A DNA stretch of 64,000 nucleotides. It comes from an uncultured Chloroflexia bacterium. Its GTDB lineage: Bacteria > Chloroflexota > Limnocylindria > Limnocylindrales > CSP1-4. The stretch is taken from positions 1-64,000 of the forward strand of contig CAVVYR010000031.1 in NCBI GenBank assembly GCA_963752475.1, written 5' to 3'. Below the pieces are notes generated by a model. That model was not told where the DNA came from. It worked only from the letters and a program-made list of their open reading frames with translations, and did not search any database. Position 1 is the first letter of the stretch; every line of letters starts with the position of its first letter. This document shows positions 1-64,000 of this stretch, in pieces. The translations under genes and the position numbers were made by a program.

Positions 1-394
1 CCGACCGTCTCGCTCGAACGTGGGGTCCAGCGGACCGAGGGTCTGCGATGGAAGTTCCTGGCCAACGCCTCCGACCCTCGCGTGGACGGCACGCTCTCGA
101 TGCTGGGTGAGACGCGATACCAGTTCCCCGGCTCCGTCACCATCACCTCCGGTCCGGTGGAACTGGTGAACGACGATGGCCGCTGGTCCGGGGAGTGGGG
201 GTGGTGGCGAACGCGAACGCACGATGGGCTGGAAGGTCCTCGGGTTCCTTGAGGGCGAGGGCGGATACGACGGACTCGCGTACCTCATCCACGTCGAGCA
301 GGACCTGTACGACACGAACGAGCTCGAGACCCATGGGGTCATCTACGTAGGCGATATCCCAGGCACGACGGACGAGGAGCCCCTCGCCGAGTAA
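1..394 (+). CDS. Secreted-protein family member (5'-truncated by window, frameshift near 200)
   Basis: Frame 1 gives SDPRVDGT...VNDDGRWSGEW; frame 2 continues GEGGYDGL...GVIYVGDIP...AE*. Same motifs as the paralogs at 2206, 3134 and 23536. Confidence 0.75.
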
Positions 395-400
395 CCCCAT

Positions 401-674
401 TGTGAGACTGGTGTCCTCCCCATCGCGGGGGCCCAGACTGGCGGCGACAGTGGACAGGCATGACCCGTAATCCCACTGGCTCTCGCAGCATGGCTTCGGG
501 ATGCCCTCGCGGGGATCTGTCTGCCCGTTCGCTGTCGACGCCGGCCTGGGACGCCGAGGCGTTGGCCTGATCAGAAGCCTGTCCACCCCGCAGGGGTGTG
601 ACCCATCACAGTCCTGCCAGCCCGGATGTCATGGCCCAGCCCGACGCCGACCACGGTCACCACACCGTCTCACA
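401..674 (+). ncRNA. Putative IS110 bridge RNA (target-binding and donor-binding loops)
   Basis: Closing stem 401-414/662-674. Two stem-loops with internal loops carry GTAATCCCA (467-475) plus CGCGG (508-512), matching the target, and AGAAGC (573-578) plus TCACA (606-610), matching the donor junction. Confidence 0.7.
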
Positions 675-685
675 GGAGGGCAACC

Positions 686-1736
686 ATGACCATGCTCGCA
701 GAGCGGATCGACGCCGTCATCGGGGTCGACACGCACAAGGCCTCGCACACCGCCGCGGTCGTGACACCGACCGGCGGTGCCACCGCTCACCTGACGGTGC
801 CCTCGGACGCCGTCGGCGCCAAGCGCGTCCTGGCCTTCGCTCGCCGTCACGCCCCTGCCCGACGGGTCTGGGCGATCGAGGGCACGGGCAGCTTCGGTGC
901 CGGGCTCACGACCTATCTGCTCGAGCAGGGCGAGTGGGTCGTCGAGATCGACCGCCCCAGGCGACCGGCCCGCCGCAACGGCGCCAAGAGCGACGAGCTC
1001 GACGCGATCCGCGCTGCCCGCGAGGCGCTCTCGCGCGAGCACCTCGCGCAGCCACGGCGTCGGGGCAGCCGCGAGGCGCTGCGCGTGCTGCTCGTGACAC
1101 GCGAGGGCTGCGGTGGTCGAGCGGACACGGGCGGTCTCCGCGCTCCAGGCGCTCGTCGTCAATGCGCCCGAGCAGCTCCGCGATCGGCTGCGCCACCTGG
1201 GTACCCGCGAGCTGGTCCTCCGGTGCGCGCGGCTGCGCAGCGGTCCCACACGGTCGCTCGAGCACCGCGCGACGATCGCGGCACTGCGCTCCACAGCGCG
1301 GCGGGCCCTCGTCTGCGAGGCCGAGGCGACCGACCTGGAGTCGGCGCTCGAGGACATCGTGAAGCAGGAGCGACCCGAGCTCCTCGCCGAGCCCGGCGTC
1401 GGGGTCATCACCGCAGCGCCCATCCTCAACGCCTGGTCCCATGCCGGACGCATCCGCTCCGAGGCGGCCTTCGCGATGCTCGCGGGCGTGGCGCCCATCC
1501 CCGCCTCATCGGGCCAGACCGTCCGTCACCGACTCAACCGTGCCGGCGACCGTCAGCTGAACCGGGCCCTCCACACCATCGTCCTCTCGCGGCTCCAGCA
1601 CGATGCCGAGACCCGCGCCTATGCCGCGCGTCGGCGGGCAGAGGGCCGGAGCGACCGAGAGATCAGGCGTTGCCTCAAGCGCTTCGTCGCACGGCGGCTC
1701 TTCCGGCTCCTGGAGGGCTCCGCCCAAGCGGCTTGA
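686..1736 (+). CDS. IS110 family transposase/recombinase (frameshift near 1110)
   Basis: IGVDTHK, AIEGTGSFG and KSDELDA (DEDD RuvC-like domain); C-terminal PIPASSG...HRLNRAGDRQLNRAL; RBS GGAGG at 675-679. Confidence 0.92.
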
Positions 1737-1738
1737 CA
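1733..1738 (+). promoter_or_regulatory. -35 hexamer at IS right end (circle-junction promoter)
   Basis: TTGACA lies 13 nt from the right end. On circularisation it would sit 16 nt before GAGACT (404-409). Confidence 0.55.
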
Positions 1739-2115
1739 GACATAGAAGCATCCGCGCCGCCTCGGCTGCCTGCGGCGCTGAAGAAAGTCGGAGGATGTTC
1801 GCGGCGACCAACCAGTCCCCGCGCTCAGCGCCGCAAGCCAGATCATCCACGCCGTCGTTGCCCCGACACCATCGACCACTGGTCGTCTGCGGTCGGGGAT
1901 CGCGTCGGGCGGTTCCTGCACGCTGACAACAGCGCCGCGAGCCAGATCCGGCACAGGGATAGACACCGACACGACGGTGCATGTCCTCCTGCGTGACCGT
2001 GAGCGGCACCCACCCGGACATCACGACGGTGCCGCGAAACAACGCCACTACCGCACGCGCATCCATCACCCTCGAAGGCCCAGTGGCCTTGTCGTCAGGC
2101 GGACAATGGTTGCCA

Positions 2116-2188
2116 GCGGGAGGCGATGAGGCACGGCCCACACCCTGGCCGCCTGGACCGCGCCGAGCCACTGGCGGACCCGGCCCGC
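2116..2188 (+). ncRNA. c-di-GMP-II-like riboswitch (variant), copy 1
   Basis: P1 GCGGG/CCCGC, kink-turn GGC-GAU-GA...GA-GCC, stem GGCACGG/CCGCGCC, pseudoknot CGCC/GGCG. Lies just upstream of the RBS; -10-like GACAAT at 2102-2107. Confidence 0.7.
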
Positions 2189-2205
2189 GCATGGGAGGGG
2201 TTGTC

Positions 2206-2754
2206 ATGCGTACGCTGCGACTGTCGCTGGTCGGGACGGTCATGTTGGCGCTGTTCGGCGGGCTCGGGGGCGTGGCAGCAGGGCAGGACCTCGAGGATGC
2301 GCCCGTATGGGTGAAGCTCCTCACCCGGGGAGATCTGCGGCTCGAGGGGATGGCCGTCATCGCCCAGCCAGGGTTGGGTTTCACGCAGTCGATCCGCGAC
2401 CTCCCGGGCGCCTGGGACAGCACCTACAGCGATCCCCGCCTGGACGGGACCCAGCACCTGATCCACAACGAGGACTGCTCCGCAGACGGCATCTGCGTCG
2501 CCTGGGGGGCCGTGGACATCGAGGGTCCCGAGGGCACGACGTGGACCCGCTGGTACCACGAGATCGACGATGACGACACCGACGGGGTGGACGACGCGAG
2601 CTGGCACTTCGTCCTCACCGGCACAGGACCCAACGAGGGGCTCACGGCCATCCTGTTCTCGCTGGGCGTGTGGGAGCAGTTCCCCAACGAATACGGGGTC
2701 ATCTACCGGGGCGACCCGCCGCCTGCCTCGGAGGAGCTGTTGACCGCCGAGTAA
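2206..2754 (+). CDS. Secreted protein, MRTLRL signal-peptide family
   Basis: RBS GGGAGGGG, signal peptide MRTLRLSLVGTVMLALFGGLGGVAAG/QD, SDPRLDGT and GTGPNEGL motifs. Confidence 0.85.
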   Translation: MRTLRLSLVGTVMLALFGGLGGVAAGQDLEDAPVWVKLLTRGDLRLEGMAVIAQPGLGFTQSIRDLPGAWDSTYSDPRLDGTQHLIHNEDCSADGICVAWGAVDIEGPEGTTWTRWYHEIDDDDTDGVDDASWHFVLTGTGPNEGLTAILFSLGVWEQFPNEYGVIYRGDPPPASEELLTAE

Positions 2755-2782
2755 CCCCATCCCGCCGCCTCGGCTGCCTGCG
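2749..2782 (+). repeat. Conserved 3' motif GAGTRACCCCATC...CGCCGCCTCGGCTGCC
   Basis: Also at 389-400 plus 1752-1774 (split by the IS), 3656-3685 and 19713-19747 (minus). Always includes the stop codon. Confidence 0.85.
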
Positions 2783-3041
2783 ATGGTCGCGGCCCTGCTT
2801 GGCACCTCGCCGGCCAGGGCCACGCCCATCGCCGCGAACCGGATCCACATACCCGTAGACACCGACACGCTGGACGCCTGCCCGCGTTGGGCCTGGGCGG
2901 ACACCATGACGGTGTGCTGGAACAGCGCCCTCGGACCTGAGGACAGCGGCCTCTGACCCTGAGAACAGCAGCCCGACTGCACGCGCATCTACCACCGTCG
3001 AACGCCCAGTGGCCTTGTCGCGAGGCGGACAATGGTTCGTA

Positions 3042-3113
3042 GCGGGAGGCCTGACGCGCGGCCCCAGCAGTGGCCGCCTGGACCGCGCCGAGCCACTGGC
3101 GAACCCGACCCGC
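3042..3113 (+). ncRNA. c-di-GMP-II-like riboswitch (variant), copy 2
   Basis: Homologous to 2116-2188, with stem GCGCGG/CCGCGC, a different loop, and 3' GGCGAACCCGACCCGC. Confidence 0.7.
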
Positions 3114-3133
3114 GCATGTTCAGGGGGAAAGTC

Positions 3134-3661
3134 ATGCGTACGTTGCGGCTGTCCCTGGCAGGGACGGTCATCCTGGCGCTGCTCGGTGGACTGGGTGGCG
3201 CGGCGCTGGCGCAGGACGAAGCGAGCGAGCCGACGACACCAGCGTTCTTCGAGCGGGTCGAAGAGACAGGGGACGACGACACTGGGGCATCGTGCACCAC
3301 GGACCCGCGCTTCAGCGGGACGATGGTGGAAGATGAGCCCGCCATCTTCAGCGAGACACCGGTCGCGCCCGAAGCACCTGGCATCCACGCGATCGGCCAC
3401 GGCTATGACCACGTCGGGTGGGGGCTGTCACGCCTCGAGAACGACGAGGGCGCCTGGCAGGGCTGGCACGGCGGCTTCTCGTGGATGAACGGGGCCCCGT
3501 GGCACGAGCAGATGTGGTTCGTCGGCGAGGGCGCGTACGACGGGTTGAGTGCCGTCGTCGCCAGTCGCTGCGAGCAACTCCCCTGCGGGGAGGGCGACAC
3601 GTTCCTCTACGGAGTCATCTACGAGGGCGACGTGCCACCGATCGGGCCGCCCGTCGAGTGA
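3134..3661 (+). CDS. Secreted protein, MRTLRL signal-peptide family
   Basis: MRTLRLSLAGTVILALLGGLGGAALA/QDE; TDPRFSGT, ENDEGAWQGW, GEGAYDGL and GVIYEGD motifs. Confidence 0.85.
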   Translation: MRTLRLSLAGTVILALLGGLGGAALAQDEASEPTTPAFFERVEETGDDDTGASCTTDPRFSGTMVEDEPAIFSETPVAPEAPGIHAIGHGYDHVGWGLSRLENDEGAWQGWHGGFSWMNGAPWHEQMWFVGEGAYDGLSAVVASRCEQLPCGEGDTFLYGVIYEGDVPPIGPPVE

Positions 3662-3684
3662 CCCCATCGCGCCGCCTCGGCTGC

Positions 3685-3726
3685 CAAGAAGAGGCCCGTC
3701 CCCGCTGAGGGGCGGGCCTCTTCTTG
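3685..3726. terminator. Intrinsic (bidirectional-type) terminator hairpin
   Basis: CAAGAAGAGGCCCGTCCC...GGGGCGGGCCTCTTCTTG long inverted repeat directly after the gene. Confidence 0.75.
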
Positions 3727-4033
3727 TGTCGGAGAACGTTCGCGGCGATGAACCAGCCCACGATGCGTCTACGAGCCGACCGGGCCCCACGCTCAGCCCC
3801 CACCATGCCGGGAGCCACAGATACAGGGATGGACCCCGACAGACCTCCATCCTGAGCATCGGGAGGCGGTCCTGAGCCCCGGCCTTGAGGCACGGCTGTG
3901 CCCTGAGAACGGCCACTCCGACACGCTGAACAGCGGCGCCACCGCACGCGCACCCGACCACTTGCCCCGACGGCTACCATTTAGAACAGACGGTCACTCC
4001 GCTGTGCGGAGGCCGAGATGCGCGGAGTAGACC

Positions 4034-4573
4034 GTGAACGGGTCACACGACTACAGGGCGCTCGAACGCGAGTTCGTCAGCTCCCAGATCAGCCTGCGTG
4101 AGCTATGTCGCAAGCACGGCATCAGCGCCCACTCTCTCGTCACCGTCCAGGCCAAGAAGGGCAAGTGGGCCGAGAAGCGCGAGCAGTACGAGGCCAAGGA
4201 GTCGGAGGCCTTCATGTCGCGCTACGCGGCCCGACAGGCTGACCGTCTGGCCGACCTCCACGACAAGATCCTCGACGCCATCGAAGAGGCCCTCGACGAG
4301 TTCTGCGAAGACATGGCGGCGACCGAGAAGAGGCGCATCGACGGTGAGTGGGTAGAGGTGCCCGCCATGCGGCTGATGCCGAAGGATGTCGCCATCCTGC
4401 TCGACCGGCTCGAGGTGCTGTTCGACACGCCGTCCCGCATCAGCGAAGGCCGCGACCTAACCGCCAGGTCGGAGCTGCCCATCGACGCCCTCAACCGGAT
4501 CGTGGAGCTGACACGGGGGAGGGCAGCGCCACCGACATCAACGCTGCCGCGAACGCGGCGGCTGGACGACTGA
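4034..4573 (+). CDS. Phage terminase-small-subunit-like HTH protein
   Basis: N-terminal ISLRELCRKHGIS...AKKGKWAEKR resembles the TerS-type HTH, followed by a helical region; RBS GGAG. Recognised by eye only. Confidence 0.55.
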   Translation: MNGSHDYRALEREFVSSQISLRELCRKHGISAHSLVTVQAKKGKWAEKREQYEAKESEAFMSRYAARQADRLADLHDKILDAIEEALDEFCEDMAATEKRRIDGEWVEVPAMRLMPKDVAILLDRLEVLFDTPSRISEGRDLTARSELPIDALNRIVELTRGRAAPPTSTLPRTRRLDD

Positions 4574-4738
4574 GCAACCCGGAGGTTGGTGGACTCGGCA
4601 GACACCCGCTCCCGCTCCACGCACGCCGCCGGTCCGTTCGGCCCTTGACCCGCTGAGCGGGCTGTTGACGATAGGTCGCGACTCACGGAGTTGGCCGTGG
4701 CGTGCCTAGGCGTCACCCACCCGTCGCAGACGGAGAGC

Positions 4739-5977
4739 GTGCCCAGTGCTTCCACTTGCCGACCAGTGGTATCGAAGGCTGCTCGCCTTGGCCCTGGCGT
4801 TGGGCGTCGCCGGTGGTCTGTTCGCGCTGGCGTACTCCGGGCTGACGACAACGGGCATCGGCTTCTTCTTTGGCGAGCCGACCTCCGAGCTGTTCTCGGG
4901 ACAGTGGTGGTGGATTCCGCTCGTGGCGATCGGCGCCCTGATCGTCGTGGCCATGCGCCAGCGCACCGGGCTGAGCGGCAAGGTCCCCGGAGGCATCGCG
5001 CTCGTGCGGGTCGGATGGGTCGAACCATCCACCGCCGTGCCGGTGATCGCGGTGTCGGTGGTGTCGCTCGATCTTCGGCGCGAGCCTGGGTCCCTCGCTC
5101 GGCATCATCGTCTTCGGCGGTGGCCTGGGTGCCTGGCTGGTGTCACGTCGCCCGGAAGCCGACGAGGCCGAGCGGCAGGAGAACTCGCTGGCGGGCATGG
5201 CCGGGGGCCTCGGTGCGGTCTTCTCAGGCCCGCTGTTCGCCAGCGTGATGGACACCGAGCTGTCCCCGCGCCCGAAGCGCGACTATGTCTCCTCCTTCGT
5301 CCCCCGGTTCCTCGCCGCTGTGGTCGGTTACCTCATCTTCTTCGGGGTGACGAGCCAGGTGATGCTCGGTTCGTATGCCATCCCCGACTACACATTCGAG
5401 TGGGTGCACATCCTCTATGCGCCGCTCCTGGGCCTGCTCGCCGCTGCCACGCTGGTGGTCTTCGTGGTCATCGACAAGGCCATCGGCCTTGCCGCTCAGT
5501 ACAGCCGAACCCGTATCTGACCGCCCTCGCGTTCGGGGCGCTCATCGGGTTCATCGCCTTCGCGGTGCCCCTCGCAGCCGCCGGGGGAGCTCGCAGCTCG
5601 TCCATGTGACCGAGAACCTGGGGGCGCTCGGGGTCGGACTGCTCATCGTGGTGGTGCTTGCAAAGATGGCTGCTGTCAGCCTCAGCAACAAAGCCGGCTT
5701 CCTGGGCGGACAGGTGTTCCCGATGCTCTTCATCGGCGGGACGGTCGGAGCCATCATCAGCGCCGTCGTCCCTGAGATCCCGGTTTCGCTGGCGGTAGGG
5801 GTCATGATCGCGGCGGTGCCCGGAGCGATCATCGGTGCACCCGTGACCTTCATCATCCTCGGCGTCGGGACCGTGGGGCTGGGCATCGCGTCGGTGGCCC
5901 CCATGGGAATCGCGATCATCACCGCTCAGCTTGCCGTATCAGCGTTTCGTCTCCGCAGGGCGCACGACAGCATGTAG
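4739..5977 (+). CDS. CLC (voltage-gated chloride channel family) transporter, frameshifted
   Basis: Multi-TM segments across three frames: GASLGP, AGMAGGLGAVFSGP, GFLGGQVFP. Confidence 0.75.
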
Positions 5978-6085
5978 CTCACCGCGCCCGTGGTCGATGC
6001 GATGGCCCACGAGCCGGGAGCATCGAGTTCCTGCCCGCCGAGGAGTAGGTCGCGGCTGCCGTCGGAACTCATCCACTCCGCACTG

Positions 6086-6122
6086 GTGGACGCGGTGGAC
6101 ATGTCCAGTGGGCAGTCCACTC
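6086..6122. repeat. Palindromic site GTGGAC-TGGACATGTCCA-GTCCAC, copy 1
   Basis: Perfect 12-bp palindrome at 6096-6107 with outer inverted arms; second copy at 20473-20511. Confidence 0.75.
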
Positions 6123-6138
6123 AACACATACACCGCGC

Positions 6139-6494
6139 TCACCCGACCTCGAGGTAGTAGTCCAGCACGCTGCGTTGCTGTTGGGGGCTCGAGCCCGTCC
6201 GGGGGCGCCATTACAACAGCACGCACCGGGTAGTCCTGGAAGAAGGGCCTGGCCTCGGGTCGCACGCTCATGCTCACGACCTCGCGGTCGGAGACGACCA
6301 CCCGCTCCACGATGTGCCGGATGATGGCCTGCTGGTGCTCGGGCGTCGTGCTTCGCACGATGTCCGCGAACGGGAGCAACGTGGCAGCCGCACGGTCGAA
6401 CGCGAGGACATTGGAGTCAGCCGGCAGCGGCAACTCGGCCAGGCGTTCCTCGAGCTTCCGGCGCTCGATCCGATACTCGGCCTCCTCCAGGTGC
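6139..6494 (-). pseudogene. C-terminal remnant of large serine recombinase-like protein
   Basis: Coiled coil EAEYRIERRKLEERLAEL, then QAIIRHIVERVVV and MAPPDGLE...SVLDYYLEVG*. No catalytic N-terminus is present. Confidence 0.6.
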
Positions 6495-6946
6495 TAGCCC
6501 TTGTCACCACGTAGGCCCCATCGTCCTCCCGGGTGATCCGCGATCTGCTCTTCCATCGCCCCGCCGGCTACATGACCTTCAAGGTCAAGCGACTCGGCGT
6601 AGTCCTCCCTTGCGAACTTGCAGGTCCGCTTCGGAGCCTGTGCCGTCCTCACTTTTCCAGCGATCCCAGGACGCGACCGGTCGGACGGATCGCTAACGTC
6701 TGTGGCGGCGACAGGTGGCTCCACGGAACGGGCGGACGGCCCGCCAATGTCGGTAGAGGCGACGGCCGAGGACGTCTGGCCGCCCAAGTCGGCCGGCGAG
6801 GCCGAGGAGCGCGATGCGGTTGCGGGATCTCGTTCCGCGGATCACGAGCGCGGCGGCCTCGGCCTTCGGGGTCTGGGTGTCCGGAGTAGAGTTGTTGCGG
6901 ACGTACGATCGTCCGCGGTGGCGCTGATGCAGATCGGAGGGGACCC

Positions 6947-7951
6947 TTGCGCGGTCGTCGATCCACGTGGCTATGTGTGGTTGCGCTGGCACTGACACTG
7001 GTCCTTCCAGGCGCGGCGATCGGCCAGGCCGATGTGGACGCCTACCAAGCCTTCGTCAAGCACACGGACTCGGCCATGGTGAAAGGCGTCAAGGTCGTCG
7101 ACAGCCTGCCCACCGATGCCACCCTCAAGCAGTACAAGAAGTGGTTCCGGCGCCTCCAGGACTGGAGCGCCAAGGAGAAGCGATGGCTCAAGAACCACCC
7201 TCCGGCCGACTGTTTCGAGGAGGAATGGGGCTACTGGGACGACTACGTCCGGCTCGTGTCAAGAGGCAGCACCATGGCTTCGCAGGGCATCAAGCGTGCT
7301 TCGCTCGATCGAGTCGGGCGCGCGAGCGAGATGATCGTGGAGGCGGGCGTCAGTTACGAGCTCTTCGTGGCGGCGGATTCCGTCGCCGCCTGCGAGGCGG
7401 CCACCTCGGTCACGGAGACTGCGACCATCGAACGGGAAGACCCATCGTCGGCGGTATCAACCGACCTCGGTTCGTTCGACGATGCGGTCGAGTTCATGGA
7501 ATCCCTCGGTCTGTCCGGCGAGCGGTTCGACTCGGATCACGGAGGGGACGGGTGGGGCGGCCACTCCCTCGACCCCTTTGCCATGGCGACGGTCAGCAGC
7601 ATCGATGGCGCCGTCGACTGGGTCTCCCTCACCACGAGCTTCGGCACGACGTCCGGCAGGCGTATCGCTGAGTTCAGCAAGTGGTTCACGGGCGGGAACG
7701 AGCTGGGTGAGTGGATCCACGAGAACCTCGACACGGTCATGAGCGAGAGCGATCCGATCAAGAAGGCGTTCGGCGATATCGAGGCCGAGGTCTCCGGCTC
7801 CAGCAACGAGGAGGGTGGCGGTGCCATCAGCGTCATCCTCGGCCTCCGCGACGAGGCAGAGGAAGGTGACCATGCGGAGGCCTCTCCGGCGGCGAGCCCG
7901 CCACGATCGCGAGGCGGCCTGGTCATCACTCCCGGCAGGCAGGATGAGTGA
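6947..7951 (+). CDS. Secreted hypothetical protein
   Basis: RBS GGAGGGG, TTG start, signal peptide ending AAIG/QA, 334-aa ORF. Confidence 0.75.
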   Translation: MRGRRSTWLCVVALALTLVLPGAAIGQADVDAYQAFVKHTDSAMVKGVKVVDSLPTDATLKQYKKWFRRLQDWSAKEKRWLKNHPPADCFEEEWGYWDDYVRLVSRGSTMASQGIKRASLDRVGRASEMIVEAGVSYELFVAADSVAACEAATSVTETATIEREDPSSAVSTDLGSFDDAVEFMESLGLSGERFDSDHGGDGWGGHSLDPFAMATVSSIDGAVDWVSLTTSFGTTSGRRIAEFSKWFTGGNELGEWIHENLDTVMSESDPIKKAFGDIEAEVSGSSNEEGGGAISVILGLRDEAEEGDHAEASPAASPPRSRGGLVITPGRQDE

Positions 7952-8044
7952 TTCTCGCGACTGACGTCGGCACGGTCGAGGCGAGTTGAGGTCGGCCGTG
8001 CTGTGGTCGGCGGCACCCAGTCTGTCCTCGTGCCGCGGGCGTGG

Positions 8045-9502
8045 TCACTCGCCGTTGCAGTCGATCGCCTCGGTGTCGTACCGGGAGAGGCCAAGCACCT
8101 CGCCATCGGGGTGCACCATCAGCGTCCACCCGCTGGCCCATATCTCGCTCTCGTCGGTGAGATACCAGTACTCCGAGATCCACTCACAGGCGCCGCCGCT
8201 GAGGACCAAGGTCTCGCTCGGCGGCACGCCCTGGGCCTCTGGGGGCTCGACCGGATCATCGGTCAGCGTGCATGCGATCCGTTCCTCGTAGGTGCCGTCG
8301 GCGTATTCGATCCAGAGCGCGCGGTCACACCAGGCACGCATGAGCCAGGCGCCTTCCTGCTCCTCGGACACAGGCAGCTGCGAGGGGTAGCCCTCGACCA
8401 CGTCCCAGGACACCGCATCATCGGGCACGCCTGGGGGTAGCTCGTCGTCGAGCAACTCGATGGTCTCGGCGATCGAGAGGTAGTCGTCGGCCGCGCGTTG
8501 ATCGTCGCGGCAGTAGAGCTGGTAGCGCGTTTCGCCGTGATCGACGAGGTAGATGGTGGTCCACACACCGTGGCCCTGGTGGTCACCGTCGACCCTGACG
8601 GCGTCCCCGATCGGCAGCGGCACCGACGCGTGGTCCACCGTGCCCTCGAAGTCGGGCTGCTCGCGTCCGAACTGCTCGATCCAAGCCGCATGCTCCTCGA
8701 GGGTCAGCGGATTGCTCTCGAATGCCTCGAACCCGCAGTCGACTCCATCGTCTTCCCAGGCGACCACGAGGGTCGTGACCGGGGTCGTCTCCGTCGCGTC
8801 AGGAGGCAGCCCCATCTGGTAGGGCACCGGCTCGAGGTCGGTCCAGAAGTCGCTCGGGAAGGACACGGCAACGCCCGCGTCGGGCAGCTCGATCCGTCGG
8901 AGCTCGCCCGCTCCGCTCTCCGACGTTGCCGGCACGGCACCGCTGGGCAGCCACTCGAGGGTCTCGGCGATACCCATCCAGTCACGCGTATCGCGCTCGT
9001 GCGAGATGCAGTGCAGCTCGAGGAGGCCGTCGTGGAACCTGCTGTCGATGAGGTACTGCGAGCTGAAGCGACTCGGGGACTCCGGGTCGCTGTCAGGGAG
9101 CTGCGCGTAGACACGATAGGCTTCACCGAGTGCCAACCGGACGGGCACCGCCTCTGCGACAACGTCGGGGCCGACGCCGGTGAGGTAGGTGACCGAGGCT
9201 TCAGCGAGCCCGGCAGGCGAGAGAGTGGAGTGCGGGAAGTGCTTGATGGTGCACGACGTCCCGGCTTCGTTGATGGCGGACAGGACGTCCCAGTAGTCGA
9301 GCGCCTCGTTGCCGTCCTCGGACTCGACGTAGCGCATCTCCGCCTCCACGTCCCAGTCAGACGGGAAGGCCACGGCGATGCCGGCCTCGGGAACCTCCAC
9401 TCGCCGGAGGTCGTTCTCCCCGCTTTCGGCTGCCGCTATGGTCATCATGGTCGTGGTCGCGAGCAGGCCGATGACCGGCCCACTCCAGGACGCTCGTCGC
9501 AT
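8045..9502 (-). CDS. Secreted acidic protein with two tandem internal repeats
   Basis: Signal peptide; repeats LRRVEVPEAGIAVAFPSDW...IAETLEWL and LRRIELPDAGVAVSFPSDF...IAETIELL. Confidence 0.85.
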   Translation of the reverse strand: MRRASWSGPVIGLLATTTMMTIAAAESGENDLRRVEVPEAGIAVAFPSDWDVEAEMRYVESEDGNEALDYWDVLSAINEAGTSCTIKHFPHSTLSPAGLAEASVTYLTGVGPDVVAEAVPVRLALGEAYRVYAQLPDSDPESPSRFSSQYLIDSRFHDGLLELHCISHERDTRDWMGIAETLEWLPSGAVPATSESGAGELRRIELPDAGVAVSFPSDFWTDLEPVPYQMGLPPDATETTPVTTLVVAWEDDGVDCGFEAFESNPLTLEEHAAWIEQFGREQPDFEGTVDHASVPLPIGDAVRVDGDHQGHGVWTTIYLVDHGETRYQLYCRDDQRAADDYLSIAETIELLDDELPPGVPDDAVSWDVVEGYPSQLPVSEEQEGAWLMRAWCDRALWIEYADGTYEERIACTLTDDPVEPPEAQGVPPSETLVLSGGACEWISEYWYLTDESEIWASGWTLMVHPDGEVLGLSRYDTEAIDCNGE

Positions 9503-9782
9503 CGACTCCCCTCCCTGCTGTCGGTCGCATCGTCCGCCCGTCGGAAGCCGGCGTCAACGGCACATGCCATCTGCCTCTTGCATCTCGGTGCGGACCAGCT
9601 GCAATCTAGGCGGGGCGCTTTGGCCGACGACGGAGCAGGCCGGGCGAGCCGTTCCCTTCGTGGGGATCGACCCTCCTGCTCGCGTGCTGTCTGGCCTCCG
9701 GCCCGGACAGGGGGGTGTCGTGGAAACCGAACATGGTCATGGGGCTGACCGGAGTCGTCGCGTCGCCGTCAGCGAGACCAAG

Positions 9783-10585
9783 GTGAGGCCGCCTCGGAAG
9801 CGCGTCCGCGGCCTGGTGGCTGTTTCGCTGGCGATGGCGCTCGCGGGCCTTGCCGCGCCGGTGCGTGGCGATGATTTCTCCAGGCTCCAGGGTGCCTGGG
9901 ATTGCGACGAGGATGGGGCTCGTTCCAGCCTCGAGTTCCTCTCCAGCCACGCAGCTCAGCTACAACGGTCAGGTGGCAGCCATGGAACTGGCGCCGGATT
10001 CGTTCCTGGTCCAGGAGGAGTACGGCTCGGTCCTGTACTTCTATGGGTTCGAAGGAGACTCGCTGGTGATCCTCGCGCCCGACGGTTCGCTCACCTGGTG
10101 TGAGAGAGTCGGCCGCGCCGGTGTCCACACCCATGGCCTCGGGGCAGTCCTCCGATGCGGGCGACGCGAGCCCAGGTGCCCTGGTGCCGGGACCCGACTG
10201 GCCGGTCTACGAGCGGCCCGTGGGCACGATCTCCGAAGACGCTCCCTCTCCCCAGGCGCTGCTGTACAAGTTCGCTGGCCGTTGGGACCACGTGTCCCCC
10301 AACACACTGACCAACCTCTACCTGGGGCCCGACGGGACCTACGAGAGTAGCTACGAGTCCAGCTACAGCGGCGAGGACGGGGACTGGCTTGCGGCCGGCA
10401 ACGAGCAGGACCGCGGGCAATGGATGATCGAAGGGTCGCTCAGGGAAGGCGTTCTGACGCTCATCGCTCCAGATGGCGACCGTGCCATGTACCGATACCA
10501 GGTGCACGTGCGGGACGGCGAGACCTACTGGAGCGAGTACTTCTTCGAGGGTGACCTGTACACGGTCGACTACATCTACCGCTGA
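9783..10585 (+). CDS. Secreted hypothetical protein (two frameshifts)
   Basis: Signal peptide GLVAVSLAMALAGLAAPVRG; coding-like segments continue in ORFs 9850 and 10100. Start is approximate. Confidence 0.6.
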
Positions 10586-10626
10586 TGTCAGCCGATGACT
10601 GCCGGATGATCGGACGGAGGGGATCG

Positions 10627-12216
10627 ATGCTTCGAATCGGACGCATTCTTGCCGTGGCTTGTGTGCTCGTACTCGCTGGTTCCATCACGGCGGTCGCCCA
10701 GGAGGCGACGGCCGAGCCTGAACTCGTCGTGGCCGGCAGCGACCACGGGGTCGACATGGCACTCGACCCGGATGGCCACCGCCACATCGTGAGCAGCGTC
10801 CTGTTCGACGCACGCACGCGGCCGGTCGGAGACCTCTGGTATGCCACCGACCGAGGCGGTGCCTGGTCGACGCAGAAGCTGCTCGAAGGCGATGGATGGG
10901 ACCTCGCCTGGCACCACCCCACGATCGCCGTCGACAGCGACGGCAGCGTGCACATCGCGGTCGTCAGGGCCGCGCGCCGGCTTCGACCCGGAGGTGACCG
11001 AGGGCATCTACTACCTCACCGATGAGGGTCGCGACCCCGGCGACTTCGGCCCCCCGTCAAGGTCGCCGGGAAGGACATGACCGACCCGTCGCTCGCGGTC
11101 GTCGACGGTGTCCGCTATCTCGTCTACGACAAGTACGCCCGCCTCGGCGACCTGTCTTCGCCGGCACCCGCCATCCTCAAGACCGACCACTCCGGATCGT
11201 GGGTCGAGCACCGGCTCGCCCGGGACGGCTGGGATGCGCTTGTCCGTACCGACCCATCGGGCCGCGCGCACATCGTCTTCCAGTCCGCCTCTGCCGATGG
11301 CGGCGGCTCGGTCATGCGCTATGTGCAGGTCGATCCCGATACCGGCGAGCCCACCAAGTCGAGGCGCATCCCCGGCACGAGGACGTGTGGGCCTCGTCCG
11401 CGCTCGCCGTGGACCCGTCCGGCCAGCCGCACGTCGCCTGGGAGACGGAGAAGGACATCGCCTGGTCCCGGCTCACCGAGGATGGATGGAGCCGTCCCGA
11501 GAGGCTGGGCGTGCGGCGCTCCGACTCGATCTCCCTCGATGTCGACGCGTCCGGCCAGCCCCATGTCGTCTTCGTGGGCAAGGGGACGACGCGGCCGAGG
11601 GATCATCCACGCCCAGCGTGACGCGGGGGCCTGGCCTCAGTCGGTCATCGCAGGCGGCCGCGACTGGTCGCGCGTGACGCAGCGCGCTCGATGGCTCCGA
11701 CCTCGTGGTCGCCGCGCTGGCGGGAGAGGGCCGGGAGGTCTCTGGTCACTCGGCCCGCTCTCGGCCATCGACCCGGCGGCAACGGGGGCGCACCGGCCCT
11801 TGATGACCTGCTGGCCAGCGTCACCTACAGCGGCTGTGTGCCCTTCACCCAGCAGGGCAAGCACGACCCCTTCGCCTATGGCGCACAGGCGGCCATCCAG
11901 TGCGACAGACCGGCGCGGGGTGTGGGGCAGCTGGCGCTCTTCCGCTTCCCCGACGCAGACTCGATGGCCGAGTACTGGGATTGGCGCGTCGGCCAGATCG
12001 AACCGGCGCCACCGATGCGCGACGGGGCCTGCGCTGACGGCCGCAAGGGGACAGGCGACCTGGCCGCACGGCGAGCTCGTGTGCTACCGGTCGACGGCAC
12101 CGAAGGAGGCCAAGCTGCGCTGGATCGACGAGCGCACCAACACGTACGGCGTCCTCGACGCGACCGACCAGGACATCGCCCGCCTCCACGCTGTCTGGAC
12201 CAAGCTGACCGAGTAG
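10627..12216 (+). CDS. Secreted beta-propeller/BNR-like repeat protein with Cys-containing C-terminal domain (several frameshifts)
   Basis: Signal peptide MLRIGRILAVACVLVLAGSITAVA/QE; repeated (L/I)AVDxxGxxH(I/V) blades. Confidence 0.65.
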
Positions 12217-12437
12217 ATGGGACCCACGGATCGGTTGAACGCCGCGGCCTCCTGCGTGGAGGGGCGAGCGTAGCGGGAGAAGGTATCGGCTGTTGGTGAG
12301 CACGGACCGATCCCCACGAGGCGTACTTTGAGGCTGGTAGCTTGCACCACACAGTGCCGTCGGCTGGTGAGCCGAATGCTCTCGTCCTACCGGGTCTGCC
12401 TTGGGACACTAGGCCCTGCTGCGGGTATCTGTCGGGT

Positions 12438-12560
12438 ATGGGGGCCATGAGTGCGAGAGCCACAGAGGATCCCACCGGGCTGATCGCGTCAGCCATCGAC
12501 GGCGACGAGGTCGCGTTCGCACGCATCGTGGCTGCGAACCATGAGGACATCGTGTTCACG
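12438..12560 (+). pseudogene. Truncated ECF sigma factor N-terminus
   Basis: LIASAIDGDEVAFARIV resembles LVERAMAGDRDAFTEL of the sigma at 22643; similarity stops after ~40 aa. Confidence 0.45.
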
Positions 12561-12615
12561 CGGGCGCTTGCTCAGGGTCGCATGATGGTCGCACTCGCAA
12601 TGGGGGGTTGGCGAC

Positions 12616-14922
12616 GTGCGACGTCTCGCAGTCATCGTCATGTGCATGGCGCTCGCAGGAATCGCGCCTGCGGCGGCCGGAGCGGCGGGCAGGACAGTGA
12701 TGGTCACGAGTCCGGAGGACGCCGGTCCCGGCACACTCAGGAGCGCGCTGGAGGACCAGCGGCCATTCGACATCATCACCTTCGACCCCGCGGTCTTCTC
12801 GCCCGAAAAACGGGGTCCGCATCCGCCTCCAGAGCCCGCTGCCCGGGCTCGGTGCCGGGGACGTGACCATCGACGGGGCGGACGCCCGGGTCGTGCTCGA
12901 CGGCCGCGACATCACCGAGGACTGGACCCACGGGCTACAGCTGACGTCCGACGACAACACCATCCAGGGCCTGGAGTGTCACGCTTTCCCGGCGTGGGCA
13001 TCGCGATCTCCGAGGGCAGCGGCAACCTGATCGGCGGCGACCGGAGTATCGGTGCCGGGCCCTCCGGGCAGGGCAACGTGGTGACGCGCAACTCCCACAT
13101 GGGCATCGGTCTCTGGAACGGTGCGTCGGAGAACGAGGTCCGGGGCAACTTGGTCGGGGTCGGCCCGACCGGCAAGCAGGGCCAGGGCAACGGCTACGGT
13201 ATCGCCATCAACGAGGGCGCTCATCACAACATCGTCGGTCCAGGGAACACCATCGCGCGCAACCACGGCGCGGCGTCGGTGTCGGCGACGCGCGACCCTC
13301 GGCAATACGATCACCCGTAACAGCATCCTTCACAACGGTGGTCAGGGCATCCGGTGGGCAGAGGCGCACGACGCCGGTCCCGCCGACGATCTCGTCTCAT
13401 GACCTCGAAGCTGGGAGGCTGGCCGGCGCGACATGTCCCGGCTGCAGGGTCGAGGTGTACTCCGGACGCAGGCACCAGGGCGCGATCTTCGAGGGCACCA
13501 CGACGGCCGATGAGCAGGGACATTCGCCTCGCAGGGCAGGGACTCGTTCAGGGGACCCCACCTGACGGCCACGACCACCGAGCCCCGCGGCGGCACGAGC
13601 CAGTTCTCGTTGCAGACGACTGGTTCAAAGGGCGGGCGTCTGGCCATCAGCGAGGGAACGACTTTGGCGGTCACCCAATGCGGCCCAGGTGTCGAGCGAG
13701 CTCGACGACAATCGTATGGGCGGGGAGTTCGACGGCTTCGGGGTCCCGGTCGAGACCTACGACTAGGAGGTCTATCCTCGAGGCGTCAAGCGCGTCGCGT
13801 ATCATCACGGGCATCGAGCCCGAGCTGGGTGACTGGGAGCGGTCGGAGTTCGAGGTCCTCCCCGGCTCGGAGGCGGTCATCGACCGGCTGGTCGACAATG
13901 GCGTCGAGATCACGTACGTCGCTCATGTTCTGGGACAAGGCGACGTGGCCCGGCGGCGAGGGGGCACCCTGCGCGAGGTTCAGGACCAAGGGCGAGATCA
14001 AGCGATACCTCGAGTTCGTGCGGCTTCATCGTCGAGTCACTTCAAGGGCCGTGTCGACCGCTACGAGATCTGGGACGAGCCCGACATCGAAGGCTACTGC
14101 CCCAAGTACATCCGAGTCCCGGACTACGCCCGGCTGGTGAAGCGGGTCGCACCGGTGATCCGGGCCGAGCATCCCGAAGCCAAGATCGTCGTCGGTGGCG
14201 TCTCGAACACGGTTACCCTGGTACCCGAACGTGGCTGTTCGGCATCCTCGAGACCGACATCATGCCTCTCGTGGACGTGGTCCGTGGCATCCCATGTACG
14301 GGAGTCACCAGCGTACAAGCTCGAGAAGGCCTACTACGAGAACTACCCCTCGATGTGAAGCGGATCAAAGGAGCGGCCGAGGCCAACGGGTTCGCGGCGA
14401 GTACCAGGCCGACGACATCGGCTGGTCGACCCCGGGGAAGACCATGGCGCGGCCACGCCCTGGGTCTACACTGCCGGCGGTCGCGCCAAGTACTACGGAC
14501 GCGAGCATCCTACTGCACCTGGGCATGGACATCGGGCGTGGGGGCACCCGACGACAAGCCGGTGATCCGTCAAGCTGGCGACGCTGATGGCCGGTGCTGA
14601 GCCGGCGGACCTGCCGGTGCAGATCCGCAGCAAGGCCAAGGATGTCGTCAGCTACACGTTCTCCACGCCCGATGGCGGCTACCTGGTCGCGCTCTGGACC
14701 AACGGCAAGGCCGCCGAGGTCGACCGCGGCACGAGGGCCACGGTCACGATCTCCGGGGTCGCCACCGAGCTGGCTACGGGCATCGACGTGCTTCACGGCT
14801 ACGAGCAGCCACTGATCGTCGAGGAGGTGGAGAAGGGCATGGTCATCCGGAATCTGCTCATCAGGGACTACCCGACCCTCCTCCGAGTGGGCGCTACCGA
14901 GACCGAGGCCGTACGGGGGTAG
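12616..14922 (+). CDS. Secreted right-handed beta-helix plus glycoside-hydrolase-like (GH5/GH39-type) protein, heavily frameshifted
   Basis: VTSPEDAGPGTLRSAL, GNLIGG...GNVV, NTIARN beta-helix repeats; FKGRVDRYEIWDEPD...PEAKIVVGG TIM-barrel motif. Confidence 0.6.
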
Positions 14923-15102
14923 GTACCGGCAGGCCAGCGCAGCCAGCGCCAGCTTCGTCACCATGCGCCGATAGTCCACTCGGTCGGCCGCCGCGGGACA
15001 GCCCCGGCATGCTCGGCCATCACGCGCCGATCGCGAGGGGTATCGTGCAGCCATCGCGGCGTCCCTTCACGACCGTGACGTCGACCGAGTTGAGGAGGGG
15101 CG

Positions 15103-15915
15103 ATGGTTCGGGCCCGCGAGATCGCACCTGACGTCTTCTGCCTTGGCCCGCTCGGTCGCACGCAGACCAACGTCTACTTCGTTCGAGCGGGTGACTCATG
15201 GGTGCTGATCGATGCGGGTTGGGCGAGCGATCTGTCCCGCATCGAGGAGTCCGCCGCCGACCTCGTAGGTCATGACACCGTCCCGGCCGCCATCGTCCTC
15301 ACCCACGACCATCCGGATCACGCGGGCACTGCACGCATCCTCGCCGAGCGTTGGGCATGTCGGGTGTTCGTCCACCCTGCCGAGCTGGCCATCGCCGGTG
15401 GCAGCTTCACTGCGATGTGGCGGCATGCCGGACCGCTCGACCGCTACGTCATCCTGCCGGCCATCAGTGCCCTCGGCCGCCGCCGCCGCGACACCATGCT
15501 CGAACGGAACAGCCTGGCCCCTGTCATCGAGGCGCTCGGGCCCGATGGCGCGATCCCGTACCTTCCCGGCTGGCGATGGGTACATACTCCCGGCCACACG
15601 CCTGGTCACGTCTCGTTCCTGCGACCCGACGACGGGGTACTCATCACCGGCGATGCACTCGTCACACTCCAAGTCAACACGCTCGCCGGGATGGTGCGAG
15701 GACGCGGGGGTCTGTCCGGTCCGCCCTGGTACACGACCGCCGATCCCGCGGCAGCCCGTGCATCGCTCAGGACGATCGCCGGCCTCGAGCCACGTGTCCT
15801 CGCCACCGGGCATGGACACCCTCTGACCGGCCCGGACACCGCCGACCGTATCCGTCTACTTCGCCGACGCACAATGAGTGGGTCGCCACGATGTGGTGAT
15901 AGTGGGCGTGGGTAG
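15103..15915 (+). CDS. MBL-fold metallo-hydrolase
   Basis: THDHPDH, HTPGHTPGH, ITGD and TGHG motifs. Confidence 0.9.
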   Translation: MVRAREIAPDVFCLGPLGRTQTNVYFVRAGDSWVLIDAGWASDLSRIEESAADLVGHDTVPAAIVLTHDHPDHAGTARILAERWACRVFVHPAELAIAGGSFTAMWRHAGPLDRYVILPAISALGRRRRDTMLERNSLAPVIEALGPDGAIPYLPGWRWVHTPGHTPGHVSFLRPDDGVLITGDALVTLQVNTLAGMVRGRGGLSGPPWYTTADPAAARASLRTIAGLEPRVLATGHGHPLTGPDTADRIRLLRRRTMSGSPRCGDSGRG

Positions 15916-16302
15916 GTCGCTGGGGGCAGGGCAACCGAACCGCCGACGAGCAGGGGACCAGTCAGCAAGGATCATCCCGTATGGCGAGGTCGAGGCCTAT
16001 CTGGCTGCGACCGAGGGCTCAGCAGCGAGCACCCAGCTCGTCACGATCCCGAGGCCGATCACGGATACGGCTTCTACTCGGACCAGCCTGAGGTCGACGA
16101 ACTCCCTGCATAGCTCGCTCGTCGACTTCTTCACGGACGCTCTCATCGGCTAGACAGTGGCGGGCTGATTCGTCGCAGTCGGTGGCCATGCGAGTGGAAC
16201 CATCGCCGCTTGAGGTCTAGGGCCCCCGAGAAGAGTCGCGGAGGCTTGCCCTCTGTCGTAGGGGCACCCACACGACCGCGCAATGGTGGGCCGAGAGCGA
16301 GA

Positions 16303-17130
16303 TCAGCCCTCCACGATGCGTTTCGTGGATACCCGCTCGAGGAATCCACGTACAAGCTGCGCCGTCTCCTCCGGCTGTTCGATGGCGACCGCGTGGCCGG
16401 CGCCGGCGATCTCTGCGTACTCTCCATCCGTGATGCGCAGCACCATCGCCTGGACCTGGTCCGGGCTGAACGACTTGTCTTCGGTTCCTGCAATCGCGAG
16501 AACAGGAAGTCTCACGTCCGCTAGCTGATCGGTCACGTTCCCGGCGCGGAGGACGATACCCTTCAGCGTCCGGACTGCACCGGCGCGATCGATACCACAG
16601 ATGTGCTGCCGCCAGCGTTCCCGCTCTGACGCGTGCTCCTCACCGGTCAGGAAGTCATCGGAGAAGAGCGCCTTCATCGCCGTGTCCGCTAGTGGCGCCA
16701 TGCCCCTGAAGCGCGCGATCGCGCCCATGACCAGGTAGCCCGGGACTTTGGCCCAACCCTCTCCCTTGGAGTTGGAGTTGAGCAGGACGAGCGACCGAAG
16801 CAACTCGGGCCGTCGCAACGCGAGCCGCAATCCCACCCAGCCACCCATCGAGGTACCGATGTAGTGGCATGGCGCTAGGCCCAGCCGTTCGATGAGCGCA
16901 GCCGCATCGTCAGTCAGCGCGTCGACGCTGTAGCCGTCGCTCGTCACCTCGCTCGCGCCCTGGCCGCGCCAGTCGAAGGCCGCGCAGCGGTAGTCATCCT
17001 CGAGACTGGCCGCTAGCCCATCGAAGGCGTGGTGGTCGAAGAGGAACCCGTGCGTCATCAACGCCGACTCCGCCCCGGACCCTCGCTCCTCGAACGCGAG
17101 CAACGCGCCGTTCACCGTGATCGTCGCCAT
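16303..17130 (-). CDS. Alpha/beta hydrolase
   Basis: HG, DWRGQG, GTSMGG nucleophile elbow, GTED, AGH. Confidence 0.9.
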   Translation of the reverse strand: MATITVNGALLAFEERGSGAESALMTHGFLFDHHAFDGLAASLEDDYRCAAFDWRGQGASEVTSDGYSVDALTDDAAALIERLGLAPCHYIGTSMGGWVGLRLALRRPELLRSLVLLNSNSKGEGWAKVPGYLVMGAIARFRGMAPLADTAMKALFSDDFLTGEEHASERERWRQHICGIDRAGAVRTLKGIVLRAGNVTDQLADVRLPVLAIAGTEDKSFSPDQVQAMVLRITDGEYAEIAGAGHAVAIEQPEETAQLVRGFLERVSTKRIVEG

Positions 17131-17248
17131 CGCCGCTTCCCCCGTGCTTCGATGTCGGTACGTGGGCGGTCCTGCGGAGGCACCCGGGAGTATCGTAGCG
17201 CTGCAACATGCGGCCCAACACGATCTGAGTCGAAATGGAGGGCGAGCG

Positions 17249-18079
17249 ATGGGGGAGTTGCGAGGCGCGAACGTCCTGCTGACCGGTGCATCCAGAGGCA
17301 TCGGAGTGTTCATCGCCAGGGCATGCGCATTCCGGGGTGCCAACCTGGCGATCACCGACCAGGATGCCCACGCACTCGGGAAGCTGGCTGCAAGGCTGGC
17401 CGGGACGGGCACCACGGTCGTGGCCTTGCCGGCCGACCTGCGCGACCCGGGGTCACTCGACGAGCTGGTCCCGCAGGCCGAGGCAGCGCTCGGCCCGGTC
17501 GACATCCTGGTCAACAACGCCGCGGTCGCCCGGCTGGCCCCCTTCATCGAGTTCGACGACGCTGAGCTCCGGGCGATGGTCGAGGTCAACCTCATGGCAC
17601 CGATGATCCTCACGCGTCGTCTGCTCCCGGGCATGATCGAGCGAGGTCGCGGGCACGTAGTGACCGTGTCTTCGCTCGAGGGCAGGAAGGGCATCCCCTT
17701 CGACGCCGCCTACTCCGGCACGAAGGCCGCGCTCGTCAGTTGGATGGAAGCCATCCATGTCGAGCTCGAGGCGACGGGCGTCAGGACCAGCATCGTCCTG
17801 CCCGGCTATGTCAGCGAGGCCGGGATCTTCGCGGACCGTGGCGCCACGGTGCCGCGACTGATGGGCGCCTGCCCTGCCTCCGATGTCGCGAGAGCGGTCG
17901 TGCGTGCGATCGAGCGAGAGAGCCAAGAGGTGATCGTCACCCCGCGACCGGTTCGGCCGCTCCTTGCCCTCAACACCATGTCACCAGTACTGGGCGACCG
18001 GATCCTCAGGATCCTGGGAGTGGTGAGGGTGCAGCGCTGGATCCTCGAGCACCAGCGAGCTGGCGGAGCAGAGCGGTGA
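17249..18079 (+). CDS. SDR family oxidoreductase
   Basis: TGASRGIG, NNA, YSGTK. Confidence 0.92.
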   Translation: MGELRGANVLLTGASRGIGVFIARACAFRGANLAITDQDAHALGKLAARLAGTGTTVVALPADLRDPGSLDELVPQAEAALGPVDILVNNAAVARLAPFIEFDDAELRAMVEVNLMAPMILTRRLLPGMIERGRGHVVTVSSLEGRKGIPFDAAYSGTKAALVSWMEAIHVELEATGVRTSIVLPGYVSEAGIFADRGATVPRLMGACPASDVARAVVRAIERESQEVIVTPRPVRPLLALNTMSPVLGDRILRILGVVRVQRWILEHQRAGGAER

Positions 18080-18894
18080 GCGAGCTACGAGGTGCGAACG
18101 TCCTGTTGACCGGCGCCTCCAGAGGCATCGGGACGCACATCGCTCGAGCCCTGGCCTCGCGGGGCGCGAACCTGGCCCTCACGGCGCGGAACGCCGACGA
18201 ACTCGAACGGCAGGCTGCAAGCCTTGCCGCATACGGGGTCAGGGCCGTGGCGTTGCCGGCCGACCTGACCGACCACGCAGCGGCAGACGGGCTCGCGGCG
18301 CGCGCCGAAGCGGCGCTGGGTCCGATCGACATCCTGGTCAGCAACGCCGGCGCAGCGACGCTATCAAGGTTCTGGGAGCTCGATGAGGCCGACCTGCGGC
18401 GCATGGTCGACGTCAACTTCGTCGCCTCCATGCTTCTGACGCGCAGGCTGCTGCCGGGCATGCTCGATCGAGGCCGAGGACACCTGGTCGCGATCGCGTC
18501 CCTCAGCGGGAGGAAGGGCCTGCCCTTCGTTGCCGTCTACAGCGGTGCGAAAGGAGCGCTCATCAACTGGTTGGAGGCGCTCCATGCCGAGCTGGAGGGT
18601 ACGGGGGTCAAGACCAGCATCGTATTGCCCGGCTACGTCAGCGGAGCCGGCTTCTTCGCGGACCTCGACGCCCCGCCTCCACGCGTGCTGGGCGCGAGCC
18701 CTGTCGCGGACGTTGCGCGCGCCGTCGTGCGTGCGATCGAGTCGGAGCGACAGGAGGTGACCGTGACTCCGATGCCAATCCGACCCTTCCTCGCCCTCTG
18801 TGCGCTGTCCCCAGCCTGGGGTGACCGGGTCCCGAAGATGCTCGGGGTGATCGAGGCGCAGCGGTGGATGGCCGACCACCGGCAGACGGGCTGA
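18076..18894 (+). CDS. SDR family oxidoreductase (tandem paralog)
   Basis: GTGA overlap; TGASRGIG, SNAG, YSGAK. Confidence 0.92.
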   Translation: MSELRGANVLLTGASRGIGTHIARALASRGANLALTARNADELERQAASLAAYGVRAVALPADLTDHAAADGLAARAEAALGPIDILVSNAGAATLSRFWELDEADLRRMVDVNFVASMLLTRRLLPGMLDRGRGHLVAIASLSGRKGLPFVAVYSGAKGALINWLEALHAELEGTGVKTSIVLPGYVSGAGFFADLDAPPPRVLGASPVADVARAVVRAIESERQEVTVTPMPIRPFLALCALSPAWGDRVPKMLGVIEAQRWMADHRQTG

Positions 18895-18944
18895 CGGGGG
18901 TCGAACGGTAGGCGGGCCGCGAGGTGCGCCAACGGGCTGTCGAA

Positions 18945-19295
18945 CTATGGCGCCAAGGCGGGGGTGCAGTGCGGGACGCCGAGCATGGACATCCGACCGA
19001 CGAACGGCGTTCGACGACCGGCGCTGTTCCGCTTCAAGGACACCGCCCCGCTCGATGACTAACTGGGACTTCAAGCTCAAGAAAGACTCGGGAAGCCTCT
19101 CAAGCGGAAGGATTCCGCTTGCACGGGCGGGAAGCAGGGCCTCCGGACCTGGAGCGGTGACGGTGGGCAAGGCACGTATCGCTTGCTACTTGGCCGATGG
19201 GCGGGCCAAGCTCCGTTGGACGAACGAGCGCAACAACACGTACGGCATCGTCGACGCGACGCATCGAGACATCGGTAGGCTCGCCCTAATGGTAG
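18945..19295 (+). pseudogene. Remnant homolog of C-terminal domain of the 10627-12216 protein
   Basis: YGAKAGVQC, ALFRF, AKLRWTNERNNTYGIVDATHRDI versus AKLRWIDERTNTYGVLDATDQDI; internal stop and frameshifts. Confidence 0.65.
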
Positions 19296-19359
19296 CTCAG
19301 CGCGATCGCCTGGTAGGCCCGTCTCGGCGGCTCGCTGCTAGCGCCACTGTCAATGTGGC

Positions 19360-19693
19360 CGACAGGCTGACCGTCTGGCCGAGATCGATGACAAGGCCAT
19401 CGATGAGACCCTCGATGGGCTCTGCGCGGCCTGCGGGCGACGGAGAAGAGGTGCATCGACGGTGAGTGGTTAGAGGTGCCGGTCATGCGGCTCAAGCCCA
19501 AGGATGTCGCCATCCTCCTCGACCGGCTCCAGGTGCTATTCGAGCGACGCGACTCGGAATCAGCGAGGGCCGTTACCTCAGCGCCAGATCGGAGCTGCCC
19601 ATCGGCGCCCTGAACCAGATCGTGGAGCTGACGCAGGGGTGGACAGCACCACCGACAGCCCCGTTGCCGCGAACGCGACGGCTCGACGACTGA
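19360..19693 (+). pseudogene. 5'-truncated copy of the TerS-like gene at 4034-4573
   Basis: Clear DNA similarity from GACAGGCTGACCGTCTGGCCGA to ...SELPIGALNQIVELTQG...PRTRRLDD*. Confidence 0.85.
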
Positions 19694-19741
19694 GGCGGAC
19701 TCGCTCCGGCCTCGCAGGCAATCGAGCTGGCGCGGATGGGG

Positions 19742-20333
19742 TTACTCGAAGGCTCCAGCATGTCGGGCGTGATGGGCTGGCCGGCGACGATATCCATGGC
19801 CGCGACCCGGAACAGGACATCCCGACGGTCGGTGATGGCGTCGGTCGCCTCGTCAGCCGAGACGAACGCCCCGGTGAATTCGACGCGCTGCCCGGGCGCG
19901 GCGTCGAAGAGCGCGACCATCACCTTGACCGGGTCCTCCACGAGGTAAAAGGTGTGCTCCGCGTAGAAGTTGTAGCGCTCCGGGCGCATGTCCTCGCCCC
20001 ACACCTCGAACGAGAGCCGCTCACCGTCATAGTCCCAGTAGTAGGTCGCCGGAACCTTCGGCTCGCTCGGCCAGTCGAAGGTCATCTCGTATAGAGGTCC
20101 CCGTTGACCGCATACGTGCACGGCTGGGGGCTCCAGTTCTCGCCCCAGTGTTGGACACAGGTCCCGTCCGCGTTGAACTCGACCGCTTGGCCGGGGTACT
20201 CGTAGGCGACGAGCATCCCGGTCGGGAAGGTCATCGCTTCGGACTCTTCGTCCTGTGCCGCGGCCACCCCACCGAGTCCACCCCACAACGAGACGGTCAC
20301 CATGCAGGCCACCAGAAGTCGCAACGTACGCAT
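19742..20333 (-). CDS. Secreted protein with MRTLRL signal peptide and SAF-like C-terminal segment (frameshifted)
   Basis: MRTLRLLVACMVTVSLWGGLGGVAAA/QDE; C-terminal VAAMDIVAGQPITPDML; ends in the family 3' motif. Confidence 0.7.
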
Positions 20334-20354
20334 GAGGATCCCCCTTCGATACGG

Positions 20355-20428
20355 GCGGGCCGGGTTCGCCAATTGCTCGGCGCGGTCCTCAGCGGCGAAG
20401 GTTCGGGCCGTGTGTCATCGCCTCCCGC
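20355..20428 (-). ncRNA. c-di-GMP-II-like riboswitch (variant), copy 3, more degenerate
   Basis: Reverse complement reads GCGGGAGGCGATGACACACGG...CGCC...GGACCGCGCCGAGCAATTGGCGAACCCGGCCCGC; -10-like GAGAAT upstream. Confidence 0.6.
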
Positions 20429-20472
20429 TACGCCTATTCTCTCGCGGGCGTCCATCGGCCTCGACGCACGAC

Positions 20473-20511
20473 GAGTGGACAGGGTGGACATGTCCATGGA
20501 CTTGTCCACTC
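20473..20511. repeat. Palindromic site, copy 2
   Basis: GAGTGGACA...TGGACATGTCCA...TGTCCACTC. Confidence 0.75.
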
Positions 20512-20524
20512 GATACATATCCGG

Positions 20525-20700
20525 CTACCCGACCTCGAGGTAGTAGTCCAGCACGCTGCGTCGCTGTTGGGTCTCGAGTCCGTCCGGGGGCGCCATTGCC
20601 AAACTGGCGTGGAACGGGCGCGCCTCCGGTCGCCGCTCGATGCCAGCGATCGCCCCACCGGTCACCGCGACTTGCTCCACGAAGTGTTCGATGAGCGATG
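20525..20700 (-). pseudogene. Second serine-recombinase-like C-terminal remnant
   Basis: SLIEHFVEQVAV...RPEARPF...MAPPDGLETQQRRSVLDYYLEVG*, homologous to 6139-6330. Confidence 0.6.
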
Positions 20701-20800
20701 TCTGGAAGGAAGCGACCCTGACTCGACGTCAGGGTCGCTTTAGCAGTGGCGGGCTACAGGGCGTGCGTGTCCGGAGCCTGGCCGCCGACCCTGCTCGGAG

Positions 20801-22096
20801 TCAGGGCCGTGGTTGCCAGCTGGCCCAGGAGATCTCGGAGACCTCGTTGACCACGGTCGCCACCGGCGCCGTCGGGTCGGTCACATCCACGACGTTCATG
20901 GTCCCGTCGGGCCAGTTGCCGAAGATGTAGCGGCCGTCCGGTGACCAGCCCGAGACAACGAGCGGGATGTCGAGCTCGATGACCTCGCCCAAGGCCAGGT
21001 CGTAGAGCGTCGCCAGCGGATCGCCGGTCCAGCTCGTGAAGGCGATCATCGAGCTGTCGGGGGACCAGTACGGCTCGAACTCGTCCGCCGACCCGCCGGC
21101 GACGAGCACGTCTTCTCCTGTGGCCAGGTCCACGAGATAGAGGTCTTGTTCCTGGGGGCCGATGGTGACGGCCACGGCCGTTCCGTCGGGAGAGATGGCG
21201 ATGTGCTCGAAGGATACGTCGTCGCCGGTCAGGTCGCCGATCCGCTCGACGTTCTCACCGTCGGCGTCCATGCGATAGAGGCCATAGTCAGCGCCGGTAC
21301 CTGCCGGCGAGCCGCCGAAGATGATGCTCTCGCCATCCGGCGTCCACACCGGCGCCCACGCATCGAGTTCGGGATCACCGATGACCCGTGCAGGCTCGCT
21401 GCCGTCGGTGGGCGCGATCCAGATCCGCTGCCCGCAGAAGGATCCCAGGAGACAGCGAGGCTCCTCGTCAGCGGCATCGGGCCACTCGGCCCAGTACACG
21501 ATCCTCGAGCCATCGGGGCTCCAGACATGGTAGCCCGGCTTGATGCCGCGAGGCGTGGGCTCGAACGGCTCCGTGATACGATGGGGTTGGAGCCGTCAGC
21601 GTCCCGGACCACGATCGTGATCGGGTCTTGCGGGTCGGTCCAGGACTCGTAGGAGAAGCGCGTCCCGTCGGGCGACCAGGCGAAGGTTCTGGCGTACTCG
21701 TCGTCGCCCGTCAGGCGGACGGGTCCGCTAGCCCCGTCGGCCGCATGCTTTGTAGATGCCGCCGTCTGTCGAGTAGGTGAGCCCGGCGGTCGGACCACCA
21801 CCGTCGGAGGCATCGACGAGGCCGCTGCCGATGGCGTAGCCACCGAGGGCGCCGATGGCCAGGAGGGCGATGGTGAGCAGGACGATGGCCACGCGGGGCA
21901 TGATGCCCAGTTGGGCGCGGGTTTCCATGGAGATCCACCTTTCCGTGGTGGCCCATGCGGGTCGCTGTCGCGTGCTCGCGACACCCTCGACGAATGCAGT
22001 CTCGAGGCTCTCGGGCGCCCGGGGGGCAGCGTCCGCTTCGAGCCAGTCGGTCAGGAGGCGGTCCAGGTTGACATCGGGTGCGTCGTTGACGCTCAT
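20801..22096 (-). CDS. Anti-sigma-like membrane protein with TolB/PD40 beta-propeller (frameshifted)
   Basis: N-terminal DRLLTDWLEADAAPRAP, one TM helix, repeated WSPDG/WTPDG; coupled to the sigma gene. Confidence 0.75.
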
Positions 22097-22643
22097 GCCG
22101 GACCCCCTTCCTGCAATGGCAGCCGCGCGTCCGCCTCGAGCGAGGCGCGCATCTGCGTCTTGGTGCGATTGAGTCGGGACTTGACGGTGCCGACCGGCAG
22201 GCTCAGGGCCTGGGCGGTCTCGTGCATCGGCAGCCCCAGGTAGTAGTGCAGGACGATCAGCGCCCGTTGGTCGGGCTCGAGCGTGACGAAGACGCGCGCG
22301 AGCTCGTCATGGTCAGCGATCGCGTGTGCGGGGTCGGCAGCTCGGTATCGATGGGCCGAACCTGGCCTTCCGCGCGCGTGCGCCGCTTCTCCTTGCGTGC
22401 TTCGCGATAGCACGCGTTGACGAGCAGGCGTCGGATCCACGCCTCGAACTTGTCGGGGTCGCGCAGGCCCGCGAGGTCACGCCAGGCGCCGATGAGGGCC
22501 TCCTGGGTGGCGTCATGAGCCCGGTCGTCGTCCCGGAGGATGAGCCGTGCGATGGCGTAGAGCCGGTCGATCTGGCCGCGTCCCAGCTCCGTGAACGCGT
22601 CCCGATCACCCGCCATCGCCCGTTCGACGAGATCCCGCTGCAT
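22093..22643 (-). CDS. ECF RNA polymerase sigma factor (frameshift near 22330)
   Basis: AHDATQEALIGAW, FEAWIRRLLVN, ETAQALSLPVGTVKSRL. Confidence 0.9.
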
Positions 22644-22960
22644 CGGGTCTCCAGTAGCGGCGGCCCACTTGGCCGCTCTCGAACCATAGGGCCCGCTCCA
22701 AGGCGTCGGGTTCCATCTTCGCCTGGAAGGGGAGCGCACGGCGCTCGCCGAGCTCGCGGCGGCCGTGGATGACGTGAGGACCGAGTCAAGAGAGTCGCGG
22801 CGTTGTTGGCTCACCGCACGCCTTGACGTTCCAGTCGGCGACCACGTCGTCGCAGGAGCGGCAAGTGCGGTCGTACGCACGGAGCGCATAGGAGGTGAGT
22901 CCGTTTCAACGATCGTCCTCGGCCAGCTGCGCGGACACCCCGTCGCGTTACACTCGGACG

Positions 22961-23293
22961 ATGTCGTCCCTCAGCGAGCACCTCGACGCACCCCAGTTCA
23001 CCGACGAGCACGGTGAGTCGCTGGGCGAGTCCCACATCGGCCGTTTCGGCGGCAATTGGGTCAGGCAGGGCGTGCCGCGCCGCAAGGCCTACCTCTTCTA
23101 CGCCATCTGCCTCATCGGCGGCATCGGGCTCATCGTGACCGGAGACGGCTTGGACATCTTCGCCCTGTTCGGCGTGCTCTGCCTGGTCCTGGGCCTCGTT
23201 GGCGGCGCCGAGACCATCCGCAACAAGCCCTTCACGGCTATCTTCGGGGGTCCCGCCAAGCCCAAGGGTGACCCGCCCAAGCCCAAGGGGTAG
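22961..23293 (+). CDS. Small two-TM membrane protein
   Basis: Two hydrophobic helices; TACACT 6 nt before the ATG. Confidence 0.7.
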   Translation: MSSLSEHLDAPQFTDEHGESLGESHIGRFGGNWVRQGVPRRKAYLFYAICLIGGIGLIVTGDGLDIFALFGVLCLVLGLVGGAETIRNKPFTAIFGGPAKPKGDPPKPKG

Positions 23294-23535
23294 CCGGCAC
23301 GGCTATCGAGCACGGGTCCAGATGACTGCCCAGGCGCCAGCGGTCGGGGGCACGAGGTCCCTGCTCGGCGGGCCGTGTCGTCCGTCGAGTCGGGTCCTCC
23401 GGCCCTATCTCCCGACACGCGCCACGCGCATCGTCGGACGCAAGCAGAGCTGGGCAGGCCGTCAATGTGGTCATACGCGCGACGGCTCAGCACCAACGCT
23501 CCCAGCCAGAACATAGCGAGTCGGGAGGCTTGAGG

Positions 23536-24057
23536 ATGCGCACACTGAGAACGGCGCTGGTGGGTCCATTGACCCTCGCACTCATCGTAGGGCTGGGTGG
23601 TCCGACCATCGCACAGGAGGACGACCTCGCCTCCGTGGCCACCTCCGGCACGCTCGAGCTGTCCGAGCCCATGGACGATGCCACCTCGCACGCGGAGGCG
23701 GTCGAGCACGTTCACACCTGGACGGCTGAAGACCCGCGCCTCACGGGCACCGCCACGTACTCCGGAACCTGGCACATCTACGAACCCCCGGCCGAGGACT
23801 GCGACGATCCTGAGGCCGAGGCCGGCGCCTACTACGAGATCGTCAACGACGGCGGCGGCTGGGCCTGTGCCGGGGTGCGTGCGCCGATCCCGGGTCCCGA
23901 CGGCGCCACCAACGTGCACGTGCTCGCGCTCAACGGCACAGGCGGATACGAGGGCCTGTATGCCTACATCATGATCGACTGGGGCACCGATCCATTCACC
24001 TTCAGCGCGCTCATCACGCCGAACGACGTGCCCGTCGTCCCGGTGATGCAGGGCTAG
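23536..24057 (+). CDS. Secreted protein, MRTLR family (no riboswitch or 3' motif)
   Basis: MRTLRTALVGPLTLALIVGLGGPTIA/QE; EDPRLTGT, VNDGGGW, GTGGYEGL. Confidence 0.85.
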   Translation: MRTLRTALVGPLTLALIVGLGGPTIAQEDDLASVATSGTLELSEPMDDATSHAEAVEHVHTWTAEDPRLTGTATYSGTWHIYEPPAEDCDDPEAEAGAYYEIVNDGGGWACAGVRAPIPGPDGATNVHVLALNGTGGYEGLYAYIMIDWGTDPFTFSALITPNDVPVVPVMQG

Positions 24058-24401
24058 TCCGACTCCACAGGGGGCGCGAAGTCGACCACCTCGGTCACCT
24101 CGTCTCGGTGATAGGGGATCGGCGTCCCGCGCATGAACCCGCGTGAAGAGGTGACGACGCAGTAGAGCTTGCCGGCCTCGAGGATGGCCACCACGACCTC
24201 GTGGCCATCCTGGCTCTCGACCTGGCCGACCTCATCCTGACGTTCGACGCCGTCGACGTGATGACTCAGCCGCCAGATCCTCCGGGGCGAAGCCGCAAAG
24301 CCGTTGTCGCGGGCGAAGCGCATCACGGCCTCGCGGTACTGCTCCGCCTGCTCGGGTGACGAAGAGCCAGGGAAGAAGAAGCTTGGTGTCTCGCCGGTCA
24401 T
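24054..24401 (-). CDS. Hypothetical protein
   Basis: 115-aa coding-like ORF immediately downstream of the phosphatase gene. Confidence 0.65.
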   Translation of the reverse strand: MTGETPSFFFPGSSSPEQAEQYREAVMRFARDNGFAASPRRIWRLSHHVDGVERQDEVGQVESQDGHEVVVAILEAGKLYCVVTSSRGFMRGTPIPYHRDEVTEVVDFAPPVESD

Positions 24402-24405
24402 CGGG

Positions 24406-25188
24406 CTACTCCAGGAAGGTCTCGCGCAGCGAGATGGTCTCTGCGTCCTTGAGGCCCAGGGCATCGCGGAAGTAGCCCTCGACCGACCCGTACTCGCGGT
24501 CCACGGTCTCGAATGACGCCCCGAGGTACTCACGGCGGGCACCGAACATGCGCTCGATGACGATGCGTTGACCGCCGCGGGCCTCGAAGTCGTCGATGGC
24601 GCCAGCGAAGAACTCACGGATGATCTCATCGCTGACGAGGTAATCCGCGTAGATCTCATCCCTGGGCACACCCAGCAGGTCGAGCAGCGCCGCCACCGCC
24701 CAGCCGGTGCGATCCTTGCCGCCGGTGCAGTGGACCAGCGAGGCGCCATCGGAAGCCGCGAGCGTGCGGAAGAAGCTGGCGTAGGCCTCCCGCGCACTAC
24801 CGAGCATCACGAGGTCGTAGTAGGAATTGGCCTGGAACCGGTCCATGTCCTCCACCGTCAGCCGGGTGTCGACCCGCTCCGGCTCGCGAAGGTGAGCGAT
24901 CACGGCATCGATGTCGGCTTTGGCAGCTCTCTCACCATCGGCGAACACGTCGAGGCTCACGAGCTCGGCGCCATGCGGCAGGCGGTCGGGTCGGCGCGCC
25001 TGCTCGTCGCGTCGGCGCATGTCGAAGACGGTCGTGATCCCGAGCCAGACAAGGGTCGCGAGGTCGTCGTCGGAGGCAGCATCGAGCGCGACCGAGCGGA
25101 ACAGGCGGCCGGTTCTGACGCGCCGACCGTCGAGGGTCACATACCCACCGACATCGCGGAAGTTAGGAATCGTCTCCAGGCGAGGCAT
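24406..25188 (-). CDS. Tyrosine-protein phosphatase (IphP/PtpB-like)
   Basis: NFRDVGG and HCTGGKDRTG. Confidence 0.92.
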   Translation of the reverse strand: MPRLETIPNFRDVGGYVTLDGRRVRTGRLFRSVALDAASDDDLATLVWLGITTVFDMRRRDEQARRPDRLPHGAELVSLDVFADGERAAKADIDAVIAHLREPERVDTRLTVEDMDRFQANSYYDLVMLGSAREAYASFFRTLAASDGASLVHCTGGKDRTGWAVAALLDLLGVPRDEIYADYLVSDEIIREFFAGAIDDFEARGGQRIVIERMFGARREYLGASFETVDREYGSVEGYFRDALGLKDAETISLRETFLE

Positions 25189-25452
25189 CGTTGCGCTAGG
25201 CACGCCCACGCCGGATCGGGCCAAGGGCGAGCCTGAGCGACAGCGCGATCGTGGACAGCCACGGAGGGGCCGTACGGTTCTTGGTAGGCAAGGGAGACCT
25301 CGGCTTCGACGACACAAGACGCGCACACCCTTGGGCGCGCCTATGAGCGGGATTGTGCCACCACCACGACGCGGTCGCCGATTCCAAGGGGCCCGGAATT
25401 GCGGGCCATCGGGACCTCTCGGCACAGCGCTGGCCGACGTACGCTAGCCCTC

Positions 25453-26426
25453 ATGATCTCGACCTCGCGATCGACGCCTTCTCACGCGTGCTCCCCGTCC
25501 TGCTGCTGGTGGGACTCGGTGCACTGTTCCGCCGTTCGAGCTTCCTCGGGCTCGGGCGCCATCGACGGGCTTCGCAAGCTCGTTCTCAACGTGACGCTGC
25601 CGGCGGCGCTCTTCCTGGCCTTCCTGGGCACGGAGATGGAGGCGCAGTACGCGGTCATCATCGTCAGCGTCTTCGGCGCGTGTCTCATCGTGCTGGCGCT
25701 GGGGCCAAGGCTGCGTCGCGGCGCCGGCGTCGGGAGCGAGGCCATGCCCAGCCTGATGGCGGGCTTCGAGGCCGGGATGATCGGCTACGCGCTCTACTCG
25801 GCCATCTTCGGGGCGGAGAACCTCTACCGCTTCGCGGTGGTGGACCTGGGGCAGGTGGTGTTCGTGTTCTTCGTGCTCGCGCCGGTGGTCATGCGCTGGG
25901 CCAGTGGGCAGACGCCACCTATCGCAGAGACAGCTGCTGCCTTCGTGAAGACACCGGTGATCATCGCCATCGTGGCTGGCGTGGCCGGTAGCGTCGCGGG
26001 GCTGGCCGAGCCGATCGCGTCCAACCCCATCACCAACGCCGGGCTGGAGACGCTGGCCATGCTGGCCGCGGTGACGACACCGCCATCGCCATCGTCATCG
26101 GCTACTCGACCTCGTTCTCAGCCGGCTCCCTCAGCGATCCGATCCGCACCGTTGCCGTGCGCTACCCCATCTGGATCGTGGCCGCCGCGGTCTTCAACTG
26201 GCTCGTCATCGACGCGCTGCTGGGGCTGGACCGCCTCTTCCAGGCGGCGGTCATGACGATGGCGGTGCTGCCGCCGCCGTTCGTCGTGCCGCTGTACATG
26301 GCTCGTGCGCGGGGGAGGGACGTGAGCGACGATCCCGACCATGACTACCTCGCCAACACGCTCTCGCTGGCGACGATCGTGACGCTCGTGGCCATCACCG
26401 TGGTGGGAGTCGTCTACGCGACGTAA
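25453..26426 (+). CDS. AEC (auxin efflux carrier) family transporter, frameshifted
   Basis: LRKLVLNVTLPAALF, G.IGYAL, KTPVII, AVLPPPF; multi-TM. Confidence 0.75.
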
Positions 26427-26527
26427 CGCGGTGCCACCTTCTGGTCACGCATCCGCTCTGAGTCCATAGGCAGGCGCTAACACCGTGGGCTGGTGCTGCG
26501 CATGTGGAGAACCGACGAACGCGCCGC

Positions 26528-26914
26528 CTAGTGGCCGACGATGGTGGCGAAACGCTGGTGGTACTCCGGCGGCTCGAGCGCGCTGCCGAAGTAGTAGTCG
26601 ACCTCGATGATGGAGCCCGCGTCCAGGCGCACGATGGCCACGATGTGGTCCGGTCCATGGGCACCGGCGGCATCCTCGATCACGCCTTGGCCGATCCACA
26701 TGGCCGACTCGCCGGTGACCTTGCGCCACTCCACGCGCGGCGCCTCACCGGTTCGGCTGCGGTACATGCCCATGATGCGTTCGCGGCCGACGAACTTCTC
26801 ACCCATCTGCGGACGGCCTTCGACCGCCCCGGGGGCCAGCAGCGACTCATACGTGTCCAGGTCCCACTCCGCGAACGCGCGTAGGAACTTGCGGGCGACG
26901 ACGCCCTCTTTCAT
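26528..26914 (-). CDS. SnoaL/NTF2-like protein
   Basis: RBS AGGAGG; FLRAFAEWDLD...PQMGEKFVGRE...DYYFG. Confidence 0.8.
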   Translation of the reverse strand: MKEGVVARKFLRAFAEWDLDTYESLLAPGAVEGRPQMGEKFVGRERIMGMYRSRTGEAPRVEWRKVTGESAMWIGQGVIEDAAGAHGPDHIVAIVRLDAGSIIEVDYYFGSALEPPEYHQRFATIVGH

Positions 26915-27136
26915 GTAGCTCGTACCTCCTGTCAGGTACGAGCATCGTAGCCGCTCAGCCGCGAATCGACGACCTTGGCGGTGAACGACCAGCGCGCACC
27001 ATCCGCTCGCGAGGCACACCGCACCCCGCGGCCCGCCGGGACCCATCGGCCCGCCCGTCGATGACCCGTGGACCGCGCCAGAGGGTAGACCGGCCCATCC
27101 GACCACTCGGGTGTGACCGATACCATCGGAGCCACG

Positions 27137-29886
27137 ATGACCGATACAGCCGCAACCCCACCCGTCCAGGACGATACGTCCAAGTCCCAGAAGGTCGTGC
27201 GCAGCTCGCTCAAGACCTTCTTCAAGCCGCAGTCCGTGGCCCTCATCGGCGCCACCGAGAAGGCCGGATCCGTCGGCCGCACCATCCTCAGCAACCTCAT
27301 CGCCAGCCCCTTCGGCGGGACCGTCTACCCCGTCAACCCCAAGCGCCCCAGCGTCCTGGGCGTCCAGGCCCACAAGTCCATCTCGACCATCCCCGAGAAG
27401 GTCGACCTCGCGGTCATCGTGACCCCTCCCAAGTCGATCCCCGGCATCATCGAGGAGTGTGGTGAGGCCGGCGTGCCCACCGCCATCGTCATCTCCGCCG
27501 GCTTCAAGGAGGTCGGTGAGGAAGGCGCCCAGCTCGAGCGCGAGCTCGTGGCCAAGGCCCGCGAGTACGGCATGCGCATCATCGGCCCCAACTGCCTCGG
27601 CGTGATGAGCCCGGTCTCCGGCCTCAACGCCACGTTCGCGGCGGGCATGGCCAACAAGGGTCGCGTCAGCTTCATCGGTCAGTCCGGCGCGCTCATCACG
27701 GCCATCCTCGACTGGAGCCTGCGCGAGGGCGCCGGCTTCAGCTCCATCGTCTCGCTCGGCTCCATGGCCGACGTCGGCTGGGGCGACCTCATCGACTACC
27801 TCGGTGACGACCCGGACACCGACGCCATCGTCATCTACATGGAGACCGTGGGCGACGCCCGCGCCTTCCTGAGCGCCGTCCGTGAGGTCGCGCTGCAGAA
27901 GCCCATCATCGTCATGAAGCCCGGTCGCACCGAGGAAGCCTCGCGCGCGGCGGCGAGCCACACCGGTTCCATGACCGGCTCCGACGAGGTCCTCGACACG
28001 GCTTTCCGTCGCACCGGCGTGCTCCGTGCCGACCGCATCAGCGACCTCTTCTACTTCGCCGAGATCCTGGGCAAGCAGCCCCTGCCCAAGGGCGACAACC
28101 TGACCATCGTGACCAACGCCGGCGGTCCCGGCGTGCTCGCGACCGACGCGCTCATCGGCAACGGCGGCCAGCTCACCAAGCTCTCGGAGGAGACCATCGC
28201 CAAGCTCGACGAGGTCCTGCCGGCGACCTGGCCCAAGGACAACCCCGTCGACATCATCGGTGACGCCCCGCCCGATCGCTACGCGGCCGCCCTCGACATC
28301 ATCAAGAAGGACGACGAGAGCGACGGCCTGCTGGTCATCCTCACGCCCCAGGCGATGACGGACCCGACCAAGACCGCGCGCGAGATCATCCCCTACACCT
28401 CCGACTCCGAGAAGCCGATCATGGTCAGCTGGATGGGCGGCAGCGAGATCGAAGCCGGCGAGCGCCTGCTGGGCGAGGCCGGCCTGGCCACGTTCCCGTA
28501 CCCAGACAGCGCGGCCAAGATGTTCACCGAGCTGGTGGCCTACGGTGAGAACCTCAAGTCGCTGTACGAGACCCCGGGCCTGACGCCCGACTGGGTCCGC
28601 CGCCCGCAGCGCAAGCGAGCCAAGAAGCTCATCGATAACGCCCGCGCCGAGGGTCGGACCACGCTGTCCGAGCCCGAGTCGAAGGAGCTGCTCGACGCCT
28701 ACGGCATCCCCGTGGCGGAGACGCGTGTCGCGCCCACGGTCGAGGAGGCCGTGGCCGCGGCCGAGGACATCGGCTACCCGGTGGTGGTCAAGCTCGTGAG
28801 CCACACCATCACCCACAAGTCGGACGTCGGTGGCGTGCGCCTCGACCTGCCCGACGCGGACGCCGTCCGCGCTGCCTTCCGCATCATCGAGACGAACGTG
28901 TCGGAGCGCTACAGCGCCAGCGACTTCGAGGGTGTCTCGGTGCAGCCGATGATCGAGCGCAGCGGCTACGAGCTCATCCTCGGCAGCAGCATCGATCCAC
29001 AGTTCGGCCCGGTGCTCCTGTTCGGCCTCGGCGGCACGCTGGTGGAGGTCTTCAAGGACAGCGCCCTCGGCCTGCCGCCGCTGACCGCGACGCTCGCGCG
29101 CCGCATGATGGAGCGGACCAAGATCTACACCGCGCTCAAGGGCGTTCGCGGCCAGGAGAGCGTGGACATGGCTGCCCTCGAGCAGCTGCTGGTCCGCTTC
29201 AGCGAACTGGTCGTGGAGCAGCCGGCCATCGCCGAGCTCGACATCAACCCACTGCTGGCGTCGCCCGAGCGGCTGATGGCCCTCGACGCTCGCGTCATCC
29301 TCCACCCGAGCGATGTCGCCGACGAGGACCTGCCCAAGACGGCCATCCGGCCCTATCCGCGCAAGTACGTGCAGAACTGGAAGACCGAGACCGGCATCGA
29401 CTTCGTCATCCGGCCCATCCGGCCCGAGGACGAGTCGCTGGTGGTGGACTTCCACGGCCGCCTCAGCAACGAGACGGTCTACCAGCGCTACTTCACCAAG
29501 CTGGGCTACGAGCAGCGCGTGGCACACGAGCGCCTGGTGCGCGTCTGCTTCACCGACTACGACCGCGAGATCGCGCTGGTGGCGGAGCGGCTCGACCCCG
29601 AGACCGACAAGCTCTGCATCGCCTGCGATCGCCCGGCTCATCCGCCTGCACAACTCCAACACCGCCGAGTTCAGCCTGATCGTCGGCTGACGACTACCAG
29701 GGTCACGGCCTCGGGACGGAGATGGTTCGTCGCCTCATCGAGGTCGGCAAGCAGGAGGACATCGACAAGATGGTCGCTGAGATCCTCGGCGCCAACGGTG
29801 GCATGGTCCGCATCTGCGAAGAGCTCGGCTTCACCATCACCCTCGACGACGACGGTGAGACCGTCCAGGCGGAGCTCGAGCTCTAG
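27137..29886 (+). CDS. Bifunctional ADP-forming acyl-CoA ligase / GNAT acetyltransferase (Pat-type); frameshifts near 29625-29690
   Basis: CoA-binding GPNCLG, SHTG, TNAGGPG, ATP-grasp HKSDVGGV, C-terminal GNAT YQGHGLG. Confidence 0.9.
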
Positions 29887-29933
29887 TCCCACTCAGGCGC
29901 CGGGTCCGGCCGGCGCAGCAGCCACGGACGACC

Positions 29934-29968
29934 GACCGCCGTCCTCATCGAGAGGGCGGCGGTCCTTC
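29934..29968 (+). terminator. Probable terminator hairpin
   Basis: GACCGCCGTCCTC-ATCGA-GAGGGCGGCGGTC followed by CTTCT. Confidence 0.6.
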
Positions 29969-30042
29969 TGTCTGCACACAAAGACAGAAGGACACCCGGT
30001 CGGATCGTCCGACCGGGTGTGTGGTGTGGTGAGAGGTGCGCG

Positions 30043-30534
30043 CTACGCCAACGCGGGCTGAGCCATGGCCTGGCGAGCGCCAGCTCCGTGGGCAGCCTGG
30101 GCGACCTTGCGTGCCCAGATCGGCGCCCGTTCCAGCTCGCCGTAGAAGAGGCTCGGCTTGCCGGAGACCTTGAACGACTCGGGGTCGACGAGGATGTTGG
30201 CGCCGGCATCGACGAGCTGGCGGCGGATTCCGAGGGCGGCGGAGCCACTCAGCATCCGAGGCCAGGCCAGGCGCGTGTCGAAGGACGCAGCGTCGATGCC
30301 ACGCAGCGCGTGGGACGGCAGGCGATCGAAGAAGGCACAGACCGGGGGTGAGGCATTGCGTCCTTCGGTGGGACTCCCGACCAAGAGCAGGTCGCACTGA
30401 TCCCAGACCGTGGCTGAGGCATCCTCAGCGGCCACGAGACGGACCGGACCATACTCCTCGAGCGCACCAGCGATCGCCTGCGCGATCCCTCTGGTGTTGC
30501 CGCTCCGAGAGCCATAGACGACGACGGACTTCAC
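30043..30534 (-). CDS. Flavodoxin-like protein
   Basis: [19 protein letters not shown]; RBS GGAGGT. Confidence 0.85.
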
Positions 30535-30927
30535 GATGTACCTCCGACCGAGGACCCAGCGCCCTCGAATGCCTGGACTAGGGATTGGACGCGGTCTGCT
30601 CGTTCGTGAGTCCGGGGTCAGGTGTAAGGCGAGGTTGGGCACCGCTCGTCTGGGAAGGCGTGCCTCGGACGGAGACGTGGCTGTAGCCGCAGGGGAGGGC
30701 GGTCCGGATATCGATCGCGTCGGGATAGGCGCAACCGAGGTTCACGATCCGTTCATCCGTCGTCACACGCTTCTCAGCATCGACGACATCCAACGCCACG
30801 ATCCGGGCCTCCTTCCTGCAACCATTCTGCAACCCGGGCGCAACCTTCTCTATGGGCCGTTCAGCACATCCGGAAGTGACACTTCGGCTATTCCGTAATC
30901 GTTTTCATGAGCGTGGAGCGGGCGACC

Positions 30928-31968
30928 CTAGTCGTCCATCGAGTCGGACTCGACCGGCTTGCTGCGGTACCGGGTCACGAGCTCGCGGACGGCCGGCTGG
31001 TTGCGCACTGGTGGCAGGCCCTGCTCCATCAACGCGAGGTCATCGAGCACCATCTCGCCGATGTCGTCGAAGGCCTGTGGGATGCCGCCAGCTCGATGGG
31101 CCTGCAGCACCATGTTCTCGACCCCACGCGCGGGATGGTCGGCCGGAGCTGGCTCATCCGGCCAGACGTCGGTGGCGGCGTAGAAGCGGCCCTCGTCGAC
31201 GTAGCGCACCATGGCCTCGAAGTCCACCACCGCGGCGCGGCTGGAGAGGATGAGGCGGGCGCCTTGCGGGATGCGGCGCATGTTCTCGGCGTTGAGCAGG
31301 TGGGTCGACTCATCGGTGACGGTGGCAAGCACGAAGAGGAACGTGGATCCGGCCATGGCCTCCTCCAGCGAAGCCGGGACCATGCCGGCGTCGCGGATGA
31401 CCGCATCCGGCAGCCAGGGGTCATAGCAGCGCACGACGGAGGGACGGAAGGGCTCGAGCAGGGGCAGTAGCCTGCGGCCGATGTTGCCGTAGCCGAGGAT
31501 GCCCATGGGCGCTCCGCGCAGCAGGATCGCGTCGCCGGTCGACTGGAAGACGTAGCCCTCACGCCCTTCGCGGAAGGCGCGATCCTCGCGGCTGATCCCA
31601 CGCGCGAGGTCGATGGCCAACCCGAGGGAGAACTCGGCTACTGCCTGGGCATACGTGGGCATGCAGGCGACGACGTTGACGCCACGTTCGAAGCAGGCCT
31701 CGTAGTCGACGTTCTGGAAGAAGTTGCCCTCGACGTTGAGGATGCCGCGCAGCTTGGGTGCTCGCTCGAGGCGCTCGCGTGGCAGGTCCGGCTGGCCGAT
31801 GATGGCGAACACGTCCGGCAGGCAGGACTCGATGAGCTCCTCGGAGGGGTCTGCCTCGCCGTCGATGACGGTGTAGCGGTCGCGTAGTCGCCGCAGCGCA
31901 TCGTCGGTGAAGATGCGGCTGGTGTTCTGCGGCGCGGGTCGCAGCAGGACCACGGGCTTGTCGGACAT
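30928..31968 (-). CDS. D-isomer-specific 2-hydroxyacid dehydrogenase
   Basis: GYGNIG, SSR, DVWPDEP, AHRAG. Confidence 0.9.
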   Translation of the reverse strand: MSDKPVVLLRPAPQNTSRIFTDDALRRLRDRYTVIDGEADPSEELIESCLPDVFAIIGQPDLPRERLERAPKLRGILNVEGNFFQNVDYEACFERGVNVVACMPTYAQAVAEFSLGLAIDLARGISREDRAFREGREGYVFQSTGDAILLRGAPMGILGYGNIGRRLLPLLEPFRPSVVRCYDPWLPDAVIRDAGMVPASLEEAMAGSTFLFVLATVTDESTHLLNAENMRRIPQGARLILSSRAAVVDFEAMVRYVDEGRFYAATDVWPDEPAPADHPARGVENMVLQAHRAGGIPQAFDDIGEMVLDDLALMEQGLPPVRNQPAVRELVTRYRSKPVESDSMDD

Positions 31969-32061
31969 CGGGACCCTCCGGGGCTTGGCGTGCGGTCGAT
32001 GTGTCGAGGGTACCCCTCGCACGACCGCGAAGCTGCGAGCTCGTCGCTAGAATCGGCCGAT

Positions 32062-32889
32062 ATGACCGACCCCAGCCGTGAACCCGGGCGCGAGGCCGAC
32101 CGCCGCGGACGCCAGGCCCCAGCCATCCCCGAAGGCGCGACCATCGGCCCGCCCGACTTCATCGGCGTCGGCGTGCACAAGGCCGGTACGACCTGGTGGT
32201 GGGCGCTGCTCGTTGGCCATCCCCTCATCGACGGCGTGCCGCGGCGCAAGGAGCTGCACCTGCTCGACCGCATGAAGGACGAGCCCATCCCGCAGGCGAA
32301 GAAGGATTGGTACGAACGCCAGTTCCCGCGCCTGCCGGGACACCTGGCGGGGGAGTGGACCCCGCGCTACCAGGCCCTCCCGCGGATGCCCGGCATCATC
32401 GCGGAGGTGGCGCCGAACGCGAAGCTGCTGTCGATCGTGCGCGAGCCGGTCGAGCGCTATCGTTCCGGGCTCAACCAGTGGCACGCCGAGAGCCGCCGCC
32501 GCTCGCTGAAGCGCGATGAGAAGGCCGGCAAGCGCGAGGCTCGCATGCGTGGCTTCTACGGCCGGCAGATCGAGCGGCTGGCAGAGGCCGTGGGCCGCGA
32601 GAATATCCTCGTGCTGCAGTACGAGCAGTGCGTGCGCGATCCGTCGGGACAGTTCGCGCGCACGCTCGAGTTCCTGGAGCTGGAGCCGTACGATCCCGAC
32701 CCGCGCCTGGTCAAGACACGCGTCAATGAGACCGTCGGCGACAAGCGCGCGGTGCCCTCGAAGGACGAGCAGGAGCTGATCGAGGAGTACGAGCCGGAAG
32801 TCCTGCTACTCAAGGAGCAGATGCCCGACCTCGACCTCTCGCTCTGGCCGCGCTTCGCCCACCTGCGGGACGCCGATCGATCGTCCTAG
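32062..32889 (+). CDS. PAPS-dependent sulfotransferase
   Basis: PDFIGVGVHKAGTT (5'-PSB), KELH, REPVERYRS (3'-PB). Confidence 0.88.
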   Translation: MTDPSREPGREADRRGRQAPAIPEGATIGPPDFIGVGVHKAGTTWWWALLVGHPLIDGVPRRKELHLLDRMKDEPIPQAKKDWYERQFPRLPGHLAGEWTPRYQALPRMPGIIAEVAPNAKLLSIVREPVERYRSGLNQWHAESRRRSLKRDEKAGKREARMRGFYGRQIERLAEAVGRENILVLQYEQCVRDPSGQFARTLEFLELEPYDPDPRLVKTRVNETVGDKRAVPSKDEQELIEEYEPEVLLLKEQMPDLDLSLWPRFAHLRDADRSS

Positions 32890-32901
32890 CGGAGGTGCCT
32901 G

Positions 32902-35017
32902 CTACCAGCCGAAGAACTCCTGCACGGCCTTGAAGCCCTCCCCGGGCTCTTGCATCGTGGGCGGGTCGTAGTACAGCTTCGCTCCGCGGTAGGCGAGCAC
33001 GGCGACCAGGATCGCGCCGACAGCCTGCAGAGCGATGACCTCCGCCTTCGTCCACTGGATGCCGAGCCATTCGATGGTGTCCTGACCCATGCCGTTGTCC
33101 ATCTGGTCGGCCACGCGCCCGCTCGCCGGATCCACCAGCCACCAGCCCACCCGCTCGGTGCCGCCCAGCTCGACCGGGCGCTCGGGGGCGATGGCCACCC
33201 AGCCGTCATCCAGAGCTCGACGAAGCGTCTGCTTCGCCGACTCTGTGAAGGGCAGGGACCCCACCACCGCTGGGTCGCTGATGGCGGAGATGGCCTGTCC
33301 CTCGTCCTTGGCCACGTCGAAGACCTGCGCGACGCTGATGGAACCGTCGGATGATGCCGAGCCGAGACCGCTGCCTCCGACCATGCGCTCGGCAACGTTG
33401 GCCGCGATGCCCGGGATGGCCGCCGGGGTGCTGGCCACATCGACGCCGATGATGGGGAGCACGCCGTGGCTGCGGTGCCAGATGTCGATGGCGGTCTCAG
33501 CTACCAGCTCGCCGCTCGAGTCCAGCCCTGCACGAGCCGTCACGGCAGTGATGTTGGGCGCATCGACGAACGCGTCGACCCCCAACGGGCGAAGGGTGAA
33601 GCCCTCGGCCAGGTGGGTCACCATCTGCTGGGTCCAGGGCACGATGCTCATCAGGCGTTGATCCTCGTCTCCGAGGTCGAGCACGCCCGCGATGGGCGAG
33701 GGGTGACCGGTCGCGACCGTCAGCCAGGAAACGGCAAGGTCAGGCGCCAGCTCGGCGATCCCGTCGCCGTCGAGGTCGATCTGGCCATCGGGGCGCAGCG
33801 TCTCTGCGCTGACCTCGCCAGCCGCGCGCATCTCGGCGAGGTACTCGGTCGAAGATGGTGCGCCGGACCGTGACAGGCTCCGTGCCCGGCGACAGGATCG
33901 TGAGGTCGACCCACTCAGCGGTGGTCTCAGCAAGGCTGGGACTGGCATCGAAGAAGCCGCCTCCCAGACCGCCACCGTCGGCGGCCTCGGGATCGCCGAA
34001 GCTGATATCGTCGCCGGCCACCACGTCGTCGCCGATGGCCAGCACAGGATGGCGGCTGGTGATGCCCAGCACGGCTTCGAAGCGTTGCGCCAGCGCAGGA
34101 TCAGCGTCGGGTCCGACGTGTGCGATCACGATCGGTTCGTCGGCGACCTCGTGGGCCGGGATGGTCGCCTCGAGGATACGTTCCTGCGTCAGCTCGCCGT
34201 CCTCGAGCGTCTCCGCGATCACCGCCACCTCGAGCAGGTGCGTGCGCTCGGCAGGCACCTCGCGCAGCGTCTCGTCGGCTTCCGCCAGGGCCTCGCCGAA
34301 CGCCAACCCCGGCAGGCTGGGATCGAGGTCGACCCAGTTCCCTCGATCTCCGCCTGGAGCCAGGTATGGGCCGCGCGCTCGTCGTCCGGCAACGTGCTCG
34401 TCGCTCCCGAGAGGGTGATGCCGGCCTCCGAAGCGGCTGACTCGATGATGGTCAACGTCTCGGTAGTCTGCTCGAGCATCCAGGCGTCGACGTCCTCGGT
34501 CTGCGTCGTCCCGTCGTAGCCGGGCAGGTAGGTGGCCACACTCGGCACCTCCGGTGCCTCCTGATAGCCGGGCAGCTGACTGGACCAAGCGGCCGTGCGC
34601 TGCTCGTCGAGCGCGGGACCGTCGAGGATGGCCGCCTCCATGAGCTGCTCGGCCGCTTCGTCGTCGATAGCGCCCACCGCGAGGCGGGTGTCGATGCCCA
34701 GGGCCGCCAGCAGGCGGCCCAGCAACAGCGACTGGTCGACGGAGTTGCCCGCCCGGCCGAAGAACGTCGTGGCCGGACCTCGGAGCAGGCCGCTGTAGGG
34801 CTCGTAGCGGACGTGGTCCGCGACGAAACGGAAGATGGCCTCGGGGTCATTGCCAAGCTGGTCGAGCGAGAAGCACCGAGATCGGCAGCAGAGAGCGTGA
34901 GCGCCTCCTCTGCGGGGTCGACCGTTCCGGCCTCAGATCCTGTGCGCCCACTGCACCCGAGAGCGCCATGACGCCCGAGAGTGCGAGGGCCAGCGTGCGG
35001 GCGCTTCTGCCGATCAT
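32902..35017 (-). CDS. Secreted transglutaminase-like protein with C-terminal TM (frameshifted)
   Basis: Signal peptide at 35017 (ATGA overlap); IFRFV...YEPYSGLLRGP...AGNSVDQSLLL, HTWLQ, WVDLDP. Confidence 0.65.
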
Positions 35018-38000
35018 GATGCGTCCTCCTCGTCCGTGGTCAGCGACTCCGGTACTGCCAGTTCGTGCGTCTTGTCCTCACCGCCGACGAGCACGATGCC
35101 CTCGATCTCCAGCGGCGGGTCGGACCGGACCGCGAGCACGTACTCGCCGGGCTCGAGCTCGACGGCGTCACCGCCGACGGTCGTCGAGGCCACCGGCGCG
35201 GAGCGGTCGCTGACCGCATAGACGTCGACCGGCGCCGACACCGCCACGGTCACAGCGTCGACGAGCGCCTGGGCGTTCGCCGCGTCGTAGTACGTGCCGT
35301 TGTTGGACTCGGCCCAGCCACGCATCTGCTCCTTGACCGCGTCGTCACCGAGGGCGAAGCCGACGATGTTGAGCTTGATGTCGATGCCAGCATCCCGTAG
35401 CTGCGCGAGCGCCTCGGCCGGGTCCTCCTTGCAGGTGGCCTTGCCGTCGGTGACGAGCACGACCACCCGCTCGCCGGGCACATCCGCCAGGTCGTTCTGG
35501 ACCTCGCGGAGCGCGGCGGCTATGGGCGTGCCCGTCTTCTTGTCGATCTTGAGCTTGTTGAGGATGCCGACGGTGGCCTCGCGGTCGAGCGGACCGAGCC
35601 CCACCAGTTGGCGCGTCTCGCAGCCGGTCTTCTTGCCCGTCCCGCCGAAGACGCGCAGAGACACCGGCAGACCCTCGGCCAAGCCGGTGTTCACCAGTTT
35701 CTTCATCGAGTTCTTGGCGATGACGATGCGCTTCTTCCCATCGAGCCGCTTGTTCATGCTGCCGCTGGTGTCGAGGATGAGCGCGACCGCGGTGCCTCCC
35801 GCGAGCCCCAGCGTCTGGCCCTCCGGCGCGACCACCGAGAGCGACGCCGGCGTCCGGTCCACGAACGACGAGGTCGCGGTCAGGGTGTATGCGGCCGGCT
35901 GTCGCAACTGCGTGGACATGCGTTCGAAGGCGCGCTCCATGGCCGCGTGCGTGGTGGGGTAGTCGTAGACGCCGCTGCTGCTGGCAGCCCACGACTGCAT
36001 CATGTCGCGCGTCGACACCGGCCGTGAGTCGGCACCGACGTGCACCGTGTAGATCACGGGCCGGACATCGTCGAGTGCGGCCCAGAGATCGGGCGCGAGG
36101 TTGGTTCCGGTCTCGGCGTCGCCGATGGCCAACACCGCACGCGTGCCCTCTCGCCCCGCCAGCAGGTTGGTGGAGGCGAGGATGCCCGAGAGGATGTCGC
36201 TCGACTCCTTCACAGGCACGTAGTTGTTGACCGCGTCCTCGAGCACGTGCGGCTGGTCGGACCAGTCGTCGAGCAGCGGGGCCTCGTCGAAGGGCACGAT
36301 GACCGCGGTCTCCCGACCGGGCTCGATGCCCGCGGTGAACGCGCGCATGCCCTCGTACACGAAGTCGAGGTAGGGGCCCATGCTGCCGCTGGTGTCGAAG
36401 GTGAAGGCCACGTTGAACGGTGGCTGCACGACCTCCAGGTAGTAGGTGCCGGGCTCGACCACGGCCTCGTAGCGTTCGCGACCCTGCGTCCGACCGAGCA
36501 GCGGCAGCTCCCGCTGACCGCCGTCGGCGTCGAAGAGCGAGAGCTCGACCGCGACCGCAGGCACACCTTCCAACACGACTTCGATGGTGTTGTCACCCTC
36601 GGGCACGTCGAGCCGATACCAGTCGGGATCGTCGACGATGACTACGCGGTCGCTGCGTGGCTCGCCGCTGACGACCGCGGTGGCCTCCGCCAGCGTGTCT
36701 CCCGCGTCCGGACCGAGCGCTGCTGCCGTGTCGGCCTCGTCGGACAGCCATTCGTAGGGCCCCACACGCGAGGTGTAGCCCCACTCCCCGAGGATGGATC
36801 GATAGGTCTGGTCCGGCGCGCGTTCGATGATGTCGATGCGGCCCGGCAGCTCCAGCGAGCGAACCTCCGTCGGATCGACGGTGAGAGCCAGGCGAACGTA
36901 GCGCGCCCACGTCGGCGCCTCGAGCACGAACGGCTCGACGCTGCCGTCGTCAGCCCGGGCCAGGTCCCACCAGCCGAGGGTCTCCCAGGGACCCAAGGGA
37001 CCGTCGGTGCTGACCTCGACCTCGAGCGCGCGGATGTGGTCGTCGGGCCGCGTGTCCTCAGGATCCGTCCAGCGCAGCTCCGTGATCTGCGCGGCCCGGG
37101 CCTCGTGGAACCCCAGGACGAGCTCGAGCCGACCCTCGCCCTCACGATCGAAGCTCGCGTTCTCGCGTCGCAACTCGTCGTCGAGGAGGCTCGTGTCCTC
37201 CGGGCCTCCAAGGTGCGGCGCGGACCAGGCCACGTGCCCGCCACGGATGGGGTCGCTGATGTCGTCGGGCATGGGCTCGAGGAGCGAACCCGGCTCGGCG
37301 ATGACCTTCCACTCGCCGATGCTCACGAAGTCCCGGCCGCCATCGCCATGGAGCGCATGCACTCGGAGCATGGCGTGCGTGGCCGGCACCGGGGTCTCGA
37401 GCGTGAAGTGCTGATCGATGGGCAGCGGCTCCGCGCGATCGGTAAGGACCGACTGCCAATCCTGGCCATCGGTCGAGAGCAGGAGTTCGAAGTCGCGTGG
37501 CATCTCGTAGACCCTCGAGCCGCGTGCGAGCGGGTTCAGCACCATGCCGGCGACCGGGACGGGAGCCTCGCCGGCCAGATCGACCACGAGCTCGATGGGC
37601 AAGTCTCCGATGCTCCCACCGAAGCCGCCGCCCGCGGGCGTGACGCCGTCATACATGAATGCTTCCCGGTCTGGTTCGACCGTGCCCAGGTGGACACCAC
37701 CGAGCGCCGCGGCGGCGAGGTTCAGCCCGCCCAGCAGCGGCTCCGGCACGGTCCAGACCCCCTGGGGTGCCACAGGCTCGGCTCCGGCGACGCCTTCGAT
37801 GACGGCCTCCGTCGAGACCAGGCCTCCGTCGACGGTGCGGGCGGCCGCATGAACGTGGACCGGCCAATCGGACCAGGCATCGGGCAACACCGCCAGGGTC
37901 ACCGGCACGTCGGCCTTCGTCCCGCCCGGGACCATGACCGTCGAAGACTCCGGCGTAGGCATGAAGGCGTAGTGGTCGCTGAGCAACTCCAGCTCGAGAT

Positions 38001-39930
38001 CGAGGTCGTCCGCACCCTGGTTGTCGAGCGTGAGCGTGCCACTGACAGCCTGGGCCTCGGTCCAGTAGGCCGCCACGGTCTCGGCATCGAGTGTCAGCGT
38101 CACCTCCAGCTCCGGCGCGGACGGCGGCTCCGCGGGTGTCCAGCCGGGCGCGTCCAGGCGCACGCTGTAGGGACCCTCGACCGCGACTTCGAGGTACAGC
38201 GGCACGCCGGCCGGGGCCTCGGTCGCGGTGAAGTCTCCGTCCTCACCCTGCTCCAGGTCGACCCGATCGTTGGCGTCAGGGTCGGAGTAGAGCCGCGCGG
38301 CCGGACGCTCGCCTTCGATGGTGATGGTGGCCGGTCCGGCCGTCTCGAGCGGCGGCAGCCAGTAGCCGTCGGCGTCGCGGCCATAGGTCGCCTGGCCACC
38401 ACTCCAGGTCAGCGTCGCCGGCACCTCGCGGGCGAAGCCGAAGGTGTCGTTGGGCTCGGCATCGACCGGGATGTGGAACGGATCGAGCCGATCCATGGTC
38501 AGCTCGTAGCCGCCGTCACCGACGCTGCGGGGGTCGAGCGTCAGCAGGTAGTCGCCCGCCTCCAGCCACAAGTCGGCCTCGATCTCCGCTCCCGGCTCCA
38601 CTGCGGAAGCGCGGAACACCTCGAGGCCGCCCGTCTCGAGCCGGAGGTGGGTATCAGCACCCTCCGGCTGCGCCAGCCGGAGTCGCGAGCCGCCTGGTGC
38701 GGCCAGCGTGAAGCGGAAGACATCGTGGTCCTCGACCGTGGGCAGCCGGCCGACCTTGCGCTCACCGATGCGATAGGGCTCTGCCCGGACGTCGTCGTTG
38801 TTCGGCTCGCGCTCGGCCTCCGGGTCGGGCACACCCATGGGCACCAGCGTGATGGTGTAGTCGTCCTTGCCCAGCTCATCGTCGTCGCAGCCCGCGACCA
38901 TGAAGCGGTGGCGACCAGGCCCCAGGTAGAGATCCTCGAGGACGGCCGACGTGGCCTGACATGCGGGCCGCGTGGAGGCGACCTCCCGGGACCCGCGCAC
39001 CCAACGCACCTCATCGAGCATGCCCTCGGCCTCCAGGTTCCAGAGCTGCGGCTCACCTTCGACCACGAAGTCGAGGTAGTCGTCATCGACACGGCTGACG
39101 CGTCCGCGGGCCGTGGTCCCTTCTCTGACCAGGGTGGCCCGGATGGGCAGGTCATTGGGTTCCGCTTCGGAGGCCATGTCGCGAGGGCCCAGCGGGAGCA
39201 CCCTGAGCTCGTATGAGGCCGTCTCGTCCTCGGTGCCACTCACGTGGAGCTGATGCATCCCCGGTTCCAGGAGCAGGTCGGTCAGCGCCTGTGGGCCCTG
39301 GCCCTGACGACACTGCAGGTCCCGGTCCTCGGAGTCGCGCAGGCAGAGCTTGTGGGAGCCCTCACCGGTGGGGATGAGCTCGATGTCGCGCAGCTGCGTG
39401 TCGCCTGCAGCGACGTTCAGCACGTAGCGGTCATCGTCGTTGGTGTCGCGGGCCAGCCGGCCGGTCGTCGCGACGTCATCGGCAAGGGGCAGCGCCAGTG
39501 CCACGTCGTCGTTGGGCTCCGCGTCGAACCGCTCATCCTCGGGGAAGGCCGTCAGCTCGAACGGGAAGTCCGAACGCTCGACGGTGATCTCGTACTCGCC
39601 GGGCTCGAGCGCCAGATCGAAGAGGGCGGCACGGTCGGCGGCATCGGCCCTGCCGAGGTCGGCCCCGTCGGCGTCACGCAGCCCGATCCGCGTGCGCTCG
39701 CCGGCGGGCACGGTCGACTGCAGCCGCCAGTACTCATCGGGCGTGGTCACGGTCCAGGCATACACGGCGCGCTCCTCGGTAGAGGACCCGCTCGTGGTGA
39801 ATGCATCGACGACCGGCGTCGATGCGTCCTCCTGCGCGGTGGCTACGATGGGTACTGACGCGACGATCAGGACGACGGACAGCATGGACGCGGAGGCGCG
39901 GCGGAGCGCGCGGGGGAGAGCACTCATCAC
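35014..39930 (-). CDS. Large secreted protein: EPND/PPC-like repeats, discoidin-like domains, two VWA domains
   Basis: Four EPN(D/N) repeats, FELLLSTDGQDW and EVEVSTDG, two DTSGSM MIDAS motifs. Confidence 0.88.
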   Translation of the reverse strand: MMSALPRALRRASASMLSVVLIVASVPIVATAQEDASTPVVDAFTTSGSSTEERAVYAWTVTTPDEYWRLQSTVPAGERTRIGLRDADGADLGRADAADRAALFDLALEPGEYEITVERSDFPFELTAFPEDERFDAEPNDDVALALPLADDVATTGRLARDTNDDDRYVLNVAAGDTQLRDIELIPTGEGSHKLCLRDSEDRDLQCRQGQGPQALTDLLLEPGMHQLHVSGTEDETASYELRVLPLGPRDMASEAEPNDLPIRATLVREGTTARGRVSRVDDDYLDFVVEGEPQLWNLEAEGMLDEVRWVRGSREVASTRPACQATSAVLEDLYLGPGRHRFMVAGCDDDELGKDDYTITLVPMGVPDPEAEREPNNDDVRAEPYRIGERKVGRLPTVEDHDVFRFTLAAPGGSRLRLAQPEGADTHLRLETGGLEVFRASAVEPGAEIEADLWLEAGDYLLTLDPRSVGDGGYELTMDRLDPFHIPVDAEPNDTFGFAREVPATLTWSGGQATYGRDADGYWLPPLETAGPATITIEGERPAARLYSDPDANDRVDLEQGEDGDFTATEAPAGVPLYLEVAVEGPYSVRLDAPGWTPAEPPSAPELEVTLTLDAETVAAYWTEAQAVSGTLTLDNQGADDLDLELELLSDHYAFMPTPESSTVMVPGGTKADVPVTLAVLPDAWSDWPVHVHAAARTVDGGLVSTEAVIEGVAGAEPVAPQGVWTVPEPLLGGLNLAAAALGGVHLGTVEPDREAFMYDGVTPAGGGFGGSIGDLPIELVVDLAGEAPVPVAGMVLNPLARGSRVYEMPRDFELLLSTDGQDWQSVLTDRAEPLPIDQHFTLETPVPATHAMLRVHALHGDGGRDFVSIGEWKVIAEPGSLLEPMPDDISDPIRGGHVAWSAPHLGGPEDTSLLDDELRRENASFDREGEGRLELVLGFHEARAAQITELRWTDPEDTRPDDHIRALEVEVSTDGPLGPWETLGWWDLARADDGSVEPFVLEAPTWARYVRLALTVDPTEVRSLELPGRIDIIERAPDQTYRSILGEWGYTSRVGPYEWLSDEADTAAALGPDAGDTLAEATAVVSGEPRSDRVVIVDDPDWYRLDVPEGDNTIEVVLEGVPAVAVELSLFDADGGQRELPLLGRTQGRERYEAVVEPGTYYLEVVQPPFNVAFTFDTSGSMGPYLDFVYEGMRAFTAGIEPGRETAVIVPFDEAPLLDDWSDQPHVLEDAVNNYVPVKESSDILSGILASTNLLAGREGTRAVLAIGDAETGTNLAPDLWAALDDVRPVIYTVHVGADSRPVSTRDMMQSWAASSSGVYDYPTTHAAMERAFERMSTQLRQPAAYTLTATSSFVDRTPASLSVVAPEGQTLGLAGGTAVALILDTSGSMNKRLDGKKRIVIAKNSMKKLVNTGLAEGLPVSLRVFGGTGKKTGCETRQLVGLGPLDREATVGILNKLKIDKKTGTPIAAALREVQNDLADVPGERVVVLVTDGKATCKEDPAEALAQLRDAGIDIKLNIVGFALGDDAVKEQMRGWAESNNGTYYDAANAQALVDAVTVAVSAPVDVYAVSDRSAPVASTTVGGDAVELEPGEYVLAVRSDPPLEIEGIVLVGGEDKTHELAVPESLTTDEEDAS

Positions 39931-40018
39931 GCGGCGAGGATAGCGTCGCGGCCACGAAGGTGAAAGTGTGACCTGCGCTAGTCTGGCCGTCGCATCAGCA
40001 TCGGAGGCACACGACAGC

Positions 40019-40732
40019 ATGCTCCTGTGGGGTCTGTACATCGACCCGCTCTACATCGTCCTCTTCATCGCCACCCTGGTCATCTCAGGCGCGGCGCAGG
40101 TCTTCATCCGCTCCCAGTTCGGCAAGTACAGCGCCATCCGCAACGCGTCAGGACTGTCCGGCGCGCAGGTGGGCCAGCGCATCGTCGACAACGTGGACTT
40201 CGGTGGCAGCCGGGGGTCGGCCACAGGCATCAGCTTCAAGGTCGTGCCGGGCAACCTGTCGGACCACTTCGACCCTCGCACCAAGGAGATCGGCCTCAGC
40301 GGTGAGGTTGCCCAGCGTGACTCGGTCGCGGCCATGGCCGTCACCGCCCACGAGGTCGGTCACGCCCAGCAGGATGCTGAGGGCACGTTCGCCATGCGCG
40401 CCCGCGCGTTCCTGGTGCCGGCTGTCACGTTCAGCCCGACGCTGAGCTACATCCTCATCTTCATGGGCCTGATCTTCAACCTCACCGGCCTTTTCTGGAT
40501 CGGCATCGTGGTGTTCGCCCTGATGGTCGTCTTCAGCATCCTCACGCTGCCCGTGGAGATCGGGGCCAGCCGCCGGGCATTGGTGATGCTGCGCGAGAGC
40601 GGCCTGATGACCACCGCGGAAGAGGAGCAGGGCGTGAAACGCGTGCTCACCGCGGCCGCCATGACCTACGTCGCTGCCGCCGTGACGTCGATCCTGACGC
40701 TGCTCTACTACATCTCCATCGCCCGCCGCTAG
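40019..40732 (+). CDS. Neutral zinc metallopeptidase (YugP-like)
   Basis: LSDHFDP, AHEVGHAQQ, TLPVE, AAMTYVAA. Confidence 0.92.
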   Translation: MLLWGLYIDPLYIVLFIATLVISGAAQVFIRSQFGKYSAIRNASGLSGAQVGQRIVDNVDFGGSRGSATGISFKVVPGNLSDHFDPRTKEIGLSGEVAQRDSVAAMAVTAHEVGHAQQDAEGTFAMRARAFLVPAVTFSPTLSYILIFMGLIFNLTGLFWIGIVVFALMVVFSILTLPVEIGASRRALVMLRESGLMTTAEEEQGVKRVLTAAAMTYVAAAVTSILTLLYYISIARR

Positions 40733-40768
40733 CGCCAGCGACAGAGACCGCAAGACCGGCGTCCTCCT

Positions 40769-42463
40769 GTGACCGACCCACGCTCCCAGTACCCGCGGCC
40801 CATCCCGGCCCAGCCGCCAAGCTCTGGCGCGCCGCCGATGGCACCACCCGAGGAGCCGGAGGAGCCGCCGCGCTGGACGCGCCGCACCATCGCGGGCACG
40901 GCACTGCTGCTGGGGATCTTCGTCGTCATCGGGCTCTTCGCCGCGTGGACGGTCACGCCGCCCCCCGACGAGGAGGCCTTGCCGCGTCCGGCCGACACCG
41001 ATGTCGTCATCGCCGGTGGCACGCCGCTCTCGTGGGACCCAGCGGCCGTCACCGACGGGCTCTCGGCCCAGCTGCTGACCCAGATCTTCGAGGGCCTGAC
41101 CGTCCTCGACTCCGACTCGGACGTCCGGCCCGCACTGGCCGAATCGTGGCGTGTCGAGGATGAGGGCCGTCGACTCGTCTTCGAATTGCGCGACGACCTC
41201 GCGTTCAGCGATGGCACACCGCTGACGGCCGAGGACGTCCGACGCTCGTGGCTGCGCGTCATCGACCCGGCATCACCAAGCCCGTTCTCCAGTCTGCTCG
41301 ATGACGTCGTCGGTGCGGCTGACTACGTTCGAGGGGTCGGCGACCCGGACGACGTCGGCATCACCGCCGAAGGCCGCACGGTGGTGTTGGACTTCGATCG
41401 TCCGGCGGCGTTCTTCCCGTCCATCGCGGCGGTGCCCACGCTGGCGGTCGTGCCACCCGGCATCGACGCTCAGACCCGCGGACCCGACGCCACCGACGAG
41501 TTCACAGCCAGCGGCGCGTTCGTCCCGGTGAGCCAGGACCTCGAGCAGATCCGCCTGCGGGCCAACGAGCACTTCTGGGCCGGCACAGCGCCGATGTCGG
41601 AGATCACCGTCATCACCGACGACGGCGGCCGCAGCCAGGTGGACGTCTTCGAGGACGAGGCCGTGGACTGGACCCGTGTCGCGGCTGCCGACGCTTCCTG
41701 GATCCGCTACGACCGCTATCTCGGCCCACGCTTGCGACACGCGGATCAGATGGCCGTGGACCTCCTGGGCTTCGACGCCGAGGAGCCGCCCTTCGATGAT
41801 CCGGCCATCCGGCGAGCGGTGGCGATGGCCGTCGATTGGCGACGACTGGCGACGCTCGCAGGAGCTGAGGAGCCGCCGACCTCGATCACGCCGCCCGAGG
41901 TCGTGGCCCGACCCGATGGCGACTTCGTGGCGCCCTATGACCCCGACGCAGCGCGCGCGGAGCTGGCAGCGGCCGGCTATCCCGACGGCGAGGGCTTCCC
42001 GACGGTCTCCCTCGCGACCTACGGCGTCGGCCCAGCCGAGGCCATCGCCGCAGAGCTCGCAGCCGAGCTGGGCATCACCGTCGCCGTCGAGACCCGGCCC
42101 TTCGAGCAGCACTCGTCGATGCTGGACCTCGACACACCCGACATGTGGACGCTGGCCTGGAGTGCCGACTACCCACACGCCCACGACTTCCTGGGCCTGC
42201 TCCTGCTCGGTGACAGCAGCGCCAACATCGGCGGCTGGAGCGACGCCGAGTACGACCGCCTCGTGGCGGAGGCCGCAGCCACGGGTGACGAAGCCGAGCA
42301 GGCAGCGCTGTACGCGCAGGCCGAGTCGATCGTGCGTGACCAGGCCCCGCTCATCCCGCTGGGCTACGGTGACGGCTGGTGGCTGGCACGCGAGGACCTG
42401 CGCGGCGACGCACTATCGGGCGTGGGCATCCTGCGCTACGCCGATCTAGAGTGGGCCGACTGA
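40769..42463 (+). CDS. Peptide ABC transporter substrate-binding protein (OppA-like, TM-anchored)
   Basis: IFEGL, PALAESW, FSDGTPLTAEDV, PPFDDPAIRRA, WSADYP. Confidence 0.92.
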   Translation: MTDPRSQYPRPIPAQPPSSGAPPMAPPEEPEEPPRWTRRTIAGTALLLGIFVVIGLFAAWTVTPPPDEEALPRPADTDVVIAGGTPLSWDPAAVTDGLSAQLLTQIFEGLTVLDSDSDVRPALAESWRVEDEGRRLVFELRDDLAFSDGTPLTAEDVRRSWLRVIDPASPSPFSSLLDDVVGAADYVRGVGDPDDVGITAEGRTVVLDFDRPAAFFPSIAAVPTLAVVPPGIDAQTRGPDATDEFTASGAFVPVSQDLEQIRLRANEHFWAGTAPMSEITVITDDGGRSQVDVFEDEAVDWTRVAAADASWIRYDRYLGPRLRHADQMAVDLLGFDAEEPPFDDPAIRRAVAMAVDWRRLATLAGAEEPPTSITPPEVVARPDGDFVAPYDPDAARAELAAAGYPDGEGFPTVSLATYGVGPAEAIAAELAAELGITVAVETRPFEQHSSMLDLDTPDMWTLAWSADYPHAHDFLGLLLLGDSSANIGGWSDAEYDRLVAEAAATGDEAEQAALYAQAESIVRDQAPLIPLGYGDGWWLAREDLRGDALSGVGILRYADLEWAD

Positions 42464-43629
42464 TGCGACGACTACCGACCCTGCTCATGGCGACACTGCT
42501 ACTCGTCATCAGCGCGCTGGCACCGGCCGCGGCCCGACCCGACATCGCGTTCGGGACGCCGCTGGCCGAGGGCGCCTTCGGCGAGAGCGTCGTGTTCTCG
42601 ACGGAGTTCAGCACCGACGCCCGGCCCATCCGCGTCGAGTTGCTCAGCCGGCAGCCCGGCGACGACAGTGACCTGGTGACCATCGCGGACGTCACCGGTG
42701 ATGGGGACGGTCGCTGGACCGCGACCGTCTATCAGGGAGGTCACATCGTGCCCAACACGGCCTGGGAGTATCACTTCCGGGTCGTCACCGAGGAGGGCTC
42801 GGCCACGGGCCCGACCGGCACGCATCAGCTCATCGATGAGCGGTTCGAGTGGGACGTGCTCGAGGGCGAACTGGTCAGCGTCTGGACCTACGAGGGTGGT
42901 GACGACTTCGCCAGGGAGGCGCTGGCCATCGCCGAGACGGCCGTGAGCGAGGCGGCCGAGCTGCTCGGCGTGGAGGACACCGAGCCCGTCGACTTCCTGC
43001 TCTATACCGACAACCGGGAGTTCCGCGACGCCATGGGGCCGGCTACCCGCGAGAACGTCGGTGGGCAGGCCCACCCCCGCATCCGCACGCTCTTCGGGCT
43101 CATCGAGCCGCGCCAGATCGACTCCGACTGGGCCGACGAACTCATCACCCACGAGCTCGCCCACCTCGTCTTCCACGACGCCGTGGACAACCCCTACCAG
43201 TACCCGCCGCGCTGGCTCAACGAGGGGCTCGCGGTGATGCTCTCCAAGGGCTATGACGACGGTGACCGCCGGCAGGTCCAGGGCGCGGCCGGCGGTGGCA
43301 CGATCATCCCCCTCGAGGGGCTCGTGGGGCAGTTCCCGACGCGCGCTGGTCGCCAGAGCCTGGCCTACGCGGAGTCGATCGCGGCGGTCGACTACTTCGT
43401 CGAGACCTACGGGCAGGACCGGCTGGTCGAGCTCATCGGGGCGTTCGGGGAGGGGAGCGGGCTCGACGGCGCGTTCATGGCCGCAACCGGTGATGACTTC
43501 GCGGCCTTCGATGCGGCCTGGCTCGACTCGCTCGGCGCGGACGAACCCGAACCGTATGGCCCCAGCGACAGCATCCCCGGCCCGCTGCCGGACGTGTGGG
43601 CGACCGGACTCGGGCTGCTGCTAGGCTGA
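42463..43629 (+). CDS. Peptidase MA-like metallopeptidase
   Basis: Signal peptide; HELAH...PRWLNEGLA. Confidence 0.88.
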   Translation: MRRLPTLLMATLLLVISALAPAAARPDIAFGTPLAEGAFGESVVFSTEFSTDARPIRVELLSRQPGDDSDLVTIADVTGDGDGRWTATVYQGGHIVPNTAWEYHFRVVTEEGSATGPTGTHQLIDERFEWDVLEGELVSVWTYEGGDDFAREALAIAETAVSEAAELLGVEDTEPVDFLLYTDNREFRDAMGPATRENVGGQAHPRIRTLFGLIEPRQIDSDWADELITHELAHLVFHDAVDNPYQYPPRWLNEGLAVMLSKGYDDGDRRQVQGAAGGGTIIPLEGLVGQFPTRAGRQSLAYAESIAAVDYFVETYGQDRLVELIGAFGEGSGLDGAFMAATGDDFAAFDAAWLDSLGADEPEPYGPSDSIPGPLPDVWATGLGLLLG

Positions 43630-43637
43630 CCCGGCCC

Positions 43638-45086
43638 ATGTCGGAACACATCGCGCGACGAGCGCTCGACACCGCCAGCCAGTTCGGCGCGAGCTACGCC
43701 GATGTGCGCGTCGTCCGACGGCGTGACCAGAACGTGACCGTCAAGGCCGGTCGCGTCGAGGGCGTGAGCCTGGGCGAGTCGGAGGGCTTCGGTGTCCGCG
43801 TCCTCGTCGATGGCGCCTGGGGCTTCGCTGCCTCCGGCCACATGAACAGCCCTGAAGCCGATCGCGTGGCCGCCCTGGCGGTGAGCATCGCCAGGGCTGC
43901 CGCCCGCCACAACGACAGGCCGGTGCGGCTCGACGACCGGCCTCCGGCCGTGGGCCGCTACGAGACACCGCTCGAGGAAGACCCGTTCACGGTGCCGGTG
44001 GATCGCACCATCGACCTGCTGCTCGGGGCGGAACGGGCGATGGCCGCGGTCGCGGGCACGACCACCACCTCCGCCGGCTACGAGGCCTTCCGCGAGTCCA
44101 AGGACTTCTATGCCACCGACGGCTCACACACCGAGCAGCTCATCACCCATGTGGGTGCCGGCCTCGAGGTCAACGCCGCCGGAGAGGATGATCTCCAGCG
44201 CCGGACCTATCCGGAGGCCGGTGGCTACCGCGCCGCGGGCTACGAACACGTCCGCTCGCTCGACCTCCTCGGGCGCGCGCCCGAGCTGGCCGAGGAAGCC
44301 GTGGCGCTGCTCTCCGCGCCGGTGCTGCCGCCGGGACGACGGACGGTCGTCCTCCATCCCTCGCAGCTGTACCTGCAGATCCACGAGTCCTGCGGGCATC
44401 CCACCGAGCTCGACCGCGTCTTCGGGACGGAGGCCGCCTACGCCGGCACCAGCTTCCTCACCACCGACAAGCTCGACGCCGGTTTCGCCTACGGCTCCGA
44501 GCTGGTGACCATCACCGCCGACGCCACCACGCCGGGTGGCCTGGGCACGTTCGGCTGGGATGACGAGGGCGTGGCCGGCCAGCGCGTGCCGCTGGTCGAG
44601 CACGGACGCCTCACCGGCTACCTCTCGAGTCGCGAGACGGCACCCCGCATCGGGCGCGCGTCGGGTGGTTCGATGCGCGCCGACGGCCACGACCGCCTGC
44701 CGCTCATCCGCATGACCAACGTCAACCTCGAGCCTCGCGAGGGCATGAGCCTCGACGACATCATCGCCGACACCGACGACGGCCTCCTGTTCGTGAGCAA
44801 CCGCAGCTGGTCCATCGACGACCGCCGGTTGAACTTCCAGTTCGGCGTGGAGCTGGCGCGCGAGATCAAGCACGGCCGACTGGGCCAGCTCTACCGCAAT
44901 GCCACCTACACCGGCATCACGCCCGAGTTCTGGGGCTCCTGCGACGCGGTCGCCGATGCCGGCAGCTGGGAGCTCGTGGGCGTCACCAACTGTGGCAAGG
45001 GTCAGCCGGGACAGGGCATGCACGTGGGCCACGGCAGCAGCGGCGCTCGCTTCCGCGACGTCGAGGTCGGGGTCGGCAACCGATGA
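43638..45086 (+). CDS. tldD: TldD/PmbA family metalloprotease (catalytic subunit)
   Basis: HESCGHPTELD, WDDEG, IRMTN, CGKGQPGQ. Confidence 0.9.
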   Translation: MSEHIARRALDTASQFGASYADVRVVRRRDQNVTVKAGRVEGVSLGESEGFGVRVLVDGAWGFAASGHMNSPEADRVAALAVSIARAAARHNDRPVRLDDRPPAVGRYETPLEEDPFTVPVDRTIDLLLGAERAMAAVAGTTTTSAGYEAFRESKDFYATDGSHTEQLITHVGAGLEVNAAGEDDLQRRTYPEAGGYRAAGYEHVRSLDLLGRAPELAEEAVALLSAPVLPPGRRTVVLHPSQLYLQIHESCGHPTELDRVFGTEAAYAGTSFLTTDKLDAGFAYGSELVTITADATTPGGLGTFGWDDEGVAGQRVPLVEHGRLTGYLSSRETAPRIGRASGGSMRADGHDRLPLIRMTNVNLEPREGMSLDDIIADTDDGLLFVSNRSWSIDDRRLNFQFGVELAREIKHGRLGQLYRNATYTGITPEFWGSCDAVADAGSWELVGVTNCGKGQPGQGMHVGHGSSGARFRDVEVGVGNR

Positions 45087-46441
45087 CCGACCCCATGCGC
45101 TCGATGGCCAGCGAGATCGCCGACCGGGCGGTGGCCATGGCTCTCGACGCCGGCGCCACCCAGGCCGAGGCCGTGGCGGTCGACGGAGCCAGTGCACTGA
45201 CTCGCTTCGCCAACAACGAGCTGCACCAGTCCGTGGCCGAGGACGGTGTCACAGTCAACCTGCGCTTCATCGATGGGCAGCGCGTCGGTGTGGCCTCGGG
45301 CAACACGATCGACGACGACGCCCTCGGGCGGCTCACCGCCTCCGCCGCGGAGACGGCGCGCCAGCAGCCCGAGCAGGAGTGGTTCCGCTCGCTGCCCGAG
45401 CCCGGTCCCGTGCCCCTGGCTCATGCCGCCTGGGCGCAGCGCACGGCCCAGGCCGATCCCGATCTCCGGGCTGACATGGCCGCAGCCGTCATCGCCGCGG
45501 CCCGCGCTGTCGAGGCTCAGGCCTTCGGCATGGTGGAGACGACCTCGGAGACGATCGCGGTGGTCAATTCGCTGGGCATCGACGTCAGCGAGCAGCGGTC
45601 CCGGAGCCACGTATTGACGGTGATGATGGGACCGGGCGGCGGCACCGGCTACGCGGACCAGGTGGCCGTGGACATCGGGGCCATCGACGCCTCGGCCCTC
45701 GGGCGTGAGGCCGCGGAGCGCACGGCCGCGATGAAGGACCCGATCGAGCTCCCGGCCGGCGACTACCCCGTGGTCCTCGACCACTACGCCGCGATGGACA
45801 TCGCGCTCTGGCTCGGGTTCGTCGGCTTCAACGCCCAGGAGGTCCAGGAGCAGCAGTCGTTCTTCGAGCCCGGCAAGGTCGTGGCCTCACCGCTGGTCAG
45901 CCTCGCCGACGACGGCACCGACACGGACGGGACCCCGGCCTCGTTCGACTTCGAAGGGGTCGCCAAGCGGCGCGTCCCGCTCATCGAGAATGGGATCTGC
46001 CGAGAGGTCGTGCACGACTCCAAGACCGCCCAGGCCGCCGGCGTAGCCTCGACAGGGCACGCGCTGCCGGCACCGAACCCGTGGGGGCCCTTCCCCTTCA
46101 ACATGACGATGGCCGCGGGCGAGTCCACGCGCGAGGAGCTCATCGGCGGGCTCGAGCGCGGGCTGCTGGTGACGCGCTTCCACTACACCAACGCGGTCCA
46201 CCCCAAGCAGGTGAGGATCACGGGCATGACCAAGGACGGCCTCTTCCTCGTGGAGGACGGACGCATCACCGCACCGGTGCGAAACCTGCGCTTCACCCAG
46301 TCATACCTCGATGCGCTGGCAGCGGTCGAAGCCGTCGGAAGCGAGCGGCGTGCGGTCGACGCCGACGACTACCTGGGCACGATCGTGGTGCCCGCGCTGC
46401 GCATCGGCTCGTTCGGCTTCACGGGCACCACCGAGCACTAA
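45083..46441 (+). CDS. TldE/PmbA family protein
   Basis: TRFANN, FDFEG, STGH, TGMTKDG; no HExxxH. Confidence 0.88.
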   Translation: MTDPMRSMASEIADRAVAMALDAGATQAEAVAVDGASALTRFANNELHQSVAEDGVTVNLRFIDGQRVGVASGNTIDDDALGRLTASAAETARQQPEQEWFRSLPEPGPVPLAHAAWAQRTAQADPDLRADMAAAVIAAARAVEAQAFGMVETTSETIAVVNSLGIDVSEQRSRSHVLTVMMGPGGGTGYADQVAVDIGAIDASALGREAAERTAAMKDPIELPAGDYPVVLDHYAAMDIALWLGFVGFNAQEVQEQQSFFEPGKVVASPLVSLADDGTDTDGTPASFDFEGVAKRRVPLIENGICREVVHDSKTAQAAGVASTGHALPAPNPWGPFPFNMTMAAGESTREELIGGLERGLLVTRFHYTNAVHPKQVRITGMTKDGLFLVEDGRITAPVRNLRFTQSYLDALAAVEAVGSERRAVDADDYLGTIVVPALRIGSFGFTGTTEH

Positions 46442-46647
46442 CGGGTCAGCTCGTCGAGGCCGCCCTTTCGTTCCGCTTCGCGCTGCTCCTGGCGCTCGCG
46501 CGGCGAAGGCGTCTCCAGATCGTCCGACCAGCGATCGAGCGCACAGACCCATTGCTGGTGGCCGCGACAGCCGGAGTCGGAGCACTCGCGGTAGGTGGTG
46601 CCCCTGAACTCGTAGGAGGCCTCCCACGCGTGGTCGTGCTGTGCCAT
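46438..46647 (-). CDS. Small His/Cys-containing hypothetical protein
   Basis: 69 aa, HDHAW...CSDSGCRGH; TACACT 6 nt upstream of the ATG. Confidence 0.55.
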   Translation of the reverse strand: MAQHDHAWEASYEFRGTTYRECSDSGCRGHQQWVCALDRWSDDLETPSPRERQEQREAERKGGLDELTR

Positions 46648-46743
46648 CTGGCGAGTGTATCGAGAGTTCGAGCTGGGGCAGGCCAGCGGCGCCGACCGCA
46701 CCTCCACTATGCTTCCGCCTGAGCACCAGCGCAGAGGGAGCGG

Positions 46744-48261
46744 ATGAGCGAGATTCGAGAGCAGGTCGACGACGCCGTCACCATCGAGGGTGGCGCCGAT
46801 CGCGAGCAGGCCAAGCAGGTCCTGCGGAACCCCAAGTTCCTGTCGCTCTTCGGGTCGCAGATCCTTACCCAGGTCGGCGGCAACGCCGTTCTCTTCGGCC
46901 TCACGGTCACCGTCTTCGGACTCACGGACTCGAGCACCGCGGTCAGTATCCTGCTACTGACGTTCCTCGTGCCCGCTGTCGTCTTCGGCGCCGTGGCCGG
47001 TGTCTTCGTGGACATGTTCGACCGCCGTCAGATCCTTATCTGGTCGAACTTCCTGAGGGCCGGGCTTTACGTCCTGCTCCTGATCTTCCCGGACCAGCTG
47101 TTGGTCATCTACGCGGTCACCGCATTGGTGGCCACCTTGACCACGTTCTTCGGTCCGGCCGAAGCGGCCATGATCCCGTCGGTGGTGAAGAAGGAGCAGT
47201 TACTCACCGCCAACAGCTTCTTCATCCTCATGCTGCAGGCTTCGTTCGTGCTCGGATTCGCCCTGATCGGCCCCGCCGCACATCGCTTCCTGGGCATGGA
47301 AGCGCTGGTCATCATCGTCGTGGCGGCGTACTTCCTCGCGGGCCTGCTCTGCTCGATCCTGCCCCCCTCACCAGCAGGCCAGATGGGCCAGGCCTCTCTC
47401 GACTCCGCGCGTCGCGCCATCGCCGCGACCTTCGCCCAGTTGCGAGAAGGCCTGCAGTACATCCGTCAGCACCACAACATCTTCTGGTCGCTGACGTACC
47501 TGGCCATCACGGCATCACTCATCGGCGTCCTCGGCTCGCTGGGTCCGGCCTTCGCGGCCGATGTGCTGGGCCTCGAGGACAGCGACCTCGTGGTGATCCT
47601 CCTGCCCCTCGGTGCCGGCCTCGTCTCGGGCATCGTGGTGCTCAACTTCATCGGCCACCGGCTGCCCAGACGACGGCTCATCGAGAGCGGCATGATCGGC
47701 CTGGGCCTGGCGCTCGTGGTGCTCGGCCTGGTCCAGAACCTCGATGCCCTCCGCAACGGCGATGACATCACCGCCTTGCTCGTCATCGTGGTGGTACTCG
47801 CCTTCATGGCCGGCGTCTTCTATGCCTTCGTGGCCGTGCCCGCGCAGACCTCGCTGCAAGAGGAGCTGCCAGGTGACGTTCGCGGCCGCGTCTTCGGCGT
47901 GCTCAACATGCTCGTGAGCCTGGCCTCGTTCGTGCCCATCATCGTGGCCGGACCGCTGGCCGATGTGCTCAGCGCAGCCGCGGTCATCATCATCTTCGCC
48001 ACCCTCGTGATGGTCATCGGCGTGACCTCGATCGTCTTCGCCCATCCTCGGGTCACCGGCAGCGCGCACCCGACCAATGTCGAGCCCTACGACCCCATGA
48101 CCATCACCACGGCCTCGTCCACGCTCAACCGTCCCATCCGCCTGCGCTACATCGCCGAAGACGTCGAGGCCACCCGGCCCATCCAGATCATCGCCAGCCC
48201 GGTCGTCCCCGGCCGGGCCGGCCCTGCGCAGGAGCCACCGTCCGGCCCAGCCGATGGCTGA
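46744..48261 (+). CDS. MFS transporter (H+ antiporter / MFS_3-like)
   Basis: GVFVDMFDRR motif A, about 12 TM, RGRVFG. Confidence 0.92.
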   Translation: MSEIREQVDDAVTIEGGADREQAKQVLRNPKFLSLFGSQILTQVGGNAVLFGLTVTVFGLTDSSTAVSILLLTFLVPAVVFGAVAGVFVDMFDRRQILIWSNFLRAGLYVLLLIFPDQLLVIYAVTALVATLTTFFGPAEAAMIPSVVKKEQLLTANSFFILMLQASFVLGFALIGPAAHRFLGMEALVIIVVAAYFLAGLLCSILPPSPAGQMGQASLDSARRAIAATFAQLREGLQYIRQHHNIFWSLTYLAITASLIGVLGSLGPAFAADVLGLEDSDLVVILLPLGAGLVSGIVVLNFIGHRLPRRRLIESGMIGLGLALVVLGLVQNLDALRNGDDITALLVIVVVLAFMAGVFYAFVAVPAQTSLQEELPGDVRGRVFGVLNMLVSLASFVPIIVAGPLADVLSAAAVIIIFATLVMVIGVTSIVFAHPRVTGSAHPTNVEPYDPMTITTASSTLNRPIRLRYIAEDVEATRPIQIIASPVVPGRAGPAQEPPSGPADG

Positions 48262-49258
48262 CCGTCCGCGCATAGCGGTCGTCTTCACGGGCGGCACCAT
48301 CTCGATGCTGCCGGACCCCGTCTCTGGTGCCGCCGTTCCCGCCCTCGACGGCACCGCCATCCTCGCGCGCGTGCCGGGTCTCGGGAGCATCGCGGAACTC
48401 GAACCGATCGACTGGGGGCTGGTGCCCGCGTCGCACCTGCGCTTCAGCCAGATCCTGGAGATCGGCAGCGTCATCGCCGATGCCGCTGAGCGTGAGGACG
48501 TCGACGGCGTGGTCGTGGTGCAGGGCACCGACGTGCTCGAGGAGACGTCCTACGCCTGGGACCTGCTCCATGCCATCGACACGCCCGTGGTCGTGGTCGG
48601 AGCCATGCGCAACGCCGGTGACCCCGACTACGAGGGGCCGGCCAACATCACCGACGCGGTGCGTGTGGCGGCCGACCCGCGCATGCGCGGCCAGGGCGTG
48701 TCCGTGGTCATGGACGGGCGGATCCTGCCGGCCGACGATGTGACCAAGACGAACAGCCAGTCGATCGACACGTTCCAGGCGCTCAACGACGGACCCCTCG
48801 GCTACGTGCGTGATGGCCAGGTCGTGCTGGAGCGCGAGCGGCGCGCCCGCCGCATGCTCGTCGAGTGGCCGGTAGCGGCCGCCGAGCCGGTCGCGCTCAT
48901 CACCGCGGTCGTCGCGACCGACGGCTCGCTGCTGCGGGCGGCGCTGGAGCAGGGGAGTCGGGCCATCGTGGTCGAGGCCACCGGCTCCGGCAACACCGAC
49001 CCGGACCTGCTGGCGGCCGCGGTCGAGGCCATGGACGCCGCGGTGCCGGTGGCCCTGACGACGCGCTGCGCTTCGGGCGCCGTGGGTCCGCTCTACGGGT
49101 TCCCCGGCGGCGGCCGCTCGTGGCAGGAGTCAGGCGCCATCATGGCCGGCACGCTGAGCGGCCCGAAGGCCCGCATCGCGCTCGCCCTCGGAGCGGGCGC
49201 CGGGCTCGACCGAGCCGGCCTGGGCACGCTGCTGGGCGAGCCACGGTCCGATGGCTGA
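48254..49258 (+). CDS. Asparaginase
   Basis: TGGTIS, QGTDVLEET, GAMR, GSGN. Confidence 0.92.
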   Translation: MADRPRIAVVFTGGTISMLPDPVSGAAVPALDGTAILARVPGLGSIAELEPIDWGLVPASHLRFSQILEIGSVIADAAEREDVDGVVVVQGTDVLEETSYAWDLLHAIDTPVVVVGAMRNAGDPDYEGPANITDAVRVAADPRMRGQGVSVVMDGRILPADDVTKTNSQSIDTFQALNDGPLGYVRDGQVVLERERRARRMLVEWPVAAAEPVALITAVVATDGSLLRAALEQGSRAIVVEATGSGNTDPDLLAAAVEAMDAAVPVALTTRCASGAVGPLYGFPGGGRSWQESGAIMAGTLSGPKARIALALGAGAGLDRAGLGTLLGEPRSDG

Positions 49259-50918
49259 GCCACGAGCCGACCTGCTCATCGAGGGCCGGATCGCGACGCT
49301 GATGGGAACCAGCGGCTTCGGCTGGGTCGAGTCCGTCGCCATCGCCGACGGCCGCGTGCTCGCGGCAGGCGACCGCATCGAGGTCGCGGCGCTTTCGTCC
49401 GCCGGCACGCGCCACTGGCAGCTGCCCCCGAAGCTCGCGGTCATGCCCTCGTTCACCGACGCCCACATGCACTGCGCCTCGGCTGCGCTGGCGGCGGAGC
49501 AGCCAGATCTCAACAGCCTAGATCGGCACGGGGTCGAGCAGGCCATCGCGTCGGCCCACCGCTCCCGCCTCGAGGAGGGCGATCCCGACGGCTGGCTGCT
49601 GGGCCATGGCTGGACCTTCGACGCACTCGGCGAGCGGCCCGATGCCCGCTGGCTGGATGAGGCGGCGCCGGGCCGGCCGGTCGCGCTGTGGTCGCATGAC
49701 CACCACTCGCGCTGGCTCAGCGCCAGAGCCATCCAGATCGCGGGTCTCGCAGCCACCGGCGACCCATCCTCGGGCCGCATCGAGCGCGATGCGGAGGGCC
49801 GACCGACGGGGATCATGTTCGAGGCCGCGGCCGGGCTGGTCGACGCCTTCATCCCGGCGCCCGCGATGAGCGACGTGGACTGGGCCGTCGGGGCCTACGC
49901 CCGCCGCTTGGCCGAGCTGGGCGTGACGTCGGTGCACGATCCGGGACACGTCGCCCCCGACCCCGAGCTCACGGGTGGACCCGTGCACTACCGGGAGATG
50001 GCCCGCGGCGGCCACCTGCCGCTGCGGGTGATGGCCAGCGTCCGCGAGGACCAGCTCGAACGAGCCATCGAGATCGGCTTTCGCACGGGACGGACCGTCG
50101 AGGGTGACGAACGTGGCCGCTACCGCGACGGCTGGCTGAAGCTGTTCAGCGATGGCGCCGTGGGCAGCCGCACCGCCGCGCTATTGGCACCGTATGAGGG
50201 GAGTGACCCCGCGGCGCCACCGCCGGACCGGGCGTCCGGGATCCCCTTGCGTAGCCATGAGCAGCTGGCCGAGGTCGCCGGCCGTGCCGCGGAGAACGGC
50301 ATCGCCAGCGAGATCCACGCCATCGGTGATGCAGCCGTGCGCACGGTGCTCGATGTCATCGAGGGACTCCCGGCCGTGCCGGACGCGATGCACCGCGTGG
50401 AGCACGCCCAGCTCGTGCACCCACATGACGTCGCGCGCTTCGCGGCGCTGGGCATCCCCGCATCGGTCCAGCCGTGCCACCTGCTGAGCGACGTGGACGT
50501 CATGCGAACCGCATGGGGCGAGCGCTGCGCAACGGCGTTCCCGCTGGCGGACCTCGACGCGAGCGGAGCCCTGCTGCCGTTCGGGACCGATGCACCCGTC
50601 GAACCACCCGACCCCTGGCGCAACATCGCGGCCGCCGTCGCCCGACGCGGAGCCGGCTGGGACACGGCGGCCACGTTCTACGCCGAGCAGGCCATCGGGC
50701 TCGATCGCGCCCTGCGAGGGGCCACGCTGGATGGGCCGATCTCGGCCAGGGTCGAGGACCAGGGTCATCTCGGCCCGGGGGCGCGGGCGGATCTGCTGGT
50801 CGTGCCGGCCGACATGTTCGAAGCGCCCGACGACGCCGATGTGCTCGAGCACACGCGCCCGCAGGCCACGCTGCTCGACGGCGAGGTCGTCTACCGCACG
50901 CCGGAGTTCGACCGCTAG
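49251..50918 (+). CDS. Amidohydrolase family 3 (YtcJ-like)
   Basis: DAHMH, KLFSDG, HAIGD, HRVEHAQ, GTDAP. Confidence 0.92.
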   Translation: MAEPRADLLIEGRIATLMGTSGFGWVESVAIADGRVLAAGDRIEVAALSSAGTRHWQLPPKLAVMPSFTDAHMHCASAALAAEQPDLNSLDRHGVEQAIASAHRSRLEEGDPDGWLLGHGWTFDALGERPDARWLDEAAPGRPVALWSHDHHSRWLSARAIQIAGLAATGDPSSGRIERDAEGRPTGIMFEAAAGLVDAFIPAPAMSDVDWAVGAYARRLAELGVTSVHDPGHVAPDPELTGGPVHYREMARGGHLPLRVMASVREDQLERAIEIGFRTGRTVEGDERGRYRDGWLKLFSDGAVGSRTAALLAPYEGSDPAAPPPDRASGIPLRSHEQLAEVAGRAAENGIASEIHAIGDAAVRTVLDVIEGLPAVPDAMHRVEHAQLVHPHDVARFAALGIPASVQPCHLLSDVDVMRTAWGERCATAFPLADLDASGALLPFGTDAPVEPPDPWRNIAAAVARRGAGWDTAATFYAEQAIGLDRALRGATLDGPISARVEDQGHLGPGARADLLVVPADMFEAPDDADVLEHTRPQATLLDGEVVYRTPEFDR

Positions 50919-52441
50919 CCCTGCCCTCCTGAGAGGTCGGTCGCGGCGGCCCAACCCTTGCTGCGCTCGACCGCGTGATGCCAGCGTCGCACCAACCGGT
51001 CGCGATCGGACTGCGGCATGGCCGGCTCGAAGCGGCGGTCGAGCTGCCAGGTAGCCGCGACCTCGTCGGTCGAGGACCAGAACCCGCTGGCCAGACCGGC
51101 CAGGAAGGCGGCGCCCAGAGCGGTCGTCTCGGTCACCTTCGGGCGCTCGACGGGCACGCGCAGCACGTCCGCCTGGAACTGGAGCAAGGCATCGTTCACG
51201 GCGGCCCCACCGTCCACGCGCAGCGCACCGACCTCGCCGGCCGTGTCGAGGCTCATCGACTCGAGTACGTCGGCCACCTGGAAGGCCATGGCGTCGACGG
51301 TCGCAAGGGCGATGTCCTCGATGCCGGTCCCGAAGCTCAGGCCCACGATGGCTCCGCGCGCATCGGGATCCCAGTGCGGCGCGCCGAGCCCGACGAAGGC
51401 CGGCACCACCACCACGCCCGAGTCACGGTCGCCACGCGCCGCGAGGCGCTCGATATCGGCGCTGGCGCTGATGGCCTTGAGCCCATCGCGCATCCACTGC
51501 ACGGCGGCACCGGCCACGAACACCGAGCCCTCGAGGGCATAGGCCGTCTCGCCACCCTCGCCCAACTGCCACAGCACGGTCGAGAGGAGCCCGTGATCGG
51601 AGGTCACGGGAGCGGTGCCGGTGTTAAGCAGCGCGAAGGCACCGGTGCCATACGTGGACTTGGCCATCCCCGGCTCGAGGCAGGCCTGGCCGAAGGTCGC
51701 CGCCATCTGGTCGCCGGCGATGCCCGCGATGGGGATCGCCGCACCGAGCACGCTCGGGTCGGTCTCCGCGAGGAGGGCAGAGGAGGGACGGACCTCCGGC
51801 AGCAGCGCCTCTGGCACCCCGATGATCTCGCACAACCACGGGTCCCAGCGACCTTCGCGGATGTCGTAGAGCAGCGTGCGGCTGGCGTTGGATACGTCGG
51901 TCAGGTGCGCCCGGCCGCCGGTCAACCGCCAGATGAGAAAGCTATCGACGGTCCCGAAGGCCAGGTCGCCGGCTTCGGCCCGGGCGCGGAGGCCCGCCTC
52001 GGCGTCGAGGATGTGGGCGATCTTGGGGCCGCTGAAGTAGGCGTCGAGGGGCAGCCCGGTGACGGCTCGGACACGCTCCTCGTGCCCGGCCTCCCGGAGC
52101 GCCGCACAACGGTCGGCGGTGATGCGGCTCTGCCACACGATGGCCGGGGCCACGGGTTCACCGCTGGCGCGATCCCAGACCACGGTCGTCTCGCGCTGGT
52201 TGGTGATGCCCAGCGCGGCGATGTCGGCCGCGCCGCCGGGGATGGCCTCGAGCGCCTGACGCGCGACGGCCAGCTGGCTATTCCAGATGTCCTCAGGATC
52301 GTGCGTCACGTGGCCCGGGAAGGGATAGCCCTGTGGGTACTCCTGTTGGGCTACGGCCACGGTCCCACCATCACGGTCGAAGACGATGGCCCGTGAGGAG
52401 GTCGTGCCCTGATCGAGGGCGAGGATGAAGTCGGCTCCCAT
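50915..52441 (-). CDS. glpK: Glycerol kinase
   Basis: LDQGTTSSR, ITNQRET, TDVSNASRT, GLGAPHW. Confidence 0.96.
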   Translation of the reverse strand: MGADFILALDQGTTSSRAIVFDRDGGTVAVAQQEYPQGYPFPGHVTHDPEDIWNSQLAVARQALEAIPGGAADIAALGITNQRETTVVWDRASGEPVAPAIVWQSRITADRCAALREAGHEERVRAVTGLPLDAYFSGPKIAHILDAEAGLRARAEAGDLAFGTVDSFLIWRLTGGRAHLTDVSNASRTLLYDIREGRWDPWLCEIIGVPEALLPEVRPSSALLAETDPSVLGAAIPIAGIAGDQMAATFGQACLEPGMAKSTYGTGAFALLNTGTAPVTSDHGLLSTVLWQLGEGGETAYALEGSVFVAGAAVQWMRDGLKAISASADIERLAARGDRDSGVVVVPAFVGLGAPHWDPDARGAIVGLSFGTGIEDIALATVDAMAFQVADVLESMSLDTAGEVGALRVDGGAAVNDALLQFQADVLRVPVERPKVTETTALGAAFLAGLASGFWSSTDEVAATWQLDRRFEPAMPQSDRDRLVRRWHHAVERSKGWAAATDLSGGQG

Positions 52442-52465
52442 GCCGGGTCCCTCCGATTCGGTGCG

Positions 52466-54091
52466 CTAGGCGCCCGGGACGTCGTACTCGCGTCGCGCGG
52501 TCTCGAGATACTGCGCCACCTCGGCCGCCTGTCGCTCGGCGTCCCAGCCAAGGCGCAGGCCCATGATGGCGGCCACCCGAGGGGCGATGGACTCACCTCG
52601 GTCGCGGCGCGACATCGACAGGCGCATGCGGCGCGAGAGCACGTCGTCGAGGCTCAGCGCCAGTTCCTGCTCGACGGCCCAGGCGACCTCCGCCTCCAGC
52701 TCGGTGCGGTCCTCGGCCAGCGGACGCAGCAGGTCCTGCTCCTGACCCATGGCCATGACTTCGGAGGCACGCGTGCCATGGCGGTCGACGAGCTCGGACG
52801 CGCGTTGGTGGTCGAGGCCGCTGTCGCGGGCGATCTCGTCGACCAGCCGGTCGAGACGCTCGCGTGGCGCGGCCCCCAGCAGGGGTCGGTCGGCGGTCTG
52901 GCTCTGCGGCATGGGGTCCTCGCCGTCGAGCACGTAGTCGACCGCGTCCCGCGCCATCAGCCGGTACGTCGTGTACTTGCCGCCCGACACGCGCACGAGG
53001 CCGCTGGCCTCACGATGGATGGTGTGCTCGCGACTGACGCGCGCGGTGTCACCTCCGGGAGCCCCCACGAGCGGCCGCAGGCCGGCGAAGGCGCCGACGG
53101 CATCCTCGCGCTTCAGATCCGCCTCCAGCACGCCGTTGACGTTCTCCAGGATCTCGTCCACATCGTCGAGCGTGGGTGCCGGACGGTCCGGGCCACCCTC
53201 ATCGGCGACGTCGGTCGTGCCCACCAGCCAGACCCCGGGATGGGGGATGATGAACAGGACGCGCCCGGGGACTCGCAGCGTCATGCCGGTCTTGAGCGGC
53301 AAGCGACCACGCTCGAAGACGAGGTGGGTACCACGGCTGGGCACGAGCTTCATGGTCGAGCCACCGAGGCGAGCATCAGGGTCGCCCAGCCAGACGCCGG
53401 TCGCGTCGATGACCTTCGTAGCTCGGACATCCGACTCCTGCCCGCCGATGAGGTCCTTGACCTTCAGGCCGGAGACGGCGCCACGGCGGTCGGTCAGGAG
53501 GTCGGTCACGCGGGTGCGAGTCACCGCGGTGGCACCCTGCTCGATCGCGGTCAGAGCCACGGCGATGCTGTAGCGCGCGTCGTCTTCGACGGCATCGGAG
53601 TAGGTCACACCGCCACGCAGGCCGTCGCGCTTGATGTCGGGGATGAGCTCCGCCACCGCGCCCGATCCGAGGTGGTGTGCTCGCCCGCCATCGCGGGCGG
53701 CACCGAGCAGGTCGTAGAGCGTGAGCCCCGCACCCATGAAGGCTCGGTGCACGAGCGGCCAGCCGTAGACCGGGAAGAGGAAGCGCTCGAGCTTGACCAG
53801 GTGCGGCGCCAACGCAAGCAGCCGGGAACGCTCAGCGAGGGCCTCACGCACCAGCTGCAGGCGGAAGTCCTCGAGGTAACGCAGGCCGCCGTGGATGAGC
53901 CGGGATGAGCGCGACGACGTCCCGACGGCGAGATCGTCCTGCTCGATGAGGGCGGCCTTGAGACCGCGGGAGGTGGCGTCGAGGAGGGCGCCGGAGCCGA
54001 CGATGCCGCCGCCGATGATGAGCACGTCCCAGGTCTCGTTCGCAAGGCGTGCCAGTGCGCCCTCGCGTGCGGTAAGGGGTGCGCTCGTCAC
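52466..54091 (-). CDS. glpD: FAD-dependent glycerol-3-phosphate dehydrogenase
   Basis: GGGIVG, GTSSRSSRLIHGGLRYL, GLRPL, GGKYTTYR. Confidence 0.93.
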   Translation of the reverse strand: MTSAPLTAREGALARLANETWDVLIIGGGIVGSGALLDATSRGLKAALIEQDDLAVGTSSRSSRLIHGGLRYLEDFRLQLVREALAERSRLLALAPHLVKLERFLFPVYGWPLVHRAFMGAGLTLYDLLGAARDGGRAHHLGSGAVAELIPDIKRDGLRGGVTYSDAVEDDARYSIAVALTAIEQGATAVTRTRVTDLLTDRRGAVSGLKVKDLIGGQESDVRATKVIDATGVWLGDPDARLGGSTMKLVPSRGTHLVFERGRLPLKTGMTLRVPGRVLFIIPHPGVWLVGTTDVADEGGPDRPAPTLDDVDEILENVNGVLEADLKREDAVGAFAGLRPLVGAPGGDTARVSREHTIHREASGLVRVSGGKYTTYRLMARDAVDYVLDGEDPMPQSQTADRPLLGAAPRERLDRLVDEIARDSGLDHQRASELVDRHGTRASEVMAMGQEQDLLRPLAEDRTELEAEVAWAVEQELALSLDDVLSRRMRLSMSRRDRGESIAPRVAAIMGLRLGWDAERQAAEVAQYLETARREYDVPGA

Positions 54092-54114
54092 GGGATCCTC
54101 CTGGGTCGAGTCGG

Positions 54115-55152
54115 TCAGGCGGTAGCGGTCGCCCGGGCCGCGCCGACCGGCGCCGCCGCACGCAGTCGCTCGGCCGCGTCTTCGGCGTTGATATCGCGTT
54201 GCGGTTCGCTGAGCAGCTCGTAGCCGACCATGAACTTGCGCTTGGTGGCCTCGAGCAGCGGGGGCATGAAGTGAGCATGCACCTGCCACGGCTCTGTGGG
54301 GTCGCTGCCGAAGGGCGCCTGATGCCAGCCCATGGAGAACGGCATGGGCTGCTCGAAGAGCGCGTCGTAGCGCTGCATCAGCCGCTGCATCGTCTGTGCC
54401 AGGCCGGCACGCTGAGCCTCGTCGAGGTCGGAGATGCGGGCGGCCGGTCGCTTGGGCACGAGCAGCGTCTCGAACGGCCACACCGCCCAGAACGGCACCA
54501 GCGCGAGCCACTCCTCGCCGTCCTCCACGACCCGCTGACCGCCCTGCTCCTGCTCGACCACATCGAGGAGGAGCTGGCGGCCCTCGGCCTCGAAGTAGTG
54601 GCGCTGCGAGGCATCCTCACGCGCGGCGTACTCGGGCAAGGCGGCACCCGACCAGATCTGGCCGTGTGGATGCGGATTGGAGGCGCCCATGGCCGCACCT
54701 CGATTCTCGAAGATCTGGACCCAGCGCCAGTCGCGACCGAGATCGGTGCTCTGCTGTGCCCACATCTCGATGACCTCGCGCACGGCCGCCGGCGCCATGC
54801 GCGTGAGCGTCAGATCGTGGCGCGGGGAGAAGCAGAGGACACGGCAGGTGCCCGGCTGGGACTCCGCTCGCAACAGCCCATCGTGGTAGACATCTTCACC
54901 GGCATCGGGGCGCAGGGCCGCGAAGTCGTTGGTGAAGACGTAGGTGGAGTCGTACCGCGGGTTCTGCTCGCCGCTGACCCGGGTGTTGCCGGGGCAGAGG
55001 TAGCAGTCGGGGTCGAAGCTGGGGCGGTCGTCGGCCACGACGCGACGTTCCTTGCTGCCTTGCCAGGGGCGCTTCGTGCGTCCCGCGGAGACGAGTACCC
55101 AGCGATCGCCGAGGGGATCGTAGCGGCGATGCGGTCCGGTCGGGAGGGGCAT
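54115..55152 (-). CDS. galT: Galactose-1-phosphate uridylyltransferase
   Basis: HRRYDPL, CYLCPGN, MGASNPHPHGQ, KFMVGYE. Confidence 0.96.
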   Translation of the reverse strand: MPLPTGPHRRYDPLGDRWVLVSAGRTKRPWQGSKERRVVADDRPSFDPDCYLCPGNTRVSGEQNPRYDSTYVFTNDFAALRPDAGEDVYHDGLLRAESQPGTCRVLCFSPRHDLTLTRMAPAAVREVIEMWAQQSTDLGRDWRWVQIFENRGAAMGASNPHPHGQIWSGAALPEYAAREDASQRHYFEAEGRQLLLDVVEQEQGGQRVVEDGEEWLALVPFWAVWPFETLLVPKRPAARISDLDEAQRAGLAQTMQRLMQRYDALFEQPMPFSMGWHQAPFGSDPTEPWQVHAHFMPPLLEATKRKFMVGYELLSEPQRDINAEDAAERLRAAAPVGAARATATA

Positions 55153-55154
55153 GC

Positions 55155-55975
55155 TCAGGCGCCCACCGCCGATCTCGACACCCGACGGAGCCTGGCTCTC
55201 CCCGGGTCCGGTGAGCAGGACCGTTCCGACCCGTTCCTCGAGGATGCGACAGGCATCGAGGCCCGAGGGCGTCGTCGGTGATGACGACATCGGCCCGGTC
55301 GAGCCGGGCGATGGTGCTCACGCCGGTCACGCCCCACTTCGTATGGTCGGCCGTGACCACCAGGCGGGCGCCCGCATCGATGAGGGCCTGGTTCGTCTCG
55401 GCCTCGAGCATGTTGGGCGTGGTGAAGCCCGCGCGCTCGTGCATGCCGTGGACGCCGAGGAAGACGAGGTCGACGTTGACGTTGCGCAAGGCGCTCACGG
55501 CGAAGGGTCCGACGAGCGCGTCCGAGGGTGTGCGCACCCCGCCGGTGAGGATGATGGTCTGGTCGCTGCGACCGCCGTGGTAGAGCACCTCCGCTGCCGG
55601 CACCGAGTTGGTCACGACGGTCAGGCGCGGGATCTCCACCAGGCGCCGGCTGACCTCGTAGGTCGTGCTGCCGGCCGAGACCGCCACCGCCATGCCCGGC
55701 TCGACCATGGCCGCGGCCGTGCGCGCGATCGCCAGCTTGGCGTCGTGCTCGAGCGTGCGCTTGGTGTCGAAGCCCGGCTCGTGGACGGCCGACTCGCGGA
55801 GCAGCGTGGCCCCGCCGTGGACCTTGACCAGGTGACCCTGGCTCTCGAGGGCTTCGAGATCACGACGCACGGTCATGTCGGAGACGTCGAGCTCGCGCAT
55901 GAGGTCCGACACGCGCACGGCACCATCAGCTCGCAGCCGCTCGAGGATGAATGCGTGTCGCTGTGGCGCCAGCAC
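55155..55975 (-). CDS. DeoR/GlpR family transcriptional regulator (3' frameshift near 55260)
   Basis: VSDMTVRRDL, VHGGA, AGSTT, TNS; RBS GGAGG. Confidence 0.9.
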
Positions 55976-56027
55976 GGTGCAGCTACCTCCCTGGTGCGTC
56001 GGCAGATGCACGCCGATAGTGACGGCT

Positions 56028-56166
56028 AATCCGACAGAAGTCAACGTCGGAGTGACAGGACCATACGAGCGCCGCGACAAGAAAACGGTTGACAATCCGA
56101 CACCAGCCGGCGCACAATCGAGCCTGAACCGTGTTGGTTTCTGTTGGACCGTTGGGAGTTCCAACA
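56028..56166. promoter_or_regulatory. Sigma70-type promoter for the ABC operon with putative DeoR operators
   Basis: TTGACA (56089-56094), 18 nt, CACAAT (56113-56118); repeated CCRACA/TGTTGG half-sites. Confidence 0.6.
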
Positions 56167-56184
56167 GCATAGGAGGAGGAACAC

Positions 56185-57504
56185 ATGGCGTTCCCTGAGA
56201 CTCGCGCGCGCCGTCGGCTGACGGTCGCCGCGACCGCGCTCGCCACGGCGGCCCTGGTGGGCTCGAGCATCGCCGTCGCCGCGCAGGACGACGTCACCGT
56301 GACCTTCCGGACCCGCCCGGACAACGAAGCCGAGGCGCAGGTCTACCGGGACATCGCGGCGCAGATCTCCGAGCAGCTCGACGGCATTACCGTGGAGTAC
56401 CAAGCCGGCGGCACGGAGACGGCCGGATATCAGGACACGCTGAAGACCGAGGCCGCCGCAGGCACGGCACCCGATCTCTTCTGGATCCCCGGTACCGACG
56501 TTGCGGACTTCGCGACCCGCGGCATCATCGGTGACATGCGCTCGTATGCTGACGCCACCGACGGCTACAGCGACGACGACTTCTATCCAGGTCCGATGTA
56601 CCACATGACCTTCGATCCCGAGAGCGGTGAGCCGGGTGGCCCACTGTGGGGTCTGCCGCGTGACGTCTCTACGTTCGCGCTCTACCTGAACCTTGACCTG
56701 CTGGCCGAGGCCGGTGCGGAGGATCCGCGCGAGCTGGCCGCCAACGGCGAGTGGACATGGGACGCCTTCGGGGAGGTCGGCGAGGCCGTGGCCGCGCTCG
56801 GCAGCGACGTCAAGGCCTATGGAGCCAACGCATGGTGGGGTCCGTATGGCGTCTGGCTGAATGGCGCCGGTGGTGGCTTCTTCAATGAGGCCCGCGACGC
56901 CTGCGCGCTCGACACGCCCGAGTCCATCGCTGGACTCGAGCAGCTGGTCGATGTCTACGCCAAGGACAACTTCGCGGTGGCCTACGGCGAGGACTCCGAG
57001 CCGCCCTTCCTGGCCGGCAACGTGGGCATGTTCCAGAACGGCCGCTGGGCCACACCGAACATGCGTGCCAACGCCAACTTCGATTGGGACGTGGTGACTC
57101 TGCCGGATGGTCCAGTGCCCGGCGGCAATTGGCTCTTCTGGGGCGCCTACACCGTGAACGCCGCTTCGGAGCACCCCGAGGAGGCATGGCAGGTGCTCTA
57201 CGCACTGACGGACCCGGAGGTCCAGAAGACGGTCTCAGAGCTGGGTGCCAACATCCCGAGCCGCGTGGGCCAGCAGGGCATCGACGACTTCATGACCTTC
57301 ACCCCGCCGGAGAACAACCAGGCCTTCCTCGACGGTCTGGCCAACAACAGCGTGGCTGAGGGTCCGCTGTGGGCCGGCAGCTGGCCGCAGTTCGACCAGG
57401 TCATGGGCCCCGCCATCCAGGGTGTCGTCAACGGCGACATCAGCGTGGAGGAGTTCCAGGCCACCATCTGCGCCGACGCCAACGCCGCCGCGTTCGGCGA
57501 CTGA
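56185..57504 (+). CDS. Sugar ABC transporter substrate-binding protein
   Basis: Signal peptide, APDLF, GLPRD, WTWD; strong RBS. Confidence 0.93.
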   Translation: MAFPETRARRRLTVAATALATAALVGSSIAVAAQDDVTVTFRTRPDNEAEAQVYRDIAAQISEQLDGITVEYQAGGTETAGYQDTLKTEAAAGTAPDLFWIPGTDVADFATRGIIGDMRSYADATDGYSDDDFYPGPMYHMTFDPESGEPGGPLWGLPRDVSTFALYLNLDLLAEAGAEDPRELAANGEWTWDAFGEVGEAVAALGSDVKAYGANAWWGPYGVWLNGAGGGFFNEARDACALDTPESIAGLEQLVDVYAKDNFAVAYGEDSEPPFLAGNVGMFQNGRWATPNMRANANFDWDVVTLPDGPVPGGNWLFWGAYTVNAASEHPEEAWQVLYALTDPEVQKTVSELGANIPSRVGQQGIDDFMTFTPPENNQAFLDGLANNSVAEGPLWAGSWPQFDQVMGPAIQGVVNGDISVEEFQATICADANAAAFGD

Positions 57505-57517
57505 TCCCATAACGAAG

Positions 57518-57548
57518 GGCACGGAGCTGGCGCCGCCCGCTCCGTGCC
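57518..57548 (+). terminator. Intergenic hairpin after SBP gene
   Basis: GGCACGGAGC...GCTCCGTGCC inverted repeat. Confidence 0.55.
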
Positions 57549-57591
57549 ATCACCTCACACATAACTAGTACCTACTGGGGCACTAGCGCGC

Positions 57592-59301
57592 ATGTCCGTC
57601 CAGACGGCAGACCCACGAGGCTCCGCGCTCTCTTCGGTGCCGTCACCCCGTGACCCGCTCGGAGGACTGAAGCGCGGGCTGCTCACGCTCGTCCCCATCC
57701 TGCAGGCGGTCCTGACGGTCGCCGGCGCCGGCGCCGTCATCGCGCTCCTGCTAGCCGGCGACCTGGGCCTGCCGCTCCCCCTCTACCTATTCGTGCTCGC
57801 GGTCCCGGCGCTGTTTGCGCTGGCCGCCGGCGCGTCGACGGTGTGGACCTTCCAGCGCACCGCTCGCGGTCGCGTCGCGGCCATCATCGTCGACTACCTG
57901 GCTTTCCTGACCGCCTTCCTGCTGCTGCTGCACCTGCAAGGCGTCTTCATCGGCTTTGGTGACTTGGCGGACGTCTTCGCGGCGTCGCTGCCGTGGCTGG
58001 CGGTCGCGCTCGTGGCCTATCTAGTGGGCCAAACCACCGAGTGGACGGTCAATCGGCCCACCGCCACGAGGGTCATCACCCTCGTGCGCTACGGACTGTT
58101 CGCGGTCGCGGGCATCGGGTTCCTGGCCGCCATCGATGCCGTCCACGGCGCGCTGGAGTTGCTGCGGGGCCTGGCCGACCCGGTCAACCTCGGGCTGGCC
58201 ATCGCCAGCGTCGTGCTGCTCGCCTTCGTGGTCGCGCTCTGGGGCACCGAGGGCAGAGTCCGCTACGGTGCCACGCTCGGCGACAACGAGCTACTTGACG
58301 GGGTCATGCTCATCTCGCCCAACCTCCTGGGCTTCCTGGGCTTCTTCGCTGGTCCGCTGCTATTCAGCCTCTACGTCAGCCTCACCGACTGGGACGCCTT
58401 CAGCGACCCCGTGTTCCTGGGCTTCGAGAACTACCTCGAACTGCTCTCCATCCAACTCCTCTGGCTGAGCGACCCCTCGGTCCTGCTGCCCGCCGAGATG
58501 AACGAAGGCTTCTCCGAGGTCTTCCGGCTCGGTCCGCTGATGATGGCGGCCAAGGACAAGCTCTTCTGGCTGTCGCTGCGGAACATCTTCGTCTTCGGCC
58601 TCATCGCCATCCCGCTTGCGGTCATCCCGGCGCTCTTCATCGCCTCGCTGCTCAATTCCCGCGTGCGCGGCATCCGGATCTTCCGGACCATCTACTTCAT
58701 CCCTACCGTTGCCGGCATCGTGGGCGTGGCCATCATCTGGAAGCAACTCCTGGACCAGACCGTCGGGTGGATCAACTACGGCGTCACGCTCACGGTCGAC
58801 TTCCTCAACGGCACTCTCGGCCTGTCCCTCGAGGATCCCAGGATCGCCTGGCTTTCCGATCCGGTCACAGCACTGCCGATCATCGCGATCGTCTTCGCCT
58901 GGACCACCGTCGGATTCAACTCGGTCATCTATCTGGCGGGCATGCAGGGCATCCCCGCCGACCTCTACGAGGCCGCCACCATCGACGGCGCCAATCGCTG
59001 GCAGCGCTTCATCCACATCACCATCCCCTCGGTCTCGGCCACGACGTTCTTCGTCATCGCGACAACGACCATCCTGGCCTTCCAGCTCTTCACCGAGGTG
59101 TGGGTCCTGACGGGAGGCGTCCAGCCTCCGGGCGGTCCTAACAACGCGACCATGACGCCGGCCCTGTACCTCTACAACTCGGGCTTCCAGAACTTCGAGT
59201 TCGGGTATGCGTCGGCGATCGCCTGGGCGCTCTTCGCGATCATCTTCGTCTTCACTCTGATGCAATTCCGGCGACAGCGAGCGGAGGCCCAAGGTGTCTG
59301 A
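57592..59301 (+). CDS. Sugar ABC permease with N-terminal TM extension
   Basis: LYEAATIDGA EAA loop, FGYASAIAW. Confidence 0.92.
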   Translation: MSVQTADPRGSALSSVPSPRDPLGGLKRGLLTLVPILQAVLTVAGAGAVIALLLAGDLGLPLPLYLFVLAVPALFALAAGASTVWTFQRTARGRVAAIIVDYLAFLTAFLLLLHLQGVFIGFGDLADVFAASLPWLAVALVAYLVGQTTEWTVNRPTATRVITLVRYGLFAVAGIGFLAAIDAVHGALELLRGLADPVNLGLAIASVVLLAFVVALWGTEGRVRYGATLGDNELLDGVMLISPNLLGFLGFFAGPLLFSLYVSLTDWDAFSDPVFLGFENYLELLSIQLLWLSDPSVLLPAEMNEGFSEVFRLGPLMMAAKDKLFWLSLRNIFVFGLIAIPLAVIPALFIASLLNSRVRGIRIFRTIYFIPTVAGIVGVAIIWKQLLDQTVGWINYGVTLTVDFLNGTLGLSLEDPRIAWLSDPVTALPIIAIVFAWTTVGFNSVIYLAGMQGIPADLYEAATIDGANRWQRFIHITIPSVSATTFFVIATTTILAFQLFTEVWVLTGGVQPPGGPNNATMTPALYLYNSGFQNFEFGYASAIAWALFAIIFVFTLMQFRRQRAEAQGV

Positions 59302-60533
59302 GCAGAGCAGGACCCCGCGCGCTCCGCAGGCCACCACCTGGAGCCGTCTCCAGCCTCGGGCCAGGCTCCTGGGCACCTATCTACTGCTCATCGTCGTGGG
59401 CCTCGTGTTCGTCTTCCCCTTCGTGTTCATGGCTGCGACTTCGCTCAAGACCAGCGACGAGGTCTTCCGCTATCCCCCGCGCCTGCTGCCGTCCGAGACG
59501 GTCCTGGCCGTGGTCGCAGGGGAGGAGGTACCGCTCTACCAGATCACGGTGGATGGCACCACCATGGAGATGGCGGCCCTGGAGACGGGCATCCGCGCGG
59601 GCGTCTTCGCTGACGCCGCCTCGCCGGAGGAGACCCGGGCATGGCCGCTCGACCTGGCCACACCCGTGCTCGATGCGTCGGGCGAGGAGGTGACCCAGGA
59701 GGTCGGAGGCGAGTCGCTGCCGCTCTACGACGTGGCCTACGAGGGAGGGATCGAGCGCCAGGTCCTGACCCGCAACACCTCGGTCGCACGCTTCGTCCTG
59801 CCGGAGGACCCGAGCGTCACCGCCTACGGGGTGCTGCGAACCTCGACGCCGGTCGAGCGTCCCACGGCCCATCCAGAGAACTTCTCCACCGTGCTTGAGA
59901 AGGAGGGCTTCGGCCGCAACGTGACCAACACCATCCTGGTGACGCTCGCCGTGGTCTTCGGGCAGCTCTTCACTTCGATCCTCGGCGGCTACGCCTTCGC
60001 CCGCATCAGGTTCCCCTTCCGCAACGCGCTGTTCCTGGTGTACCTGGGCTCGATCATGGTGCCCTTCGTGGTGCTCATCATCCCGCTCTACCAGCTCATG
60101 GTCGGCATCGGCTGGGTCGACAGCATCCCGGCCCTGATCTTCCCTTGGGTCTTCAGCGCGTACGGCACCTTCCTGATGCGCCAGTTCTTCATCACTATCC
60201 CCAAGGAGCTGGAGGAGGCGGCCTTCATCGATGGAGCCAGTCGTTGGACGATCCTGTGGCGCATCTACGTGCCGCTCAGCCTGCCCGCCCTGGCGACCCT
60301 GGGCACTTTCGCCTTCCTCTACGCCTGGAACAGCTTCGTATGGCCCTTCGTCGTCATCAGCACGGGCAACGATGCTGCGCAGGTCATCACGGTGGCCCTG
60401 ACCCAGTTCAGTGGGCGGGCCGCAGTCTCGCCGCAGCTGGTCTTCGCGGGCGTCGTCATCGCCGTCTCGTTCCCGATCCTGGTCTTCATCATCGTTCAAC
60501 GCTACTACCAAGCCAACGTCGCTTCGAGCGGCA

Positions 60534-60541
<8 letters not shown>
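59294..60541 (+). CDS. Sugar ABC permease with extracytoplasmic insertion
   Basis: GYAFAR, ELEEAAFIDGA, WNSF. Confidence 0.92.
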
Positions 60542-61724
<1,183 letters not shown>

Positions 61725-61785
61725 GAGCCCGATGGTATGCGGCTACACAGCCTGTCGCATGGAGTTCTGGTAGGTTGTCGGCGCT

Positions 61786-62796
61786 GTGAGTCGTCGATCC
61801 CTCCTGATGGCAGCGCTGTGCGCGAGCCTGTTGCTGCCTGGTGCTGCCCCTGCCGTCGCCGAAGAGCCTTCCCCCTATGGGCTCGAGGAAGTCTGGGCGC
61901 CGGTGGCAGCCAAGACCGACAAGGGCAAACGGCCGAAGGTCAACTTCAAGGTCGGGGACTGGAAGCTGAAGAAGCTCAAGTGGAAGAACCTGCGCTTCAA
62001 CGGCGGTCAGCCGCTGGCCATCGAGACCGAGGGGCCGCAGGACGACCAGGCCATCCCCATGCGCCCCCTGGGCGTGGACGGCGCCCTCGTCTACAACCCG
62101 ACCGTGCTCGCGCAGCAGGGCATGAAGCGGCTGGACACATACCTGCAGACCGGGAACAAGTACCACCTGCGTCAGGCGCGCAAGTACGCGAACAAGCTCA
62201 AGGACCTCTCCGATGGCGGCAAGAAGCGTCGCTGGCAGCCGCACTGGTACGACCTCAGCGTCCATGAGAAGGGCTGGGTCAACTCCAACTCGCACGGCCT
62301 GACGCTCTCGTTCGTGTCGCGCTACCACAAGATCACCGGCGCCAAGAAGAAGCTGCGACAGGCCAGGAAGCTGATGGCCGCCTTCGAGCAGCGGCCCAAG
62401 AACCAACGCTGGTTCAGCGACGTCACGGCCAAGCGATACATCTGGTTCGAGCACTGGCCTGACGGCCGCAACGACCGCACGCTCAACGCGCACATCAACG
62501 CCCTCTTCGGCATCTACGACTACTGGCGCGTGACGGACGATCCGCTCGCGGAGGTCTACCTTCTGGGCGGTCTCAAGACCGTGCGTGACAAGCTCTACCG
62601 CTTCCGGCGCAAGGGCGAGCTCTCGAGATACAGCCTGGAGGGCACCACGGGCTCGCTGCACTACCACGAGACGCATATCGAGCAGTTGCGCATCCTGGCC
62701 AAGATGACCGGCGACAAGTGGTTCGAAAGGCAGGCCGACCGGTTCCAGCGAGACGAAGACAAGTGGAAGGCGAAGTACCGCGGCGGCGGACGCTAG
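61786..62796 (+). CDS. Secreted D-glucuronyl C5-epimerase C-terminal-domain-like protein
   Basis: YNPTVLAQ, WFEHW...LNAHINALFGIYDY, SRYSL, YHETHIEQL. Confidence 0.75.
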   Translation: MSRRSLLMAALCASLLLPGAAPAVAEEPSPYGLEEVWAPVAAKTDKGKRPKVNFKVGDWKLKKLKWKNLRFNGGQPLAIETEGPQDDQAIPMRPLGVDGALVYNPTVLAQQGMKRLDTYLQTGNKYHLRQARKYANKLKDLSDGGKKRRWQPHWYDLSVHEKGWVNSNSHGLTLSFVSRYHKITGAKKKLRQARKLMAAFEQRPKNQRWFSDVTAKRYIWFEHWPDGRNDRTLNAHINALFGIYDYWRVTDDPLAEVYLLGGLKTVRDKLYRFRRKGELSRYSLEGTTGSLHYHETHIEQLRILAKMTGDKWFERQADRFQRDEDKWKAKYRGGGR

Positions 62797-62904
62797 GCGC
62801 GCGACGCTCGCGGGATCCTCGCGCTACGATGACCCCAGCGGCGGTCGTGCACGGCATTCGCTCTTGCACCAGAAGCTGACCGACCATGGCGGAGGGACTC
62901 CCTG

Positions 62905-63150
62905 ATGATGGACATGATCCAGCGGATCATCGGACTTGCGATCGGCGTGATCGTGACCCTGATCCTGCTCGTAGCGATGACCGACGTGACCATGGACCAA
63001 GCCATCGTGCCGCTCATCATCGGCGCGGTCGCGGCCTTCTTCTGGCCCATCGTCATCGCCTGGTACCTCGTCCGCCGCGCCAAGGCACGGCGCGAGAGCA
63101 ATATCCAGAACGAGGTCAGCCGTCAGATCGACCAGCAGAAGCGCGGCTAG
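62905..63150 (+). CDS. Small membrane protein
   Basis: RBS GGAGG; two TM helices. Confidence 0.75.
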   Translation: MMDMIQRIIGLAIGVIVTLILLVAMTDVTMDQAIVPLIIGAVAAFFWPIVIAWYLVRRAKARRESNIQNEVSRQIDQQKRG

Positions 63151-63231
63151 CCTTCGTCGGCGACGACAGGGCTTCGTCGCCGTCGCCTCTCCGGCCGGCG
63201 CATCGGCGCCGGCCGACCCATGTCTGACGGC

Positions 63232-64000
63232 ATGACCGAGACGCACCCCAAGTCATACTTCCGCTCCGACATCGAAGGCCTGCGGGCCATCGCCATCGGG
63301 GCGGTGTTGCTGTACCACGCCGGCGTCGCCGGTGCCGATGGCGGCTTCATCGGCGTCGACGTCTTCTTCGTCATCTCCGGCTTCCTCATCACCGGACTGC
63401 TCGTCCGGGAGTGGAACGGTAGCGGCCGCATCGACCTGCTGGTGTTCTACGCGCGCCGCTTCCGCCGGCTGCTGCCGGCGGCCCTGCTGGCGATCGTGGT
63501 CACGGTCGTGGCCTCGTACCTCATCCTGTCGGAGCTTCGCTTCCCGGGCGTGGCCTTCGACGGCGCCGCGGCTGCGCTCTACGTCTCCAACATCCGCTTC
63601 GCTACCGAGGCCATCGACTACCTCGGGGCGGAGACGGCACCATCGCCACTGCTGCATTTCTGGTCCCTGGGCGTGGAGGAGCAGTTCTACCTCTTCTGGC
63701 CGCTGATCATCTTCCTCAGCCTGCGCCTGCTGGGGCTGGCGCGGCTCTGGCTCGCGGTGGCCCTGATGGTGGTGGCTTCGCTCGCGCTGGCGTTCTACTG
63801 GACCGACGTCGCCGCCCCGTGGGCCTTCTTCTCGTTGCCGACCCGCGCCTGGCAGCTGGGCGCGGGCGCGCTCATCGCCATCGGGGTGCTCAAGCTGCCC
63901 GAGCGCACACCCGGCTGGCTGGCACAGGCCGCCAGCTGGCTCGGCCTGGCACTCATCTGCTTCGGCGTCGTCTACATCAAGGGCGATATGCCGTACCCGG
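63232..64000 (+). CDS. Acyltransferase 3 (OafA/YrhL-like), runs off window end
   Basis: FRSDIEGLRAIA, GGFIGVDVFFVISGFLIT, RRFRRLLP, HFWSLGVEEQFY. Confidence 0.92.
   Translation, partial: MTETHPKSYFRSDIEGLRAIAIGAVLLYHAGVAGADGGFIGVDVFFVISGFLITGLLVREWNGSGRIDLLVFYARRFRRLLPAALLAIVVTVVASYLILSELRFPGVAFDGAAAALYVSNIRFATEAIDYLGAETAPSPLLHFWSLGVEEQFYLFWPLIIFLSLRLLGLARLWLAVALMVVASLALAFYWTDVAAPWAFFSLPTRAWQLGAGALIAIGVLKLPERTPGWLAQAASWLGLALICFGVVYIKGDMPYP

Follow-up and report, generated by a model that had tools for sequence, protein, structure and literature searches.

A probable bridge-recombinase insertion sequence of the IS110 family with a broken recombinase gene in an uncultured Chloroflexia bacterium

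The window, a stretch of 64,000 nucleotides from an uncultured Chloroflexia bacterium, very probably carries at positions 401-1752 a bridge-recombinase insertion sequence that belongs to the IS110 group of the IS110 family, comes from a diverged sublineage and was disabled recently. The element is a real but broken member of a bridge-RNA kind of insertion sequence that is already known, having first been described in 2024, and that is exemplified by IS621 of Escherichia coli, together with IS622 and ISCro4, for which the cited portions of the reports describe a bridge recombinase and a bridge RNA (Durrant et al. 2024, PMC11208160; Hiraizumi et al. 2024, PMC11208158; PMC13626964). The case shows that raw sequence allows a bridge RNA to be read correctly. 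In addition, the relatives constitute a well-populated natural series in which, within one clade, the donor loop is fixed and the target loop has been re-aimed at five kinds of site: a repeat following the stop codons of a gene family, the Walker-A codons of istB in IS21, other sites following stop codons, a gene resembling an ISL3-type transposase, and a gene with an upstream match to the rve_3 integrase-core domain. Moreover, the element marks a host repeat unit of about 35 copies, made up of an orphan riboswitch-like leader, a small secreted-protein gene and a 3' motif.

Boundaries and target site of the element

The element lies on the forward strand, is 1352 bp long and runs from TGTGAG to GCATC, boundaries which are based on the istB insertions of relatives, on the common empty motif and on contigs joining 400 to 1753, this joint being present in one contig each of the sequencing runs X4 and X7. 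Terminal inverted repeats are absent, TGTGAG and GCATC not being inverted copies of each other, and the target bases are not duplicated. The non-coding left end is long (285 nt, 401-685) and the right end is short, with 16 nt past the stop codon. The left half of the target (389-400, forward strand) reads GAG-TAA-CCCCAT, in which TAA (392-394) is the stop codon of the ORF at 176-394 and the crossover follows position 400; the identical 12 nt stand to the left of related elements elsewhere. The right half (1753-1778, forward strand) reads CGCGCC and continues into an imperfect hairpin, GCGCCGC(11 nt)GCGGCGC, whose z-score of -1.4 is not significant alone.

As an earlier note on this DNA had claimed, the target is a multicopy site straight after stop codons, namely the conserved 3' terminus of small secreted-protein genes that form a multicopy family. 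A copy of the motif is found within 1.5 kb downstream of 18 of the 35 riboswitch-like leaders in the genome, which gives 17 distinct copies. Unoccupied copies in the window lie on the forward strand after the next gene (2749-2775, the variant CAT|CCCGCC) and at 3656-3680 (GAGTGACCCCAT|CGCGCC), in agreement with the near-matches claimed before at 2749-2770 and 3656-3677. A 22-mer built from the two flanks recurs once more in the window, at 19726-19747 on the minus strand with 2 mismatches (0.00 occurrences expected from 100 shuffles). This is the place that had been called an exact empty target, and a 17-mer is indeed exact there, but the site, also unoccupied, is a variant with one extra C (CAT-C-CGCGCC).

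This extra C bears on the geometry of the earlier note, which had placed the flank strings GAGTAACCCCAT (389-400), CAT (1749-1751) and CCGCG (1752-1756) correctly and had read the element as 401-1751, with a CAT (or AT) core common to donor and target and with GTAACCCCAT-CCGCGCC, as at 19729, as the true target. Such a geometry accounts for CAT standing both at 398-400 and at 1749-1751 and for an unoccupied site with exactly the required sequence in the same window (19729). It would also suit the shared core of the IS621 type, whose second base is an almost invariant T in the cited parts of the literature, and the right guide region of the intact relatives, whose reverse complement ATCCGCGC makes eight contiguous matches to the occupied right junction. 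It is nevertheless quite improbable, since three istB insertions of relatives that are 80-87% identical and have the same ends regain the reading frame only when exactly TGTGAG...GCATC is removed. At one of them (L020) no alternative cut is possible, and the istB pieces match positions 10-107 and 108-235 of the Pfam profile IstB_IS21, which thus continues 107|108 over the joint; intact istB paralogues read ...CAT CTG.... Furthermore, the extra C occurs in just one of the 17 distinct motif copies as against CAT|CGCGCC in eight, and the terminal C is invariant among all right ends read, so that it behaves as part of the element. ATCCGCGC itself equals the ATC of the element plus CGCGC of the target, as pairing after the exchange would require. 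The element, therefore, ends at 1752 and not at 1751, the common empty site is CCCCAT|CGCGCC without a duplicated core shared by target and donor, and ...CAT of the target and ...CATC of the element end coincide by chance. The circle junction predicted from 401-1752 is AGAAGCATC-TGTGAG, which has one C more than the AGAAGCAT-TGTGAG proposed before.

Empty sites of other loci are of mixed value. A search for the orthologous empty site of the window locus among 48 other genomes of the genus gave one match (78% identical), in which the motif (TAG-CCCAC-GATGCC) has diverged too far to discriminate between one C and two. The commonest target of the wider family has 12 exact left-half matches in three genomes, of which five are occupied, three run straight into GC(A/G)C as boundaries of the 401-1752 type predict, three run into TC plus unrelated sequence, and one is different from these. 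For the two transposase-like genes targeted by the relatives L053 and L054, clean empty paralogues were looked for and none was found; the paralogues were either occupied again at the same spot (L117 and L120) or 2 nt shorter and out of frame (L119), and the latter version could be a scar of imprecise loss.

Bridge RNA of the left end and its guides

The left end has the two stem-loops that had been claimed for it, and their positions in the window were mapped from the consensus structure of 35 sequences. Over 35 related left ends, the 38 predicted pairs in five helices are paired in 93.0%, compared with 32-40% in slid controls, and 23 of the 38 pairs show compensatory change on both sides, a result reached in 0 of 500 shuffles. 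All parts lie on the forward strand. The putative target-binding stem-loop (loop 1, 444-539) consists of an outer stem (444-464/519-539), a 5' side (465-477), an inner hairpin (478-505) and a 3' side (506-518). It is followed by a middle hairpin between both loops (542-569; helix 4, 96.2% of cells paired) and by the putative donor-binding stem-loop (loop 2, 570-611) with its 5' side (570-580), inner hairpin (581-602) and 3' side (603-611). An Rfam search of window positions 1-4000 with E values up to 1 gave no match inside the element.

Loop 1 contains on its 5' side the left target guide, the 9-mer TAATCCCAC (468-476), and on its 3' side, within 506-518, the right target guide followed by a tail complementary to ATC, with which the element ends. 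The strings of the earlier note, GTAATCCCA (467-475) and CGCGG (508-512), are present; the pairing of CGCGG with CCGCG, however, is two bases off the register of the family, and the match in register is 4/6. The guides of the window copy thus fit their own site at 7/9 on the left (8 with one U:G) and at 4/6 on the right.

Covariation of the loop-1 guides with the flanks among homologs, which had been proposed as a check, is clear on both sides. The left 9-mer agrees with the 9 nt of left flank at a mean of 7.86/9 over 28 unique pairs, whereas shuffled pairs have a mean of 4.16 and a maximum of 5.32 (0/20000), and the right guide agrees with the right flank at 3.46/6 in 26 pairs versus 1.96 when shuffled (0/20000). 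The terminal trinucleotide of the element, ATC or GTC, tracks the guide tail. Of 43 loci collected, 11 (L051, L055, L056, L059-L062 and L067-L070) had no donor-loop anchor with the pattern used or were truncated and stand outside the analysis; L035 and L064 were excluded because the left end is missing, and six rows are without 9 nt of left flank. In the left-guide test two rows were set by hand, the istB-type guide being set to its first copy and the register of L049 being moved by one base. Copies with the same guide were found at the same site and not at unrelated ones: every copy with the GUAACCCCAU guide and a readable left flank sits at GAGTAACCCCAT|, namely the window copy, that of contig C14, L004, L109, L110 and L111, in five distinct upstream contexts, or six counting contig C14. 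Conversely, the retargeted relatives L005, L020 and L006, 80-87% identical, have the same loop 2 and a different loop 1 and are inserted in istB of IS21.

Loop 2 carries AGAAGC (573-578) and TCACA (606-610), again where they had been placed. AGAAGC, in the 5' side, equals the right-end bases 1744-1749, and the hexamer covaries with the right end among relatives (AGGAGC, AGAAGG, AGAAGA). UCACA, in the 3' side, is complementary to the left end 401-405; the pairs correspond to columns 1-5 with 277-281, and L066 has the compensating change TGTAA/UUACA. The claim that the loop-2 guides match the element's own ends therefore holds across relatives as covariation with the ends, the left donor guide matching the right end at six bases plus one, not nine.

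A reading in which these internal repeats of flank and end sequence serve at the DNA level as sites of protein binding or recombination, or arise by chance, instead of being RNA guides, is extremely improbable. It can appeal to the fact that a transcript of the left end was not observed and that short GC-rich matches are easily found, but the matching segments lie on the unpaired sides of two internal loops, and the helices of these loops covary as RNA. Left segments are in the top-strand sense and right ones are its complement, as in the described parts of IS621, and the loop-1 segments vary with the insertion site while all else is constant. Guidance by a bridge RNA is the reading followed here, by analogy with IS621.

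Two further segments were considered as guides and rejected. In the istB-targeting relatives a second segment resembles the left guide, and a dual-guide reading was dropped because in the minimum-energy fold the first copy occupies the loop and the second falls in an enlarged apical hairpin, and because matches to the sites give no way of telling the copies apart. Within the 5' hairpin of the left end, positions 418-427 repeat 10 nt of the target (CCCCATCGCG); this copy is treated as unexplained or due to chance because the corresponding segment in relatives is constant whatever the target.

Recombinase gene and the state of the window copy

The IS110 assignment of the earlier note is borne out by Pfam domains on both halves of the ORF. 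The N-terminal part (686-1104, forward strand) is a DEDD RuvC-like domain (PF01548, window 686-1111, E 2.3e-14; E 1e-16 in the intact relative). The C-terminal part (1108-1736, forward strand) lies in the +1 frame and is a Tnp domain with the conserved SSG serine (PF02371, window 1113-1733, E 1.5e-18). Between them, a G run (1105-1107) with one extra G compared with three relatives (the C14 copy, L004 and L111) shifts the frame; the ORF is uninterrupted in L004 and L111, and the frameshift is a defect of the window copy and not of the family assignment. The intact relative of 349 aa aligns to IS621 (8wt6_A, E 1.7e-6) with the DEDD and Ser motifs GVD, IEGTG, SDELDA and SSG in register, the SSG serine motif aligning with ESG of IS621.

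Codon comparison with the intact relative counts toward past function. Among 139 codons of 686-1104, 116 are identical, 19 differ synonymously and four change an amino acid, and among 207 codons of 1108-1736 the corresponding numbers are 146, 44 and 17, which gives 63 synonymous-only against 21 amino-acid-changing differences. The left end differs from that of the intact relative at 11 positions, of which six are in loop 1. The recombinase gene of the window copy carries a single frameshift, and the copy has six substitutions that all fall within loop 1; the other copy, C14, is more damaged, with six indels in the coding region. An intact copy was not found in this assembly.

The window copy would be intact and active if the extra G at 1105-1107 were an assembly error, in which case it could insert at, or recombine between, about 17 motif copies and reshuffle the gene family. 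In keeping with this, a single indel separates the ORF from intact relatives, the differences in codons are mostly synonymous (63 vs 21) and the stems of the left end are unchanged; moreover, ISPpu10, an IS110 element inserted in a multicopy intergenic sequence, is reported in the cited portion of a preprint at the edges of amplifications of more than 100 kb (10.64898/2026.03.19.712850). An active copy is unlikely, however, as the flanking genes also have frame breaks which are not single-base homopolymer changes (window 1-394 compared with C14), and as the C14 copy has its six coding-region indels. The extra G is absent in one contig from each of four sequencing runs, contigs which derive from relatives and not from the source genome; the best share of the window's words in a sequencing run is 0.22, and six RNA runs contain 0.05-0.09 of them. 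The earlier suggestion that the same recombinase could rearrange these gene units at present is unsupported, because the recombinase frame is broken in the window copy and the assembly yielded no intact one, C14 being in a worse state. The preferred reading remains that of a recently disabled copy.

Ends, cores and comparison with known systems

The left end (401-409, forward strand) contains the right-donor arm TGTGA (401-405) and a candidate -10, GAGACT (404-409), and its bases G2, T3, A5 and T9 are invariant in 35 left ends. The right end (1733-1752, forward strand) contains the -35-like TTGACA (1733-1738), the left-donor arm AGAAGC (1744-1749) and the terminal ATC (1750-1752). The earlier note had proposed TTGACA as part of a circle-junction promoter; the motif is present and the right-end -35 is conserved, and the promoter itself is hinted at by sequence and by analogy. 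In a circle the -35 would face a hexamer NANNNT, with A and T unchanged across the 35 left ends. No circle junction is found among the joints listed for contigs of the four DNA runs, contigs being a form of data that drops rare forms.

By analogy with IS621, the element would leave as a circle, in which joining of the right end to the left end would set TTGACA 17 nt upstream of GAGACT, and the promoter rebuilt in this way would drive transcription of a left-end RNA about 200 nt long, which is expected to begin roughly 15-20 nt inside that end and predicted to fold into the two internal loops. Loop 1 would hold the target, UAACCCCAU of the intact relatives pairing with the bottom strand of TAACCCCAT and their right target guide GCGCG with the top strand of CGCGC. 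Each 3' guide tail would be complementary to whichever partner comes in, matching the donor's ATC or the target's AC, and the DEDD/Ser recombinase would swap strands immediately 3' of ...CAT in the target and of ...ATC in the donor.

The element shares with IS621 the two protein domains and catalytic motifs, a long left end, a short right end with the -35, and an RNA that has one loop for the target and one for the donor. On their 5' sides the loops are likewise in the top-strand sense and cover 9 nt ending at the crossover; their 3' sides are complementary to 5-6 nt past the crossover, with tails complementary to the core of the incoming partner and to its position 7. Unlike IS621, to which the sequence relation is distant (E 1.7e-6), the window element has an RNA matched by no Rfam or other model, a left donor guide pairing at 6+1 and not 9, 5' guides that both end in YUG, and a post-stop-codon motif as target in place of the REP element.

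The cores differ as well. The two bases before the crossover are A-Y (AT or AC) in every target and T-C in every donor, and every junction read keeps the target's pair on the left and the donor's TC on the right, 30 left junctions having been read from 36 rows and 27 right ones from ends picked by a pattern that requires terminal TC. The target's pair is read by the left target guide, as AC in most rows and as AU in three, and the donor's TC by the tail of the right one, so the guide RNA appears built for differing cores. IS621 is described, in the parts cited above, with a CT core common to donor and target; the element is not filed in an IS621-like CT-core subgroup because its left junctions have AT or AC, its right ones TC, and nothing is duplicated. 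Since the bases before the crossover differ, the chemistry may differ from that of IS621. It is tentatively considered, with more doubt than conviction, that donor and target in this clade have no common core dinucleotide and that the recombinase is a natural one needing no core identity. If true, the junctions would record a strand-asymmetric outcome in which the top strand decides, a point disputed between double-strand and top-strand-only models, and a lineage able to recombine sites with different core bases would be what is of use in engineering.

In the cited parts of the reports on CazIS110-1 (10.1101/2025.10.25.684509) and cell-free IS621 (10.64898/2026.08.31.748434), mainly the top strand is proposed as transferred, which would leave the target core on the left and the donor core on the right, the pattern in all junctions read here; those are experiments with identical cores, whereas the view of the window clade comes from natural junctions only. 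ISPpu10 and ISPpu9 of Pseudomonas putida are IS110-family elements which, in the portions cited, likewise insert into a conserved intergenic sequence that is present in many copies and adjoined by a stem-loop (10.64898/2026.03.19.712850; PMC12288879). The stem-loop of the window element differs from what is described there in being weak and 3' of the crossover.

The relatives' targets are partly mobile elements themselves, including istB of IS21, the gene resembling an ISL3-type transposase and the gene whose upstream piece matches rve_3. In this they resemble the RNA-guided IS1111-group elements, which have a seekRNA, and IS4321/IS5075, which target the ends of Tn21-type transposons. IS1111 elements have their guide RNA in the right end, unlike the window element, whose guide RNA is in the left end, and it is therefore an IS110-group element. 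In a Pfam search of the transposase-like target genes, the short downstream pieces gave no match, and in the upstream piece the match to rve_3 positions 4-54 ends one residue before the joint.

The element, its relatives and its coding region

The window element is a disabled new member of the bridge-RNA insertion sequences, an already known kind. It belongs to the IS110 family and lies at 401-1752 (+) between GAG-TAA-CCCCAT (389-400), the stop region of a small ORF, and CGCGCCGCCTCGGCTGCC. Two Pfam domains of its recombinase, DEDD_Tnp_IS110 (PF01548, 686-1111, +, E 2.3e-14) and Transposase_20 (PF02371, 1113-1733, +, E 1.5e-18), fall in two different reading frames, and an extra G in the run 1105-1107 is the sole coding indel of this copy against three relatives. 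A second copy in the same assembly (C14:933-2279, minus strand) is 92% identical and carries six coding indels. In addition, a third, distant IS110-family gene of the assembly (C1:212135-212557, minus strand; a 382-aa open frame) is 40% identical over the C-terminal domain.

A search of 100 related genomes gave a match at E 1e-20 or better in 16. Close relatives in DNA identity are L004 (92%, ORF intact), L006 (87%) and L005 and L020, two loci of one genome (80%). The intact 349-aa protein of L004 aligns with IS621 (8wt6_A, E 1.7e-6) and ISCro4 (E 5.8e-5), and its DEDD and serine motifs are in register with theirs. Furthermore, scanning a single genome of each species turned up another 43 loci. 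All except one are from Actinomycetota, and apart from that outlier the protein identities are 44-64%; 32 of the 43 were usable.

Codon differences between the window ORF halves and L004 number 63 synonymous-only and 21 amino-acid-changing. Of 11 differences in the left end, six fall in loop 1, the target loop (465, 471, 476, 508, 512 and 518), another four in the donor-hairpin apical loop, and one lies downstream. At the six loop-1 positions, L004-type bases occur in contigs of all four sequencing runs compared, and the window states at 465, 476 and 518 are, by inspection of junction sequences, common to the relatives that target istB. On this evidence the window copy is part of a sublineage whose target loop differs slightly and which has been under constraint; its frame was lost recently, or is lost in the assembly only.

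The left-end RNA and its guides

Consensus structure prediction with RNAalifold on 35 distinct left ends gives two internal loops: the first, inside an outer stem, is closed by a short GGC:GCC stem, the second surrounds a 10-bp stem, and a middle hairpin separates them. This two-loop arrangement matches the published IS621 layout. The 38 pairs counted, after five reflecting mere guide/left-end complementarity were taken out, are paired in 93.0% of cells, versus 32-40% in controls with the 3' partners displaced by 1-3 columns, and 23 of them change on both sides; none of five structure measures was reached by shuffles (0/500). Mapped from this consensus, the sides of loop 1 lie at 465-477 and 506-518 (+) and those of loop 2, the donor loop, at 570-580 and 603-611 (+).

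The donor-loop hexamer tracks the right end across relatives (AGAAGC, AGGAGC, AGAAGG, AGAAGA), and the 3' side UCACA is complementary to the left end TGTGA, both partners being altered in L066 (UUACA/TGTAA). For the target loop, the 9 nt closing the 5' side were compared with the 9 nt left of each element, and the reverse complement of the 3' side (6 nt after the constant tail) with 6 nt of right flank. Kinship among elements inflates such shuffling tests, in which the left guide matches at a mean of 7.86/9 (28 unique pairs; shuffled 4.16, maximum 5.32; 0/20000 reach the observed value), or 5.07 versus 2.10 at the six variable positions only, and the right guide at 3.46/6 (26 pairs; shuffled 1.96, maximum 2.81; 0/20000). 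Phylogeny does not explain a literal match of an internal loop to an outside flank. The guides of the window copy match their own site at 7/9 (left) and 4/6 (right), near the family averages. Moreover, the element's final three bases (ATC or GTC) are complementary to the right-target-guide tail, the purine covarying, and this corresponds to the post-exchange and "handshake" pairing reported for IS621. A bridge-RNA element was correctly recognised by the earlier note.

Two further features concern the left ends. The 5' hairpin of the window left end contains CCCCATCGCG (418-427), 10 nt spanning the crossover of the common empty target, and the equivalent segment in relatives does not track their targets. 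In the istB-targeting L005, L020 and L006 the apical stem of the target loop is longer by an insertion of about 45-50 nt; the inserted sequence duplicates the left-guide segment (CAUGACCC...CAUUGG) and forms a hairpin, CAUGAC/GUCAUG.

The host repeat unit, the ends and the crossover

The repeat unit that the target motif closes at its 3' end consists of a leader, a small secreted-protein gene of about 175-185 aa, each such gene being preceded by a leader, and TAA/TGA-CCCCAT-CGCGCCGCCTCGGCTGCC. The leader matches the orphan riboswitch variants c-di-GMP-II-GCG/GAG (RF03170, RF03169), in the window at 2110-2194 (+), 3036-3119 (+) and 20350-20434 (-); the proteins have a signal-peptide-like start, and those downstream of leaders gave no Pfam match. 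The 4.2-Mb assembly holds 35 leader matches (33 above the RF03170 cut-off), which are clustered, at least a dozen of them within C8:571-593 kb, and the motif occurs within 1.5 kb downstream of 18 of the 35. The small ORF upstream of the element (1-394) has a frame change near 176-252 relative to its C14 counterpart, and by eye the family gene at 19745-20333 (-) seemed to have an in-frame stop near 20090. These family genes look broken, which suggests that the region is decaying or else poorly assembled.

The earlier note had ended the element at 1751, one base short. In L020 the istB sequence breaks off at ...ACC CAT upstream of the element and resumes with CTC GCG downstream; the two pieces match positions 10-107 and 108-235 of the IstB_IS21 profile (Pfam). 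Because these pieces are contiguous in the profile and intact istB paralogues read ...ACCCATCTG..., the inserted DNA is exactly TGTGAG...GCATC, with no duplicated bases; L005 and L006 have the same boundaries. Eight of 17 distinct motif copies downstream of leaders in the assembly read CAT^CGCGCC (^, crossover), and only one, at 19729, reads CAT-C-CGCGCC. The terminal C is invariant among all right ends read, which were picked by a pattern requiring terminal TC. From these istB insertions, the motif form and the invariant C, the element is therefore 401-1752. One contig each in sequencing runs X4 and X7 joins 400 to 1753 (sides of 24 and 21 nt). Other motif copies are their most likely source, so these contigs back the motif form and not the window locus.

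In another run, X1, a contig has position 420 joined to 1749, 4 letters at the joint being compatible with both sides. It represents a copy reduced to the first 24 nt of the left end, followed by the right flank, and reads CCCCATC-CGCGCC. Element loss of this type between short CAT(C) repeats would generate the extra-C form, so the 19729 site, which the earlier note had taken as an exact empty target, might be a scar and not a virgin target.

Numbered as in IS621, target and donor read TAACCCC-AT^CGCGC and AGAAGCA-TC^TGTGA. As in IS621, the guides stop and start precisely at the crossover; unlike IS621, for which an invariant CT shared by donor and target is described (PMC11208160, PMC11208158, PMC13626964), the two "core" bases differ (target AT, donor TC), and each junction retains the core pair of its 5' partner. 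Mainly top-strand transfer, proposed in the CazIS110-1 preprint (10.1101/2025.10.25.684509) and in the cell-free IS621 preprint (10.64898/2026.08.31.748434), would yield this pattern, and the non-identical cores are a feature worth bench testing.

Reuse and change of target sites

The guide GUAACCCCAU occurs in the window and C14 copies, in L004 of another genome and in the metagenome contigs L109, L110, L111 and L112. The expectation of the earlier note that the same guide leads to the same site is borne out: wherever the left flank could be read, in six copies, it ends in (C/T)CGAGTAACCCCAT, and the genes before it differ. The right flank, readable in five copies, is CGCGCCG(C/T)CTCGG in four of them; L112 offers just 8 nt, on its right side, and these differ. 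The window and C14 copies have flanking genes in common, and it is possible that they are one old insertion; they may instead be separate insertions at the same site, because their flanks (95.7% and 97.6% identical) are more alike than the elements (92.1%) and the C14 element is nearer to L111 (96.3%) than to the window element (91.4%).

L006, L005 and L020 have the ends and donor loop of the window element with a different loop 1, and are inserted in the Walker-A codons of IS21 istB (GKS/TH^L/I). More distant relatives lie within an ISL3-type-transposase-like gene (GDKYV^TVIIDL), within a gene with an rve_3 integrase-core domain match in its upstream piece (HYNY^HRPH), or directly after TGA stop codons; each of the two transposase-like target genes has a diverged paralogue that is likewise occupied at the corresponding position. 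L119, a paralogue of the ISL3-like gene targeted by L053, reads ...TACGTC-T-GTGATCATC... and is 2 nt short of the in-frame sequence; it equals the occupied site minus the DNA between the left-end GTGA and the right-flank GTGA; judged from this sequence, it may be a footprint of imprecise element loss. In the wider family, the most frequent target (GCGGCGGAAKGAC^GC..) adjoins the 3' end of TTGACAGTCA(YR).., which resembles an IS110-type right end (L081, L086 and L065; genomes of L030, L033 and another), and three more sites read GGAATGAC-TC-, then unrelated sequence.

Follow-up and report, generated by a model that had tools for sequence, protein, structure and literature searches.

A lineage-specific pocket variant of the class II c-di-GMP riboswitch fold upstream of mostly secreted-type protein genes in an uncultured Limnocylindria bacterium

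Organization of the locus

The window, that is, the whole 64,000-nucleotide stretch of DNA from an uncultured Chloroflexota bacterium that was analysed, contains three structured leaders, each followed directly by a gene for a protein with a signal-peptide-like N-terminus (Table 1). Their P1-to-P1 coordinates are exactly those given by the initial annotation, and the letters bear out its description of a GACAAT or GAGAAT box ending 7-8 nt upstream of the GCGGG that opens each leader, with a ribosome-binding site after it; P1 is GCGGG...CCCGC in all three. Immediately upstream of copy 1 there is an IS110-family transposase that is split between two frames. Copy 3 heads two ORFs, the second of which (gene 3b) shows a weak SAF-domain match (20.1 bits, cut-off 21). 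A frameshift in the gene behind copy 3 was considered and rejected, an ATGA-overlapping two-ORF unit being the better fit, as a paralogous locus on contig C28 has the same two-part layout.

Table 1. Features of the three leaders and their genes in the window
Feature	Position	Strand	Description
-10-like box, copy 1	2102..2107	+	GACAAT; letters read directly
Aptamer, copy 1	2110..2194 (P1 to P1 2116-2188)	+	RF03170 (c-di-GMP-II-GCG), 57.0 bits, E 1e-7
Pocket, copy 1	2110..2194	+	G14-C60, A61, G68, A69, C70, G73
Shine-Dalgarno, copy 1	2193..2200	+	GGGAGGGG; 5 nt past P1; read directly
Gene 1	2206..2754	+	182-aa signal-peptide protein, main regulated family; ORF; signal-peptide-like N-terminus; start codon at 2206
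-10-like box, copy 2	3028..3033	+	GACAAT; letters read directly
Aptamer, copy 2	3036..3119 (P1 to P1 3042-3113)	+	RF03170 (c-di-GMP-II-GCG), 57.9 bits, E 6.1e-8
Pocket, copy 2	3036..3119	+	G14-C60, A61, A68, A69, C70, G73
Shine-Dalgarno, copy 2	3123..3128	+	GGGGGA; read directly
Gene 2	3134..3661	+	175-aa signal-peptide protein, main family; predicted beta-barrel; start codon at 3134
-10-like box, copy 3	20436..20441	-	GAGAAT; letters read directly
Aptamer, copy 3	20350..20434 (P1 to P1 20428-20355)	-	RF03169 (c-di-GMP-II-GAG), 42.4 bits, E 6.4e-5
Pocket, copy 3	20350..20434	-	A68, A69, C70, G73
Shine-Dalgarno, copy 3	20339..20344	-	GGGGGA; read directly
Gene 3a	20082..20333	-	83-aa signal-peptide protein; ORF; no Pfam family; start codon at 20333
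Gene 3b	19573..20085	-	170-aa ORF; ATG overlaps 3a stop (ATGA)

Using cmscan with 4227 Rfam families and the gathering score as threshold, exactly three matches were obtained in the whole window, and these are the three leaders, which excludes chance similarity. The gathering cut-offs are 53.5 bits for the canonical class II model RF01786, 47.9 for RF03170 and 40 for RF03169. All three copies exceed the last of these (50.7, 51.3 and 42.4 bits for copies 1, 2 and 3) and all three fall under the canonical one (37.0, 36.2 and 23.6 bits), while the RF03170 cut-off is reached by two of the three, copy 3 standing under it at 43.3 bits. Copy 3 is the weakest of the set and has a G-A mismatch in P2. 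Judged by these matches, the leaders are genuine aptamers of the class II c-di-GMP riboswitch fold.

Fold and covariation

All three leaders match Rfam clan CL00127, and every part of the fold described in the initial annotation was found again, with pairs counted on 36 and 106 copies: P1, P2, a GA/GA kink-turn-like loop, P3 with its variable loop, and a CGCC/GGCG pseudoknot. Among the 36 own-genome copies 88.5% of the cells are paired, against 31-40% when the partners are slid along; for 106 copies from 24 same-genus genomes the figures are 90.4% and 28-42%, this second alignment having been fitted to our own model and so being biased toward the structure. Compensatory double changes occur in 6 of the 8 P3 pairs in the own-genome set and in all 8 in the relatives, and in both sets the observed covariation score lay above that of all 500 shuffles. 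In the kink-turn-like loop the 5' GA is invariant, as is the A of the 3' GA, whose G is present in at least 90% of copies. The four G-C pairs of the pseudoknot are formed in 93-103 of 103-104 cells and hardly vary within the genus; between families the helix has been re-coded with complementarity retained, from GCAC:GUGC in the canonical RNAs to CGCC:GGCG here. A fifth pair, of a loop nucleotide with nt 68 beside A69, is CG in 28, UA in 14 and unpaired in 60 of the 103 cells with letters, most copies of the present type having a C-A mismatch there. The leaders thus belong to the class II fold, the nested helices by pairing and covariation and the pseudoknot by pairing and by its re-coding between families, and the topology that had been proposed for them stands.

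Copies in the genome and the genus

Searching with the Rfam models revealed about 35 leaders of the same kind in the 4.25-Mb genome (88.8% complete), far more than the three initially seen. RF03170 matches above cut-off number 33 of 39 and RF03169 matches 34 of 40, against only 1 of 33 for RF01786. Other genomes of the genus carry from 1 to 47 copies each. The window leaders can be placed in one lineage-specific subtype, here called type 2. The complete type-2 motif was also found at 9 of 10 loci tested in MAGs labelled as other phyla; these have short contigs and may be mis-binned, so spread beyond Chloroflexota is not claimed.

Copies 1 and 2 share 83% identity over the 87 nt that precede them, and the tandem duplication therefore took in the promoter region. 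Two own-genome copies show signs of decay (C6:589520, at 27.9 bits, and C8:581951, which is partial; handles give contig and position), and a copy at a contig end, C14:496, is identical to window copy 1. That identity, the high copy number and the transposase next to copy 1 would suit a dispersed repeat or mobile element rather than a regulatory RNA. Such an element is nevertheless very improbable, and is effectively refuted by position and covariation: 35 of the 36 own-genome copies inspected have an ORF with a Shine-Dalgarno sequence directly downstream on the same strand, and the same holds for 93 parsed leaders, the base-pair changes are compensatory, the match is to a curated riboswitch clan, and no inverted repeats of 60 nt or longer were found in window positions 1-24000.

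The ligand-binding pocket

The nucleotides of the class II pocket have been described for A69, A70, G73, A61 and the A14-U60 pair: A69 and G73 read the two bases of the ligand, A70 intercalates between those bases and A61 caps the pocket (PMC13715770). In the window copies the junctions read GGAGGC (3/3), followed by GAC-CCG in copy 1 and AAC-CCG in copies 2 and 3, the letters that the initial annotation had written as GG-AG and (A/G)AC-CCG. It had taken these for a two-base change at ligand-contacting positions. The canonical RF01786 consensus as printed by cmscan is gGAggC ... GAGccAGUgGUGCAACCG. Its nt 70 is an upper-case, highly conserved A, absent from all window copies, which have C70 (3/3) after A69 (3/3), so that half of the proposed change holds. 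The other half, GG-AA to GG-AG, is no hallmark of a variant, as the canonical model already has at nt 14 a variable g that pairs with c, and G14-C60 is common there. The departures from canonical are thus A70 to C, C68 to A or G, and the re-coded pseudoknot helix. The comparison with GCG-type variants also fails at nt 69, which is G in the consensuses of both Rfam variants, RF03169 and RF03170, and the canonical A in the window copies; because both have G69, the type-2 pocket fits neither.

Over 108 parsed type-2 copies from 25 genomes, A69 is found in 100, C70 in 92 and A70 in 12, with C71 and C72 in 106 each and G73 in 103, and A61 is invariant in the 36 own-genome copies. The type-2 pocket retains the base-reading and capping nucleotides A69, G73 and A61, together with A13, and carries C in place of the intercalating A70. 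The P3 stems vary, but the pocket columns are close to fixed. The two forms of nt 70 are interleaved within one tandem array, in which C32:15619 (GAA) lies beside C32:14842, 14113 and 13369 (AAC), all before paralogous genes, and a relative in the same family that scores as canonical (L210, RF01786 65.3 bits) also has C70. Within the lineage four pocket states occur on closely related scaffolds, A69-A70, A69-C70, G69-A70 and G69-C70, the third of them in only 2-3 of 142 genus copies.

A second kind of aptamer, type 1, has a strict GCG pocket (A14, no nt 60, G69, C70) and is found once per genome, upstream of a DUF5658-like gene. Types 1 and 2 coexist in the same genomes with non-overlapping target genes, and in at least three they are physically linked (contig C8 of this genome, L031 and L043). 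PF18902 is the sole Pfam family matched by all ten proteins compared, nine of them type-1 targets and one the target of a canonical switch, its curated cut-off being passed by only one of the ten; the canonical-switch target could not be aligned to a type-1 target by BLASTP. The apparent DUF5658 connection of the two kinds of target may be regarded as a lead.

Regulated genes

Gene 1 clusters with 19 other regulated ORFs. The 225 homologues of gene 2 are, every one, unnamed or "hypothetical", and no Pfam family was found for the main family to which genes 1 and 2 belong. The main regulated family is predicted to consist of beta-barrel proteins of about 180 aa: the AlphaFold2 model of gene 2 has a pLDDT of 81.4 and a pTM of 0.70, and its best structural match by VIA-align is 2q03_B (Z 9.7, rmsd 2.5 over 105 residues). 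The VIA-align matches, at Z 9.7 and below, indicate a fold class and not a function; Foldseek against the PDB gave nothing at E <=0.001, the best match being at 0.045. A simple rule for signal peptides assigns signal-peptide-like N-termini to 31 of 35 own-genome target ORFs and to 66 of 79 called ORFs in the relatives, in keeping with the earlier suggestion of uncharacterised exported proteins downstream. Secreted and surface proteins are a typical c-di-GMP-controlled output. Unrelated genes that turn up repeatedly in different genomes, among them those for an SRPBCC protein and a methyltransferase-like protein, are also preceded by the type-2 aptamer.

Promoter and expression platform

A GA(G/C/T)AAT box in the same register is found in 50 of 117 type-2 copies, and the -10-like boxes of the window may act as promoter elements. 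Most RNA-library contigs in assembled metatranscriptomes match only the conserved aptamer core of other copies, with unlike flanks. One, from a related copy, extends upstream through the promoter-like box. Two pieces match the window genes, at 2283-2477 (195 nt, 0 differences) and 3434-3666 (233 nt, 2 differences), each of which could be DNA carry-over.

Of 93 parsed leaders, 87 have a Shine-Dalgarno sequence that starts 2-14 nt past P1, too close for a terminator to fit in between, and control by type-2 leaders is therefore probably translational. According to a review (PMC7583470), ligand-bound c-di-GMP-II switches turn translation ON. No consistent anti-Shine-Dalgarno partner was found among the 93 leaders, the best duplex with the aptamer averaging -10.66 kcal/mol against -11.05 for shuffled Shine-Dalgarno regions; the best partner lies in the P3 5' side or loop in 55, in the pseudoknot 5' strand or P3 3' side in 28, and in the 3' junction or P1 3' strand in 10. 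Minimum free energy folds of 35 leaders are heterogeneous, with no common alternative structure among them. A defined switching helix was dropped, given duplexes no better than shuffled ones and spread over three aptamer segments, and the ON direction suggested for type 2 rests on analogy because a specific anti-Shine-Dalgarno partner was not found.

The lack of such an element is also what would be expected if the fold were conserved for another purpose, as a constitutive structured 5' leader, affecting mRNA stability or binding a protein for example, and inherited with a promoter cassette during expansion of the gene family; the spread of copies by tandem duplication that included the promoter region, the two decaying copies and the P2 mismatch of copy 3 point the same way. 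We regard this as improbable, since the junction and pocket columns are near-invariant over the 108 copies while the stems vary with compensation, a pattern that marks selection acting on a binding site and not on a hairpin alone, and since the same aptamer recurs before the unrelated genes noted above.

Supply and identity of the ligand

The genome encodes seven GGDEF, three EAL and one DAC gene. In five of the seven GGDEF domains the base-specificity position is occupied by the canonical Asp and the GG(D/E)EF motif is intact; of the other two, one has Asn at that position and one a degenerate GDDEF. Ser/Thr at the specificity position, which marks Hypr enzymes, was found in none of the seven, and no SMODS cyclase was found in the 88.8%-complete genome, so that no source of cGAMP is evident; no match to the c-di-GMP-I riboswitch (RF01051) was found in it either. 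c-di-GMP would be the likeliest ligand of the type-2 leaders.

The explanation to which we give somewhat better than an even chance is that the type-2 leaders are c-di-GMP-responsive ON switches of translation. The aptamer would begin the mRNA or lie very close to its 5' end, and would bind a cyclic dinucleotide, most probably c-di-GMP from the GGDEF enzymes that the genome encodes; on binding, a compact fold would hold P1, the pseudoknot and the C-rich 3' junction fast, and this would expose the G-rich Shine-Dalgarno sequence just past P1 and turn on translation of the gene downstream. The approximately 35 units would then form a single regulon of mostly secreted proteins, with the beta-barrel family as its biggest group, and C70 would tune affinity rather than change the ligand. 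That A70 and C70 copies alternate before paralogous genes, and that the canonical-scoring L210 has C70, was counted in favour of the same ligand as in canonical switches. The sub-cut-off RF01786 scores, C70 in 92 of 108 copies and the several pocket types per genome are points against it, as are the absence of a specific anti-Shine-Dalgarno partner, the frequent C-A mismatch beside A69 and the RNA contig that extends upstream of the promoter-like box.

The sub-cut-off scores, the several pocket types and the replacement of a highly conserved pocket adenine would follow if the A69/C70 pocket sensed something other than c-di-GMP, be it 3'3'-cGAMP, c-di-AMP, pGpG or an uncharacterised relative, in which case neither canonical class II switches nor type 1 in the same cell would share the signal of the regulon. 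The coexistence and linkage of types 1 and 2 with non-overlapping targets could mean several ligands, and the DAC gene would provide c-di-AMP. There is precedent, too: pocket changes have marked altered specificity in other riboswitch classes, and c-di-GMP-I variants sense c-AMP-GMP (PMC7266159), and when A-U was replaced by G-C at the equivalent of nt 14-60 in an engineered class II RNA, affinity shifted between 2'3'- and 3'3'-cGAMP (PMC13715770). Against this, the canonical model itself often has G14-C60, the readers of the ligand bases, A69 and G73, are retained, A70 and C70 versions precede paralogous genes within one array, and a cGAMP source is not evident. Altered specificity is accordingly a reading to be reckoned with, though on the unlikely side.

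Its most far-reaching form, that the class II fold has in A69/C70 a third natural specificity class beside GAG and GCG, one that answers to a signal other than c-di-GMP, is rather unlikely. If it were true, one RNA fold would read two or three nucleotide signals in these Chloroflexota, by way of type 2, the strict-GCG switch before DUF5658 and the canonical switches of sister genera, and as many as about 47 leaders in a genome, and with them a secreted beta-barrel family, would be under one of those signals. A literature search outside the paper that reportedly defined the natural c-di-GMP-II variants (Weinberg et al., 2017, PNAS) found no published ligand for them.

Relationship to known riboswitches

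Natural c-di-GMP-II variants are already catalogued in Rfam, and if the type-2 ligand is plain c-di-GMP, these leaders are a lineage-specific flavour of a known riboswitch, unusually expanded. To our knowledge, a regulon of 35, and of up to 47 in a relative, is among the largest per genome for a single riboswitch; a Geobacter species has roughly 30 GEMM-I copies. It draws attention to a large set of uncharacterised secreted proteins as a possible second-messenger output in the group labelled Candidatus Limnocylindria, uncultured bacteria of soil and sediment, and the four pocket states, each with many natural sequences and clear gene ties, make it possible to test directly what the intercalating base and nt 69 do.

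The canonical riboswitch RF01786, whose crystal structure is PDB 3Q3Z, has the same P1, P2, GA/GA loop and P3, with the same pseudoknot joining P3 loop and 3' junction, and shares A13, A61, A69, C71, C72 and G73 with the window copies; it occurs in the same phylum, over cut-off in 26 of 151 sampled genomes, and there too precedes signal-peptide proteins. The window copies differ from it in having C70, A or G rather than C at nt 68, and CGCC:GGCG rather than GCAC:GUGC in the pseudoknot, as well as a P1 of 5 bp and a platform close to the Shine-Dalgarno sequence, whereas the RF01786 examples inspected in other Chloroflexota have terminator-like stems with U-runs. RF03170, the GCG of whose name appears to refer to nt 69, 70 and 73, is the best model for copies 1 and 2 and has the CGCC:GGCG pseudoknot and C70 in common with them; it differs in its G69, upper-case in the consensus line from which its strictness was gauged, in place of the A69 of all three window copies and 100 of 108 type-2 copies. 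RF03169 likewise has the same scaffold and pseudoknot, with all three copies over its cut-off, but its consensus is G69-A70 where they have A69-C70.

The c-di-GMP-I riboswitches and their c-AMP-GMP-sensing variants (GEMM-I and GEMM-Ib) resemble type 2 in standing before many disparate genes per genome and in including rare pocket variants (PMC7266159), though their fold is unrelated and RF01051 has no match in this genome. The engineered c-di-GMP-II-Bh (BhP1-5delC, PNAS 2026) has the same fold, its pocket can accept other cyclic dinucleotides, and its selectivity is altered when the pair beneath the ligand backbone goes from A-U to G-C (PMC13715770); it is a laboratory construct in which the intercalating adenine is kept, and does not speak to natural C70 RNAs. 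Type 2 is thus a new pocket variant within a known riboswitch class, with an unusually large regulon.

Riboswitch leaders of the window

Three leaders resembling class II c-di-GMP riboswitches had been placed in the window by the initial annotation, and direct reading of the sequence bears out both their places and their described features. In each, a 5-bp P1 (GCGGG/CCCGC) is followed, 3' of its 5' strand, by an unpaired A and a 3-bp P2, which is GGC/GCC in window copies 1 and 2 and GGC/GCA in window copy 3. GA is present on both strands of the internal loop, the P3 hairpin has a variable loop, and CGCC of the P3 loop is complementary to GGCG of the 3' junction. Upstream of P1 stands a box, GACAAT or GAGAAT, whose end is 7-8 nt away, and a G-rich Shine-Dalgarno (SD) sequence starts 5-11 nt after P1, followed by ATG. 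A scan against all 4227 Rfam families gave exactly three matches over the gathering cut-off in the window, all of them these leaders. Directly 5' of window copy 1 lies an IS110-family transposase in two frames (626-1733, +).

Location, Rfam and Pfam matches and pocket nucleotides of the elements discussed (G000, the window's own genome; C, contigs; L, loci fetched from related genomes; bit scores under the three Rfam models are from the genome-wide search)
Feature	Location	Strand	Best family or match	RF01786 canonical, bits (cut-off 53.5)	RF03170 GCG, bits (cut-off 47.9)	RF03169 GAG, bits (cut-off 40)	nt 68-70
Window copy 1	2110-2194	+	RF03170 c-di-GMP-II-GCG, 57.0 bits, E 1e-7	37.0	57.0	50.7	G A C
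Window copy 2	3036-3119	+	RF03170 c-di-GMP-II-GCG, 57.9 bits, E 6.1e-8	36.2	57.9	51.3	A A C
Window copy 3	20350-20434	-	RF03169 c-di-GMP-II-GAG, 42.4 bits, E 6.4e-5	23.6	43.3	42.4	A A C
Canonical RF01786 consensus							C A A
GCG RF03170 consensus							A G C
GAG RF03169 consensus							A G A
Split IS110-family transposase, part	window 626-1132	+	DEDD_Tnp_IS110 (Pfam)				
Split IS110-family transposase, part	window 1113-1733	+	Transposase_20 (Pfam)				
Type-1 locus, own genome	G000:C8:571463-571549	-					
Type-1 loci, relatives	L051-L059, L063, L065, L031:3327-3414, L043:4332-4419						

Copy number and fold

The genome from which the window comes (4.25 Mb in 38 contigs, 68% G+C, 88.8% complete, 5.8% contamination) contains 33 matches to RF03170 over the cut-off, out of 39 at E up to 1, and 34 out of 40 to RF03169; the RF01786 cut-off is reached by only one of 33 matches. 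The best 36 own-genome matches were taken as candidates. Tandem riboswitch-plus-gene units are common, with 13 on contig C8 (571 to 593 kb), four on C32 and another four on C14. The copy at C14:496-580, at a contig end, is identical over 85 nt to window copy 1, and their genes are nearly identical; this is either a recent duplication or a single locus assembled twice, so that repeat assembly may have made the genome copy count 1-2 too high. At C6:589520-592189 a decayed copy (27.9 bits) and a secreted-protein gene are followed by a same-strand GGDEF gene, and at C1:140450-150487 a degenerate GGDEF gene and an EAL gene are about 3 kb and 9 kb away, respectively, from a GAA-pocket copy.

The class II topology proposed in the initial annotation is backed by the alignments of own-genome and relatives' copies alike, in paired cells and in compensatory changes. 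Among the 36 own-genome copies, standard pairs fill 88.5% of pair cells, against 31-40% when the 3' partners are moved 1-3 columns, and compensatory double changes occur in six of the eight P3 pairs. The observed covariation score was reached by 0 of 500 shuffles, a control that is too generous because the sequences are related; the slid control does not have this weakness. A covariance model built from the 36 copies yielded 106 further copies at 35 loci in 24 same-genus genomes, with 90.4% of cells paired versus 28-42% slid and double changes in 8/8 P3, 2/5 P1, 1/3 P2 and 1/5 pseudoknot pairs, although fitting this alignment to our own model favours the structure. Four pseudoknot pairs are near-invariant G-C and so carry little information within the genus; between Rfam families the pseudoknot helix is re-coded with complementarity retained (GCAC:GUGC in the canonical family versus CGCC:GGCG in the variants and window copies).

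The ligand pocket and its two subtypes

In the canonical complex (PDB 3Q3Z; PMC13715770) the A14-U60 pair stacks on the ligand backbone, the sugar edge of A69 reads one guanine, A70 intercalates between both bases while its ribose touches the other guanine, G73 reads this second guanine, and A61 and A13 form the ceiling and floor of the pocket. The numbering used here, counted from the P2 3' strand, matches the spacing of nt 60, 61, 69, 70 and 73 in that paper. For the consensus, alignments of canonical members were used; elsewhere in the phylum 42 of 151 genomes, a tally that takes in the unpublished genome G335, match RF01786 at E up to 1e-5, 26 of them over the cut-off. The family names GAG and GCG appear to spell nt 69, 70 and 73.

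Of the two altered pocket bases claimed initially, A70 to C stands, whereas the canonical model itself already has G14, paired with C60, as a variable consensus base, and G14 does not mark a variant. The likeness to GCG-type variants that had also been suggested does not hold, as the window copies differ from both GCG and GAG at nt 69, where they retain the canonical A. As read from sequence, the one true pocket change of the window copies is A70 to C. At L210:61-144, from another genus of the window's family, a canonical RF01786 match of 65.3 bits with canonical pseudoknot letters nevertheless has C70, so the A70C change is not limited to the variant scaffold.

Two kinds of element separate in the alignment within one genus. 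Type 2 (G14-C60, A69, C70) includes all three window copies; nt 68-70 of the 36 own-genome copies, one row of which was corrected by eye, are AAC in 26, GAC in 4, GAA in 2, and CAC, AAA, AGC and GAT in one each. A fixed parser read 108 type-2 copies out of 142, with A69 in 100, C70 in 92, A70 in 12, C71 and C72 in 106 each and G73 in 103; G14 and A61, which the parser demanded, are excluded from these pocket findings. With nt 68 being A or G, the pseudoknot pair adjoining A69 is a C-A mismatch in 60 cells and a C-G pair in 28.

Type 1 (A14, no nt 60, G69, C70) has the strict GCG pocket and makes up 14 of the 142 copies. It is found once per genome, is the sole copy in the single-copy genomes fetched and, in the window's genome, borders the large type-2 array. 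The gene directly 3' encodes a membrane protein of about 97 aa in 14 of 14 cases (one apparently frameshifted), and each of the nine type-1 targets scanned matches DUF5658 and no other Pfam family, weakly and with only one over the curated cut-off. In another Chloroflexota family, DUF5658 is also weakly matched by the protein encoded behind a canonical class II switch (L208); BLASTP found no direct similarity between this protein and a type-1 target, and a DUF5658 link between the canonical switch and type 1 may be taken as a lead only.

Of the 36 other genomes sampled in the genus, 34 have the motif, at 1 to 47 matches per genome; it was found in none of 24 small genomes (1.0-1.4 Mb) of the sister family. 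An even sample of the class, including the unpublished genomes G152 and G178, has it in 47 of 151 genomes, from two of five families and mostly in 1-16 copies. Among the matches listed for the exact type-2 3'-junction signature in public species genomes (at least 135 stretches), carriers are mostly MAGs labelled Chloroflexota, Chloroflexia, Candidatus Limnocylindria or Limnocylindrales. Ten loci from this search, seven from MAGs labelled as other groups and three labelled Chloroflexota/Chloroflexi, were tested with our own model, and nine are complete motifs; those under other-group labels could be real spread or mis-binning.

Proposed expression platform and promoter

In 87 of the 93 leaders that were parsed, the SD begins at a distance of 2-14 nt from P1. 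In the canonical switches inspected from other Chloroflexota, P1 is followed by a GC stem and a U-run; the parsed leaders, in contrast, are SD-proximal, with no room for a terminator stem, and since a terminator cannot fit, the natural reading would be control at translation initiation. No dedicated anti-SD segment was found in the 93 parsed leaders, and their best SD-aptamer duplex averages -10.66 kcal/mol versus -11.05 with shuffled SD regions, the best partner being the P3 5' side/loop in 55, the pseudoknot 5' strand/P3 3' side in 28 and the 3' junction/P1 3' strand in 10. Any of these three C-rich aptamer strands might mask the G-rich SD without ligand; ligand binding would then lock them into the fold and expose the SD, giving an ON switch. 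Canonical class II RNAs switch translation on, according to an excerpt of PMC7583470.

A putative transcription start is the A before GCGGG. Of 117 type-2 copies, 105 retain this A and 50 have a GA(G/C/T)AAT box in exactly the same register; no transcript ends could be read from RNA-library contigs. At 26-21 nt before GCGGG, type-2 copies also have a conserved TGGACG or TTGTCG box (perfect in sequence and position in 26/117 and 6/117 copies, respectively; e.g. window 20454-20449, -). Just 7 nt separate it from the -10-like box downstream, too short a distance for a normal -35 element, and it could be a regulator site. Many leaders have an in-frame ATG 2-3 nt after P1, within GCATG (window 2191-2193 and 3116-3118), 5-6 codons upstream of the real start and without an SD of its own; the alternative N-termini would include MGGVVM... 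and MFRGKVM....

Target genes

An ORF with an SD lies directly downstream of 35 of the 36 own copies examined, and the exported-protein regulon foreseen in the initial annotation is upheld by signal-peptide-like N-termini in 31 of these 35 targets and in 66 of 79 called relatives' targets, by a simple rule of our own rather than a trained predictor (K/R among residues 1-10, and a hydrophobic stretch of 11 or more). The 13 exceptions among relatives include recurrent genes: six SRPBCC-type proteins, a pair of one unnamed protein, and a methyltransferase-like protein that is also an own-genome target. Twenty of the 35 own targets form one BLAST cluster of about 130-370 aa (a 64-aa member is apparently truncated) with common motifs DPR(L/F)SG, GxWxG and GEGAYEGL and a proline-rich C-terminus. 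A Pfam scan of 23 target proteins found no family except two SRPBCC/polyketide-cyclase-like matches and a weak DUF5658 match.

For window gene 2, the signal-peptide protein gene behind window copy 2, there are 225 homologues with E 0.001 or better, every one unnamed or labelled hypothetical. Its AlphaFold2 model, from a 36-sequence alignment (pLDDT 81.4, pTM 0.70), has an N-terminal helix and a ten-strand antiparallel sheet. Foldseek found no match to the model at E 0.001 or better; with VIA-align the best were two function-unassigned DUF3224 proteins (Z 9.7 and 8.6), and Diels-Alderase, allene-oxide-cyclase and dirigent barrels came next (Z 6.7-8.3). The model indicates a predicted small beta-barrel, of a kind often binding small molecules, which is a fold class and not a function.

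Window copy 3 heads an 83-aa signal-peptide ORF, which has an ATGA stop/start overlap with a 170-aa ORF. A direct repeat of about 340 nt, 71-90% identical, is found at window 4231-4574 and 19359-19694 (+); the former makes up the 3' portion of a 179-aa ORF (4034-4573) without a Pfam family, and the latter, a partial copy, overlaps in antisense the 3' end of the ORF behind window copy 3. Two short-chain dehydrogenase paralogues lie in tandem at window 17117-18894 (+), seen as direct repeats 827 nt apart with 70-73% identity, the first with an adh_short match of 162.6 bits.

The probable ligand

The window's genome encodes seven GGDEF domains, five with Asp, the canonical residue, at the base-specificity position and with the GG(D/E)EF motif intact, one with Asn at that position and one with a degenerate GDDEF. 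Ser or Thr at this position is the mark of the cGAMP-making Hypr enzymes. There are also three EAL domains and one DAC; neither a SMODS-type cyclase nor a c-di-GMP-I riboswitch was found in this 88.8% complete genome.

On balance c-di-GMP is the likeliest ligand, somewhat more probable than not, and is favoured by the retention of the base-reading A69 and G73, by the adjoining of A70 and C70 versions in one array before paralogous genes, and by the C70 of the canonical-scoring relative L210. Secreted proteins are a typical c-di-GMP output and count for it as well. Another dinucleotide-like ligand, which is less likely, would account for distinct pocket types together in one cell and for the loss from 85% of type-2 copies of the intercalating A70, a base that the canonical model conserves highly, and has precedent in other classes, where small pocket changes have switched the ligand (PMC13715770; an excerpt of PMC7266159). 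It is quite improbable that the leader no longer switches.

Relation to known riboswitches

GAG and GCG variants of the class II fold were reportedly described by Weinberg et al. in 2017. Fold and variants are already catalogued in Rfam, and the leaders would be labelled by any Rfam-based annotation. In the searchable literature the names c-di-GMP-II-GAG and -GCG were found only as entries in Rfam model lists, in two papers each; no paper pairing Limnocylindria with riboswitches was found, nor, in the literature searched, any ligand report for natural c-di-GMP-II variants, and these are not mentioned in an excerpt of a 2020 review of validated variants (PMC7266159). In the literature searched and the Rfam consensus lines compared, a lineage in which the A69/C70 pocket predominates is apparently undescribed, and so are the expansion of this riboswitch to between 35 and 47 leaders in a genome, its association with a secreted, predicted beta-barrel family, and its presence alongside a strict-GCG switch tied to a DUF5658-like gene.
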